From Ramazzottius varieornatus (taxonomy: Eukaryota > Animalia > Tardigrada): 64,000 nucleotides of DNA. The stretch lies in assembly GCA_001949185.1 (NCBI GenBank), contig BDGG01000007.1:186001-250000 (forward strand). The letters are read 5' to 3'. Shown here piece by piece: positions 1 through 64,000 of this stretch (positions are counted from its first letter, which is position 1; each line of letters opens with the position of its first letter). The position numbers and the translations under genes were made by a program. The notes beneath the pieces were generated by a model. It saw nothing but the letters and a program-made list of their open reading frames with translations, ran no database searches and was not told the origin of the DNA.

Positions 1-214
1 GGATGAATGGACTGCTGAAGATGAGTTTGCATTTCCTGCAGCTGCGCGCATGCTGGACCCTTCCATCAAAGATGGGGAATACAACGACGAAGAACAACGC
101 GCAAAGCATCGCGGGCAGCTCAAGACCCTCGTAAAGCTTTACGAGGCAGCTCGCAGCAGAGCCAGAGCTTCTAACAAGGCAACCAACAGTCTTCCACCGA
201 CAACCCCTACTTAG
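1..214 (+). CDS. 3' end of an unidentified ORF running in from outside the window (..DEWTAEDEFAFPAAARMLDPSIKDGEYNDEEQRAKHRGQLKTLVKLYEAARSRARASNKATNSLPPTTPT*)
   Basis: Open frame from base 2 to TAG at 212-214. It lies where an intron of the minus-strand GPR158-like gene is expected. No recognisable motif. Confidence 0.3.
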   Translation, partial: DEWTAEDEFAFPAAARMLDPSIKDGEYNDEEQRAKHRGQLKTLVKLYEAARSRARASNKATNSLPPTTPT

Positions 215-284
215 TACCATCCGAGCAAAGCTACACGCGAAGGTAACTTTGAGTAGGAGTATAATATGTCAAACAGATTTTCAC

Positions 285-1408
285 CTGTGCGTTTGGAGGT
301 GGCGCCACTTGGTATGTCGAGGGACCAGATCTGCCACCGGTACCACTGCTGCCACCAGCCACTTGTTCGTTCTTCCACAGTCGAAATATGGCGGTGACCA
401 TTTAACGGGACCCGGGTCAGCTTGCGGTTCAGGTGGTCCGAAGAACTCGGTGGTCGTTTGTGTCCCATTGGCATACTTGATATGCACCGAGTACGCCACT
501 TTCTGGTAGTCGGAAGTGCTCTTGTCGGGCAGCCAGGAAGTGAACCACTCGTTGATACGGTACAAGGGATGCGTATAATTTGAAGTGGACATTGAGGAAA
601 CACCTGATCGAGGAAAATACTTGTTTCAACAGACGTTACATAGAAGCTGGGCAAATGAGAACTGAACCACATCTTTTCCACAAGGAGCGCACGTTGTCAA
701 TATTTTTGGCTGGTAGCGTGCGCAACTTGCAGCTGATTTCTCAACTGGCGCACGCTTTCACTGTCGTTAGCTGAAAGCGTGCGCCACTTGCGAAAACGAT
801 CTGGTTCAGTTTAATTTCCCAGCGTCCACAGGTAATTTTCAATGTTACCTGCCTAAGTCTCGTACGTCGGTCATCAGAAGCGTGGAATATCGCTTCGGGT
901 TGATCGGGTCGTTGAAGTCATCTCCACGAGCCGCTTTCGGGGCGAACAGCGGAAACGTCCGATTGTAGAAATTCCGGTACCAATTCGGGTAGGACACGTT
1001 CTGGTCGAAGTATATCGCACTGGCGTTGATGGAAGAAACAGCAGCCACATCCGCCAAGAGCGAGAGGTAATAATACATCAAGCCGGCTTCTTCGGCGTCT
1101 TCGGCATTGCGGAAGAGGAAGCTGTAGAAGAAGGCGCGATTGAGTGCAATGTTGTGAATTTGAGCCAGGTTGGTGCGGTTACGGTATAATGGGTCAAGAT
1201 ACAGGTCCTTGATATCGGGAAGATGGGAGATGGCGTCCAGGGGAATGAAGAGCTCATGGCGAGGGCGACCCTCGCAGTTGGCGCCGCTGATGGACCGGAA
1301 GCGCGTTAGAATCTCGTCGAAACGGTCTGGTGGCTGGTGCTTGAATTGTCCTGCAACAAAATGAAGATGGACAACGAATGTCAAAATTAGATCATCAAGT
1401 AACTGCAT
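285..1408 (-). CDS. GPR158/GPR179-ectodomain-like secreted protein, 5' exons (853-1408, 285-603); continues off the left edge
   Basis: Possible signal peptide, then family-like motifs NRTNLAQIHNIALNRAFFYS, GLMYYYLS, INASAIYF, PLFAPKA.RGDDFNDP, NYT...YRINEWF..WLPD and GPVKWSPPYFDCGRTNKWLVAAVVP. The homologous frame is kept only with a GC donor at 852. Confidence 0.8.
646..823. repeat. Intronic foldback element (AAGTGGCGCAC..GTGCGCCACTT family)
   Basis: Imperfect terminal inverted repeats gctggg..aactgaaccacatc / gatctggttcagtt..cccagc with an internal hairpin tggcgcacgctttca..tgaaagcgtgcgcca. Confidence 0.6.
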
Positions 1409-2241
1409 CTCAAAATGTATTTACTATGGAAGGCTGAAGTAAAAGCTTTACTTTAGGCCGTCAGAAGTACGAGGAACCGCAACATCGCAAGTATGCACAT
1501 GACCTTCACCGGTCAGTTCAAAAGCGGCCCCGTCTTGATGGTTCAAAATCATGCAAAACATCGACAGTCGACGGCTCCACCCAACCAGTCCTCGTGTAGA
1601 CGACGCATTATCAGGATACTCGTTCAAGTTTCGAAAGAGCTTTGTTTTGAATTTGTGCCGAACACGTCCTCCTCGAAAGTTTGTCGATTCCCGTCCCAAA
1701 AAATAACGGTTCGCCATGTATTCCCGCCGGGTTCATAGACGACGCTTTTGTCTCGAGTTAAACGCTGCGTTTTCGTTGTCTCTACGACGTTATTTGGGCG
1801 TGAACTGGGCGTGTTTTAATTTTACGCTCATTTCACGCTAAAAAAATCCGGCAACTTTTGAAATTTTTCACGAACTTTTTTTGGAGTCAGCGGGAACCGC
1901 GAACTGGCTGGGGCGGGTTAATATCCATACTGCAATTGAACTTATTTCGTGGCTCAACGTGGTGATCGAGGCACCTACGCCTCCCGATGACAGAGACTCT
2001 CCCAGTTCGGACACAACCCTCTTTGTACGGAAAATGCTTGGTTGCTCTTGATGATTAGCACCAAATCTATAGTCAATGCGGAAGACTGCAAGACAAAACT
2101 TAACGAGTATAGCGCGAGATGCATTCCACCATAAAAGGGAAGGGACAAGAAGGCACGACTCTCGATCGACTAGTCCACGCACATAGGAAAGATCGCTCCA
2201 CTCTTTCTGTGATTTTGCTGAAAGAGGACAAGCCTGTACGA

Positions 2242-3599
2242 ATGTTCCTCTTTCTTTCTGCCCTTGTCTTCATGCTCTTCTCGGTATTACATTGTTTGCC
2301 CTTAGCTGTTACTGTTACTTCCTATCAGCAACCGTAAACCAAGTACAAGTGTATACTTGGAGACAATGAAGATTGCCGTCCATTCTGTCAAGACCTTGAT
2401 TCTATAGATCCCCGATCCTTTGCCTGATCTCTCTTTCATATGAACATAAGCTCGAGGGATCCGAGCATCACTGTCTCACAACGTAGAACTTTCTCCAGAT
2501 GCCGGACCATCGACGTTAATGGTTTTGAATTTAAACAAATCTATTCAGGTCAAGATGGATATTCCCCACACTATCCTGGCGGATGTCTTCGCGTATTTTG
2601 AACTACACTTCAACTTTTACTTTCGACGGTAAGTGATCCTGAACGCGGTATACCGGGTATAGACCGCCATCTTGGGCTTATATTAGAAAATGCCTCTGTA
2701 CTGCAAGATTCGTACCCCAAAACTCACAAGCCTGCACTAAATACTATGCCCGATTTGCAGCGTATCTCAAACGTGGCGGAAGCTGTTGACAAAGACCTTT
2801 AGGAACAACCACTTGACCTTCAACCTATCGAGTGCTCCACGGTGCGAAATTGCAGTGTACAGCTTCGACGACCCCTACTTCGCGTACGACAATAACCTGC
2901 CGGTCAACCTGAAGGAATGGTTCGACGGACAAAAAGATACTCAGCGAAGACGTGGAATATTTGTTTTTGGTAGCGACCGGCAAAGTTTCACAATGTCCAG
3001 GCTTATGCTCAAACATGCATATGAGTTACACGGTAAAATTATTGTTCATGACAGGGTATGGACAGACCTTCTCTGGGATTGACGTACACGATAGTTTCGT
3101 TGACGGCATCAAGAAGAATATGGCCGGAATGGACAGTCCACCGCAGTTCTATCTCTGGTGGAACGTAAGATTAGCTGCCTCTGACTTACTGGACCTCCAC
3201 ATCGAGTCGAGGCTTTGGCCGACAGAGAAAGTGTTTCCACCTGGTTGCCGCCTTATCCTGAAGGACTGCTGGATCACGGGCGTCAACTGGTTTACTTTAC
3301 TGCACCACCACCTGACCAAGACTCTGCACACCATCCATGTGACGGAGATGGAGGAAGTCAACATTGGTCCAATGGATAAAGGTCGTCGTCATGGCATGGC
3401 TTCAAGCTACGAATACGGAGAAGGGGAAGCGGAAGTCTTTGCCAGAGAAATGCTCCGTTTGGGTCGTAAATACGCAAAGCCGATGACGGATAAAGAGCGA
3501 CGCATTCTTCAGTCAACCTTCCAGTATTACTGGCAGAGACAGGAGAATGAATATCTTCCACAGTTTCCAAATGCATTTGCCAGCCTCATACGAACGTAA
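2242..3599 (+). pseudogene. Decayed intronless ORF, possibly a secreted protein of unknown family
   Basis: ATG 2242 gives a signal-peptide-like MFLFLSALVFMLFSVLHC. The same frame continues through scattered stops, followed by overlapping ORFs 2786-3082 and 2952-3599 that look frameshift-joined. Confidence 0.4.
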
Positions 3600-4455
3600 G
3601 TTACTTGGTTTGAGTCCGTGTGTGGTACTGTACAATTTTATTCGGAACCTCAAAGCAAGGTTTTGCACCAAGGTCGTTTCTCATTTCGCAGACACGAACC
3701 GGACTTCAGTGAACTTCATCACGACGCTCTACGTATCTTGAGCACATCTCATCCGAAGGTTCTGAAAGCACTGACCGAACGTCTGCTAGAAGCTCTTACT
3801 CAAGATTGCAATTACGTTTAACTTTAAGAGAGGTTGACAAAACCAGTATTCAACGCGCAGTTACGAAGATCGCAGAGAACGTTCGCTGCCAGTTCTCCAT
3901 ATGCTCGATCACGTTTACTGCTCTAGCGACTCCCTAGCTAGCTTCCGCTTAGCACACGAGGTTTTCCAATGGTCTGGTCATCTTCTACCCACAACTGTTT
4001 TTTCTTCCGTTCTTGGGCGCAAACATCAGTTACGTCACCGCGCATGTAGGGGAATACTGCAACGTAAGCTACTTTCGAAAGTTTATGTGAAGGAACCAAT
4101 AGTGGTATGTTCCTCCTTCGCAGAAAGTTTGGGACACACAGCTACCTTACAAGCAGGGAACCGATGAGGACGTCGAGCGGAAAAGCTTTCGCGCTTTTGC
4201 TAAACTTACATGCTATCGTTCAGTTGATTACTTGATCAGTGCGTCACTTTAAAGAAGATTGAAGTTGGCACAGTGGTGCCTGATAAATGATGCGTGCCAA
4301 AGGCGCACATCAGGTAGATACTACAGTCGCGCGCACATCTGTCTCGAGCGTCCACATCCTGAGAGAAAACTTCGGTTACCATCGGTCACCGATGCGTCCA
4401 CCGTTCTGTTGTCCGTAAGACATGTCGGGGCGGTTGGGTCCTTCGAAGCCTAATC

Positions 4456-5644
4456 CTATCGATCAGAACCACCTACAAAATCAGGCATTCCCATACCTGA
4501 AAGGAGCGAAACAAAGGCACGTCAGACACCATTGACCAAAAAGAAAAGCTCACTTCCAGGTGGGCTTACCTCCTTGACGTCCAGAGTCTAGGCTGAAGCC
4601 GTAACTGCCATCCATTCCGCGGTTGCTTTCCATGCTGCTCTGTTGGTTGCTGCTGCTGCCGTACGGTCCGTAACTCTGGCCGTTGGATCCTCCATACCCG
4701 CCCTGTTGTCCACCGTATCCTCCTTGGCTGTGGCCTCCATACTGACCGGAAGGCTGACCACCGAAGCTCGAGCTGCCTCCGAATCGGTCGCTGTCTTGGG
4801 GACGACCACTCTGCTGGCCGTAGCTGGACGAGCCTTGTCCGTATCCGGACGATCCCTGTCCGTAGCTGGAGCTTTGGCCGTATGATCCTCCTCCCATGCC
4901 AGACGGTTCATACTGGTGGGACTGCGAGTCAAATCCGCCGTATGGCTGCAAAGAAAAAAAGAATCGGAAGTTAGAATCGAACGTAGACGGCAATATGCGT
5001 AGGACCTAAAGAAACTTGAGCAGGCGGAAAAGTGCAGTAGGCGTAGGACTGACGTGAGAAGAGCCTGGCAAGCAAGACGGCGGAAATGAAGGCTTGTAGG
5101 CCTTGTGTGGCTAATAAACAAGCAAGCAAAAGGCAGAGCATGACTTACGCCGCCGTAGTTTCCGCTCTGATTTTGCTGGCTGCTGGAGGAAGTGATTGTT
5201 GGTCCAGCGCTCGATTTAAACCTGCAATATCATACAGAGCTCGCAGTTCTTATTCTGAACGAGCTGAAACACAGGCACGTACTCCAAATACTTAAAGGTG
5301 TCCTTGAATGTGTCCAACAAGCAGGGGCGTCTACCACTTCCGCCGTACGTAAGGAAACCTGCAAAGAACACAGATCAACCCAATCCCGCACTTTCATCAG
5401 TGGGTACGTCCTGGAAATTTTTCCGTCCAGTCAGAAAAGCTGTGTAACGGCTCGCTTTGAATGCCTCCTGCCGCAGGTAAAAACGTGACTTACACATTCT
5501 GAGCGGTCCGGTATATTTCAGCTCTTCTTCAAATTCTTTCTTAGACAACGGGGTTCGATATTCCACCGGGTGAAGGGTGAATTTCTTTGATTTTGATGGA
5601 CGATAAACATCATCTCCAGTTTCCGAAACATACAAGGTCGGCAT
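4456..5644 (-). CDS. Gly/Ser/Gln/Tyr-rich low-complexity (prion-like) protein, 5 exons
   Basis: In-phase GT-AG model: MPTLYVSETG..GPLRMC|FLTYGGSGRRPCLLDTFKDTFK|FKSSAGPT..NYGG|PYGGFDSQ..GSYGQSSSYGQGSSGYGQGSSSYGQQ..RQGG|MGMPDFVGGSDR*. Many [G/S]Y[G/S] repeats. Confidence 0.75.
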
Positions 5645-6183
5645 CGTGTAGAAAAATCGTCGATCAAAAATTAATTTACGCCGGTTGTTTCAAAGTTTCT
5701 CAGATGACACAGCAAGCGATGCTTGTCGACACACACAGTCATAACAGACCGCGCTGGTTTCCGCATTCTTGAAAAGCCAGCCTCTTGTTTTACGGACGGT
5801 GGAATTTTCCAGGGTAAGGACACTGGCTAGGTGCAAAGCAAACGTACAAGATTGTTATCGCAAGTGGCGTATTCTTCCAGCAGCTAATAATAAAACGCGC
5901 GCCACCAACGATAACGATCTTGTGACCGAGGCGTGGTTAAGTCTTCCCTATGGCCGGCACCACCCTGGGGCTGATTTTATTTCGAAGGAAAATAATTTTC
6001 TGAATAGAAGTTATTTTCTCTTCTAGCTCTTCTGCTTCCTATTCAGTCCCGCAGGACGCCATTTCTGGGCCATAATCGTGGGGATAATTCATGGTTTCCG
6101 TAACGAGCTTCTACTACGTCACGCTCTGCTTGACTTGGATGCTTTCCAGCTCTGATTTTCTTGTGTTCCTGTTTCTTTTGCAG

Positions 6184-8992
6184 CAATGCGCCAGTTTGCT
6201 CCGTTCCTACTGCATGGGAGATGGACAAGTCAAGTTCCAGTTGGTGAGCGAGCCGGAAGTCAACTTTGCCCACGTGGAGCCGCAGTTTCGTCGCATCAAC
6301 ACAGAGGATCCAGACTTGAACATCAACTTACCCGTCTACTCCATTCACGGCAATCACGACGATCCCAGCGGTCTCAAATATCTCAGCGAGCTCGATCTTC
6401 TCCACACGTACGGCCTGATCAACTACTTTGGAAAAGCCAACGATATCGGTAAGTTTGCAGGCTGAAAGACCGAAGAGGCTGTTCGCAGTGGAACAGTTCT
6501 AACACTGGGATAACGCTTGATTGTTGATTGCAACGGCCGTTTCTTTTGCAGAGAATATCGACATCTACCCACTGCTATTCACGAAAGGCACCACAAAGCT
6601 GGCTCTGTACGGTCTGGGTTCCATCCGAGACGAACGACTTCATCGAGCGTACCTGAACAACCGTGTCCAGATGAAGCGACCTAGCGAAGCCACCGACGAA
6701 TGGTTCAACCTCTTCGTTCTCCATCAGAACCGGCCTGCACACCGTGGCAGCCACAACTACATTCCCGAGTCCTTCTTGGACTCCTTCCTTGACTTGGTCG
6801 TCTGGGGCCATGAACACGACCCCATTCCCGAACCTGAGCATAACAAGGAACGAGGCTTTGAAGTCCTCCAGCCAGGTAAACAAAAGTATCCTCTGAATTT
6901 CGATTTTAGTGCACCCGGTCGGGATGGCCGTGCTTCGGTCACGCTTGGCCGCGTGAGGACTGCGTGTGGGTCATGCTTTTCCATGTTTGGTGCAGTGTGT
7001 AAGCAGGGTTCTGCCGTTGATTTTCGTGTCGGCTGTTGCGTCGCGTTATGGTTTGCTCATGCCTGCCGACGTGTGAAAGCATGGCTTTTTGGATGGGTTC
7101 TTGACAGGGTTGTTGTCCACCACATCACAGAACAGAAGTCAGTTTGTGTGTCATGGATGGATTTTTGCAGGTAGTTCAGTGGCCACATCGATGAGCGACG
7201 GAGAAGGCAAGCAAAAGTTTTGCTACGTTGTAAAGGTCTGTGGTCGCAGGTACCGCGTAGAGCCCATCGCTCTGCGGACGGTTCGTCCCTTCGTGATAGA
7301 AGAGATCGATCTCAAACAAGCAGGCTTCACCAAGACCGAAGCCAACACTGACACGATTCGACTCGAAGTCGAGACCTTCCTGGCCGGTCGAATGGAGCGT
7401 ATCATTCGCCGCGTGGAAGAGACCAAAGGTCCACATCAGCCCAAGCAACCACTGGTGCGGCTGAGAGTCGACTTCGGCGACATTGAACCGTTGAACCCAA
7501 TCCTCTTCGGCCAGAAGTTCTTCGGTAGGGTAGCTAACCCCAAAGATATCATTCTGCCACTGAAGAGAAAGGCCGAGAAGGCACAGATGAATGGTCATGG
7601 TGGAGTGAGCAACGGCGTGTCGAAGGAAATCAAGCCGCTGATCGAACTGGACACTGCGACGATCGAAGATGTCCTGGTCAAGTACTTCGACGATAAGTCG
7701 GATTCCGGGCTGATGGTCTTCAACTCGAAGTTCTTGACGGAAGCGCTACGAAAGTTTGTCAATAACGTAAGTGTGGAAACAGTATTTGGGTAAAGTGAGC
7801 AAACTCGACAGGATGATTTTCGAAGTGGCGCACTCGTCCAGCTAATCCTCCCGCGTTCGTGCACCATTGAGAAAACAATCTCGCTGAGTCTGTTCAAGTG
7901 GCGCCCGCTTCCGGTTGTTGTGCTCCAGTTGTGAAAACGGACCTGTCGAGTTTGTTTGCCGATCTTCCACTTTTGCAGATTGGTTTTATAACCGGAAGTG
8001 TGTTTATGTAGGAGGATAGGGAGGCCATCTTGGACGCATACGAATATCAGAAAGCTCAGGCGTTGCAGTACTTGTCGTTGGCCGAGATGAGCGGAGACCC
8101 GGGAGAGGAGTTGCTGAATAGCTTGAGGACCTTCCGATCGGAGAACGAGAAGTACATGTCGGACTTCGTCAACGACTTTGAAGACTGGCGTTCAAAGGGT
8201 GCTGGCAAGAAGAAAGGAGCGGCGGCTTCGCGAGCTGCACCGAAAGCGGCAGCCCCCATCATTCAGGTAACACAATCGGCGTTCTAACACATGAAATTAG
8301 ATTCCGGAGACGGACTTCCTGGAAAATCCGAACTGTAAAACACAAGGTGTTATGTTTCATTCTGGAAAAATAGAGGCTCCTAGGTTTTAGTGTGTAATGT
8401 TCTTGACTTCGTTGTCGGTGTCCGACAGTTCGGCGGACAAATTCAGCCGGAAGGTTGGTCCAAGTGGCGCAGGCTATCATCTAATACGCGCACCACTTGA
8501 CAAAACGTTCGGATCGAGTTTTGTGGCCGAGCTTTCAAAACCTTTTGTTTTGGGTTTCCCCTTCTTCTTTTTGCAGGTTGATGAATCGGACGAAGAGATG
8601 CCACCAGCCAACGGTACCGCCAACGGACGTGGTCGCGGTGCGGCTACTACCCGAGCTCGAGGTGGGCGCGCTCGTGGAGCCAGAAGTTTGCTCACCGACT
8701 CACTACTGGAATTTCGGCTCGCATGGAGCCTTGCATGATCGAAAGATATTTTGATCATAATCTATTACCTGTGGGTCGTTCGGTGCTACACAATCTTTAG
8801 ATTCAAACCGCTTTCGTTTCTCTGCACATTTCAGTTCTGAAGGTCCGTCAGCGTTCTTTGGTGTGTGTTTAACCCAAGGATGTATCGTAATTCACTTTCG
8901 CGGTATACTTTTTCCTCTGGTTCTATTTTTTACATGTTTTACAGGGGATGGCTGGTAGTGGTAGCTATGCCAGCAAGGCTACGACCACGTAG
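6184..8992 (+). CDS. MRE11: MRE11 double-strand-break repair nuclease, 5'-truncated copy (exons 6184-6448, 6552-6875, 7171-7766, 8012-8266, 8577-~8685, last exon 8945-8992 tentative)
   Basis: LLRSYCMGD, PVYSIHGNHDDP (motif III), LYGLGSIRDERL, WFNLFVLHQNR (IV), LVVWGHEH (V), QPGSSVATS, PLVRLRV, FGQKFFGRVANPKDII and a C-terminal GAR (GRGRG..RARGGRARGAR). No exon encoding motifs I/II was found upstream. Confidence 0.93.
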
Positions 8993-9440
8993 ACATATTT
9001 GAAAGACCGGATTCAAAGTCGGTCCCTCGTTTCTTTCCGGCTACGTATAAGTGTCACTCTACCGTGTCGCATTTCGCTTTTACAAACTTAGCACAGTCTC
9101 TATCTTGTACTTTTCTCTCACATTCCGGTCTTTTACTTGCAAGCAATAATAAATAAACTCTGTCGAGTTGAGTGCTGACTCGCTTCTTCGATGCCTTTTA
9201 TGTTTTCGTCAGCTAGCGATTTTCGCGATTTTGGGGGGGGGGGGTAATTTCTGGTAATTAGGCACCGGAAGTCATCATTTTATCGCTCTTTTCCGCAGAG
9301 TTTTCTTCCTTTCTTCTTAGAGTGGATGACTTGGATTTCCCTGGTTTGTGGCGTATTTAGTGACGATTGTGGTATGAGTATACTGCAGTGCCGAGAGAGG
9401 CAACGTGTCAAGAGGATCCATATCTCCGGGAACGAGCAAG

Positions 9441-10309
9441 ATGTGTGGCGGAGGGAATTCGGACGTGGAGCGCGGGCGTCAGCGATGCCAAAAGAACGCC
9501 GGACTGATGTGGAACAACTTGTGGTGTTCGAAAGACTTTTCTGACGTTACACTTCACTCCTCTGATGGTGTTGCTTTCAAGCTCCACAAGTTACCTCTGG
9601 TTGCACGCAGTCCCGTAATGTCGGAAGCCTGGAAGACACCGGAAGTCGAGTTGGTCGATGGCGCTCCTTTGGAAGTGGCGCAGTTCGTGCGACAATTTCC
9701 ATTCGTCGCTCTGAAGAACTTCTTCTACGCACTTTACACTGGGTCGTGTGACATCATCAAGGACCGTCGCACCGCGTTCCACCATTTTTGCACGGATATC
9801 TACAGTCTTGCCCATCATTTCCAGGTACGTACGAACTCTTAAGGGAAGTTTCGATTTGATCGTCCAGGTCAATCAAGCCGTGCTGTTTGCACCCAACCCC
9901 GTACCAAACGAAAATATGGGAAAAGACTGCTGTATCATGGCAATTAACCGAGCGTAATGTCACGCTGGCCAGAGTTCCGTTCGAGAGACCCGCACCTCGA
10001 ATCTAGGTCGGCTCAGGTTTTTGTCACGTAGAACTTCGATAGCATATTTGCCTAAACTGCTTTTGTTTTGCAGGTCCAGGACATAATGGATATGTCATAC
10101 CTCCTGATGAAAAACCGAAAACTTCCAAGTAATGCGGTGGAGATTTACCTGTTGGCTGTGGAGGTGAAGGACGAAACGCTTCGTTCGGACGCAGAAAGAT
10201 ACATAGTCAGCCGACGCCAGGATGCATGAAAAGCGAGGCCTGGTTAGAACTGAAAGATCAAAAATCTCCTGTCTACACTGAACTGTTGGAAGCCATGGCT
10301 CTGGTCTAG
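9441..10309 (+). pseudogene. BTB/POZ(-BACK-like) domain gene with a frameshift in exon 2
   Basis: FSDVTLHSSDGVAFKLHKLPLVARSPVM..ALKNFFYALYTG (BTB). Intron 9825-10073. The frame stops at 10227-10229 while the typical tail MKSEAWLELK..YTELLEAM continues in a shifted frame to TAG 10307-10309. Confidence 0.75.
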
Positions 10310-10516
10310 ATAACTGACACAGCTACGACTTGTGACTGAATTCTGATATACACGGGGAACGTTTCTGTCGGCCTCTTATCGTCAGTTTGTTCGATCCTCG
10401 ACCGTTTCTCTCACCAAAAATTCCTAGCGCCAAAGTCTTTCGTTAGCTCTTCGTTTTATTGCCTGTTCCCCATTATGAATAGGCGGCGTTGTACTATTCC
10501 AAATATATCAGTGTAT

Positions 10517-12446
10517 TTACAAAAATATACTAGCTATCGATAAGACCAGAAACAGCCGCATAAAGAAGCCCAAATAAATTCGTAGTGCGGCGCCGACCAG
10601 ACGACATTTGAGCGCAGAGAACTTACTGAGTCTCCCCAACACCATCTTCTCCCATTCCGACTCCAGGATTTGCCCGTCAAAGTAATTGACCGGATCGTTG
10701 TAAGGATATTCATAGCCGGGCTTGCATTCGCATTTGTACCCGCCAATCTCGAACCGCCTTCCCAGAATCGGCACACACTGTAACCAGACAAAGCCTATCA
10801 ACGTGACGCACATTCAGAAATGAGAAAAACGAGAAACCGTACTTACGTATGAACTTCGCGGGTCACATCGATCCGAGTTCTTAAAGGCGTTGGCCACGGA
10901 GATGTCAGCCGGACACTGATTCAGGTCCAGTTCCGGAAGAGGAACTGTCACAGTCACCACGCCTCTGAAAAATACCAAACTTCGCTGGAGAAAAATCTGA
11001 ATGGGGAGAATTTACCAGGCTTACTGGAATTCAAGTTCTTCGCTAAGGCTGTCCAGTCCAAAGAACGGCACAGCGTAAGTCAAAACCCATTCCTTGATGT
11101 GTCCATCACAATTGTAGTAAGGCGCGGTCCAGTAGCCATCGGTCACCACTGGCGCATGGTACTGCATCGGGAAGTGATCATACTTCATCGAGTACGTTCC
11201 CATCTTGTCACCGCGTACCCGCATCCTCGTCGCGAACTTTGTCAGTCTGGAAGCCGGGCTCGCCGACCATCTCTCTTTCACCATCCTATACCACGGCTGT
11301 CTCAGATACGACGCGTTGCGATCGTTGACGAGCCCAGCTCGGTCTTCGGCGAAGTAAGCCTTGGCATATCGCGCTGTCCGTTGAGCGAAAGGCCCTGAGA
11401 AAGAATACAGAAAAATATGAGAAGATAATCGGCCAATAAATTCGTCAGTTTGTTGTCGCAAGTGACGCACGCTCTCGGCCGGTAACAGTGAGGACATGCG
11501 CTACTTGGGATAACGTTCTGGGTAGAATCATTTGCCGACCTCCCAATTGATTTCTGCTGAACTGTGCCTGGATTACCGAAGTGTGTCCTGTTGGGGAACT
11601 TGTTCGTTTCATAAAATATCCCGCTGTTCAGGATACGCATATCACCCATGACATTGGCCAGGACTTCGGCCAGCAACTGAGCTTCGTTCAGAGGTTGGTC
11701 AGCGAGTCGTTCGAAGAAGACTTCGCGCGGGTCGACAAGCTGGTTGAAGGCGCTGATGAAATGGGCAAGCCGAAGAGCGGTTTCGGCCTGATTCTGGAAC
11801 GTTGTTTCTTTGCCATAGGCCACATCACCGTGAAGAACCAGCGAGCCGTTGGGGAAAAGGTGGCAGTTGTCTGGTGTGATGAAGCGCATTTGACGCAGTG
11901 TGCCGAGCAAGACGTTGTTGGTGAACGTCGTGGCCCTCTTGGTCCTCGATTTTCCCGGCTTGGTGATGTCGATATCCCCACCCAGGCAAGAATCGCCTTT
12001 TGGACAAGTTTCTTGGGCAGGACCAGGTTCGATCGCACGCTCCATCCGCATTGTGCTGGGATGGTCCAACTTTAGCTGTACATTCTTGGACCTTTGAGCG
12101 GTCTCGGCAGAGATCAGTCCGTGGTACACCCTGCCATTGAAAGCTCGCCATGTGGGAAGGATGTCGTACGGAGGTGCGGATTCCGCATTGACAGATACGA
12201 CCGGCTGGCCGTTCTCATCGTAAACGATAGGTCGACCATCAGGACCCAGCGGAACACCTTCAAAGTTGTGGAACTGTGAACGGTTGGACTGCACCGGGTC
12301 AAATGGGTAGCGGTACTCATCGGGTGGAGTGGACATGTCAGTGCCGAAGAGGTATGAGTAAGGTCGCTGACCACCTTGCGGACCGAGGTAGCTTTGGTGC
12401 AAGAAGAGTTCGTCTCTGACTGCGTGATGGGTAATCACGCGGATAT
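10517..12446 (-). CDS. GPR158/179-ectodomain-like protein, 3' half only (exons 11577-12446, 11025-11394, 10847-10964, 10517-10777)
   Basis: LHGDVAYGKE..FQNQAETALRLAHFISAF, GYWTAPYYNCDG..WVLTYAVPFFG, LDLNQCP, and EGF-like CVPILGRRFEIGGYKCECKPGYEYP, ending in a hydrophobic tail. Upstream exons are absent, replaced by hAT sequence. Confidence 0.85.
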
Positions 12447-12599
12447 CTAAAACATCCAGACTCGGTTACATCCAACGAAAGAGGAGCCAGTTGGAAAACT
12501 GACGTCTGCATGTACAGTTACTAGAAAAAGTAGACAGATGACAGTGGGCGTTTACCTCCATCCAACAAGCATTTATCGTATTAGCGAAGTAAAGCTGAC

Positions 12600-14628
12600 A
12601 ACGGTTTACAGAAGTTGAACCTTTTTTTCTTCCCGTTTGAAAGACCGTGTTCGGTCATCGGTGTCCCTGTGAAAGTGTGCTGACTCAGTTGCATACCAAA
12701 AGGCAACAATACTTACTGCCGATAGGTTCGCAGTGGAACTTAGCCAAGTATTCCGCTCCGGTGGCTCGTTCGATCAGCTCGCCTTGAAACGGTCCTGGCT
12801 GGTAGAACGGTAGTCTAGGACTTACTCGGTTTCATGCAAATAGAGCGTTTACCAGTATTTTTCTGTCGGGTAAAAGGCAGTACTTCTGAATCATCAGATC
12901 AGCAACTTCATTAGCCAAGCCCTTTTCTGTATTCAGTTCTTCTGGGTCGAGAGGCTCCAAATCCAGTTCATCGTCCGACGCAATCTCGCTCTCATCGTCT
13001 GGCTCCATTTGCGTGTCGGACTCTTCTTCATCTAGACGAAGAGCATTAGCATGATTAGTATCATAGCTATCACGCAAATGAAAAGATGAGTTTCATCCGA
13101 AAAATTGTACCTGTTTTGTTCGACGCTCCGGAAAATTCATAAAACTGAGGGAACCAGTTTTTGAAAGCGGCGACGATGTTACTTCCGTTATCAGTTCCAA
13201 CGTAGAACACCTTGTGCTGGAGGTTGAAATCTGCGATCACCTCAACTGCCAGGTTGAGGATCTCTTCAGCAGTGTGAGAACCTTTAAACCTCGGGCATGC
13301 GAGAAGGTTTCGCAGTCTGAACTTCTCGTCTATGAAGTGCAAACTAATTCCCATGTAACCACGCATCCGCTTGCTGCTCCAGATGTCCAGGTTGATGGCG
13401 ACGGCTACGGCCTTCGTCAGCAAACTCAGAAGCTTCTCTTTAATCTTTCTGTGCTGTCTAGGTAAGAGAATTCTGACAATCCTGTGTCGTTTAGGCCACT
13501 AAAAAACAAAAAGAATATCCAGTAATACAATCAAACCTCAACAAGCGCCTCTCGCCACACTCTGTTTTATCTGCAGTATAGTTTCAAGTCTACCTGTAGC
13601 CCAGCATCGCCCACCTTGATTGCTCTGTCGAAAGACGAGTGGCCAAGCACTGTTGGAGCTGTCAAAGTCTCGACTTGAATCCGCGCTACGGCCTCATCCA
13701 GCCTTATTTGCTTAGGGTGTTTCGGGCCGAGAGGCTTTTTCTTCATGTCCACCACGTAGTCGTCTAGCGTTGAGTCAGGCTTCGCTGTCTTCGGTCCTCC
13801 TTCTTTCAAGAAGTTGCTGACATCCTAAACATGAATTATTAGCAGCCGAGCAGCCCGAAATGACAGCGCATTCATTACAAAAATTTGTCATAAATATTTA
13901 CCTTGTCCTTACCGTGTAACTTCAGGACATGTGTTTTGAAGTTGCTGTATCCGTCTTGAGCCGATATTTTCTTCTCACTCTTCGGCTTTCTTTTCTTGCA
14001 CAGTTTACAGTGAACATAATTGATGACGACGATCTTGCTGTTCTTCGATTCTTTGGCTGAGGTAGGCGAAGTGAAGAAAGCTTTGTAGAAGTCTTTGGCT
14101 TTCCGGTCGTTCTTCTTTCGTGTCAGATCCGACGGCTGACCACCATCTTCTTCCAAGTCGATCTCCATCGACGTTACAGCGCTGTCCGTCATTCTAGCTG
14201 TGCTCCAAATGCAAGACGACTCGCTCCTGGGGTTTCGTAATAACAAAAAAGGTGGAGAAGTTTCCGAATTGACATACGAATGCAGAAATAACTAAACCTA
14301 TGCGGGCGGATCAACACGCAGGGCGCTGTAGCATGGACACAGTTAGCAGCTTGCCATAGAGGGCATACGGCAGTTGCCGATTATTGCAAATCAGTGCGTC
14401 CAAGTTAAGCTCGCGCGTTTCACTAGCGTTCAGAGTATGGAGAGTGTGGGTTCAATTCTCCCGCACGGCAGATTTTTATTGTTTGAAAGTCTAAATCTGA
14501 CTGCGTTTCGTAACGGATAAATGGTTTCAGATTCGTTGTACCGTTTTTCCCGTTACTGCAGTTACGCCAAATAATCGTTGATTCCGTTTCGTTATTAGGT
14601 CTTTCCTTTTCGTTATAGTTTCGTTAAT

Positions 14629-14676
<48 letters not shown>

Positions 14677-14721
14677 AACGGAAGCAAAAACGGTACGCCG
14701 TTCAATAACTGCACAGCCCTG
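12600..14721 (-). mobile_element. hAT DNA transposon, 3'-truncated, intron-containing transposase
   Basis: BED finger HCKLC..SNFKTHVLKLH. Catalytic region AINLDIWSS..YMGISLHF..GSHTAEEI..GTDNGSNIVAAF. Terminus reads CAGGGCTGTGC on the minus strand at 14721. No dimerisation domain or second TIR seen; the left boundary is approximate. Confidence 0.88.
14630..14676. repeat. (CGAAAA)n hexamer tandem array in the hAT subterminal region
   Basis: About seven consecutive cgaaaa units ~45 bp inside the TIR. Confidence 0.85.
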
Positions 14722-15217
14722 ATTGACACCAGCAACGTGCTGTACATCTTTTCCAAAATTGGCCTGTTCATGCTCCCAATGATACTGGTCATCTTGTCCT
14801 ACCCCGACATCTGCTACAAGTCCTTCTTCAGCGGTCGCAAGCAACGAGTGGCGCCAAATGTTTTGGCTGTTTCGGCTCCCGTTCCCCTTCTAGTAGTGGA
14901 CGGTTGTGACGGTCCCGAATACGAATGATCCACTCGGCAAGAATGCCAGAAAAACCCATATCTGCGGCAGAGAACTGAGCGGCAGCACAACCGGGTTCGT
15001 GACTCTGACACTGATGGCTTTTAGTGTCGCCGTATCTCTGCTGCCCAAAGAAGCCTCCTTTACGTATCTGATCTGGGCAGACTCTGAATCACCCGGTGTT
15101 ATGTACATTTGTGATGTGCTGCAACGTCTCACCACCACATTTGATCCCATTCTAATTGTGCTGGCCAACGAATTGCGAAAACTGCTCTTCAAGAAACTTC
15201 GACGTGTCGAACGATAG
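14722..15217 (+). pseudogene. Class A GPCR 3' fragment (TM5-TM7), paralog of 29324-30388
   Basis: IDTSNVLYIFSKIGLFMLPMILVILSYPDICYKSFFSGRKQR, then a frameshift, then ICGRELSGSTTGFVTLTLM..LQRLTTTFDPILIVLANELRK. Starts exactly at the hAT terminus. Confidence 0.85.
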
Positions 15218-15362
15218 CCATGAAACCAGGCTGAGTATAAACCGCATGTAAACCATATACATCAACACGGGAACATAGCTACAGTAGATTCGTGCCTCTC
15301 CAAGATTAGCTGCCGACTCATTCCGCACGGTGGGCTGCCAACAAGCGAGCAGCACAGTTTCA

Positions 15363-15604
15363 ACTGGGAAATTCTGGAGTTCTCCGAACTCTCGAAACCT
15401 TTCATCAAGCCACGTACACGAAAAATATAAATTTTATCTTGCATGCTGTATACTTTCGCTATCAGGTGTTTTTTGAAGTACATCACCACAGACCATAAGG
15501 TTAATTATAAGCCAAAAGCCAGTAGCTATAAGCCCCACGTATGATGAACTGTGACATGGTCTGCAGCAGTTGTAAATCCGATCTTCGAACCACTAGAAGC
15601 TTAA
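15363..15604 (+). repeat. Left arm of a 242-bp perfect inverted duplication flanking the piggyBac
   Basis: Reverse complement of 20525-20766; both arms end in TTAA at the element. Confidence 0.95.
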
Positions 15605-15672
15605 ACCCTCTGTGCAGTCGCATTGCTGAATATGTTTTGTATCATAAGCTCTGTTTCATCAACCGTAGACTA

Positions 15673-15787
15673 CTGTATACTCTCCCGAAATTCACGTACG
15701 TCACTCCAGTCGCAGTGTAAAACTAGACGGTAAGATTCCAATGATTTGAGAGTCAGTGACGTACGTGAATTTCGGGAGAGCATACAG
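15673..15787. mobile_element. Tc1/mariner-type MITE with TA target duplication
   Basis: TA|CTGTATACTCTCCCGAAATTCACGTACGTCACT...AGTGACGTACGTGAATTTCGGGAGAGCATACAG|TA. The empty site is present at 20767-20797. Confidence 0.9.
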
Positions 15788-15930
15788 TACAAGACTTCCC
15801 AAACGGTGAGCCTCCTGCACACCACTCCTTCCAAGATTTGGCTTTGGATGTTCAAGCAGGCCGGACGGGTATCGATGGGCCGTTCCAGAAAGTAGAGATC
15901 ACCTCTTAGACATCCCGCTGCCGGGGAAGA

Positions 15931-16285
15931 TCAGCTGATACGATCTTTGATCCTTGTTTCGTACGACCCTACGACCCGTAAAGCAAGCCCGCGTACAGGT
16001 TCGCAGCGGTTCTAGTCAATCAACGTATATTTGGAAATTAAAATTGAAAGTGCTGCATAATCAGAAAATCAATCAGACAAGATCGGAACACGCGTTGACG
16101 AAGACAAAACAACTGCCTCGGTACTCGTCTCGGTCATCAATTGTCTGATATGCAGCATTCTCAATTTTGATTTCAAACATAAATTGATTGACTAAAACAG
16201 CTGCGAGCCTGTACCCGGGCTTGCTTTACGCGTACGTTTGCGTTTAGGGTCGTACGAAACAAGGATCAAAGATCGTATCAGCTGA
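15931..16285. mobile_element. Foldback MITE interrupting the piggyBac C-terminal Cys-rich domain
   Basis: Long imperfect inverted arms beginning tcagctgatacgatctttgatccttgtttcgtacgacccta. Confidence 0.8.
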
Positions 16286-16289
16286 GTGT

Positions 16290-18209
16290 TACAAACGTCA
16301 TAAACTACCATTGTCCGTCGTTCAGATTTTCTTGGACAATACCGACATCTGGTTGATTTCTTTGACGGAATATGAGTTTGAGTGTGAACGATAGGAATGG
16401 AAATTCCGTTCTACTGCAACATCGAAGATATGAATTTCTTCATATGAAAGGGGAGACTAGGCACTGTCATTCGACGCTGGAGCTGCTGTTTCATCATCTG
16501 CTTGCTCAGCTCCTGAAAGAAAATTCGACGCCTCACTGGTAATGTGAGATTCCACTCCGGATGGACTTCGCACCAGATTACGTACGCGTTCAGGGCGGAG
16601 ATGTCCACCAAAAAAAACCGCCATCGGCCAACAGCATGTTTTACGACGACAACTGTAGTTTCCCGTTAGCTGATCCAACGTATCGACTCCCGCTTTGGTC
16701 CGGTTATATTAACAGACAATTTCCGGTTTTTCTTCTTTGGAAAGTACGTTTATTTTTCTAAAACAGGAAATGAACTGTTACGTTAGATAGCAATATTCTG
16801 AGGGCTAATAGGTATGCCAGAACGTCGTACTTTACCCAACGTCATACGTCGTTGGCGATATAGTCTCAGAACTCACGCTCGCCAGTGGTACGTATGACGT
16901 CACGGCTAAACACAAACATTGCTGTACACTACAAGACAAGCAGGCGAAAGGTATCAACGACATGGAATTACGCGTCGGGATGCATAGAGCTGAGGAGGAT
17001 AACCGCTGTGCCTTTCTTCGGAACGTACGAGACAAGAGTGAAGCCTGAGGTGTGACCGAGCTGCGAGGAGAAAACTTCGCGCAGTTTGCTAGGCAAGAAG
17101 GCGAATGGGATTTCCGGCTTGTTCTTCCTCATGGTCCCAATGAGAGATATGTTTCTCTTTAGAAGAGCTTCGCCTAAGGCCAGAGAAGTGAAAAAGTTGT
17201 CTGTTGTCGCATTTCGGCCCCAACTACTGCCGAAGTGTTCCACAAGATCCAGTACCACTCGTTGCTCCTGGTTCTTCTCTGCCTTTTCTCCTACGGGTTT
17301 TCCCGTATAAAGCTGTATGTTGCAGCAGTAGGAAGTTTGACAGCAACAAAGAAGGAAGAGCTTGTGGCCGTACTTACGCCGAGGCTTGGTTGGGATGTAC
17401 TGTTTGAAGCCGCAACGTCCTTTGAAAGGGAATAACTGTTCGTCGACACACACACGTTGGTAGGGAAAGTAGCCGCTTCTTAGACGGTCCGACCACAGAT
17501 AGAAAACTTCTCTCACGTGAGCCATCTTGTGTGTCTGCAGTCGTTCATTACGAGTGCGTTTGTCGTCTAATCGTAAACTACAGGTAACCTGCGCGAACCT
17601 GTCTCGAGGCATACATGCTTGGTAAATTTTCTTCCCGTCACTCTCACTCCACAACTCCGAAACAGGTACCGTACCATCATGATAAACACCTTGGAGCAGT
17701 AAGATACCAAGGTAAGCGTCGAGCTCCGTAGCGTCCAAAGTGGCCCACTGTTTCCCGTATCGCAGTTCACCCTCTTCTTTCGTGAATCGAATGATAATGT
17801 ATTTTATGGAAGGAGTAAATAACACGCCTAAACTATCCGTAATTTTCGATACCTGGGATCGAGCTCGAGCAGAGACTCCTCCAGGTCCTGTCATCCGGTT
17901 GACCGAACGAGCTTTTCCGCTGTCCGTAGGAAAACGAGCCCATTCGACGGCACCATTCCTACTCAGATGAGGTCCAGTTTCGCCCAGCTGATACAGTATG
18001 TCGCCATCATCACTTTCCGTGTCCGTTTGCTCGTCGCCGGTTTCCACCAAGTCAGGCTCATCCAGCAGTTCTGAATCGTCTTCCGGAAGGTCTGACACAC
18101 AGCTTCCGGTCTCCGAACTTACACCGTCCTCCTCATCAACGTCGATACTATGATTCGGGCAAAAAAAGTCTAAGCGATAATGAAGGATGCATCCTTGCAG
18201 TAAATCCAA
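16290..18209 (-). pseudogene. piggyBac transposase (DDD) with an intron at 16758-16971
   Basis: CVDEQLFPFKGRC, TTDNFFTS, GTMRKNK, LLSSMH, then after the intron KPEIV(stop)YNRTKAGVDTLDQL, WPMAVF(frameshift)DISALNAYVIW and Cys-rich RCRYCPRK. Confidence 0.9.
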
Positions 18210-18415
18210 TTCTCACCACAACAGAACAGTTCGATCACTTGTCAAAGAGTAGATTTGTTTTTATCGTTTTATACGCCAGTAAACTCTAATCTGGTAGTAC
18301 AGAACGATGGTAACAGAAGACTACCGGTAAGAACATCACCGTCATTTTGAGCCAGACTGTATCTGTCATGACAAATCAATGAATAAAGTATCAGCTTATC
18401 AATCAACAAGAAACA

Positions 18416-18904
18416 TCAACCGGAAATGCGCCATTCCATCGAAGCTACAGTACGAAGATTGACGATACTTCGCCCTTGGCCCGATCCTCCTTTCACCTCA
18501 CCTCCATGCACTTTACGGATGTACTCAAAGACGGCATCGGGATACACCAAGACACACTTTGGTCCATCTCGATCTATCGTTTTCTCGACGTTCTAGAAAC
18601 AACAGTAATTACAGCAGTTAGGCCATAGTCTCCCGATGCCGATCTTATTCTCGCAGTTTCAAAGGAAAATGTACCAGTATCTGACTGCTCAAAGCAGCGT
18701 AGATAGCGAAACGAGCCTCCCTGCCTTCCAGTCCATGTGAGGCTGCTTCCATAAACGGTACCAGGTTTCGCGGAAGAATCAGCCTGTAAGCAGGTTATAT
18801 TGTCGAACATGATCGCTTCATTCGATTACAGTTGTGAGAAACAGACAAAAATGTGCATACCCTTGATTCACAAACGCAGTCGCCAACTCCTGTTTCGCTG
18901 ACAT
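18416..18904 (-). CDS. Hidden 3-exon, 109-aa ORF inside the piggyBac (exons 18861-18904, 18675-18783, 18416-18592)
   Basis: ATG, two canonical GT-AG introns (77 and 82 nt) both in phase, and no stops: MSAKQELATAFVNQGLILPRNLVPFMEAASHGLEGREARFAIYAALSSQILNVEKTIDRDGPKCVLVYPDAVFEYIRKVHGGEVKGGSGQGRSIVNLRTVASMEWRISG*. Confidence 0.6.
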
Positions 18905-19052
18905 GTTTCTCCTGAATTAATGCTCAAGCGCTAAACCGAAACAGATATCAAGAACAGTTACTTGAAGAAAGCAAAACAACCTGTATCACACTGAAACGCA
19001 AAGAATGAAATTTTGGAGTATTCATTTGGTAGCAGTGACAGCGCCACCAGTA

Positions 19053-20122
19053 CCGTGTGCCTCAGCTCCTGTGCCTCAACTGTTTTCAACTGCTAGTATC
19101 GTTTTACTCACTTAAGCAAAAATCGCATGTTGTACGTCGACAGATAGAGAATTTAGCGTCCTCACAGATAAGCAAAAGGATCTAGTCAACATAGTTTCCG
19201 TCAGTCAACATAGTTTCCTTCGCGACATGGCGGGGGGCTTTATCTTGATAGAAGATAACTTCTCTTGGGTCCAGTTTATCCTTCAGATCGTAGAGCATCG
19301 GCTTCGGGCATCGATCTTGGTAAGTTGCCTGGTTATTCTTGAACCCGGATGGGAGAACGAGTACGACCATCACGCCAAACTCCTCCGAAAATCATCGCCT
19401 TCAGTGGCGATTTTTGTAAACGTTTGTGCTTCTTCGAATCAGGAATCAGCTCAAACGACTTACCGTAGCACCGTTCCTGCTGTGAATTGAGATACTCCCC
19501 GACCAGAACGTAGCACTCGTCGACGAAAACAAAGTTGGGAATATCCGACTTCCGGTAGCGTTTCCGGAAGCGTTGAGCACATCTTTTCCTGGCGACTTTC
19601 TGGGCTTCGGTGATGAAAGGACGTATGACTTTGCGGTAGACTTTGATTCCGCGTTTCTTCATCTCTCTGGGTATGGCGCTCCGATCAATTCCTTGCTTTC
19701 TTGCCTGACCACGGATGCTGTTCTGCTGCGCCGCTTTAGTGAGGTTCCGGATCGCACGATTCAGGGCGTCTTTTCTTTCCTTCGACTGCTTCTTCGGAGG
19801 CTTCGCTCCAGTCCGATAACCGCCAGTCCTGATCCAGTGTTGAACAACGTTTCGAACGGTATAGTACGTACACAGAGACTTCACGATGGAATGGATTTCG
19901 GGAATTCTTTTCCCAGCCTGGTAGTAGGACACGATCAACTTCTGGACCTCCACAGGCAACATTTTATCCTAAATCGGAAAAGGATCGCTCAGCAATGCAA
20001 AACAAGACAAAACAGAGAGCGGAAAATTCTCTACCAGCTGATATACGCAAACCTAAAAAAACATGCTGGCACCCGTTACCGCGGCCAGTGGTGGAAAGTT
20101 GAAATCTGACTAAGCCATACGG
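19053..20122 (-). mobile_element. Tc1/mariner (maT/DD37D-like) element, frameshifted and 3'-deleted transposase 19182-19962
   Basis: N-terminal HTH, FVFVDECY (first D) and IFYQDKAPRH (second D). Degenerate TIRs CCGTGTGCCTCA..TTTCAACT / CCGTATGGCTTA..TTTCAACT, flanked by TA on both sides. Confidence 0.85.
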
Positions 20123-20524
20123 TAGTCGTCCCGTCAGTGACGTCACAGGATACGCTAAGTAATGAATCGATACAAAAAATTCCGATTTTTCTGCTGACCA
20201 CAGGGCGGTCACCGCAACGACACAAAAATTTCTTTTCTGGACGCAATCATGCCACGAATGTTGTAAATTATTTTCGGACTGTTTCCGCACGTGGTGAGTC
20301 TGTAGCGGCGCTATTCATCTGATAATCGCGATTTGTCTATAGATCTTCTTTCAATTTTTTTAATTATGCGTGGCTGTTAGCCATCGGTTACCAGATGTGT
20401 TCTACAGAGATACTGTTGCTTGAAGCAAACCAAAAATATGGGCCAGATAATTTGGATGAGAAATTTTCCACAACTCGGTTACTGTCCGGTGCGAAAGCGA
20501 GTTGTACCCCCCGTGTTCAGAGTG

Positions 20525-20766
20525 TTAAGCTTCTAGTGGTTCGAAGATCGGATTTACAACTGCTGCAGACCATGTCACAGTTCATCATACGTGGGGCTTA
20601 TAGCTACTGGCTTTTGGCTTATAATTAACCTTATGGTCTGTGGTGATGTACTTCAAAAAACACCTGATAGCGAAAGTATACAGCATGCAAGATAAAATTT
20701 ATATTTTTCGTGTACGTGGCTTGATGAAAGGTTTCGAGAGTTCGGAGAACTCCAGAATTTCCCAGT
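20525..20766 (-). repeat. Right arm of the 242-bp perfect inverted duplication
   Basis: Reverse complement of 15363-15604. Confidence 0.95.
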
Positions 20767-22083
20767 GAAGTCTTGTAGTCTACGGTTGATGAAACAGCTT
20801 ACGTCTTCGTTCTTCGTGTGAAATTGGTTCGGTGCTCAGTAAACACAAGTAAATGACGCGTTGAAGCAGATTTGCTGCATGTGTTTCTATGCACAGACGG
20901 TGTGCTCATCTTACAGTCTGTTTCGGCCAAGTTGGTCCCTTATATTCAAAACGCGTATGCGTTCACAAAAGAACGGGAAATTCTTCCATCCTGATTTCAT
21001 TGGATTCCCCACTCGTTTCTGCAGGAGAAAGACTGGGACTCCGTGAGAGGACCGCGAATCTTGATTCAGAGTAAAAATTGAAAACGACCTAGGTCGCTGA
21101 TGATCAAGCCGCCACCCCGTTGCGCGCTATACCCACCTTCAGAAAAATACTCATAACTCAGTTTTTCAAAACATGTTCTCGGACACCATGGTATCAAAAT
21201 GAAGCCCAATCGATGCTCGTTTGGTCCATGCCGTGCTGAATAGCTTTTATACCGTTGTTTTTAGACAACGACCATCTGACTCGATGTCAGGCGGACGGTC
21301 TTGAAAATGACGTCTGAGCGGTGTTTCCGCAGCCACGATGAACTACCCAATCATACCTGAAATTTATAAAATAAGACAAAAGTTTTTCTTGCTGATGTTC
21401 GGGAGAAAGTTACACCACGAGTGATGACTGACGAAAACAGTCGACATTCTTTTAACTCAGGGGAGCAGCCGATGATGCCTACTTGGAGCCATTTTTCCGG
21501 GTCTGTTAGAAAAATCCTGCACTCTCAGAAACAACTTCGATTGATCTCACTACTGCGGTATCGTGTAGACCAGGAACTTTCCTGCTCACAGCAAAGATAA
21601 GTCGAGAACTGATGCAGCCCGGACATAGATCGAGGTTTCGGTAAACGACCAAATACACCGGGAAACTCGAAAAACCGCACTTGAAAAGGAATTGTGACTG
21701 ACAGTCCCCACGGATCTGGATGTTTTTGACTGGATAAGTTGAAACAACTTGTTTTACAAACAGAAAAAAAGTTTAGACCGGAGACCACAAGCTTTCGGTT
21801 CTCTAGTCTAGTTTTTATAGCAGGAACTTTTGACTCCCTCGTCAATTTTTTCAGTAGAACGATGGCGGATTCTGTTTTCGCTCGCTGTATGTGGAAATGA
21901 TTTGAAACATGGCAAATCCTCATTTACATATACTGCTATCCATTTATTTTCACTGTACGCTCTGGTATTCGCCGAATTTCGATCCGAAATCCGAATAATC
22001 TGCGCAGTTCTATTGTGCTGACCTCTATGGTGGTTACGTCTGGGTTTTGAGCCAAATTTGTGCGACCTTGATAAGGCAACAAA

Positions 22084-24448
22084 ATGAACAAACAAATCAA
22101 ACGCACTTCTATGACTAGTGACAGCGTCCGCAGAGAGGCAGAACTTTTTTGCAATAAGCTGAAATCCTTATCGGAAGAGACTGCGAGGTTTGCGAAACTA
22201 GAGCTGACGGTAACAGGAGCTCGTGAGATTGCTGCGCTGATTGTAATTGAACCCAAAAATCCCATCAGTGCGAAGACCATAGTCTATTGGCGTTGGACTA
22301 ACAAGGCAACCGCTTTCACTAGTTCCAAATCTGCGCTGTATTTTCCACTTCAGTACGTACTGATAGAGCCTGATGGGATGCCTGGATGGAGCGAAGAAAT
22401 CAAGAATACGATTAGGCAATTAGCGTATTACAGACAACTGTTGATGCGACACAAACCGATGCATAAGCTCGGATCACTGCTTAAAGAGTTCCTCGTGGAC
22501 ATTTTCAGTGCAGTAGAAACCGACCGTCTTAACTTCAAGCTCAAAAGGCAGAAGAGGGTTGTGAGAAAGGGTGATCTATCGCAGCTGAGGAGCGATGAAA
22601 CGATTAACGCGACGGTGAAATTAAGATTGGGCGAGTTTACCTCGCTTCTGAGTTTCTTGGATTTCCACGCCATCAACAAGAGTTAGTTGCTGATGCAATA
22701 GCTATCGTGAAGCGTTTTGGGAATCCTACCTTTTTTATAACAATGTCCTGTAATCCCAGATGGCCGGAGATCACTGCGCAACTGCGCCCTGGACAGACAG
22801 CTGCAGATCGCCCCGACATCACGGCTCGTGTGCCATGGAAAACTTGCTCAGCTTTTTGAGCTGATTCCAAAGGCACTCAAGTGTGGAACAATTATCTATT
22901 GAATACACGTAATTGAATTTCCGAAATGTGGTCTTCCACATGCTCACATTGCTATCAAAGCGCAGAATAAGCCTAAAACGGCAGAAGAAATCGACACTGT
23001 CATTAGCAGCTGCCTACCTCGTGATTACCCGCAGCTGGAAGGAATTATAGAATCACTGTACATCCATTCCTGCCAACCAGAACGGTGTCACAAAAAGCAG
23101 GAGATCACGAGTAATTACAAAGAATCGCGTTACGAACGGGGATACCCGTTTGTCCTAACCTCCGTCAATACTTCTTCTGCATTTTCCGTGCACTTTTCCA
23201 TTCCCTGCACTTTTCCATCCTCACTTTACAACCTGTTTATCATAAGTTAAATCCGGTCATTACACCTCGATCCTTCCAGTTTTCCTACATCATCGACAAG
23301 CTGCGAGCGAGCCGAAGGCGAAGCTAACAGCTTGTATTTTGTATTATAGCTAGTAAAAAGATCGGAATTATTTGCGTGGAAGTGATTTCTCTGTCGAGGT
23401 CTTAAGTGGAAGGGATCAATTTGGCTGAAACGAACTGTATCTTCTGGCTGACTGGTGCAATTACCGGATCAAAAGAATTTGTTTCTATAGTCCACCAGGC
23501 ATACGCGCGTGGGTGAAAGTCATAAGTGAATAGAAATAGACGGGCGGATGCGTCAAGTAATTAGTACTTCGAACAGAGTGGCTTTGGATAGAGCATGTAT
23601 TCTTGCCCGTGTGGAATGCGCTGGCGCCTAGAAAAAATTCAAAGTCCTTAATTATCCAGAATTATGATTTGCCCGATTCAGAAAAAAATTATTCCTGTGT
23701 TACTGCAGAGTTGAGAAATTCAGAACAATAGAACGCCGACGATAGCTCGGAGTTGGCAAAATGACAGAAAAAAGACTTCAGGACAAATTTCTGAAGTGGA
23801 CGTCTTTTCAGGAGTAACAACATCTTACGACCAAGCTGGAGACTTGGATGCTGTCGTTTGTCTCGCTGCGGGATGTCGCGTCATGCTTAACGTTAACCTA
23901 TGGACCGATCGAGGTTTGGTTAAAGGATCATTGGGAACCGTGATTGGTATAGTATACCCGAGAACGGTAAACCTCCATCCGTACCACTGTCAGTTGTCAT
24001 GCAATTCGATGACTACAATGGACCATCGTTCAGTCCGACAGTCCCGAGATTGTCCCCATCGAAACGTTCAAACGAACGTGATATGACACTGCCGGAAAAC
24101 CCTTATCCAGAAATCAGATACCGCTGTCCTTGGCTCATGCATTGATAGTCCACAGGGCCCAAGGAACAACATTAAGAGACGCGGTTCTGGACCTTGGCAA
24201 GAATGAGTTCGCCATGGGGCTTTCGTTTGTAGCATGTTCACGCGTGCGCTCTCTGTCAGATCTGGCGTTCTCAGAGTACTTCGACTTTAACCGTCTCGCT
24301 AAGCTAGCCAATTCTCCGGTTATCCAAGAGAAAATCGTGGAAGAACGACGGTTAGCTGTACTGGGCTACGAAGCGTAATAAAAATGTGCTACGGCTACTT
24401 GTTCCTCGCGCGCGCTCGGCCTTTCCAGTGGTCAGGACCATTTGCTAG
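22084..24448 (+). mobile_element. Helitron relic (Rep and PIF1-like helicase fragments, internally deleted)
   Basis: Rep: LQYVL..PDGMPGW, GSLLKEFLVD, GNPTFFITMSCNPRWPEI, DRPDITARV and HUH motif IEF..CGLPHAHI. Helicase: GCRVMLNVNL..GLVKGSLG, HRAQGTTL, VACSRV. 3' hairpin TGGTC-AG-GACCA followed by CTAG|T at 24445-24449. The 5' end was not located. Confidence 0.88.
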
Positions 24449-24634
24449 TTACTGCAGACTATTAATTGCTGTGGTGTACTGTTTACGCACTAAAGTATAG
24501 CATTTGCGTTTCTAGCCTTTCACAGTTGAAAGTTGGCTCGCGTGTGGATTAAACCAAACAGAAGGGACGTTTCAATGTCAGAATATCAATCAATGATAGT
24601 TTCCGCTCCTCTCGCCATCACATTTTGGGGTTGC

Positions 24635-25357
24635 TTATGTCGGAAGCAGTTCTGTGGGTAGCGCCGCTATATCCATGGGCTCGTCGTCGGCTGCTGGTGG
24701 GTATCAGAAAACAAAAGCAAACATCAAATTTTCGCAGTGTAGAATTATGCCGCAGAAGTCATAGCCATCGGTTTCACGTGCTTTGCTATCAATTCTTGAT
24801 TCACGAGCCTAACGTTAAAGGTTGAAGGTGTCACTTACCCGAGGGTTGCAAACACATGTAGTTCACCAACAATGGTCGACCGATACAGGCGGGCGGAATT
24901 ACGTTACTGCCGGGAAGAAGGCACTCGTCTTGGTTGTCGCAGGCTTCGCGTACAGCTTCGGCAAACCTCCCAGTACTGCAAGTTGATACTTTTGGCGATC
25001 CGCTCCTGTCGGTGTGTCTGTTCGGAAGAGCGAAAAAACTGACGTTCTGGATGCGCAGCGAAGATTCCAGCGGGCAAGCGACCGTCCCATTTTGACCACT
25101 TGGTATTATTTTTCTTCCCGTCAGGTCTCCTTCAGTGGTGGTCGATGGCACAGTATAGGTAGTTGGTTGCAGACGGCGGTTCTTCGTGGTGGCAGCACAG
25201 GTCGAGGTAAATAACGGAATTTGTGCGGATAGACAGGTGACAACCTAGAGAGATTTAACTGTTTAGGCCCTCGGGACGCGAATGGAAATCCATCAGACTA
25301 CCTTTCCGTTAGCATAAAAATGCTTACCAGTAAGCAAACTGCCTGAGCCATTGCCAT
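24635..25357 (-). CDS. Secreted SUEL/rhamnose-binding-lectin-like protein, 3 exons
   Basis: Signal peptide split by a phase-0 intron (MAMAQAVCLL|VVTCLSA). Cys pattern VACP..LRIQNV..C..VREACDNQDEC..C..LLVNYMC. Confidence 0.65.
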
Positions 25358-25841
25358 GTTGAAGATCGAGACTGGCAAGATTTACCATCTGCACTCACAA
25401 GGTGCAGGCTTCTAGCACGGTCAAGCTCCGTCGGACTGCTGAAATCGACTTAGTGTTCACGGCAAGATGCCACCTTCTGACCAACTTCTTTCGCGATGTT
25501 CTTTCGCATCATGGGTACATACAATGTTGAGAACAGTTTTCAAGAGGGTCCCCGCAGTGCTCGCGTGTATTATTAAACTGCGACTTGTCGAGTTCGTCTC
25601 GTCAGAATCTGTCTGTCAACTGTGTGTGCGGAAAAGTAATGAAACCGCCTCTTGTCTTTATTGTTATATTCTATTGGATATCTAAAATTATTCCGAAACA
25701 CAGCATGTCCTCTTTCGCTCTGCCTTACACAGAACGGTGATATCAATAATATTTAGACGAAATTTCATCGTTCGGAAGCTTCATACTGCGACACAATATT
25801 AATGCATGAATTCAGATGCAAATGCAGTACAATCAATTCTG

Positions 25842-26386
25842 CTACTTTTCGCATTTGAAATCTACCGTCAGAACTCGAGGTCGGCAGGCTGCGTTAGCTT
25901 CCGTGTAAGGCAGAGGATCAATGGCTTTAATGGCACATGAGCTGGTCCGTTCCCGGCCGCAGACACTCGTTATATAGTTCATCATGTTGCTTTCTGGACA
26001 AGTGGCATTCGAAGTCTGCGGGAATCTAAGGTAAGTTTGCGATGTCGTTGTTTCCACCACGGTTGTTGATTTAGCGAACTTTGCTCCGAGTATCGTTATA
26101 GCCGTGATGCTGGAGCACTGGATGGCCAGCGTCTTCCCGTCAGGAATCTGGAGCTTTCCGGTGAAATGTGGATAGTGAAGAACCGTGTCGTCCAGTTTCT
26201 GGATATTGAATACTTTGCTGTCGGCAAACTTTAAGGTGCACAGCGACAGGATGCAAACCTACAAAAAGAATATTCCGTTACGACCAGTACGTGTGAATAT
26301 CAGTCGCGGATAAGATGTTTAAGTGGTCCTCATACGACGTAGAGACGTACCGAAAGACCGCCGACCGTCGTCTGCGAAGGTCTCAT
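25842..26386 (-). CDS. Second secreted SUEL-like lectin, 2 exons (26351-26386, 25842-26258)
   Basis: MRPSQTTVGGLS|VCILSLCTLKFADS..LAIQC..ITILGAKF..CP..ITSVCG..SSCAI..C.PRVLTVDFKC. Same intron position and Cys spacing as its neighbour. Confidence 0.65.
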
Positions 26387-26794
26387 TTCTCCGTTAAATC
26401 TTCTCCGATTTTTCTCAATTCAAACCACAGGCAGGTAGATTGGTGTTTGTATACTGTGCGCAACAAAATAGCGACGACACTGAAACTAGCGAGTTATGCA
26501 CCGAGACTTCTGAAGTTTTCTGAATGGATTACGATCTAGAAAGGGAAAACTGTTTATTATGTAACTTATCGTAGTCGATACAGATCGCGGGGACACAGTC
26601 CACAGACACATTTCATCATGACGAGCTACTCGATCTTTTCTGGCAAACACGTTCCGTCCGAATTGACGACAGAAAAGGAAACTGAAGGTATTGGTAAAAT
26701 AGCCTCCGAACAGATGAGCAGAAATAGTAAAACGAAAAACGAAAACAGAAGAAAGTCCTTCGGGTAATTCGACGGAATTTTCCCGTCAGTTGCC

Positions 26795-27968
26795 CTAAGG
26801 TGCTGCAAAAACTTCGTCCTTGAAAGCTCTGGCAATCGGAGGTAAGCTCCTATTGAAGTAAATATACTGGAGCATCTCTTTGTGGGTAGTTAGCGGTTCC
26901 TTGAAGAGATCTTCGCTACTTTGAATGCTGACGCCACCGTGGCGCTCGTACGAATGTATCGCAGCCGAGTTCTTCCATTCAATCTTGCCGTATTGGTGGA
27001 AAAACTTGTTCAAGTCTCGATCAGGATGGGGGTTATTACACACGTGGTCAAGCACATAGACATCTTCTGGAAACAATGCTGTCAGATACGTGCTGATGAA
27101 TGCTTGGTTAAAGTTCCATTCTCCCACGTAAACATCCCGATAAGACCTTCGCCATGCCCAGAGGAACTTGGAGTCTTGGCGACCAGCCACCAGACCGATG
27201 TTATTCCCATCTCGGTCGCCGTAGCACGTGATGGACTTTTTGGATTGTAGAATGTCTTTGATGTGCTGCCCTCTGACGAAAAACACGTCAAAGTCGACAG
27301 CGATTCCGCCGTGCTTGAGAAGCACATCCAGCTTAGCAATGTCGGCGGAGTGCTCGATGAACCCGAGCTTCTTGGGCTTGCCTTGCCTGATGCCGACATC
27401 TGTCGGTCGAACCATCGGAACTTGACGAATGAGATTTCTGCTGGTCAGGTTATCCCAATGTGGACCTGCAACCACAAAGCAGTCAAGATGATTAGGTCGC
27501 CCTCTCAGTAGAAGGGAAAACACGTAAGTTTTACAAACCGGTCGGAGTGAAGTCGCCATGGATCAGGATACCATCTGGTTTCAAATATTGTACACCAGAC
27601 ATCACGCTAAGAAAGTCTGTAAACTTCAGTTCTGTGTTCTTGTTGTCCGGCTTAAAACGGATGTAGTGCAGATAGAATGGCTTCAGTGTTGCGTTTTGCA
27701 TCGGCCCTGCCAAGAGATCCTGCAAGGGGACTGAGCCTCCGGATCGATCGGTAAATTTTGGTTTTGAATGGATGTCTTCGAGAGGCGAGTCTTGAAGTTT
27801 GTCTGAGGACCGTAAGTTTGCGTACCATTCCGCCGCACTTTCCGAGGAACTGAAGATTTCGTGTCTGAGCATCAACAGTAGCACTGTAACGATCGCCATA
27901 ATGATTAAAAAGCCTCGTACGAATCTGGCCGGATTCCCACGTCTTCTTCCGGGGTAGGAAGGGGACAT
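26795..27968 (-). CDS. Type II membrane glycosyltransferase, GT32/alpha-1,4-GlcNAc-transferase-like, 2 exons
   Basis: N-terminal TM, LHYIRF, FLSVMS..LKPDGILIHGD, EHSADIAKLDVLLKHGGIAVDFDV (DxD motif), SKFLWAW..Y..WNFN. Confidence 0.85.
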
Positions 27969-29323
27969 GACGGAAATGCTTTACGGTGGTCCGAGAGTAG
28001 AGCTGAAAATGTACCCGTCTGAGATCAACATCTCAGAATAAGACATTGCGCCAAAACACAGTTTGAATTCCCTGTCAGGTACGAATCCTGCATCTGTCCG
28101 CCATAACGAGGTATTCCCGCATCGTACAGGCTGGAAACCGGTGAACTGGAAACGACGATGCGTTCAATATCTAACATTCACAGGTTTCGTTTGATGCAAC
28201 TTACGCTGAACATGCGCCATGAAGTTCAAATTCGGAATTCAGCAGATCGCGGATCTACAATTGCGTGGTACAACGTGTCAATCACAAACTCGAACTTATT
28301 CATTCGCAAGATTGCAATGACGAGCTTCACATGTGGGATAATTGTTTGGCAAAGGATTAGATATCGGAGTTATCGCTTTATGGATACGTTGTTTGAACAC
28401 CTCGTTGCGTCATAACTATACAGCATCACAACGCACAGAAACATTCACGGATGTCGGGCGAAGTAGGCAGTCAAATTTCGTTCACCGGTTGTTTTGTTCT
28501 CAGTTATAAATGGATAACCCAAAATACTGTACACGCGGCCGGCTTAATTCTGGGCATGGACAAAATTATGGGCAAGTTATTTCCGAAAAAGCGGCTTCGC
28601 CAGCTGTAGTCGCTTACACTTTAACAGAGCTGGCCAACGCGGCCAACAGAGCGTTTTACGCAGATTTTCTGATCGTTGTTAATTTCAGATTCGATCTCGA
28701 TATCCTCCCGCGTTCGCCTACGCCGCGAGCAAACCCAGCTCTGACGCTAAATTCACCTTCTAGACTCTTTGAACTGGAAAGGAGTCGCTGGGGAAATCGT
28801 TAGCGAAATTAAGCTTTCCCCACTGTCGTCCGTCCGCCACTGCGCGAACTGCATCTCTCAGATTTTCTTCGATGCGCTTTCGGCGCTTCTTGCGCTTGAA
28901 ACCTTCTGACATTTTGTAAGGTAAAGTTTGTCGAGATTGGAAAAACAGTTCATGGAGGAGTAGATTACAGAACTTGGAATGACAGCGTACAATAAAAAGC
29001 TCATTGCGAAATTTTCAATTCCTGACGTCACATGGATAGTTTCTGTTCCGGTACGATATTCTCTGCGTTCAATTAGCGCCGGCTTGTGCTGCCCACAATT
29101 TTTTCCATGCCCAGTATTGGGCCAGACGAATGCTCACACCGTACAAGTAGTCTGCACTTCGATGCGCTGCTGACGAAGGGACTCTGCCACTTGGCCATGA
29201 CTTGGAGCGTCACGGGATCAGCGGTGAATGGAGGTCGAGCGTGAAGCTTTGAGTACGATACATGGCTGCTGTTTGATCTCGGAAAGTAGGCGCATGTTTG
29301 GAATCGAAGGACTACTCCGAAGC

Positions 29324-30388
29324 CTACTGTATGGTGCGTCGACATTGTCTGTACAGCATTTTTCGTATTTCTGTGTTGGCCAACACGATTAGGATTGGAT
29401 CAAAGAGGGTCGTGAGTCGCTGCAGTATGTCAGCAACGTCCAGGACACCCGGCGGCTCGCTCTCAGCCCAGATCAGGTACGTGAAGAATGCCTCCTTGGG
29501 TAAGAGGCAGATGGCGACGCTCAACGTCATCAAGGTTAAAGTCACAAAGCCAGTCAGACTACCGTTCAGCTCTCTTCCACAAATCCGATGTCGCTTGACT
29601 TTCTTCGCTCCAGCCCCAGGGTTGGTGATCGTTGCGACCGTCCCACCGGAAATTCGAGACGGCTGAAAGTCCTGCTGGCCATGGGCATAACTTGCGACTG
29701 CAAGTGATTGCGGGAATATCCGTTGCTTGCGCTTGCTGAAGAAGGACTTGTAGCAGACGTACGGATACGACACGATGACCAACACCATTGGAGTGACGAA
29801 CAGGCCTATTTCTGTGAAAACGAACAAGATGCCGGTCGTGTCTATATCACACGACCAGGTGTTGGGGAACGATCCTGGATTAAGACTGGCGGTGAGGAGA
29901 GTCACTGGAATGTAAACCACGTTCATGGCGAGCCACACAGAGCCACAGAGTAGAACAGCGACTTTCGTGGAATGATCAGTGCGGTAGGAGAAAGGAAACG
30001 ACAATGCCCAGATACGGTTCACGGCGATGAGGAAGTGCGCCCAAATAATCAAGGTCTCGTAGGTGTAACCGACGAAGTTGACGAAAATGCATACTTCGTA
30101 GCCGAGGACCCAAACATGGTAATAAGCGTCCGGCATCGTGAGTGGACTGTAGACCAGAGCCAGAATGGTTTCGTTGATCAGTAGATTCACCACATAAACT
30201 CCGAAGGAGTTCCGCAGACTTCTTCGAGAAAGAAAGATGGCCAAAACACTGACGTTGCAAATGATACCTGCTACGACGCCGAAGAGTCCGAAAGTATTGA
30301 GGGGATTCCACCCTGCATCAGGAGCCGTGTCGGTTGTGTTCGTCGAATTTGTCCCGTTTATGGTCCAAGAAACATGTTTGGACGACAT
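29324..30388 (-). CDS. Intronless class A (rhodopsin-like) orphan GPCR, 354 aa
   Basis: Seven hydrophobic segments, N-terminal N-glycosylation sites, GIICN (TM1), WVLGYEVC, IAVNRIWAL..PFSY (DRY equivalent) and FDPILI (NPxxY equivalent). Confidence 0.92.
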   Translation of the reverse strand: MSSKHVSWTINGTNSTNTTDTAPDAGWNPLNTFGLFGVVAGIICNVSVLAIFLSRRSLRNSFGVYVVNLLINETILALVYSPLTMPDAYYHVWVLGYEVCIFVNFVGYTYETLIIWAHFLIAVNRIWALSFPFSYRTDHSTKVAVLLCGSVWLAMNVVYIPVTLLTASLNPGSFPNTWSCDIDTTGILFVFTEIGLFVTPMVLVIVSYPYVCYKSFFSKRKQRIFPQSLAVASYAHGQQDFQPSRISGGTVATITNPGAGAKKVKRHRICGRELNGSLTGFVTLTLMTLSVAICLLPKEAFFTYLIWAESEPPGVLDVADILQRLTTLFDPILIVLANTEIRKMLYRQCRRTIQ

Positions 30389-30678
30389 ACTGGGACTTAT
30401 ACTGTAAATCGGCCTGGTGAGGCAGGAAAGGGGAGGCGGACCTTACACTGAACAATAATAAAGTTGCCGTATTCAAGAATTTATCGAAATTGAATGTACA
30501 CCAGAAGTGACTGGGATGTAAAGATGCACAGATTGCTCATCCCGTTCAGCAGATACCGCTGATGTGCCTTTTCGAGCATAAAGAACGGTCTTAAAAATCG
30601 AGCAGACGAACTTATGGCCTTGCACTGTACTGTGTGGCTTTAGCGGATCTCAAAACAACACTGCCAATCTTGAAGTGG

Positions 30679-30723
30679 GTGCCTCCACTTCCGCTAGCTG
30701 GGAACCAGCGGAAGTGGAGGCAC
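30679..30723. repeat. Short perfect hairpin
   Basis: GTGCCTCCACTTCCGCT-agctgggaacc-AGCGGAAGTGGAGGCAC. Confidence 0.7.
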
Positions 30724-31254
30724 GCAGAACCCTAGCCGCTAAAAGGCCACTCGATATTTTTTTTTTGCTTGTTCCGTGACATGCTTTCGGAACCTCAACA
30801 GAATGTCAGATCGAAAAGTCTTGGTGAAGAAATGCCGTAAGTACCTAAAGTTACGAAATGGGTACATTAGAGATGCTTTTTGACGCAACCTGAGCACGAA
30901 GTCCGACCTTGGACTCCAGTGCTGACAAAAACGGTTTGTCTCATGATCGGTAATGTGACTGGCTCCATGTATAACGGGGAAACGTTCTCGGTTACGTCGA
31001 GGCCTCAGCTTTTTCTGTTAGAGCGCAACATTTCTACGCAGTGCGTGACCACTACCTGACCATGTAGACGGACCGTTCCGTATCCAGCCTGAAAGTACAA
31101 TGAAGAAAGTGCTTCCCTGCCCGTGAGCCAGCGACTGAGTCAAAATGCATCGATAAATTGGCAGAGAGACCACGGGCAAAAATGCCACATGCCATGCAAA
31201 TCCTGTACTGTACATGAACTTATGACCTTGTACTGAGATACAGTCACTGTCACG

Positions 31255-31515
31255 GGCTATCGGCGCCTCATGGTCTTCGCTCGTAATTTCATTTTTTCCG
31301 AACCCGTCTTCCGATTGTAAAATTTAAACACTGTCATTTAGAAGACACCTCCTAAATCAAAGTGGTTAAACTTTTAGAATCGGACGACGAGTTCAGAAGT
31401 TATGAAATTACGAGGGAAGACCATGAGGTGCCGATAACCTTCTAAATCACAGTGGCTAAATTTTTAGAATCGGACGACGGGTTGAGAAGTTATGAAATCA
31501 CGAGGGAAAACCATG
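31255..31515. mobile_element. MITE-like inverted repeat with a tandem partial copy of its right arm
   Basis: tatcggcgcctcatggtcttcgctcgtaatttcat pairs with atgaaattacgagggaagaccatgaggtgccgata. 31442-31515 repeats 31352-31425. Confidence 0.65.
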
Positions 31516-32181
31516 GCCAGTAAAACCAACTCACGAAAGACAAAGGTTCTTGAATTGTACATTTCGTTTGCTTGGCGACGAGCTTTCCGTTAGGAAAGTT
31601 TCGTGGTTGAAGTGGATGAAGAAACACTCACCGGTAATTAGCGCGGCGCAACTCCTGCCGAGCAGGCAGATCAGGAACCCTTTCCGGCAAGACTACAAAC
31701 ACCGCCCTCAGACTGTGTCTCTACATGGAAGAAAGAAATACCCCCATGATCAGTGACGGGACCGACTTCTGGCTGCAACAGGGATCAGTTCCTGCTTTCA
31801 CATGAAGGATACTCGCATTTCCGATCTAGCTTTCTTCTCATAGGAAATGCGAGCATCCTTAGGCAGTGCGTGACAGCAACACAACAGCGTGGCTAGTTCT
31901 TTCCGGATCCCGTTACTGCTGCCACTCCTTAAAAGCAAGTATCGCGATTCCACTGTTTTCTCACCGCTTTTCGTGCATACATGTAGCAGAGATAGCACTC
32001 ATATTAATAAAATCGGAACCTCATGCTGCGGGGCAAATTTGTAGCGATTCTTTTTCCGCAGATGTTCTTGACCTAGACCATGGAGTAGTGTTAAAAAAGC
32101 AGTGTTCCTCGTAAGAGTAACCGAACCTCGGCTCTGGTGCAGAAAAACGTGACGATGGTCGGTTTAATTAAAATAATTAGA

Positions 32182-32284
32182 TACGGTCACGGTCATGGGT
32201 GAGCATCACTCCATAGCCTTACATTTTTGATTGCATACATCCCGTCACGTGACAGACTGACGCTGACCCATGACCGTGACTGTA
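32182..32284. mobile_element. TA-flanked MITE
   Basis: TA-CGGTCACGGTCATGGGT...ACCCATGACCGTGACTG-TA. Confidence 0.7.
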
Positions 32285-32990
32285 GAGCAAAGCAGGGGCT
32301 GCATCGGTTGAGTTATCGAATAACCCAGTTGCACCTGATGGTGACGGATCTGCCAGGTTTAAAAATCAAGCATACACCTTCCGGGTACGCGTGGGCTGTG
32401 GTTGATAAGATGATTTCATCGGATTTATTTTCACGTACAACCAGAACATCGCTCCTGACGTGGAAGCAGTGATTAACACCTTGAGCACGGGACAGGAAAC
32501 TCACTCTCCTGCAGCACACTAATTTCTACGTGGCGAGAGTTAAGCTTAGCTTTTGCTACCCGTTTTGATGTCTGCCTGAAGAATCACCCTCTATTGAAAC
32601 TGCAACTAATGGCCACTGGATAGCGGCTATGCAAATCTTCCTGGAATTTCTCGTTTTCGAGGAAATTTCGTCGTAGCCAGCAATTTTCGTCGAGCCAGCA
32701 ATTTTCGTCGAGCCAGGCTCTTGGTTAGCTCAAAGTCTCCCAAAAAATTGTAGCTCTAATTTAATCATTTTCTTATTTTGCTGGAATTTTAGATTCGAAA
32801 AAATTTCTGCCCGATGGTCAACAAGAAATCATGAACGTTGACTGTTTCAAGCTGGTAGGTGGCGCACTGTGCATCATATTGCCAAATTTCGACCAATGAA
32901 GGCGAAAGTGAGTTACCCACCTCGTAGGTTAAAAGCACGAAACCGCGCTCAAGGTTTTAAATTACGATATTCGCAGAGCAGCAACTACTG

Positions 32991-33138
32991 TACACTTGGT
33001 CACTTAATCATTGGCATGGACAGGATCGTTGGCAGCCGGCCGAAACCGGCAACGCTCCTTATTTTTAGCTGACCACTGCCGCTTTCGGACGGCTGCCAAT
33101 GATTATGCACATGCCAATGATTAGGCCAGGCACGTGTA
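32991..33138. mobile_element. TA-flanked MITE
   Basis: taatcattggcatg..tggcagccggccgaaa pairs with tttcggacggctgcca..catgccaatgatta. Confidence 0.65.
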
Positions 33139-35570
33139 CTCTTATCAGAAGGAGCTTACGTGATAAACTCTTGCAAAGTTTGATGACTGAGCTATACGAA
33201 CCTGAAAAGCAACTACTGTAATGCTTCTTGAACTTCGCGATCGTCATCATATGCGTCAATTTTGCACGTCGGGCACGAGTTTCACGCAGTCTGGCCAAAC
33301 AACAGGGCATGTGGTAAAAGCTGAACAAGACGCTGGACACGGACATTGGACAATTCCCGGTTGGACAGCTGTACTGGACAATTGGACAGGACAAACTGAT
33401 TTGGAACCGCGTACAAACGCGACCGAAGCACGAAAACATCTTTTTATATTTTCCAAATGACGCAATGGTGACACAGTATCGACAGCAAAGTGAGCAAACG
33501 ACGGAAATTTCGAAAGTGCAATCCATAATTTGAACAATTTCATGACACTAAAGTACTTTAAGTGATTCAAGGAAATTCTAATGAAACAGACCAGGTCGTC
33601 TGAGTTCCCGATTCAGCTTCCAGTCTGAATGATTTGAGACGTAGTTGGTGCGCCTTAAGTCGGCAAACGAAACGTGAAGATCGCAGTCTCGAGCAGCGCA
33701 CTGGTCCATTGTTAGTGGCTGGAATCTGTTAGAGCTACTTTGAAAGACGCGGGGTTCAAGGCACAGGTACGCGGCTCTGAGAATTACGTAGTTGTTGGAT
33801 AACCAAGACACAAAGATGAGGAACCTTCCGCAGTCTGGTACGGAGGCGCTCTGTAAATTGCTGAAGCTATAGCTCGAAGAACGCCCTGTTGCAAAGGAAC
33901 AGCTCTGACATCTTGAAGAAGCAGACTTCGCACCAACCACTGTTGTGAAGCAAATTAGGGCCGAAGTCCGTCTCAAAAGTGACCAACAGTAGACGCTTGT
34001 TTACCTCAGTTGTGAAGGGTTTCGATGATAAGATGCCTCAATCATCGACCTGCCATTTCGCTAGTCACGAGCCTGGCGGCTATGCATTGTGGAGCTACGA
34101 GGTAAACGACATAATTCGAGCGTATATTTTCTCAGCTCCTGTTGCTTGTAATCACTGATCAACCGCTTCTTGTTCCATGAGGTAGATCGATCCCTCTGTT
34201 CCAGTTCCTAGTGGGTTATCGGAACGACAACGCGTTGTAGATCACAGGGATTTTTCCGGGGAGAGAGATGCGTCAGTTCAATGTTAAAAAGCCTGCATCG
34301 CCACGTTCGTGTACGTACTGCGCGGAGGCAGCGAATATTTACAGTATACCTGGATTATGTCGTTTATCTCGTATAGTTGCGTGATTACCGGTGAGAGATG
34401 CAGGGTTCGACAAAGTGTCCGAGAACGGGAGACTGACTCCGCGAAAGTAACGCATTTCCAGTTTCTCGCGACAGTAGCGCACTTGCGGTGATTATGCTGT
34501 AATCATTGACTACGAAACGTTTATTGCATAGAATTTGAATTGTATGAAATCACATGATTTTATACAATTTTGGTCGAAAACAGACGTGTTTCGCAAGTCA
34601 CGTATCGGCTCTGAATAGAATAAAATCTCATAATTTTATACTCTGTCAGTTTCTGTGCAGAAACCGTTTCGCGGTTGGCTCACTTCCGGCACAGAATATT
34701 AGCATAAAGGGATATTAGGCCGCGCGGGTTCAGCAGGGTATCGGAATTCGCGGGGCCTATCATTTAGCCCTCTACTAGATAACGCCCGGACTTCTTTCGC
34801 TTTTTCTGGTGATAGTTTCGGGAAGACAATTATCTCTTCCCAACTTCAATGCTAGTTTCGGTCGAAAACATGATGAATTTCGAGAAGGAACGAGAGCGGA
34901 AGTCAAGTGGCGCAATGTGGGAGAGGCGTGTAGCTCGGATCACTTGACGCGCCCAGTCCAATTCGCTGATTGGTCTGATCACGGTCCACTCCACCAAAAT
35001 CTCAAATTTCGACCGAAGTGGTCAATAGTACAATCAACTCAGCTTGCACAGAATTTGAAATTCTGTGCAGCGATATTAGGCAAAACATAAGTCGTGGATA
35101 ACTGCACAGCATACAACCTATACTTATGCTGTGCAAGCCGAAAACATGACTTGCGAAACAGGTCCAACATGACTTACAAAACAGGTTTAAAATCGTTTTG
35201 CTGTACAAGCATAGTATGGAGTGGAAGGTAATTCGGCTGGATAAGTTATATCGATACGTCTTCGGGCCTACTTTTGATGCATGTTCATCTTACCAGGCCT
35301 TATATCTTTGTGGAGTATTGTGGGAAAATCCGGAATTCCGCCTTGACTTGATCAAAAGGTTCCTGTTTCCAGTTCAGTTCACTATGTTCTTCATGCCGGA
35401 GCCGATTCCATCTCTGAGTGGAAATACTCAAATGTATTTTGGCAGAAATGGATCGCATGTGGTCGAAGTTTACCGGCTCCACTTTTAACTGCTACTGGGA
35501 TGCATGCAACACAGACGACTACCTGGAAAATCTTCGAGTGTCTACAGTCAGCGTTCAAGACGATATGGAA

Positions 35571-36287
35571 TATGGGCAGCCGGTGCGGCAAAAATGAGGT
35601 TGGTAGTCTTCGAGCCTGTTCAGACCTTGCTTATTTTTGGACTGGAGAATTTTATTAATATCACATCGATAAAATTTGCCAGTCTGGAAATAAGCGGGCT
35701 CTGAACAGGGTCGCAGAAAGGCTCCCATACGGAATTTCACTAGTCCATGACTAGTAAAATCCACCAGTCTCAAGAAAGGTTAGGCTCTAAACAGGCTTGA
35801 CAAGCAGCTCCGTAATTCTGACCAAATTAAAAAACTGCATGTCGAGCCGGTTCATAATTCTACACAAATGTATGACTTGCAGGTGCGTCTCTCGCATCTG
35901 CGCTCGAACGGCTGATAAACTAAAGGTGCGCACCCTGACGACATGCACCTGCATACCGCCGTGCGACGCGCACCTGCAAGTCATACACTTGGGTAAAAGT
36001 GTAAACAGGTTCGACATGTAGTTTTGTTAATATGGTCAAAACTACGGAACTCCTTGTCGAGCCTGTTTAGAGCCTAACCTTTTCTTAAGACTGGTGGATT
36101 TTACTAGTCATGGACTAGTGAAATTCCGTATGGGAGCCTGTCTGCGACCCTGTTCAGAGCCTGCTTATTTCCAGACTGGCAAATTTTATCGATGTCACAT
36201 TGATAAAACTCCCCAGTCTGAAAATAAGCAAGGTCTGAACAGGCTCGAAGACTACCAACCTCATTTTTGCCGTTCCGGCCGCCCATA
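35571..36287. mobile_element. ~715-bp foldback element
   Basis: The arms (~35571-35890 and ~35970-36287) are near-complete reverse complements, each with internal sub-repeats. Confidence 0.85.
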
Positions 36288-37441
36288 ATGGAACATGACT
36301 ACAGTCTGCGTTTCTGAAACATCTCACTGTCGGCGGTCAGTTTGTCGTGCTTCGGCACATCTGTCCCATGTACAGTTATACTGTGGTTGAGGCCGCTGGT
36401 CACAGTCTTCAGACAATGGACTAGTGTTTCGTTAAGGTAAAAACTCCCCAGACGGAAGGAATCAAACGGAAGTTTGAATATTTGAAAATACCACCACTTT
36501 AGGAGCGTTCTAGCCCCTCGGTCCCCAGAGAGCAACTCCCGTGGAGAGATGAATCGGAGACAAGTTGGCACGCAGGCGAGCACAAACGCTTCAAAAGCAT
36601 GTGTGCTCGCCTGCAAGCTGCAACTTACACTGCCGAACTCGACAAACCACCTCTAGAGTGTTTCGCAGCAAAACGATCCTTAATCTTGCTTGTGGTGGTG
36701 GTGGTGGTGTACCCCCTAATTATTCCTTATCCATTCACAGACCCTGTCTGTAGATGCTAGTTTTTCATAGCTCTCGTTCGCGTGTGTCTGTATGGCTATT
36801 TTGCACAATGTCAGCAAGAAACTGTCGGGAGTTATGGTTCGCAATTTATTTATAACAGATGCCTCTGTAAGACGTTAACCAGCTTCACGAGATCCGTACG
36901 AGGCGGCGCAACAAACGACAAAAATTCTGTGCACCTCGTAGAGAAAAGATGAGAGTGAAACAAACGGCAGAAGTACTTCGCTGCGTCAGCTTAATTCCGG
37001 GACAGCACTCCAGTAATCCGTTTACATTGTTGGCGAACATTACCGTTTCCTTTTCCCCGGGAATGTATTGCCGGCTACCCAAACGTCATACTGTCGTACA
37101 CGCAGTTCGCGAAGGCATCTGTACTGTATACCTCTCTTCCTGTTGGTCAAAACTACCGCAGGTGCCGTTTGAGTTGTTCGGTGACCTCACATATTCCGTT
37201 TCCTCGAAGTACTAAAACATAATCGGGGGAACGGCTATCGATTGTTGAGAGTCTAGCATGTGCCCACACCATCGTCTAAAACTAACAAGACCATGTACTC
37301 GGGTTTCATCTCCCTGAAGGTTTCTAGTCTTGCAGTAGTTTGTTTCGTTGCAGCTTTCCGCTTAAGAAACCGCTCTTTCACTTGGACGGTTTAATTTACC
37401 ACATTTTTTGTTGATATCGTTCCATCAGACTTGTGTTTGAG

Positions 37442-38765
37442 ATGCAGAACAAGCCAAAATCGGAAAGCATGCTGCCAACGGGCTACTACCATTACTTGTG
37501 GCTTTGCGGATTATATCATCCGGATACCACCCTACAAGCAACACCCAGGCGGTCTTGCTTTCGAATCACCTATTATCACTTGGCGGCAAAGCTGACCATC
37601 TTACTGATGCTCTTAGAAACTGATCAACTATATTGGTTTCTTCTTAAAAGACATCGGCACCCTGGACTTTTTCGTCCTGGTAAGATTGATAAACAACGCT
37701 TCGGATCCTGATCGCTCCACTCGTGATAGTGATACTTTATCAGTCCCGTACAGACGTAGCACAATTACTCTACGAATTCGACCGAGTTTGTACGACCATA
37801 TTGGGAATGGAGAGTACACTTCAAACTCGCAAACGGATGTCCGTCTTCGCGGCAGTATGGATTTCAGCCTGGCTTGCGGTCTTCTGGCTTGGTCTTTCTA
37901 CTCGCGGCTGGAGTGTCATTAGTGTGATTGGCGGTCTGGAAACCCGGTGCAGGTACTGGGCTTTCCGGCGCCGTTATACGTCTCGATGGTTTTCACAAAT
38001 TCAGCCTATGCGGTTTCGATCAACGTGGACGTAGCTTCCCAGCTGATGTATATATTTCCGATTTTCGCTTTGGCGCCATTTTTTTTACTTGCCACATTTA
38101 ATACTGTGTTAGCGTAGTTTTTTTCAATCAACAAAATTTAAACTAATGAAGTACCATTCTTCTTCAAATCTTTGGCGCTTGCATTTGCCAGAGTACACAG
38201 AAACATTTTATCAACCCTTCAAAACGATGCCGATACCGAGTACGTGTCTGCACTGTTGGTAAAAGAAACGAAAAAACTCTATCGACTGCAAGTTCAACCA
38301 ACGTCCTGAATGACACGTTTGGGTTCATTATCTTGGTCAACTGTGTCCGCGATATGATCACGGCTGTGGCAGTCGTTGCGTTACTACTCAGTGTCCCTAC
38401 AAAACAAGACGTGGATGAAACTAGTTTAGCTTATACCGAGAGACTTGCAAAACAAGTGCGATCTTACGGCGACTGGATCAACATCTTCATAACACTGGCG
38501 ACCGCGGCCCTTAGAACTAGTGTTTGTCTTCACTGCAGTTCTCAGGTGATAGCGGTGAAAGCTCAACTTTCGGATTTGATCGATGTATCATTGTAATTTT
38601 TTGCAGGTGAGGAAAATTTACCGATGTCTCCAGAGACATCGAGGGGAGTGCGAGCTACTTGGAGATGAGGCTATGTGTACACAGATCCTCGCCGAACTAG
38701 ATACATCATTGGGATCAATTTCAGCTTCTGGGGTCTTCTTCATCAACCTACACTACGTAGCTAAG
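37442..38765 (+). pseudogene. Gustatory-receptor-like (7TM chemoreceptor) pseudogene
   Basis: LWLCGLY near the N-terminus, hydrophobic segments, LNDTFGFIIL, and C-terminal SISASGVFFINL followed by a phase-0 donor, as in GR genes. Several stops and frameshifts; the last exon was not found. Confidence 0.65.
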
Positions 38766-38772
38766 GTCAGTA

Positions 38773-38942
38773 CACGCACGAGGGCATGTTATGAGACAGT
38801 AGAAATCATGGGACATGCGGAAAGGACGGCAAACTGGAAATTCGACCGCAGAAAAGTGTGTTACTGTGGATCGGTCGCGTACGTACGTGCTTCCGCACCA
38901 CCGTAGCGAGAATACCTGTCCCATAATTTCCTATCGTACGTG
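38773..38942. mobile_element. TA-flanked MITE family copy 1
   Basis: TA|CACGCACGA...TCGTACGTG|TA. Related to 47946-48124 (opposite orientation) and the partial copy 41043-41183. Confidence 0.8.
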
Positions 38943-39855
38943 TACACGCGCTTCGAGCAGTTGTGGGCCAGTATAATTGGCCAAGCAGAAAGGGCGGTAA
39001 AATGTAAATTGAACCGTGGGAAGGTGTCGAATAGTCCGTACGCAGACAGGCCATAAAAATATGAATCAACTTCAAACGTCATAACTGAATGAGAAATGAT
39101 CGATTGTCTATCGCAGGTTGGGTTCAAAAAGGTGCGAAATTCCATAGGCAGTAATCAACACGAGAGTTTTTGATACAAAATCTCTTTCCCCAATTAGTTT
39201 TGGCCAAAAAACCGGTTTTTCAAAAGTACAGTTAACCGTAGATGTTGTCCAGAAAAAATACTTTTTTAGGTTTTTCTAGGTGTTGATTTCTTTTTGAGAA
39301 ATATCAAGCTTATCTTCTGTGGCAACGTTGGGTGGTATATGCTCGCCTGACTTTTCATCGAATTTCAAAGTAGAAAAAGTGGTTTGTGGGAAATCGAGTT
39401 TGAAATGAGGACAGGCCAATATCCGGCTTTCTCTCTGGCCAGTCTTCCAGTGGTCACTCGTGGCTGACCACGATGAAAAGGCTGTGACGCAGGCACTCTC
39501 GCAGTGCGACTCGACTCGCAGAAATTACACGACTGTTATCAAGGTGAACAATCAGGAAAAACCCGATAACAAACAAACAGCTTTGCAGTACATCAAGATG
39601 AGAGTCGAATAAACATGAAACTCCAGTGTTAGGCAACATGTCGCCTGCTCCAAGCGTTTTCCTAGAAAAAAACCCGTTCATTATTGATGCAAATCATTCT
39701 GCATATTTTCTTTCTGAATTTCGCACTCATTCGTTTTTAGGAATTACACAGCATCCCAATGACACATTTTTACGTACATCCCGTCAAACTTGCCTACCTT
39801 ATAGACCACTCGCGTAATGGATGAAAGATCGAAAGTTTCCAGAAACTCACCATTA

Positions 39856-40114
39856 CTTTCGTCATTCTTCAAGTCGTGTTTTTATCGCAGCTTTTAGTAA
39901 GCGATAGTTGGCTAATAACTACATCTGGGTACTAATGGTTCCAGAAACTCACCAATATCGTCGACTGGAACCGACTTCGGCTGCTCTTCCGGTGGCATGA
40001 TCAAGGCGAGTACCCAGATGTATAAATCTCCGGAATGTTATCCGGACAAAGTTATTAGCCAACTATCGCTTACTAAAAACTGCGATAAAAACACGACTTG
40101 AAGAATGACGAAAG
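39856..40114. mobile_element. TA-flanked MITE with ~65-bp TIRs
   Basis: ctttcgtcattcttcaagtcgtgtttttatcgcag..ttggctaataact and its reverse complement at 40050-40114. Confidence 0.85.
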
Positions 40115-40410
40115 TATTTGTTCACAGTACAAAATGTTCTTTCCATGCATTTCATTTGGTGTCACGCCATCACTTGTGCCAACGCGCTGCAGTATTTTAG
40201 GCTCATTAGCTGTCTCTGATTCAAGAAACAGCCAGTCGGCGTGTTGTTAGCATGCTCGGTGATGTCATGGCTCCATTTCATAGATCCTTGTTATATCCGC
40301 CATCTGCAGATATCTTTACTGGAAAAACAATATTCTGTTCTCAAAAAGCGAGAAGATAGCGAATCAGAAAACAAACAACTACACGTGTACAGGGTTTCCC
40401 TTCTTCACAT

Positions 40411-41042
40411 CTAAAACGTACAACAACCCATCACAGGACCCTTGGTGTCCTTTACAGTGAAAAGAACAGAATAAGAATTATCACGCTGAATATCTATCGA
40501 CACTCTCTGTTCAAAGAAGGAAGAGGCTCTAGATTCCCCCGTCACCTCTGCCATCTTTCGTCCGACCGACTCAAACAGCTCCGTTGCGCAGGGTCCCCAT
40601 GGTCCGAGGGTCTCCAGACCACCAGGGAAGAACAACAACTGACTTCCGATGTCCGTGATCTTTTTCTCTTCGGCGGCATCGGCGGCGGATCCGGATTCAA
40701 CCGTTGACATGGCGAAGTTGGTCAGGGCCATGGTATTGACAACTGTGATATCCCACACGAGCTCCTTATTATTCTTCCAAGGAACTTGCGTCATGCCGTC
40801 TGACGTCTCTTGTCGTTCCTAAAGATCCCTGGAGGTTTGAGGATACAGGGATCTGGGCTGAAGTCAGTGCGCCTTTGAGCGACTCACTTAGCGCGCTGTG
40901 TCGGCTGTGACGACCGCCATTAAAGTTGCAACTCAAACCATGTTGACGATACTCGTCCACATACTGGCACCGCAGCGGCAGATGTAAGGACGACACAGCT
41001 TGACGCCTAAACGGAGGCCAACGCTGACATGGAGGGCGTTGT
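40411..41042 (-). mobile_element. Non-LTR retrotransposon 3' fragment (CRE-like, restriction-like endonuclease)
   Basis: GLRLG..CRC..D..HGLSC..GRHSRH (CCHC knuckle), DGMT..PW..LVWDITVV, AEEKK, FFP..LETLGPWG, QRVSIDIQR.N. Frameshifted. Confidence 0.85.
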
Positions 41043-41463
41043 TGCTACGGCGGTACGGGAAAACGTACGCAGGTACGCGACTGATTCAAACAAACTTACT
41101 TTTCGACGGTTTTCTACGTTTGAATTTCTAATTTGCCGTCTGGCCCATGAGTTTTACCGGCCCATAATTTCTCGACGTGCCTGTACGAGATAAACGACGC
41201 GATTTGGTCATAGCAGTGTGTACCTTATGATGTGGTCCATTTTTTAAATTTTTCAATCATTACAATAAATTGCGCTCTTTATTTTTCCCAATATAGAACA
41301 TAAATTCTACGAATGTTTCAAGATGCTTGGACCCAAGAAAGAAAGACCAGACCAAGAAAAAATGCTGAACGACGAGCGAACGGAGTAGGAACGACTCTGT
41401 GAGCTGTTTTCCCCAGGTCGTTTCAAGATCCGGGTGCGCATCCGTTCGGGCGTCACTGGTTGC

Positions 41464-41824
41464 CATTGCGGTCATAAACGTGAAGACATGGCAAATCAAT
41501 CAAAACGAAGACAGAGTTCGGGTTGGGATTGCAAACAAGAGATTTGAACTTTATTGGAAAGCACTCTCTGAAATCTAGATCACCACGTCACTCACCCCGT
41601 AGCCTCAACCCATCCCAAACTCTATTACAGAACACAATGACAGAGGAAGGTAAGGCACAAAATATCACAGAACGACTTGCGGTATCACAAAGGATCACCT
41701 GTTACGCCTGAAACAGCTGACTGAACCGGAAACGTTGATCAACGCCACGATTGCCGTGACGTCACGTCACACAGTCAGTTTTGATTGTTTGATTTGCTAT
41801 GTTCTCACGTTCGTGACCGCAATG
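41464..41824. repeat. Inverted-repeat (MITE-like) element
   Basis: cattgcggtcataaacgtga..catggcaaatcaa pairs with ttgatttgctatg..tcacgttcgtgaccgcaatg. Confidence 0.55.
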
Positions 41825-43172
41825 TTACTTAAAAAAACAGGCTCATTTTGCGGTTGTGCTTTCCCGCCGCTGGAAAGGTTAAGAGCGTAAAGCCCAAACG
41901 ACCAGAATGTGGCGGAAACAACAAATTATCAACTCAAGGGATCTGCAGTCAAAGTTCTTTGCGAGAATTCTCATATTGGTTCTAGCACCACTTTGTACCG
42001 AACGGTTGATCAACTACCAATGGAACAAACCATAAAACCAAACTAACCAGTATGTTCTTGAATAAGAAAGTGGGTGTCACTATTGTCACTGCCTCGGACC
42101 GCCTAAAGATCTGTTGGCACCGCCTTTGGCTAATATTAATTTGATTGATTCGAAACAGCATTCTCGAAAACTGTATAAACTACAGTCAGCACCTCGAAAA
42201 GATATCTTAGAAGTTCAGAAAATGGTTAAACGGAACTCCACAAGCCCAAAACCGGCCTGTGTCCACACATGGTTACAATCGGTACGAGTCTTCTCCCTCA
42301 GCCGGCAAACATGATGCAGTGCCTCAGTAACAAATTGCGATGCAGGATGGTGAAAGCTCCTCAAGCCGCTATCGTGAACGCCTTGGAACTGAAGCCAGGG
42401 CGGCTCTTGAAACATTGGGGCAGAGCGATACGATGTTGATGTTAACTTACTCCACTCCCTCCTGTTTCGCCCAAGTGGATCTAGAGCTGCTTGGTGTTAA
42501 CCAGTAAGGGCTGACGATCTGCTCATGTTATTATGGCGGGGTTCCCAGAAACCAGTCACCCGAAAACACCATGTTCTACGATGACTAGGAGATCTCTGAT
42601 GGTTTCTCACCCTTCACGGGAAACAAGAAATTCCTTTCATGCCCCTGCGCAATAGACAGAAGAGCTTCGACGGTCTAACCAACGAAAAGCGTGCTATGAT
42701 TTTTTCTCTCTCGGTAAAGTTGAAAAACGAAACAGAAGATGATGGCTAAAGACCTCAGGCGGTTGGAGGCGGTGGCAATAGCGACTAGATGGTTTAGGCG
42801 GTGACTATAGCCATTTCCTCAGAAAATAGCGAGTGGTCCTATGTCCCTTAGTTTATTGAAAACTAAGTACAGTATTATCCTGGTGCCGAAACAAAAGGAG
42901 AGGACAAGTACGTACCAGGTGTTGGAAATGTAGTGTAGTATTATGGTAGAAAGCCAGCCTCCTGATAAGGTATCTGCCGACGATAATTTCCAGGCATGCT
43001 GAGCATTTACGCAACGTGTTCAGCAGACCAACTGTCCTGCTTGCACTCGTGCATCTGATCCACAAACGATCACATCGCTACTTGTACCACTGGTTCAACT
43101 TTGCGTTCGTTTAATCGTTAGGATTAATTTCAGTTTCGGCCGTAACGTGGCAGTGTTTTATTCAGTCTCAGG

Positions 43173-43179
43173 TATAAAT
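43173..43179 (+). promoter_or_regulatory. Candidate TATA box of the kinase-GH19 gene
   Basis: TATAAAT ~165 bp upstream of ATG 43340, enclosed by the short inverted repeat attcagtctcag / ctgagactgaat. Confidence 0.4.
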
Positions 43180-43339
43180 TCCCCGTTCTTTCAATCAATC
43201 AAGTACAGCTGGTGTACTGAGACTGAATAGTTTAAACTAGCTTTTGTAGCTCAGTTTTTATATCGGTGGTTGATATTAGTCTTCAGTTGACTTGTGTTGC
43301 TTGTTTAATTGTTAAGTGCGTAAACTGTGCCCAGACTGA

Positions 43340-45575
43340 ATGCAGCGCATTGATCTGTTAGACTGTAGCATGTTTGGACCGGGAGGCGTAGCCCTTGGAA
43401 GGTTCGAGTTTCAAAAAGTACTACGAGCCGGAACCTTTGGAACCGTCATACTTTACAAGCATCCGGCGGTAGGTCGCAGATTACTCCTTGTAACTGTCTT
43501 TTGTTGTCTTATGTACTACGTACCTTCAGAGGTTTTCCTGTCCCATTGGCCATGGTACATGAGCTACAGTCGGCAGGTTGCGTTTCGTCGAATGTGACTT
43601 CTGGCTGATAGCTACGTCATCCCAGCCGACTGTGTGGTGTATGGTTGATGAGTGGCACTGCCACATTACTACATTGGTTCACCGATCAGCTGATCGTGAC
43701 GTAACGAACCGAGCGCGTAGGACCGTAACCTGCCCACTGTAGCTCGTGTGCCATGGCCTATGAGTCAGGAAAACCTCTGTGTACCGTCTTTCGAGTTCAT
43801 TTGCCTGAAATACCCTTGACGAATGCAGACCCAGGAGCTAGTCGCCGTCAAAGAGGTGAGGATTCCGGACAACGACGAAGGAGCTTACTACTCAACAGTG
43901 CAGCGGGAACTTGCGGTTCTGAGGGTACGATGGTTAGATATCACGAACTGGCAGCTCGTCACTGCATGACCTTGTTGGGTTGCAGAGATTAGCGGGAAAT
44001 GAAAATATTGTGAAAATCTTAGAATACCATGAGGTACAGTGAGCAGTACATGCCAAATTTTTGTACTTGATTTCGATGAGTTTGTCACATGAACTCGTCA
44101 TCTTACTCTTGCCAGATTATCGCGGAGGACAAAGTGCGCATAGTTATGGAGTACTGTAACGGTGGAGACTACGATCGTTACCTGAATTGTAAGAGGCTGT
44201 TACGTGAGACGGTTTTCAGGACTCATACGAGGTCTCAAATTCCCGTAAGTCCTCAGCAATGACTTAGACGATCTGACAAGACTTTGTATTCTAGTGCACA
44301 CAACTGTCCCAGAAATAACACTGCAGTACTTCGTAAGACAGCTGGCTCTCGGTCTTCAGTGCCTCAACGACAAAGGAATATTGCACAGGGATCTGAAACC
44401 AGCAAATATACTTCTTCACACTCGTAACGGGGAGGCTTTGACTCGCGGAACCGATCACCGGAACATTGTGCTAAAACTGGGTGACTTTGGACTTTCTAAA
44501 AAGATGATGACCGACCGTTGGACCAACACAACGTGCGGCACATTAATGTACATCGCTCCGGAAGTGCTAGATAACAGGAAAATCAGAGACGTGACCACGT
44601 TACCGCATAAAGGAAAGGCCGACTTGTGGAGCCTGGGAGTTGTGCTTTTAGTAAGCCTGCTGGGGAAGACAGAACCTGTCCACACAACTCCATCCATTAT
44701 TCTCCAAGTGGCAGATCATGAGAAAATGCACGGGCAGATACAGTCACGAGCGGCGTCTCTAAGTCCAAGTCAAGGTTCGGTAAACTTGAAGAGTTTACTG
44801 TGTGGTTTACTGCAGCCCGACTTCACACAACGCATTGGATTCTCTCAGTTTCGACAGCATCCTTTTCTCACACTGCGTGAAGGTGCGTCGACATTGGCTG
44901 CTGTTGGCCACAGCCATATTTTTGCATTTATATGCTTCGGCTAGTTTAACCAAGGAGCTTCACCGAAATTCGGTAAGTGATGTGCGACTGGTTTTCTTTC
45001 TCTTAGAGTCGACGATTGTCAGTCTGAATGCGATCCGAGAAGCTTTTGTCAACAATGGATATAGCGCACCTTCCGATTACCACTGCATGATGATACAGCA
45101 GCAGGCGACAGACCTGGGCGGTATATCAACAAAGCGGGAATTGGCTATGTTCCTTGCTCATGTCATGCAGGAATCCGGTGGGTTAATGTTTCGCGACGAG
45201 CAACGGGAACAATCACATGGAGCCGACCCTTTTACTGGCAGAGGTTACTTGCAAATTAGAAGCGAGCGTATATATCGGGAAGCTACAGTTGCCCTTCTCG
45301 CAAACGGAAGTCTGAAAGAACCGGCTTCTCTGGTCACCGATCCGCACTTGGTCAGCAGCTCCGAAGAATTAAGTTGGAAGACGGCTTTCTGGTACTGGAA
45401 AATGTATGTTCATGACAGGATGACAGAGAATCCAAGTTTCCTGCAGACTGTGGACCTGTTGTACCCAGGCATTCCAAGATTTGTTCCGGGATCCTCGTGG
45501 AAGTGTGTCGACCCAGATAACAGGACGGAAAAGTATCAAATCACTTGTGCAGCTTTTGGTTTCGATCCGACGTAA
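43340..45575 (+). CDS. ULK/Atg1-like Ser/Thr kinase fused to a GH19 chitinase/lysozyme-fold domain, 500 aa (exons 43340-43468, 43829-43924, 43986-44033, 44116-44188, 44295-44882, 45007-45575)
   Basis: Kinase: RAGTFGTV, VAVKE, QRELAVL, VMEYCNGGD, HRDLKPANILL, LKLGDFG, CGTLMYIAPE, ADLWSLG. GH19: KRELAMFLAHVMQESGGL..DE, GRGYLQI, LVTDPHLV, SWKTAFWYWK. All five introns are GT-AG and in phase. Confidence 0.8.
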
Positions 45576-46159
45576 AGTTGATGCAGAACACCGCAGCTAT
45601 CAAAAGAACAAACCCATTTCAAGAGAAAACTTATTGGATCAACCAAAAATCAGAGCGAGAAAACTTGACGAACTTGACCGTCCGGTAGCGAAACTTCCAT
45701 GTATATGGATACCTAGCTTGATCTACGGCCCGTCAAAATGGTGGTTTTACTGTATTGAGCGCATTACTGCTGTTGGTTGATTGTTGTTCGGCATTGTCAA
45801 TTATACGATTACCGCATTGGAACAGCTCAGATTGTTCGTGAGATCAGTTTTTCGCCACTGAAAGAAACCGAAGCGACACACTCTAACGAGAAGCAGGGGT
45901 CACCATTCTAAGTGCATACGGCACTAGACCAGTGTCTACGGAAATTAACCTCCGAAAAATAGGCAGAGCCAGGCTAGTCAGAGATTATTTACATCTCCGC
46001 CACTGACGACAATTGTTCGCCAAACTTACGGACTTGCCTTGGCAGCTTCCATCTGACTCGGTATAACGCTCATTTCTGGAGGGTGACTTCCGAGTACTTC
46101 TTATGGACTGTTTTGGCTGGCAGGTCTCCACGAAGTTATCCCACCATCTTTTTCAACCC

Positions 46160-46279
46160 GAGTTACTTTAAACTCCCGATCATTTCGGACAGTTAATCAA
46201 CCAGAGCATTACTTGATTGACAATCAATCGAGGACATTTTTGATTGCTGTCCGAAATGATCGGGACTTTAAAGTAACTA
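46160..46279. mobile_element. Short MITE-like inverted repeat
   Basis: agttactttaaactcccgatcatttcggacag pairs with ctgtccgaaatgatcgggactttaaagtaact. Confidence 0.7.
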
Positions 46280-46572
46280 CGCATGTACGCGCCGATTAGA
46301 AAAGTGAGCAGGATGTCGATCTATGACACAGTCATAACAGACCGGATCACTGAACTTTAGGTAAGCCCGCCAAATAAACTTTTATTGCAGTACTCATAAA
46401 TGTTGACAAGAAAAGCGTGCGCACTTGTTATGAAAACACTAGCTAACACACAACAACCATTTCATGATTTGATTGCGTTAATATAAGAGCTCGCTGGATG
46501 ATTCCTCAGTGTGCATAGGGTCGTGAGAACGGTACAGTGTCAAGCAATTTACGCGACAAGAAAGTTCTCATC

Positions 46573-47720
46573 ATGAGTTTCAGTCTATCGAAATTAACCA
46601 ATCAGACATTCGTGTCCACGAATTATAGCAGTATAGTCCCAGGGAAGTTGAACATTACCCATATTTCAGGCCTTACACCACCTGGCTGGAGCTTCGATAC
46701 CCGCCTAAAACCTTTTACCATCAGCGTCGGCGCTGTGACGAACGTATGGCTTTTGTGGCTGTACTGCAGACGTTCAAGCATGCAAACACCGTTTGGTATG
46801 TATCTCATCAGTCTTATTCTGACCAACACCTTGACGGCGTGCGTATGGCAGCCAGTCCTCTGCGCGCATCAACTTTCATCATCATGGACCTTCGGCTACC
46901 ATGCGTGCGCATTTCGACAGTACCTTGGATGGACACTCAACGCAACTTTGAACGTGTCACATTGCTTGATAGCCTTGAACCGCTTCTGGGCGGTCTCGTT
47001 TCCCTTAACGTACCGAAGTACCCATAACACCAAAGTAGCTTGTATCACGTGTGCCCTATCTTGGCTTGCAGTCAACATCTGCACTATCCCGATTGTTGTG
47101 GTAAACGCTCGTCTCACGCGACCTAATGCAAACGGAATACGCCGGTGTACATTGGCAACTGACCCTATCGGGATATCCGGAGCCATTACGCAGATACTCC
47201 TGTACGACCTACCGATCATCTTAATTATCCTACTGTATCCCGTCATATTCTACAAGTCGTTCGTGGGGACAAAACAGAATGAACGTGTGCGAGCTAGCAA
47301 CAGCAACTTTCAGTGTCGTACCGATCGAGCGATCAATGAAAGCACTGTTGGTAATTCTTCGATCACGAAGGGTAGTCGGGTAGGTAGGAAACATCCCGGA
47401 AACCCTTGCTGTAGACGACCGCAGCACGGCAGCACATTGGGCTTCGTAACGCTGAGCTTGACAACCTTGAGCGCGCTGGTATGTTTGGCGCCGAATGAGA
47501 TCTTTTTCACTTTACTGTTGGTGTTTGGTGTCAACCCAACTGACACCAAACACCAACAGTGGTGTGAGGATGTTGCAGCAGTTGGCGGTTGTCTTTGATC
47601 CAATACTCATTGTGCTGGCCAATCTGGAACTGAGAAAGCTGGTTAAGGAAGCTTTTCTTCAACCCAGTATTATCCTGCGGTTTTTCGCCTCCTGTTTAAA
47701 ACCGGTAATCCAACTCGTCA
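46573..47720 (+). pseudogene. Class A GPCR paralog with a frameshift before TM7
   Basis: WTFGYHAC, IALNRFWAV..PLTY, FYKSFV, GFVTLSL. TM7 (LQQLAVVFDPILIVLANLELRK) is in another frame after ~47560. Confidence 0.8.
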
Positions 47721-47945
47721 TTCTTATTCATAGTTGTTTATCTTCCGTAATCTGCACAAACGATTCCCAGAGCTGTGGTCTCATTCTCGGCATGTATTAC
47801 AGGTTCACTTCAGTAGTGAACACTGCGTGTCCATACGGAGATGGTTTCCGAAGACTGCAGGCACGAACCCCTCCATTCGGCACCGGTGATTCCAAATCAT
47901 GCTATTTCACCTTTTTCACATTCTTCGATAATTTTATTACCTGTA

Positions 47946-48124
47946 CACGCCCGATGGGAAATTATGAAACAGGCCTTTTCGCTACGGCGGTACGAAAGCC
48001 CGTAAAAACGCGACCGATTCATAGTAATACTCTTTTCGACACTTTCTACGGTCGAATTTCCATTTTGCCGTCCTTTCCGCCTGTCCCATAATTTTTACTA
48101 TCCCATAAGTTCCCATCGTGCGTG
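47946..48124. mobile_element. TA-flanked MITE family copy 2
   Basis: TA|CACGCCCGA...TCGTGCGTG|TA; homologous to 38773-38942. Confidence 0.8.
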
Positions 48125-49849
48125 TACTCGATGATTCCCTCGGCATCCACGGCAAAGATGGATGAATATCATTTAACTTCTTCGTGCGGCTTAAATTGGC
48201 CTACCTGGGTCCTGTTTTTCGGTTTGTTGGACATGTGACGTGTGACAAACCGCCTATCCAGGCTGAAGAAGCGACAGCGGTCGCTCCTTCCTTTCTGCGT
48301 AACACGGTGGTAATATTACATGGCCACAGACAGGGTGCTGAAGAGTTCCGTGCTTTGGGCCAGAAACTAACTTAGCTGCCATCGCCAGGAAAGTTGCTTC
48401 TTTGCAGAATATAAAAGGCGAGGGTGTGCAGAAAAATGCGAGGAGCTGGCAGAATGAAGAATGAATGTCGGAAGTTAAGTCTCATCCGATGGACAATGTT
48501 CTTTGGACAAGATGATGGCTCTGAGGCTCGTCAGAACACGTTTTGCATTGAACCTTGATTTCGTTTTTGCAGTAACATCTTTGGCATCCTAATACCCTTG
48601 AACACCTGAATTCACAGCATATCGCTGAACTTCGACTTTCGGATCAACACGCCACTTGAACCCTGTACTGTAATTTAACCATAATTTTCCAAGAGGGTGG
48701 ATCAATCGGACCATTTCCGAACTTTCCGTCGATCTGTATACCTTTCGATAGATATCGACGAGCTGAACAAAATGTTTCTCTCATGACTCATTTATCCGTC
48801 CACATGGTCCATAGTCATTCCGAAAAGCTGGCCGGAAGTGACATCACTTGGGCGTCGTCACAAAACCCGCCCTAATCTGGAAACCTTCCGTTCAAACCTA
48901 CGAGGATACTCCAGGCGCTTCCTTCTCGAGGCTCGAAAATTATGCTCAGCCGCCCCAGCTTGCTGCCTAAGTTTTCCTCGCACCAGAGAAAGGAAACGCA
49001 TCGATATATAGTTACAACTTAGCTGATACATTACACCTTTTGATTGACTTGCTGTGATCGTGAAGATGGACTTTGGCGATAATTTGAACGTTGGGTGTTA
49101 TTTGGACGCACATTCCAGTTCTACGACTAGCCTCGACGAAAACGCAGTCGGGAAGATTCACGAGAATCTACTGTATAAGAAGAACTGGAGGCCAAACGAC
49201 GCCTGGTCGACGGATCGAAGGATCCAGAAGGGGACCGCGTGACGCGTGTTATTTGGACCAATGAAAATCTGCTGTCCGATTGCTGCTGCGGTCCTAACTG
49301 GACTCAACGTGGCCATGGCGCAGATCCATGGCGCAGATCCATGGCAGCAACAGCATTGACGTTTAACATGAACCAGCACGTGAAACGTTCTGCTCACTGC
49401 ATTATGTATATTGCAGCATTTATTAGACTGGTGACTGCTGTACTTTCTTGTAAAATGTCTTGTTTGAAGCGCTTCTTGCTTTCTATAAAGTTTTAAGTTT
49501 TTCGTCGCGAGTATCAGCATCGGTGCTGGACCCGCCGCACGCTCTGTTCAGAACAGCTTGTGCCACAAGCTTGAGCTTGAACAGCAATGGCATCTTCGAA
49601 TAAAGTTAGTCGATGAAATTATAAAAAATTTGGTCGACTCTTGGAGTTCAATCCTTGTGGATAGAATATACTGAGTTCTGCATTCATCTATCCACCCCGT
49701 AATTCCATTCGCAAAGTCGTAACCTATTTTGTGATAACCCGATTTCGACGCCTTAGACATCTTTGTGAAGAGCGATGTTTGGTCTTTACGTTCACGTGAC
49801 TTTCCTGGGTTCCACTCGACAAATCAACTGGCAACAACGGCCCAACAAA

Positions 49850-50700
49850 CCCCGAAAAGGCTAATACAGCCTTGTTTGAGCCTCAGTCGCATGATTGAAC
49901 CCCGGTCCGAAAATTTTGCCCTACCAATCCCCTAAGGGATGTTTCGCGCGTATGGTGACTCACTTCGCCAAGTTCATTAAGCATTACAGTATTTCTTATC
50001 GAACCGGTTGCGCCTATATCGCCGCAGTTCGCAAAGTTCACGTGGAACACGGTATATCTTGATACCTGATCCCGCGATTGACAATACCACTGAAGTTGAA
50101 AGGCTGAGCTAGACTCATCAAGCCACTCCCTGACAGGAGAAAAGCCATCACACCACCAGAAATGACCTTCCTGAAGAACGCACTCTCGCACAAGCAAGCT
50201 TTACCAGAAGCCGACAAGTTCACGCTTTGGTCCGCTTTCAACTAGCGTGTCACGGATATCTCTGGGTATCCGAGTACACTATCCCTTTCAAACACTCCTC
50301 ACTCCCCTCGCTCAACTTCTCTGATGTCGCTGTTTCAAGGGGAGCAGTAAAGATTTTCATCAAGAAAGACAAGACGAACCAATATGGTTATCCAGTTACT
50401 GTAGTTTAACCTTGAAAGCAACTAGTCATTGTGCATGTACTGTACGGTCCTGTGCTACATACTCTGTGGTGCGTGAGGTGCAAGTGCCGGCCAGTTCCCC
50501 GTGGTTTCTTTTTTGTATTGGCGACCACCTTGAACGCCAGTAAATTAACTTCTAGCTTAAACGATTTCTCGGGCAATCTTTCGTCTCATAACTCCCGAAT
50601 TGGTGCTGCTACTTCCGCATGTTTATCTGAAGTGCCAGTTGACCAGATCCGTCTAGCGAGTCGCTGGAGGAGCAATGCCTATCTCCATACATTCGACTGG
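49850..50700 (+). mobile_element. Tyrosine recombinase relic of a DIRS/Ngaro-like retroelement
   Basis: LACHGYLWVSEY (degenerate R box), IKKDKTNQYG, SSHNSRIGAATSA (HxxR), IRLASRWRSNAYL. Stops and frameshifts. Confidence 0.75.
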
Positions 50701-51036
50701 CAAAGTAAATCTGTACATCTGTTCTCTTTTCTCGCGTTGGTGTTGTGTGCTTGGGGTGTCGCTCTGGTCAAATTAGGGTCAGCAAACCTTGTGGCCAGTA
50801 GCAGTGTAATCTGCCGGAGGACATTCCTTCAATACCGGCAGTTTCCTTCCTGTTCGTTATCCATCCATGTAACGTGCGCCAGTGTCAATTCTTTTTGTAG
50901 AACGAGACCATGGCCACACATTATCGTTCTCCCAAACAGGGGGCGTTTGAAGAAACTGATTTGTGATGGGCTGCCGGATGGTATTAGGGTACAAAACCGC
51001 TTGGCATGGAGCAACCGGTGACACGGAAGAAAAAAA

Positions 51037-53912
51037 TGGCTCCCAAGTACTTTTTCGTCTGGATCATGTGGTCCAAAGCCAACTGGTTTCCACAAAAACC
51101 GCGAGCTTTCAAAGTGGAACAATTTAAGAAGTTAGTTCTTTCGTTGATTACTGTAGGAATGCTCTGGAGCTTTTTTCGAGACGACGAGCGTAGCACGAAG
51201 CGTCAGTGCATTTGCCCTGTCCCAACCCGAAGTTTACACCGATGCAGAAATATGCTCGACCAACGGGTGCATCTCGCTGGGTAGGCAAGCCTACTCGGGT
51301 GCTCGGCAAACGAACACAAACAGTATCGTTAGTCAGAGTGACGCAGTTAAGAGCTGATAACACCGAAAAAGTGCCTAGCGTAGGAGAAAGCTCTGGTTGA
51401 ATTTGTCAGCCGAGCTCTCAATGGTCGACGGTTCGGGATTCAGTCTCCCTTGTACAAGTGTTCAGCGATAATACGACTAACCTATATGCACCGGATATTT
51501 CAGCACACCAATACTTGTCAGCCATGAACTTTTCGGCCGATCCATGCGAGGACTTCTTTGCTTTCACTTGCAACAACTACTGTATGTTGCAACACATCCG
51601 CCCACCGCAAGCCTGGCTGAGGCCTCTGTTTTCACGGACGTCGAAGCTCGAGTTCGCCCGCAGATTGACGGTACCGGTAAGAGAGAACACATGTGGTCCT
51701 ACGGTCAGTATCACAAGTCACGTGTCGTCAGTCACGTAAAGTTTCCGACCGAGTACTGTCCATGTACATGGTTCATCCGAATATTCTCAGTGGTTCTGTT
51801 TTCAGCCATGCCACAGTTAACGAACTACGACTACAGTATGGAGGACGCGGAAGTGAAAGGCAAGCAAGTGTACAAGCAGTGTCTCGATAATCGTAAGGCC
51901 AACCATGTGCTGACTTCATATACAGTATTTTCTCTAGACTGAAGGATTTGTGCTTGAGGACTCGTCGGGCCTGTCGATGTTAACCCAGTACTCAACTTCA
52001 TGAAGCAGATCATGCCAGGCGGGTGGCCGATGGCGAACGCAAACTGGGATGCCTCGAAGTTCGACCTTTACACCACGCTGTTGGACCTGACCTTTTACGG
52101 AACATATCCCTTCTCTCTGGTCGAAGTCGATGCGAAATATTTGAACCCTACCCAGAACATTTTGAACTTAGCCCAGCCGATCACGTTTGCCTCAAAGGAT
52201 ACACTGCTCAGCGATATTGGACTAGCCACCAGCAACGCCTCCGTCCTACTGATCCTTCAGACATCCCAACTTCTGTTACGCCAGTAACAGTACGCCAGCT
52301 GTGGCGGCTACTGCGGAAGTTTTCGCTAGCCTGGACGAGATTGTCGCTGCTTTAGAACTTTCAAGGGACGATGGGAAGCGTCAAATGGCTAACTACAGTA
52401 TATTGGATGGCAAGTTATCACCGTCAACATTCAGTACCTGACAAAAGACATCCAGGAAATTCACGAAAGCTATCTTCGACGTCTTGGAATGTCCAAGAAG
52501 ATGCCGGAAGGAGGCCTGGCAGAACATGCCAAAAGTTCATGCATCCAGACTCTGCAACCAGCAATGCCGTTGGCGCTGGAAGTTCTCTACGTGAGAAACG
52601 TTGTTTCAGCGGACCTGCAACCCAAGGTAGATTTCCAATCCCAGAAAAATACTTCTAACCATCAGATCTCAAATTTCCCCATGCTGCTCTCAGCAGGTCG
52701 CAATGATGGTGGACGACATCAAAGCAGGTTTTGCCGAGCTGCTGCGGGAACCAACATGGATGGACAATGTTACGATATCTTTGGTACTACGTTAGCTCGA
52801 CAACCTGCTCAGCCTCGTAGGCTACGCCGATGCTGTCGTGGACAACAAAAGAGCGTACCTAAACTATTTAGAAATCAAATTGGATGATCAGCAGGTGACC
52901 ATTGCGCTTACATGCTCTATTCTGTAGGTTGTGATTGGTCCAACATTCTTTGATACCATGCAGACAGTAAAGAAATACCTGGCTCTCAAGGACCTGCGAA
53001 GCATCGATGGGATCAATGACAGATCGAACCCTTTTCTGGACCCGATCGAACGCCTACGACAACCAACAATCTAACGTGATTAGTAAGGTTCTTTGGACTT
53101 GTTGAAACAACGCATATTGTGACAAAAGCAATCGATCTTAGAATCGTAGAATAAAGAACATCTCATTTCTTTCCAGATATCCTTGCCGGTATTCTTAGTC
53201 CACCGCTCTTCGATCCCCAAGTACCGCAATACATAAATTACGGAGGCTGTGGGTACGTTGTTGGTCATGAAATCACTCATGGATTCGACGATGAAGGTTT
53301 GTTCGAATTCGCTGCGCAATAAGCGTAGAGCCACAAAGCAGTCTTACACCTCCTTTATTCTGTTTGGTTTGTTTCAAGGGGCGTTGTTTGATCCGGACAG
53401 TGTTCTTCGTGTTTGGTGGACAAATGCCACAACGCAAGCATTCGTGCAGCCAGCGCAAGGTTTCGTGGACCAGTGCGCTACGTTTTGCGTTCCTGAAGGT
53501 TGCTTGAACGGAGAGTTGACTCTCGGGGAGAACATTGCCGACAATGGCGGAATCAAAGCCGCATACAAAGTAGCGATCAACAATCAAAACACGTAGAAAT
53601 TCACAATGTTGTATGACTTCCCCTTTCAGGGATACTTTGAGTTCTATCGAAAGCGCACATCAGGAGTTCGAAGTGTCGCTTCCAGGCTTCCCGGACCTCA
53701 GTGCGGAACAGATGTTCTTCCTCTCGGCCGGGCACATATGGTGTGGTTCCTACCGAACAGACGTGCAGCAGTTACGCTTATTCAACAATGTGTCCAGCCC
53801 GCCCAAGTACCGTGTGAACGGTCCTCTATCTAACATGCCGGAATTTGCGGAAGCCTTCAACTGTCCGCTGGGGTCAAACATGAACCCGGCCAAGAAAATT
53901 TCCGTCTGGTAA
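51037..53912 (+). pseudogene. M13 metallopeptidase (neprilysin/ECE-like), probably disabled
   Basis: [42 protein letters not shown] (HExxH), TLGENIADNGG, QMFFLS..WC, RVNGPLSNMPEFAEAFNCPLGSNMNP. In-frame stop at 52285-52287 plus frameshifts. Confidence 0.85.
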
Positions 53913-54335
53913 CCCCATAAGATGGCACTCAGCACAGGTCTAACAACTGGTCCTTATGTTTATTCACCGAATCAAACGATCTTTCTGCGCGTGATATTCA
54001 TGATCTGACACAGAAATTAAAATCAACACGGAACTAAAAAAAAATTCGGGAACGCTGAGCGCTTGCGTTTGTTTCTTGAATCGAAAAAGTATCACCAAAC
54101 TCCACAAAGACGTCGCAAGAATTCAAAATGCGATTGAAGCCCAAACAGCAGTGAAAACTCAGTATCAAAACGCTATTTGGCACCTAAAAGCTGGGAGGGA
54201 ACAGGTTGGCACAGCTTCAAAGTAACCACCATTCTCAGTCCGGAGTATCCTCACTCTGTAACAAAACAGTGTCATAAGTAAGATGATACAGCTAACTGAA
54301 AACAAACCTAAAAGAAGTGCAATCAGACTTCCGAG

Positions 54336-55318
54336 CTAGTTCGTTGGTGGACCTACTCGTACCTCACGATGTTTCTTCAGGGCGTTGGCGTACCAAGCCA
54401 ACTGCCGACACATGGTATCACCGGCTCTGGTCAAATACCCACCTGTAGTTTCCTCACCATCTTCCAGAATGGTTTCGTGAACTCTGGGCACCACTAAGAA
54501 AAATATTGAACGACGAGTTTAACTCAGAGCACTTCTCCGGTATCGAACAACAAAGCATGATAGTCTCTTACCAAGCATTGCGGGAACATGGACGGTTCTC
54601 AGCTCAGACAGGAACTGCCTCAGCTGCATGGCCGCTCGGATACCTCCAAACTTGCCTACAAAGACCTTCCTTTTCATTCACCTAGTAAAGAAAATTTAAA
54701 TGCCTTACGCTGAATTTTCGAATTCAAGTACGGACAATCAGACGGGAAGTCAGACAAAAGATTTACCTGCGGAATAAGTTACGATGGCGCTTGGACGGTA
54801 CGCATAACTAGAACGAAAAAACAACAGGTTCAAGAGACTAACCTTCAGTTTTTCGGAAAAACTGGACGTACGAGGACTGCGGAAAGTTTCCCATGAGGGA
54901 AGATGAGGCGGGACTGATGGCTGAATTGTATTCAGCTGCCACCACGACGAAGCCATCCGCGGCTTTGATCTTCTCGTTGATGTGGTGGAGAATAGCAGGA
55001 ACCTGCCTCGGGTTACTGTAAAAATGCAGAGGCTGGATGACTTCTCCCAAGTTCAACTCTTTCGGGTCGAGAACTTCCACTGAATGATGCCGCGTTTCCA
55101 ATAACTGCAGAAACAACTACCAGTATCTCCGTCGACCCAATCATGTCGCTGGTCAAACACGAACCGTATGCGCGATATGGCACGTCATACGGGACACAGT
55201 CAACTATTTTCGTCGATCTAACCTTTTGGACAAATCTACCCACTCGCGCGGCCATCCCATTCCTCCTCACGCTCCCCACGAAAACGAGAAAACGTAACTG
55301 CGATCCCTGAGCCGTCAT
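54336..55318 (-). CDS. NADPH-dependent FMN reductase (flavodoxin-like fold), 5 exons (55223-55318, 54872-55104, 54767-54807, 54572-54655, 54336-54493)
   Basis: FVGSVRRNG, KIKAADGFVVVAAEYNSAISP, RPSAIVTYSAGKFGGIRAAMQLRQFLSEL, QLAWYANALK. Introns are in phase. Confidence 0.9.
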
Positions 55319-55979
55319 GGGTGAGTATGCATCATCATCCCTAACAAGATATTGCCAACTAAAGCAAACAGCAGTTCACCACTGGCAGAAATAGCACAGA
55401 AATTCCTCCCTCCAGCTGTGTCTGACTCCCCTACACAATCTTAAATTCCGCTGCTCTCGCTCGAGATTATGGAGCTCTACATCCAGAGAGGAACATGTCT
55501 ATTGGGCCAAGAACAGGAATCCCTTGGGAACAACTAGACAGGAAAGAGAACTGAGGAAAAATATTGAAGAATGAAATTTTGAAAGTTTAAATTCGGATTC
55601 TTTTACCGATGCGTCAAGCATTGATTCTTGATTGTACAAAGCAGTATCTTGATCAAGTTTGATTGATGTGGGCGATAGCACCGCAAGACTGCTGCAGCAG
55701 GGTTCTCCAGACTCTACAGAACTCCGCTCCAGCCTTCCATCGGCATCAGCTTCTCCACAACACGTTATTCGCTTCACTGCGGAAATTGTTTACTCCGAAG
55801 GAACCATCTTTGGATCTTAGCTGATCAGAACTATACTCTGAACTGACACGATACTGAACTACTACCATCAAAAAATGAAAGATAGGACGACAGCGACTCA
55901 ACGAACAACAGTTTCTTACAATTAAACCCAATGTTAAAAAACAAGAAACGCGATGCGGTACTGGAAATCCTGGAATTAC

Positions 55980-57364
55980 CTATGTGGATTCCAAGCATTC
56001 CTCAAGAACCACCTTCTTTGTAAGAAGATCTATCAAGATCTGCTGCTGTTGTCTCAGGGTTTCCAGCAGGTGCGTTCTCTCCACGTGATCCATTTCCTGC
56101 TTCCGCTTCTCCATTTCCAGTTTCTCTTTGTCGAAGGCCAGACGTTCCTTCTCTAATTCCATCCTTTCTTCTTCCAGTCTGAGCTTGGCTTCCTGTACCT
56201 CCACATCCTTCTTCCACCGCGCTTCTTCCAGCTGATATGTTCTCAAGGCTATCGTATCATGAACTTCGAGCTCTTTCCTCTTCAGCTCTATTTCGTCCCT
56301 TCCCATGCCGAGCTCCTGCTTGTTCGAACCCGAGGCAGTAGAAGGAGTTGCGGCAGCCTCGACGAAGGGATCTGCTGCTGATAGAGCTCGCATCAGCTTG
56401 GCGGGTGTGGTTTCTTCTTCAACCATGTGCACTGGCAGCACTGGAAAAAGAAGTTATCAAACGGCGTCAAAATTAAAACCCACACATTTACTTTGACTTT
56501 GATTGAGCGTCTTGGTCACCAGACTGCACATTGACTTACAGACACAGGCTCAAGAAACCAATCAACACAACTGTTAAATGGTTGCATTAGCACATTTTTG
56601 GCTTACCGTTGGCAATGGATCGTTTCCCATTGCCATTCGGAATCGTTGCGGTCAGAACGACTTCAGCTGTGGAATGTCCGTGGGACCTTCGGCTGTTCTG
56701 CTGGGAGATAGTCAAAGAGGCTTGGCGAAGAAGAGCTTCGTTCGTTTGTGCCTGGTCGGAAACGGCGTTGATGCTCTTCATGGCCGTAATCTGCGTCAGA
56801 AGTTCCACCATTTCTGGTTGGGAGTTCATAGTCTGGCCACAGATGGAGCGCCTCCGGGCGTCCTCAGAAGCAAAGGTGCGTAGAAGACGAGCTAATCGAT
56901 CTTGACAGCTTTTCGTCGTGCAGTCGAAGCCCATTTGCCGCAGAGATCCTTCGATCTGGTCCCATGCTTGACCACGCTGGCCGCGCGCACCGTAGGGATT
57001 TTGCGCCACGACTTGACGCAGCATACACAAGTCTTCTTCCACGGTAAAGTGGTGGCGGCTTTTCGGACTAGGTGCGAGACGTTCTTCTTCCTCCTCTCCG
57101 ACTTCTTGCATGGACTCGCTGGGCTCATCATGTTGGTTTGTGACGAGAAACTCATCCATCGGAGTGCCCTCGTCTGCAAAAGCTCAGCATTATTTCGAGA
57201 CATGCGCCAGCAAACCCATGCAACCGAAGAGTAACACGTATCGAGGCGCTCAGCCAGCGAGAAACTGTGTGAACCGGTAACGCCGACTCGCACCACCCAC
57301 ATACGTATACCCAACTAACTTGTTTACCTGCTGTTTCAGTATGCAGGTCGGTGTCGGCCTTCAT
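55980..57364 (-). CDS. Myb/SANT-like (trihelix-type) DNA-binding protein with C-terminal coiled coil, 3 exons
   Basis: FTVEEDLCMLRQV..NPY..AWDQI..L..CTTKSCQDRL..LL and an E/K/R-rich coiled-coil tail. In-phase model MKADTDLHTETA|DEGTPMDEF..AN|VLPVHM.. Confidence 0.75.
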
Positions 57365-58505
57365 GCCCACCGGCTGAGCTCACTTTAACACTGACAGCCC
57401 CCTTTGATTCATTTTCCTGATTCATTGAAACGTACAACGAATATAAATTCAACGTCATCTCACCGTATTCGGCCTGTTCCGTGATGACTTGCTTCCCGTC
57501 CTCCTCGACCATCGAGAGTCTGGGATGGAGAACTGACCAGCGGGTCAAACAAAAGGAGGCGAGTCGAATCGAGAGGACCAGGTGGGACGAGTTGGAGAGC
57601 GACGTCGAGTGGAATCCGAAAATCAAACTTTCTTCGAGTGTTTTACGAAGTCGCTGTGACTGTTCAAGCCGGGTAAAAATCGCAGTTGTCTGATTCAACT
57701 CAACGCACGTGTACTGCTCAGCTGGTTCCTACTGTTCCTCGCGTTCACTGGTAGCGGCCCCACCCATCCGGATCCGTATCAGGTCCGTGCCAGCCTATCG
57801 CTGATAGTCCCCGCCGTTTTTCTTCTCAAAATCTTCCGATTCCGAACACTGTAGAGCTGCAGTACCGCACCGTTTGCATACAACGGAGTGCCAAAATGCA
57901 GACTGACTCAGCAGTCGCCGTAGATAGAGGATAAACACCCATCAACATTTGCATCGAAGGTCGGAAAATCAAGTCATGAGCTGACTTTCTACGAACCACA
58001 AATTGCAGAAATACTCTGAGCCGCATCGCGGAAGGCATTATTCTCAGATTTCGGAGCTCTAAAACATTCAAAAAATGCTTACAGGTGTAATGGCTTTCTC
58101 GTGAGAATCCGACGGAAACGTCTGTTCAATTGATTTATTCATTTGGTTGGATGGTCGGTGACGTAACGAACATTCGCTCCGCCTCGATATTCACGCAACA
58201 CAATCAATCAACCGTTTACGCCTGTGTCCCACTCTCCGGCAAGGCGACGTACAGCAGCTCATCAGTGCTTCCGAACTCCCGAGCGCTTTCTTACTAGAAT
58301 CTGACCAGAAAAATTCCCATATTCGGAAGTCTGAAGACTTGAGAAGAGCTAAATTTGGTCAGACTGCACTTCCTGTATACAAAAGGCATCCGAAATCAGG
58401 AAGAGAGAAACTTACAAAAATCGGAATAAAACTAAAAATACTTATAGTAGCATGGAGTCACTTGTTAAAGTGCTTCTTCTAGACTCGAAGAGAGTCTAAA
58501 TCAAT

Positions 58506-62835
<4,330 letters not shown>

Positions 62836-64000
62836 CTTTCCGAAATGAAGCTGTAGTATCAGTAACCTTAAGGAGTCAGCAGACTTTGCATGGAACCCTC
62901 AGTATCAAGAAGTATGAATGGATGAGAAGAAAGAAATCCAACTATTCAAACACATGGGAAATCAACAAGTTACAAGTACGAGTAGAATTAATTTTTAAAA
63001 TACCCCTCCGCGCAAGAGGAGCTTAGGGTGCGGGATGTCTTAGCTAGACAGCCTACGCACATCTGCGTGGGCCGGCTGATGGTATGCCGTGCGGGATTTC
63101 TCGGCTGGTTCATCCCTGTGGGAGAGATTAGTAGAAACCAACAAAGTCGGAAAAAGGCGCGCTTCCTCGTCCGGCTCAGCTTGCGCATGACGTTTACGGT
63201 CAGTTGGTCCAGTGACCGCAGTGCATTACTCAGTGGTCAGTGAAGTGCGCTCCGTTGAGCAAAACCTGCACAAGCTCGCCATTCACGCCATGTTCAGTTG
63301 CACTGGCATGCCGAGGCCTGGTTAGGTTTTGCAAACTTGCTCGTCAGTGCAGCTGTATTGATCTTCGTCTTCCAGAATCTGATTATTTGATACAGTCCTA
63401 CCTGTGAGATGTGAAAATTGCTTCTTCTGCAACCGAACAGCGTTTCTGCACGAGACTGCTGGCCATTCACTGGGCAGCACGATCAGCTGTTCGACGTCCG
63501 GTTATGACTTGACCTGATCGAGTAATCAAGCGCATGTCCGATCAGCTGGTCGGTCTCATGCGAACAGCATGGCGAGCAGCCCCGTGTATACACTTACCGT
63601 CCGGGACTGAAATCGGGCGTTTGAACTGTCACATCTCACAGGTATGACTGTACCTGGATAACTGGCTTTCTAACTTCCCAACTCAGAAATTCCCGTTCCT
63701 GGAGTAGTTTTCTCACCCCTCCACCGAAACTGTCTATCGCGAAAAGCTTAACCTTTGTTCTTCGCAGATTCCATGAGTAGTTGCGATGTCGGAGGGGAAA
63801 AGTGTAAGGGCGGAGGTTGCCGTGACAGAGGGGAAGATGGATGTCGCGATCGCCGAAGAAGACCGAGCTCCGAAACGTCGTCGCCCGGTCGCTCCTGCTT
63901 CGCCGTAGAAACGTGCTCAGAGCAAGCCTTATCGCACGGGGTTCTGCACCATAGACGTTTTTCACATTGAATTATCCGACGAGTAACTACTACCACGGCT

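Follow-up and report, generated by a model that had tools for sequence, protein, structure and literature searches.

Proteins that couple a glycan-binding or dead-hydrolase module to a Ser/Thr kinase include the plant LysM receptor kinases (CERK1), CHRK1 and the bacterial PASTA kinases (PknB/PrkC). All are transmembrane receptors that hold the module outside the cell, where it lies N-terminal to the kinase in the plant receptor-like kinases and C-terminal to it in the PASTA kinases. The chitinase-related receptor-like kinase CHRK1 (PMC5485988) has a GH18-like module, and GH-type chitinases with C-terminal kinase domains have also been reported (PMC6627877). Here we focus on RvY_11946 of the tardigrade Ramazzottius varieornatus, a gene whose predicted product follows a similar logic. 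However, its module is of the GH19 type, the protein has no membrane segment, and it is encoded by an animal. For its two halves taken separately, the points of comparison are the ULK1/ULK2/unc-51/Atg1 kinases and the "loopless" GH19 chitinase BcChi-A of the moss Bryum coronatum (3WH1, 4IJ4, 7F88).

RvY_11946 (GAV01199.1, A0A1D1VRM5) is a public protein of 500 aa labelled "hypothetical protein". Its gene lies in the window analysed here, a stretch of 64,000 nucleotides of contig BDGG01000007.1 (positions 186,001 to 250,000). An earlier reading of this DNA, made from the sequence only, had joined six exons with canonical, phase-matched introns into a kinase-GH19 fusion devoid of a signal peptide or transmembrane segment. 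When these exons were joined in a script and translated, the result was identical to the public protein, and all five introns were found to have GT..AG borders and matched phases (Table 1). Nor is a signal peptide or transmembrane segment apparent, since the N-terminus is not hydrophobic and the best 19-residue Kyte-Doolittle window reaches only 1.4, inside the kinase. As given by the sequence and the public gene model, the protein consists of a kinase with intact catalytic motifs and, behind it, a complete GH19 fold, and it bears no export signal.

Table 1. Features of the RvY_11946 locus (positions are those of the window).
Feature	Positions	Strand	Content
Exon 1	43340..43468	+	ATG; residues 1-43; glycine-rich loop region (RAGTFGTV); no signal peptide
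Intron 1	43469..43828	+	360 nt; GT..AG; phase 0
Exon 2	43829..43924	+	Residues 44-75; VAVK (Lys51, 43850-43852); alphaC Glu70
Exon 3	43986..44033	+	Residues 76-91
Exon 4	44116..44188	+	Residues 92-115 and base 1 of codon 116; hinge region MEYCNGGD
Exon 5	44295..44882	+	Kinase C-lobe: HRD, ULK-type insert before DFG, DFG, APE, HPFL domain end
HRD Asp148	44390..44392		Codon in exon 5
DFG Asp179	44483..44485		Codon in exon 5
Intron 5	44883..45006	+	124 nt; donor AAG/GTGCGT; acceptor with long pyrimidine tract; the fusion hinges on its junction
Signal-peptide-like stretch	about 44886..44948		In intron 5, GH19 frame; no ATG
TAG	44942..44944		Stop of the kinase frame in intron 5
Exon 6	45007..45575	+	GH19-like domain; residues 312-500; stop TAA 45573-45575
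Glu367	45171..45173		Catalytic-position Glu, in QES
Glu376	45198..45200		Second Glu, nine residues on
Arg396	45258..45260		Position of Ser/Thr in relatives
Ile400	45270..45272		In IY with Tyr401
Tyr464	45462..45464		Position of Asn of INGG in relatives

Intron 1 contains an inverted-repeat element with arms at 43527-43582 and 43724-43779.

In the whole protein, Pfam assigns residues 24-307 to Pkinase (PF00069) at 2.7e-52 (178.2 bits against a cut-off of 31.7), and exon 5 by itself matches at 3.5e-33. The kinase had been credited with a full set of catalytic motifs, and residue by residue these are all present: Lys51 of VAVK, Glu70 of helix alphaC, Asp148 and Asn153 of HRDLKPAN (146-153), Asp179 of DFG (179-181) and APE (203-205). 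The first glycine of the Gly loop is replaced by arginine (RAGTFG). The domain ends with HPFL at residues 304-307, and exon 5 itself ends in phase 1, four codons further on.

The description of this kinase as ULK/Atg1-like, with a possible role in triggering autophagy, stands in part. In sequence the likeness is evident, as the ULK1/ULK2/unc-51/Atg1 kinases are the best-matching family (33-36% identity over the domain), an insert between the catalytic loop and DFG occurs in both, and the named top database matches are ULK/unc-51/Atg1. The best solved relatives of the C-lobe are ULK1/2, at 6e-25 (ULK1) to 3e-23; the next family reaches 1.7e-14. However, RvY_11946 is not the Atg1 ortholog. In a tree of C-lobes it falls within a group of Ramazzottius paralogs (SH-aLRT 90), apart from the ULK1/2 clade (SH-aLRT 97), and it is the gene at C7:1348.5k, sister to Hypsibius ULK1 inside that clade, that represents the true Ramazzottius ULK1/Atg1. 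The ATG1 MIT domains (PF12063 and PF21127, the C-terminal, Atg13-binding tandem MIT/EAT) carried by the ULK matches of RvY_11946 are absent from RvY_11946 itself, where the Pfam scan found the kinase and GH19 only. With the kinase outside the true ULK1/Atg1 clade and lacking the Atg1 C-terminal domains, the link to autophagy is unsupported.

The paralogs of this group bear other C-terminal domains. RvY_11946 is sister in the kinase tree to the C4 paralog and P0152, both of which have, directly after the kinase domain, an uncharacterised domain of about 160 aa that belongs to no recognisable family. The same domain is found in RvY_15059 and in the C1 paralog, and the C4 paralog likewise has a phase-1 intron soon after its kinase domain. 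A remnant of this domain was looked for in the window and none was found. A look at paralogs had been proposed beforehand, and the R. varieornatus genome was seen to hold both this group of ULK-like kinases and other GH19 genes.

Homology of residues 313-500 to GH19 is clear from sequence comparison and the predicted fold, despite a sub-threshold Pfam score. The PF00182 profile scores 24.4 bits against exon 6 and 21.3 bits against the full 500 aa, short in each case of the gathering score of 25.5, and aligns over profile positions 102-156 only. A phmmer comparison of exon 6 with the moss GH19 Chitinase A (7f88) gave 6.7e-16 over residues 41-187 of 188, and 285 GH19 relatives were retrieved at E <= 0.001 from 1.84 billion representative proteins. 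The module was modelled by AlphaFold with a pLDDT of 92.1 and a pTM of 0.89, and the top 25 Foldseek matches of this model are all GH19 chitinases or endolysins (TM 0.73 to 7f88). The GH19-like domain that had been recognised from the letters therefore holds, though below the Pfam cut-off. It shares with BcChi-A both the fold (TM 0.72-0.73) and the Glu...Glu spacing, and it is as short as the loop-deleted form 7F88. In contrast to the moss enzyme, to which it is about 29% identical, the tardigrade domain has Arg396 for Ser, ERIY for NYNY and LYPG for INGG, has no signal peptide and is placed behind a kinase.

These substitutions fall in the active site. The earlier reading had noted the Glu in QES, the Glu that follows and an IY where NY is usual, and an alignment of relatives agrees: Glu367 and Glu376 correspond to Glu61 (Ala in mutant structures) and Glu70 of BcChi-A, and 92% and 90% of relatives, respectively, share them, whereas Ile400-Tyr401 occupies the place of an NY that is present in 78 of 86 relatives. 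Also kept are GRG, Gln394 and the Trp core. Two further changes go beyond those listed earlier, with Arg396 at a position that is Thr or Ser after QL in 80/86 relatives, and Tyr464 replacing the Asn of INGG that is found in 40 of the 42 filled rows. In GH19 enzymes this Ser/Thr holds the nucleophilic water, and the Asn residues of NY and INGG belong to the substrate-binding cleft.

RvY_11946 does not stand by itself in these features. In two secreted GH19s of Paramacrobiotus metropolitanus (LOC129589623 and LOC129589608), as in RvY_11946, the Ser/Thr is replaced by Arg and the Asn by a hydrophobic residue, but these proteins carry signal peptides and no kinase, and one of them consists of two GH19 domains in tandem. 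Secreted Paramacrobiotus GH19s with this combination include P0151 and P0056. The GH19 phylogeny that had been called for points the same way, as a tree uniting RvY_11946 with the non-canonical Paramacrobiotus GH19s lies 19.75 log-likelihood units above the free search, with a p-AU of 0.66, and is the best tree found. A separate horizontal origin of the RvY_11946 GH19 was considered and is unneeded, grouping with tardigrade GH19s not being rejected (p-AU 0.27). Since they are common to secreted GH19s of another tardigrade, the active-site changes probably predate the fusion.

The earlier reading knew of no described kinase-GH19 protein in animals, and database searches show the combination to be rare. 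From the best 150 GH19 relatives among the 1.84 billion representatives, all 19 with at least 400 aa and one shorter protein were scanned for a kinase domain, and only RvY_11946 and one Paramacrobiotus model have one. The Atlas has no large cluster holding both domains, no fused ortholog was found among Hypsibius or Paramacrobiotus proteins (in protein sets of 5.8 billion and 1.84 billion), and none of the names RvY_11946, GAV01199 and A0A1D1VRM5 was found in the literature or in the tardigrade-paper supplements and expression tables searched. The other carrier, P. metropolitanus LOC129597313 isoform X2 (XP_055350770.1), is likewise a tardigrade protein without a signal peptide and with a C-terminal GH19. 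This is in contrast to its other features: the kinase-like domain resembles ASK1/MAP3K5 and, having AGL for DFG, is probably a pseudokinase; the linker spans about 270 residues; and the GH19 motifs are canonical. The two are evidently independent fusions. A closer parallel in kinase ancestry is the R. varieornatus kinase-LysM-Hsp70-like gene at C11:1399.5-1403k, from the same ULK-like paralog group, in which a GlcNAc-polymer-binding module also begins a few residues past the last kinase motif. In this paralog (C11:1399.5k) the module is a LysM (23.4 bits, cut-off 20.9) rather than GH19, and an Hsp70-like ATPase domain follows. The LysM shares an ORF, within one exon, with kinase subdomain XI, so that this fusion needs no splice inference.

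For RvY_11946, by comparison, the joining of 44882 to 45007 is read from the gene structure, and on that basis we regard the fusion transcript as probably real. The public gene models are in part RNA-seq-based and in part ab initio (PMC5034306), and the RvY_11946 model is therefore no proof of splicing by itself. An annotation chimera, possible though in our judgement doubtful, would have the kinase end at the intron 5 TAG, which the kinase frame does reach as had been noted, leaving a kinase-only product of about 332 aa, its family's C-terminal domain lost. The GH19 ORF would then be a young pseudogene of a secreted GH19 minus its start codon, joined to the kinase by a gene predictor through a chance GT..AG pair, and phase-compatible pairs of this kind between adjacent ORFs are not rare. 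The partly ab initio gene set agrees with such an origin, as do the lack of a fused ortholog in other tardigrade proteomes and the absence from protein collections of any RNA-derived fragment of RvY_11946, whose cluster has one member from one contig. The GH19 half also looks diverged, with an end branch of 1.43 in the GH19 tree (median 0.4) and 31 of 42 strongly conserved family columns kept (74% against a median of 91% among relatives), although these include both Glu, GRG and the Trp core. Intron 5 is open throughout in the GH19 frame and encodes a signal-peptide-like stretch of two Arg, a 13-residue hydrophobic run and then ASAS; by criteria fixed after the sequence had been seen, a six-frame scan of the window (127,834 positions) finds only 7 such stretches, this one included. 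The stretch suggests a trace of a captured secreted gene, and as a relic that can still be read in an ORF without an ATG, it implies that the change was recent. If the start codon was lost recently, an intact ORF of 188 codons is no proof of selection, as a young pseudogene would look alike.

However, those 188 codons contain neither stop nor frameshift, and the core they encode is predicted to fold fully. No other acceptor of the gene has as good a pyrimidine tract as that at 45006, which is in the correct phase and immediately precedes the domain's first helix. Intact secreted Paramacrobiotus genes have the same altered cleft residues, which hence do not indicate decay, and fusions of a kinase with a GlcNAc-binding module recur in tardigrades. 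With no in-frame ATG upstream of the domain, and the first Met (residue 339) inside the predicted second helix, the whole GH19 domain could be made only by way of the upstream exons. Granted a real fusion, what the module does is a further matter. A role in glycan-binding sensing or in targeting can be put forward tentatively; the LysM-bearing ULK-like paralog in the same genome lends the sensor reading some plausibility, and the changes at three conserved cleft residues (Arg396, Ile400 and Tyr464) speak against glycan binding. That the module is instead an active cytosolic chitinase or muramidase, directed at the walls of intracellular fungi, microsporidia or bacteria and regulated by or co-delivered with the kinase, seems improbable. 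Both catalytic Glu and Gln394 are kept with the spacing of BcChi-A, and the fold resembles those of both GH19 endolysins and chitinases, but the water-positioning Ser/Thr is Arg and the two binding-cleft Asn are Ile and Tyr. In barley and moss GH19 enzymes, mutations at these same positions strongly cut activity. Far less probable still is an integrated decoy for pathogen effectors aimed at host chitinases, on the model of the plant NLR and kinase receptors with integrated domains. This proposal of the sequence-only reading draws on the plant analogy, to which the fast evolution of the domain could be added. The source subfamily is secreted whereas the fusion would be cytosolic, we know of no tardigrade-pathogen effector against GH19, and nothing in the data speaks for a decoy specifically.

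As an overall explanation, to which we give an even chance, RvY_11946 would be a lineage-specific chimeric gene with a captured GH19 body as a binding module behind a ULK-like kinase. The kinase half would derive from a tardigrade expansion of ULK-like, but not Atg1, Ser/Thr kinases, and in place of the C-terminal domain of about 160 aa seen in its nearest relatives it would have acquired the body of a GH19-like gene that was once independent and encoded a secreted protein. That body would now serve as the terminal exon, with the coding sequence of the old signal peptide left unused in intron 5 without a start codon. The product is predicted to be cytosolic, an active-looking kinase followed by about 10 linker residues and a fully folded GH19 module. 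The module would be of a non-canonical tardigrade subtype that keeps the Glu-Glu pair, with Arg in place of the water-holding Ser/Thr and a hydrophobic residue in place of the substrate-binding Asn. It may mainly bind oligomers or polymers that contain GlcNAc, as fragments of chitin or peptidoglycan do, or be a weak hydrolase at most. Standing in for the lost domain in targeting or regulation, it could couple the activity or location of the kinase to glycans.

We know of no earlier animal example of a soluble cytosolic kinase wired to a chitinase-fold module; if the fusion is expressed and its GH19 binds glycans, RvY_11946 would be the first. It would then be an intracellular counterpart of the plant LysM and chitinase-like receptor kinases and of the bacterial PASTA kinases. 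Tardigrades have neither the Imd pathway nor Relish, and the upstream Toll recognition proteins are also missing (PMC7056985). Together with the LysM paralog and the ASK1-like-GH19 protein of Paramacrobiotus, the gene would in that case point to recurrent sensor-building in a phylum largely without canonical immune recognition (PMC7056985). It is conceivable, though unlikely on present evidence, that tardigrades have a class of intracellular pattern-recognition kinases, ULK-like in Ramazzottius and ASK1-like in Paramacrobiotus, fused to GH19-like or LysM modules. As one such receptor, RvY_11946 would sense intracellular fungi, microsporidia or bacteria by fragments of their chitin or peptidoglycan and turn this into a phosphorylation signal within one polypeptide. 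Knockout by DIPA-CRISPR is feasible in R. varieornatus (PMC11175437), which makes the sensor idea testable in the animal itself.

The locus may also illustrate a possible route of gene birth, in which the body of a secreted gene is captured as a terminal exon and its old signal peptide is stranded in an intron. In the R. varieornatus GH19 paralog L005, a normal signal peptide is encoded in the same exon as the start of the domain. An alternative donor in intron 5, TCG/GTAAGT at 44972/44973, is strong, but was rejected because it would leave an intron of 34 nt and out of phase. In RvY_11946, the codon that precedes the signal-peptide-like stretch is the GTG of the intron 5 donor itself. The sequence is compatible with the speculation that the GH19 start was lost and the donor gained in one step, through an ATG-to-GTG change at 44883.

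The translation of six joined exons (table below) is identical to the public 500-residue protein RvY_11946 (GAV01199.1; UniProt A0A1D1VRM5). The kinase-GH19 (glycoside hydrolase family 19) model first assembled from the raw sequence is thus the same as a gene model already in the databases, where it is named only 'hypothetical protein' or 'Protein kinase domain-containing protein'. The gene lies in a genome assembly of 55.8 Mb in 200 contigs, in which the window corresponds to C7:186001-250000. Its five introns (360, 61, 82, 106, and 124 nt) are all of the GT..AG type. Inside the first is an inverted repeat that resembles a palindromic insertion; its two 56-nt arms are 88% complementary, with 141 nt between them. 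The neighboring downstream ORF (353 aa) resembles a seven-transmembrane receptor.

Coordinates of RvY_11946 and of features in related R. varieornatus loci
Feature	Reference	Position	Strand	Basis
RvY_11946 exon 1	window	43340-43468	+	translation
RvY_11946 exon 2	window	43829-43924	+	translation
RvY_11946 exon 3	window	43986-44033	+	translation
RvY_11946 exon 4	window	44116-44188	+	translation
RvY_11946 exon 5	window	44295-44882	+	translation
RvY_11946 exon 6	window	45007-45575	+	translation
Inverted repeat arms, intron 1	window	43527-43582, 43724-43779		
Downstream neighbor ORF	window	46537-47598	+	
C4 paralog, 10-nt insertion	L007	1830-1841		
GH19-LysM gene ORFs	L003 (C6:744120-747419)	1402-1992, 253-1269	-	
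Kinase-LysM-Hsp70 gene ORFs	L016 (C11:1397000-1406999)	2541-2996, 4316-5008, 5005-5892		

The kinase half matches the Pfam Pkinase profile over residues 24-307 (2.7e-52) and carries the full set of catalytic motifs that had been read from the sequence: Lys51, Glu70, HRDLKPAN (146-153), DFG (179-181), and APE (203-205). The solved structures nearest to its C-lobe are ULK1/ULK2 (6e-25, vs. 1.7e-14 for CHK2), and its named database matches are ULK/unc-51/Atg1 kinases at 33-36% identity. In the C-lobe tree, the bona fide ULK1/2 clade (SH-aLRT 97) includes another Ramazzottius kinase, C7:1348.5k, paired with Hypsibius ULK1 (100), while RvY_11946 falls in a separate group (SH-aLRT 90) consisting only of Ramazzottius paralogs and one unnamed ENA protein. 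This rules out RvY_11946 as the Atg1 ortholog. A Pfam scan of the protein found none of the ATG1 MIT domains present in the ULK matches. Of the sequence-only reading's ULK/Atg1-like kinase with a possible part in autophagy, the kinase-domain similarity therefore stands, but beyond it the autophagy link is unsupported. The end branch of the RvY_11946 kinase (0.52) lies at the median of the tree, indicating an ordinary evolutionary rate.

The sister lineage comprises the C4 paralog (C4:653.8k; loci L007/L012) and the ENA protein P0152; in the C-lobe, identity to RvY_11946 is 53-56% for each. Both carry, directly after the kinase, a domain of about 160 residues of unknown family, without a Pfam or Atlas match, which is also found in RvY_15059 (L008; 40% identical) and at a C1 locus (L011, C1:1056k). 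The GH19 domain of RvY_11946 occupies the place of this domain, no remnant of which was found within the 64-kb window. Intron 5 of RvY_11946, four codons past HPFL, is phase 1, as is an intron of the C4 paralog that lies 18 codons past HQFL; the phases fit exon replacement, to which they lend weak support as the positions differ. In this paralog, the closest kinase relative, a 10-nt insertion between ADLWS and LGLVLF puts the sequence out of frame, which means either that the gene is a pseudogene or that the assembly is wrong here.

For the C-terminal half, the Pfam GH19 profile scores 24.4 and 21.3 bits, under the 25.5 cut-off, which is why GH19 goes unflagged in the databases. The call of a GH19-like domain nevertheless holds by homology and predicted fold: phmmer aligns residues 41-187 of the exon's 188 to the moss GH19 Chitinase A (6.7e-16), and 285 of 1.84 billion representatives are relatives at E <= 0.001. 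An AlphaFold model based on 56 relatives reaches a pLDDT of 92.1 and a pTM of 0.89, and GH19 chitinases or endolysins make up all of its best 25 PDB matches, with the loop-deleted and wild-type moss enzyme at the top (TM 0.72-0.73). Homology to GH19 is not in doubt. The catalytic Glu of QES and the following Glu are kept, as had been noted, with Glu367 aligned to the Glu61-to-Ala position of mutant structures and Glu376 nine residues further; conservation extends to Gln394, the GRG motif, and the Trp core. Three positions of the cleft that are otherwise conserved differ: Arg396 replaces a Thr/Ser found in 80/86 relatives, Ile400 the Asn of NY (78 of 86; the IY reading was correct), and Tyr464 the INGG Asn (40 of 42 filled rows). 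Over columns at least 70% conserved, the domain keeps 31 of 42 residues against a median of 91% for the relatives, and its end branch in the GH19 tree is long (1.43; median 0.4).

Whether the two halves form one protein turns on intron 5. Read past 44882, the kinase frame continues for 20 codons to the TAG at 44942-44944, as originally described. In the GH19 frame the intron is fully open, and its translation shows, about 37 codons upstream of the domain, two Arg, a hydrophobic run of 13 residues, and ASAS. A crude signal-peptide rule, set after seeing this stretch and so biased toward it, is satisfied just 7 times across the window's 127,834 six-frame positions. No in-frame ATG precedes the GH19 domain, the first Met, residue 339, falling within the predicted second helix. 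The splice donor's own GTG is the codon preceding Arg-Arg; conceivably, a single ATG-to-GTG change could have both removed the GH19 start and created the donor. Among the gene's acceptors, the one at 45006 has the best pyrimidine tract; the first helix begins five residues further on.

On this sequence evidence, which is indirect, the fusion is probably real: the whole GH19 domain can be translated only via the upstream exons, intron 5 has good, phase-matched splice signals, and the domain itself is intact and able to fold. We consider it unlikely, at perhaps half that weight, that a gene predictor joined a young GH19 pseudogene to the kinase in an annotation chimera. The chief argument against the fusion is the still readable relic signal peptide: it points to an event not long past, and a merged young pseudogene would look alike. 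The published gene set combines RNA-seq-based and ab initio models (PMC5034306). The RvY_11946 protein cluster has one member on one contig with no RNA-assembly copy in protein collections, and the gene is absent from the supplementary tables of the tardigrade papers examined.

Two further tardigrade genes raise the prior for a true fusion. In a ULK-like paralog from the same kinase group, at C11:1399.5k (L016), a single unbroken ORF encodes both the last kinase subdomain (ending HAFL) and a LysM domain (23.4 bits; cut-off 20.9), so that no splicing has to be inferred for this fusion. An Hsp70-like ATPase ORF (8e-24) follows, making this a kinase-LysM-Hsp70 gene. In Paramacrobiotus metropolitanus, isoform X2 (793 aa) of the gene LOC129597313 (database proteins P0029/P0022) joins a kinase-like domain (1.2e-20) to a canonical GH19 (1.3e-11), with no signal peptide; a second, shorter isoform skips the kinase part. 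Its kinase-like domain is nearest to ASK1/MAP3K5, with HRD retained and DFG changed to AGL, and since the kinase families differ, the two GH19 fusions are independent. The sequence-only reading had known of no described animal kinase-GH19 architecture, and no paper found by literature search names RvY_11946. A kinase scan of the 19 proteins of at least 400 aa and one of 354 aa among the best 150 GH19 relatives found no kinase besides these two, and the Atlas holds no large cluster with both domains.

The predicted protein has an intact kinase, a complete modeled GH19 fold about 10 residues after it, and, as first read, neither signal peptide nor membrane segment. With the Ser/Thr and both Asn replaced, the GH19 module would be a poor hydrolase at best, and may instead bind GlcNAc-containing oligomers or polymers, standing in for the family's usual C-terminal domain and setting where or when the kinase acts. 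As Imd, Relish, and upstream Toll recognition proteins are missing in tardigrades (PMC7056985), a putative role as a sensor of chitin or peptidoglycan from intracellular microbes is attractive. Such a protein would work like plant LysM or chitinase-like receptor kinases or bacterial PASTA kinases, but differs from both in being soluble, animal, and GH19-based, and belongs to neither family. RvY_11946 would be a kinase with an integrated glycan module, which databases so far carry only as a hypothetical protein without annotation. The observation made from the sequence holds, and its interpretation finds partial support.

Four other GH19 loci in the R. varieornatus genome have canonical HES...GRGYIQLT(H/W) motifs, one with a classical signal peptide and one, at L003, running on into four LysM repeats; the first exon of the latter has no obvious signal peptide. 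GH19 genes are also present in Hypsibius and Paramacrobiotus, and the AU test does not reject placing the RvY_11946 domain in the tardigrade-containing clade (p-AU 0.27). RvY_11946 shares its Arg, and a hydrophobic residue in place of Asn, with three Paramacrobiotus GH19 domains, two of them in tandem in LOC129589623 and one in LOC129589608; each of these two proteins has a signal peptide. A tree constrained to group these domains with that of RvY_11946 lies 19.75 log-likelihood units above the free quick search (p-AU 0.66), the group having been chosen after seeing the shared residues and involving long branches. If this grouping is right, the unusual cleft would be an old, maintained trait of a secreted tardigrade GH19 subtype, reflecting neither decay nor adaptation to the fusion. 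Among the closest relatives is also a tandem GH19-like protein in a mosquito record (Culex quinquefasciatus; P0003; KAL9697266.1), which may reflect either a genuine insect gene or contamination.
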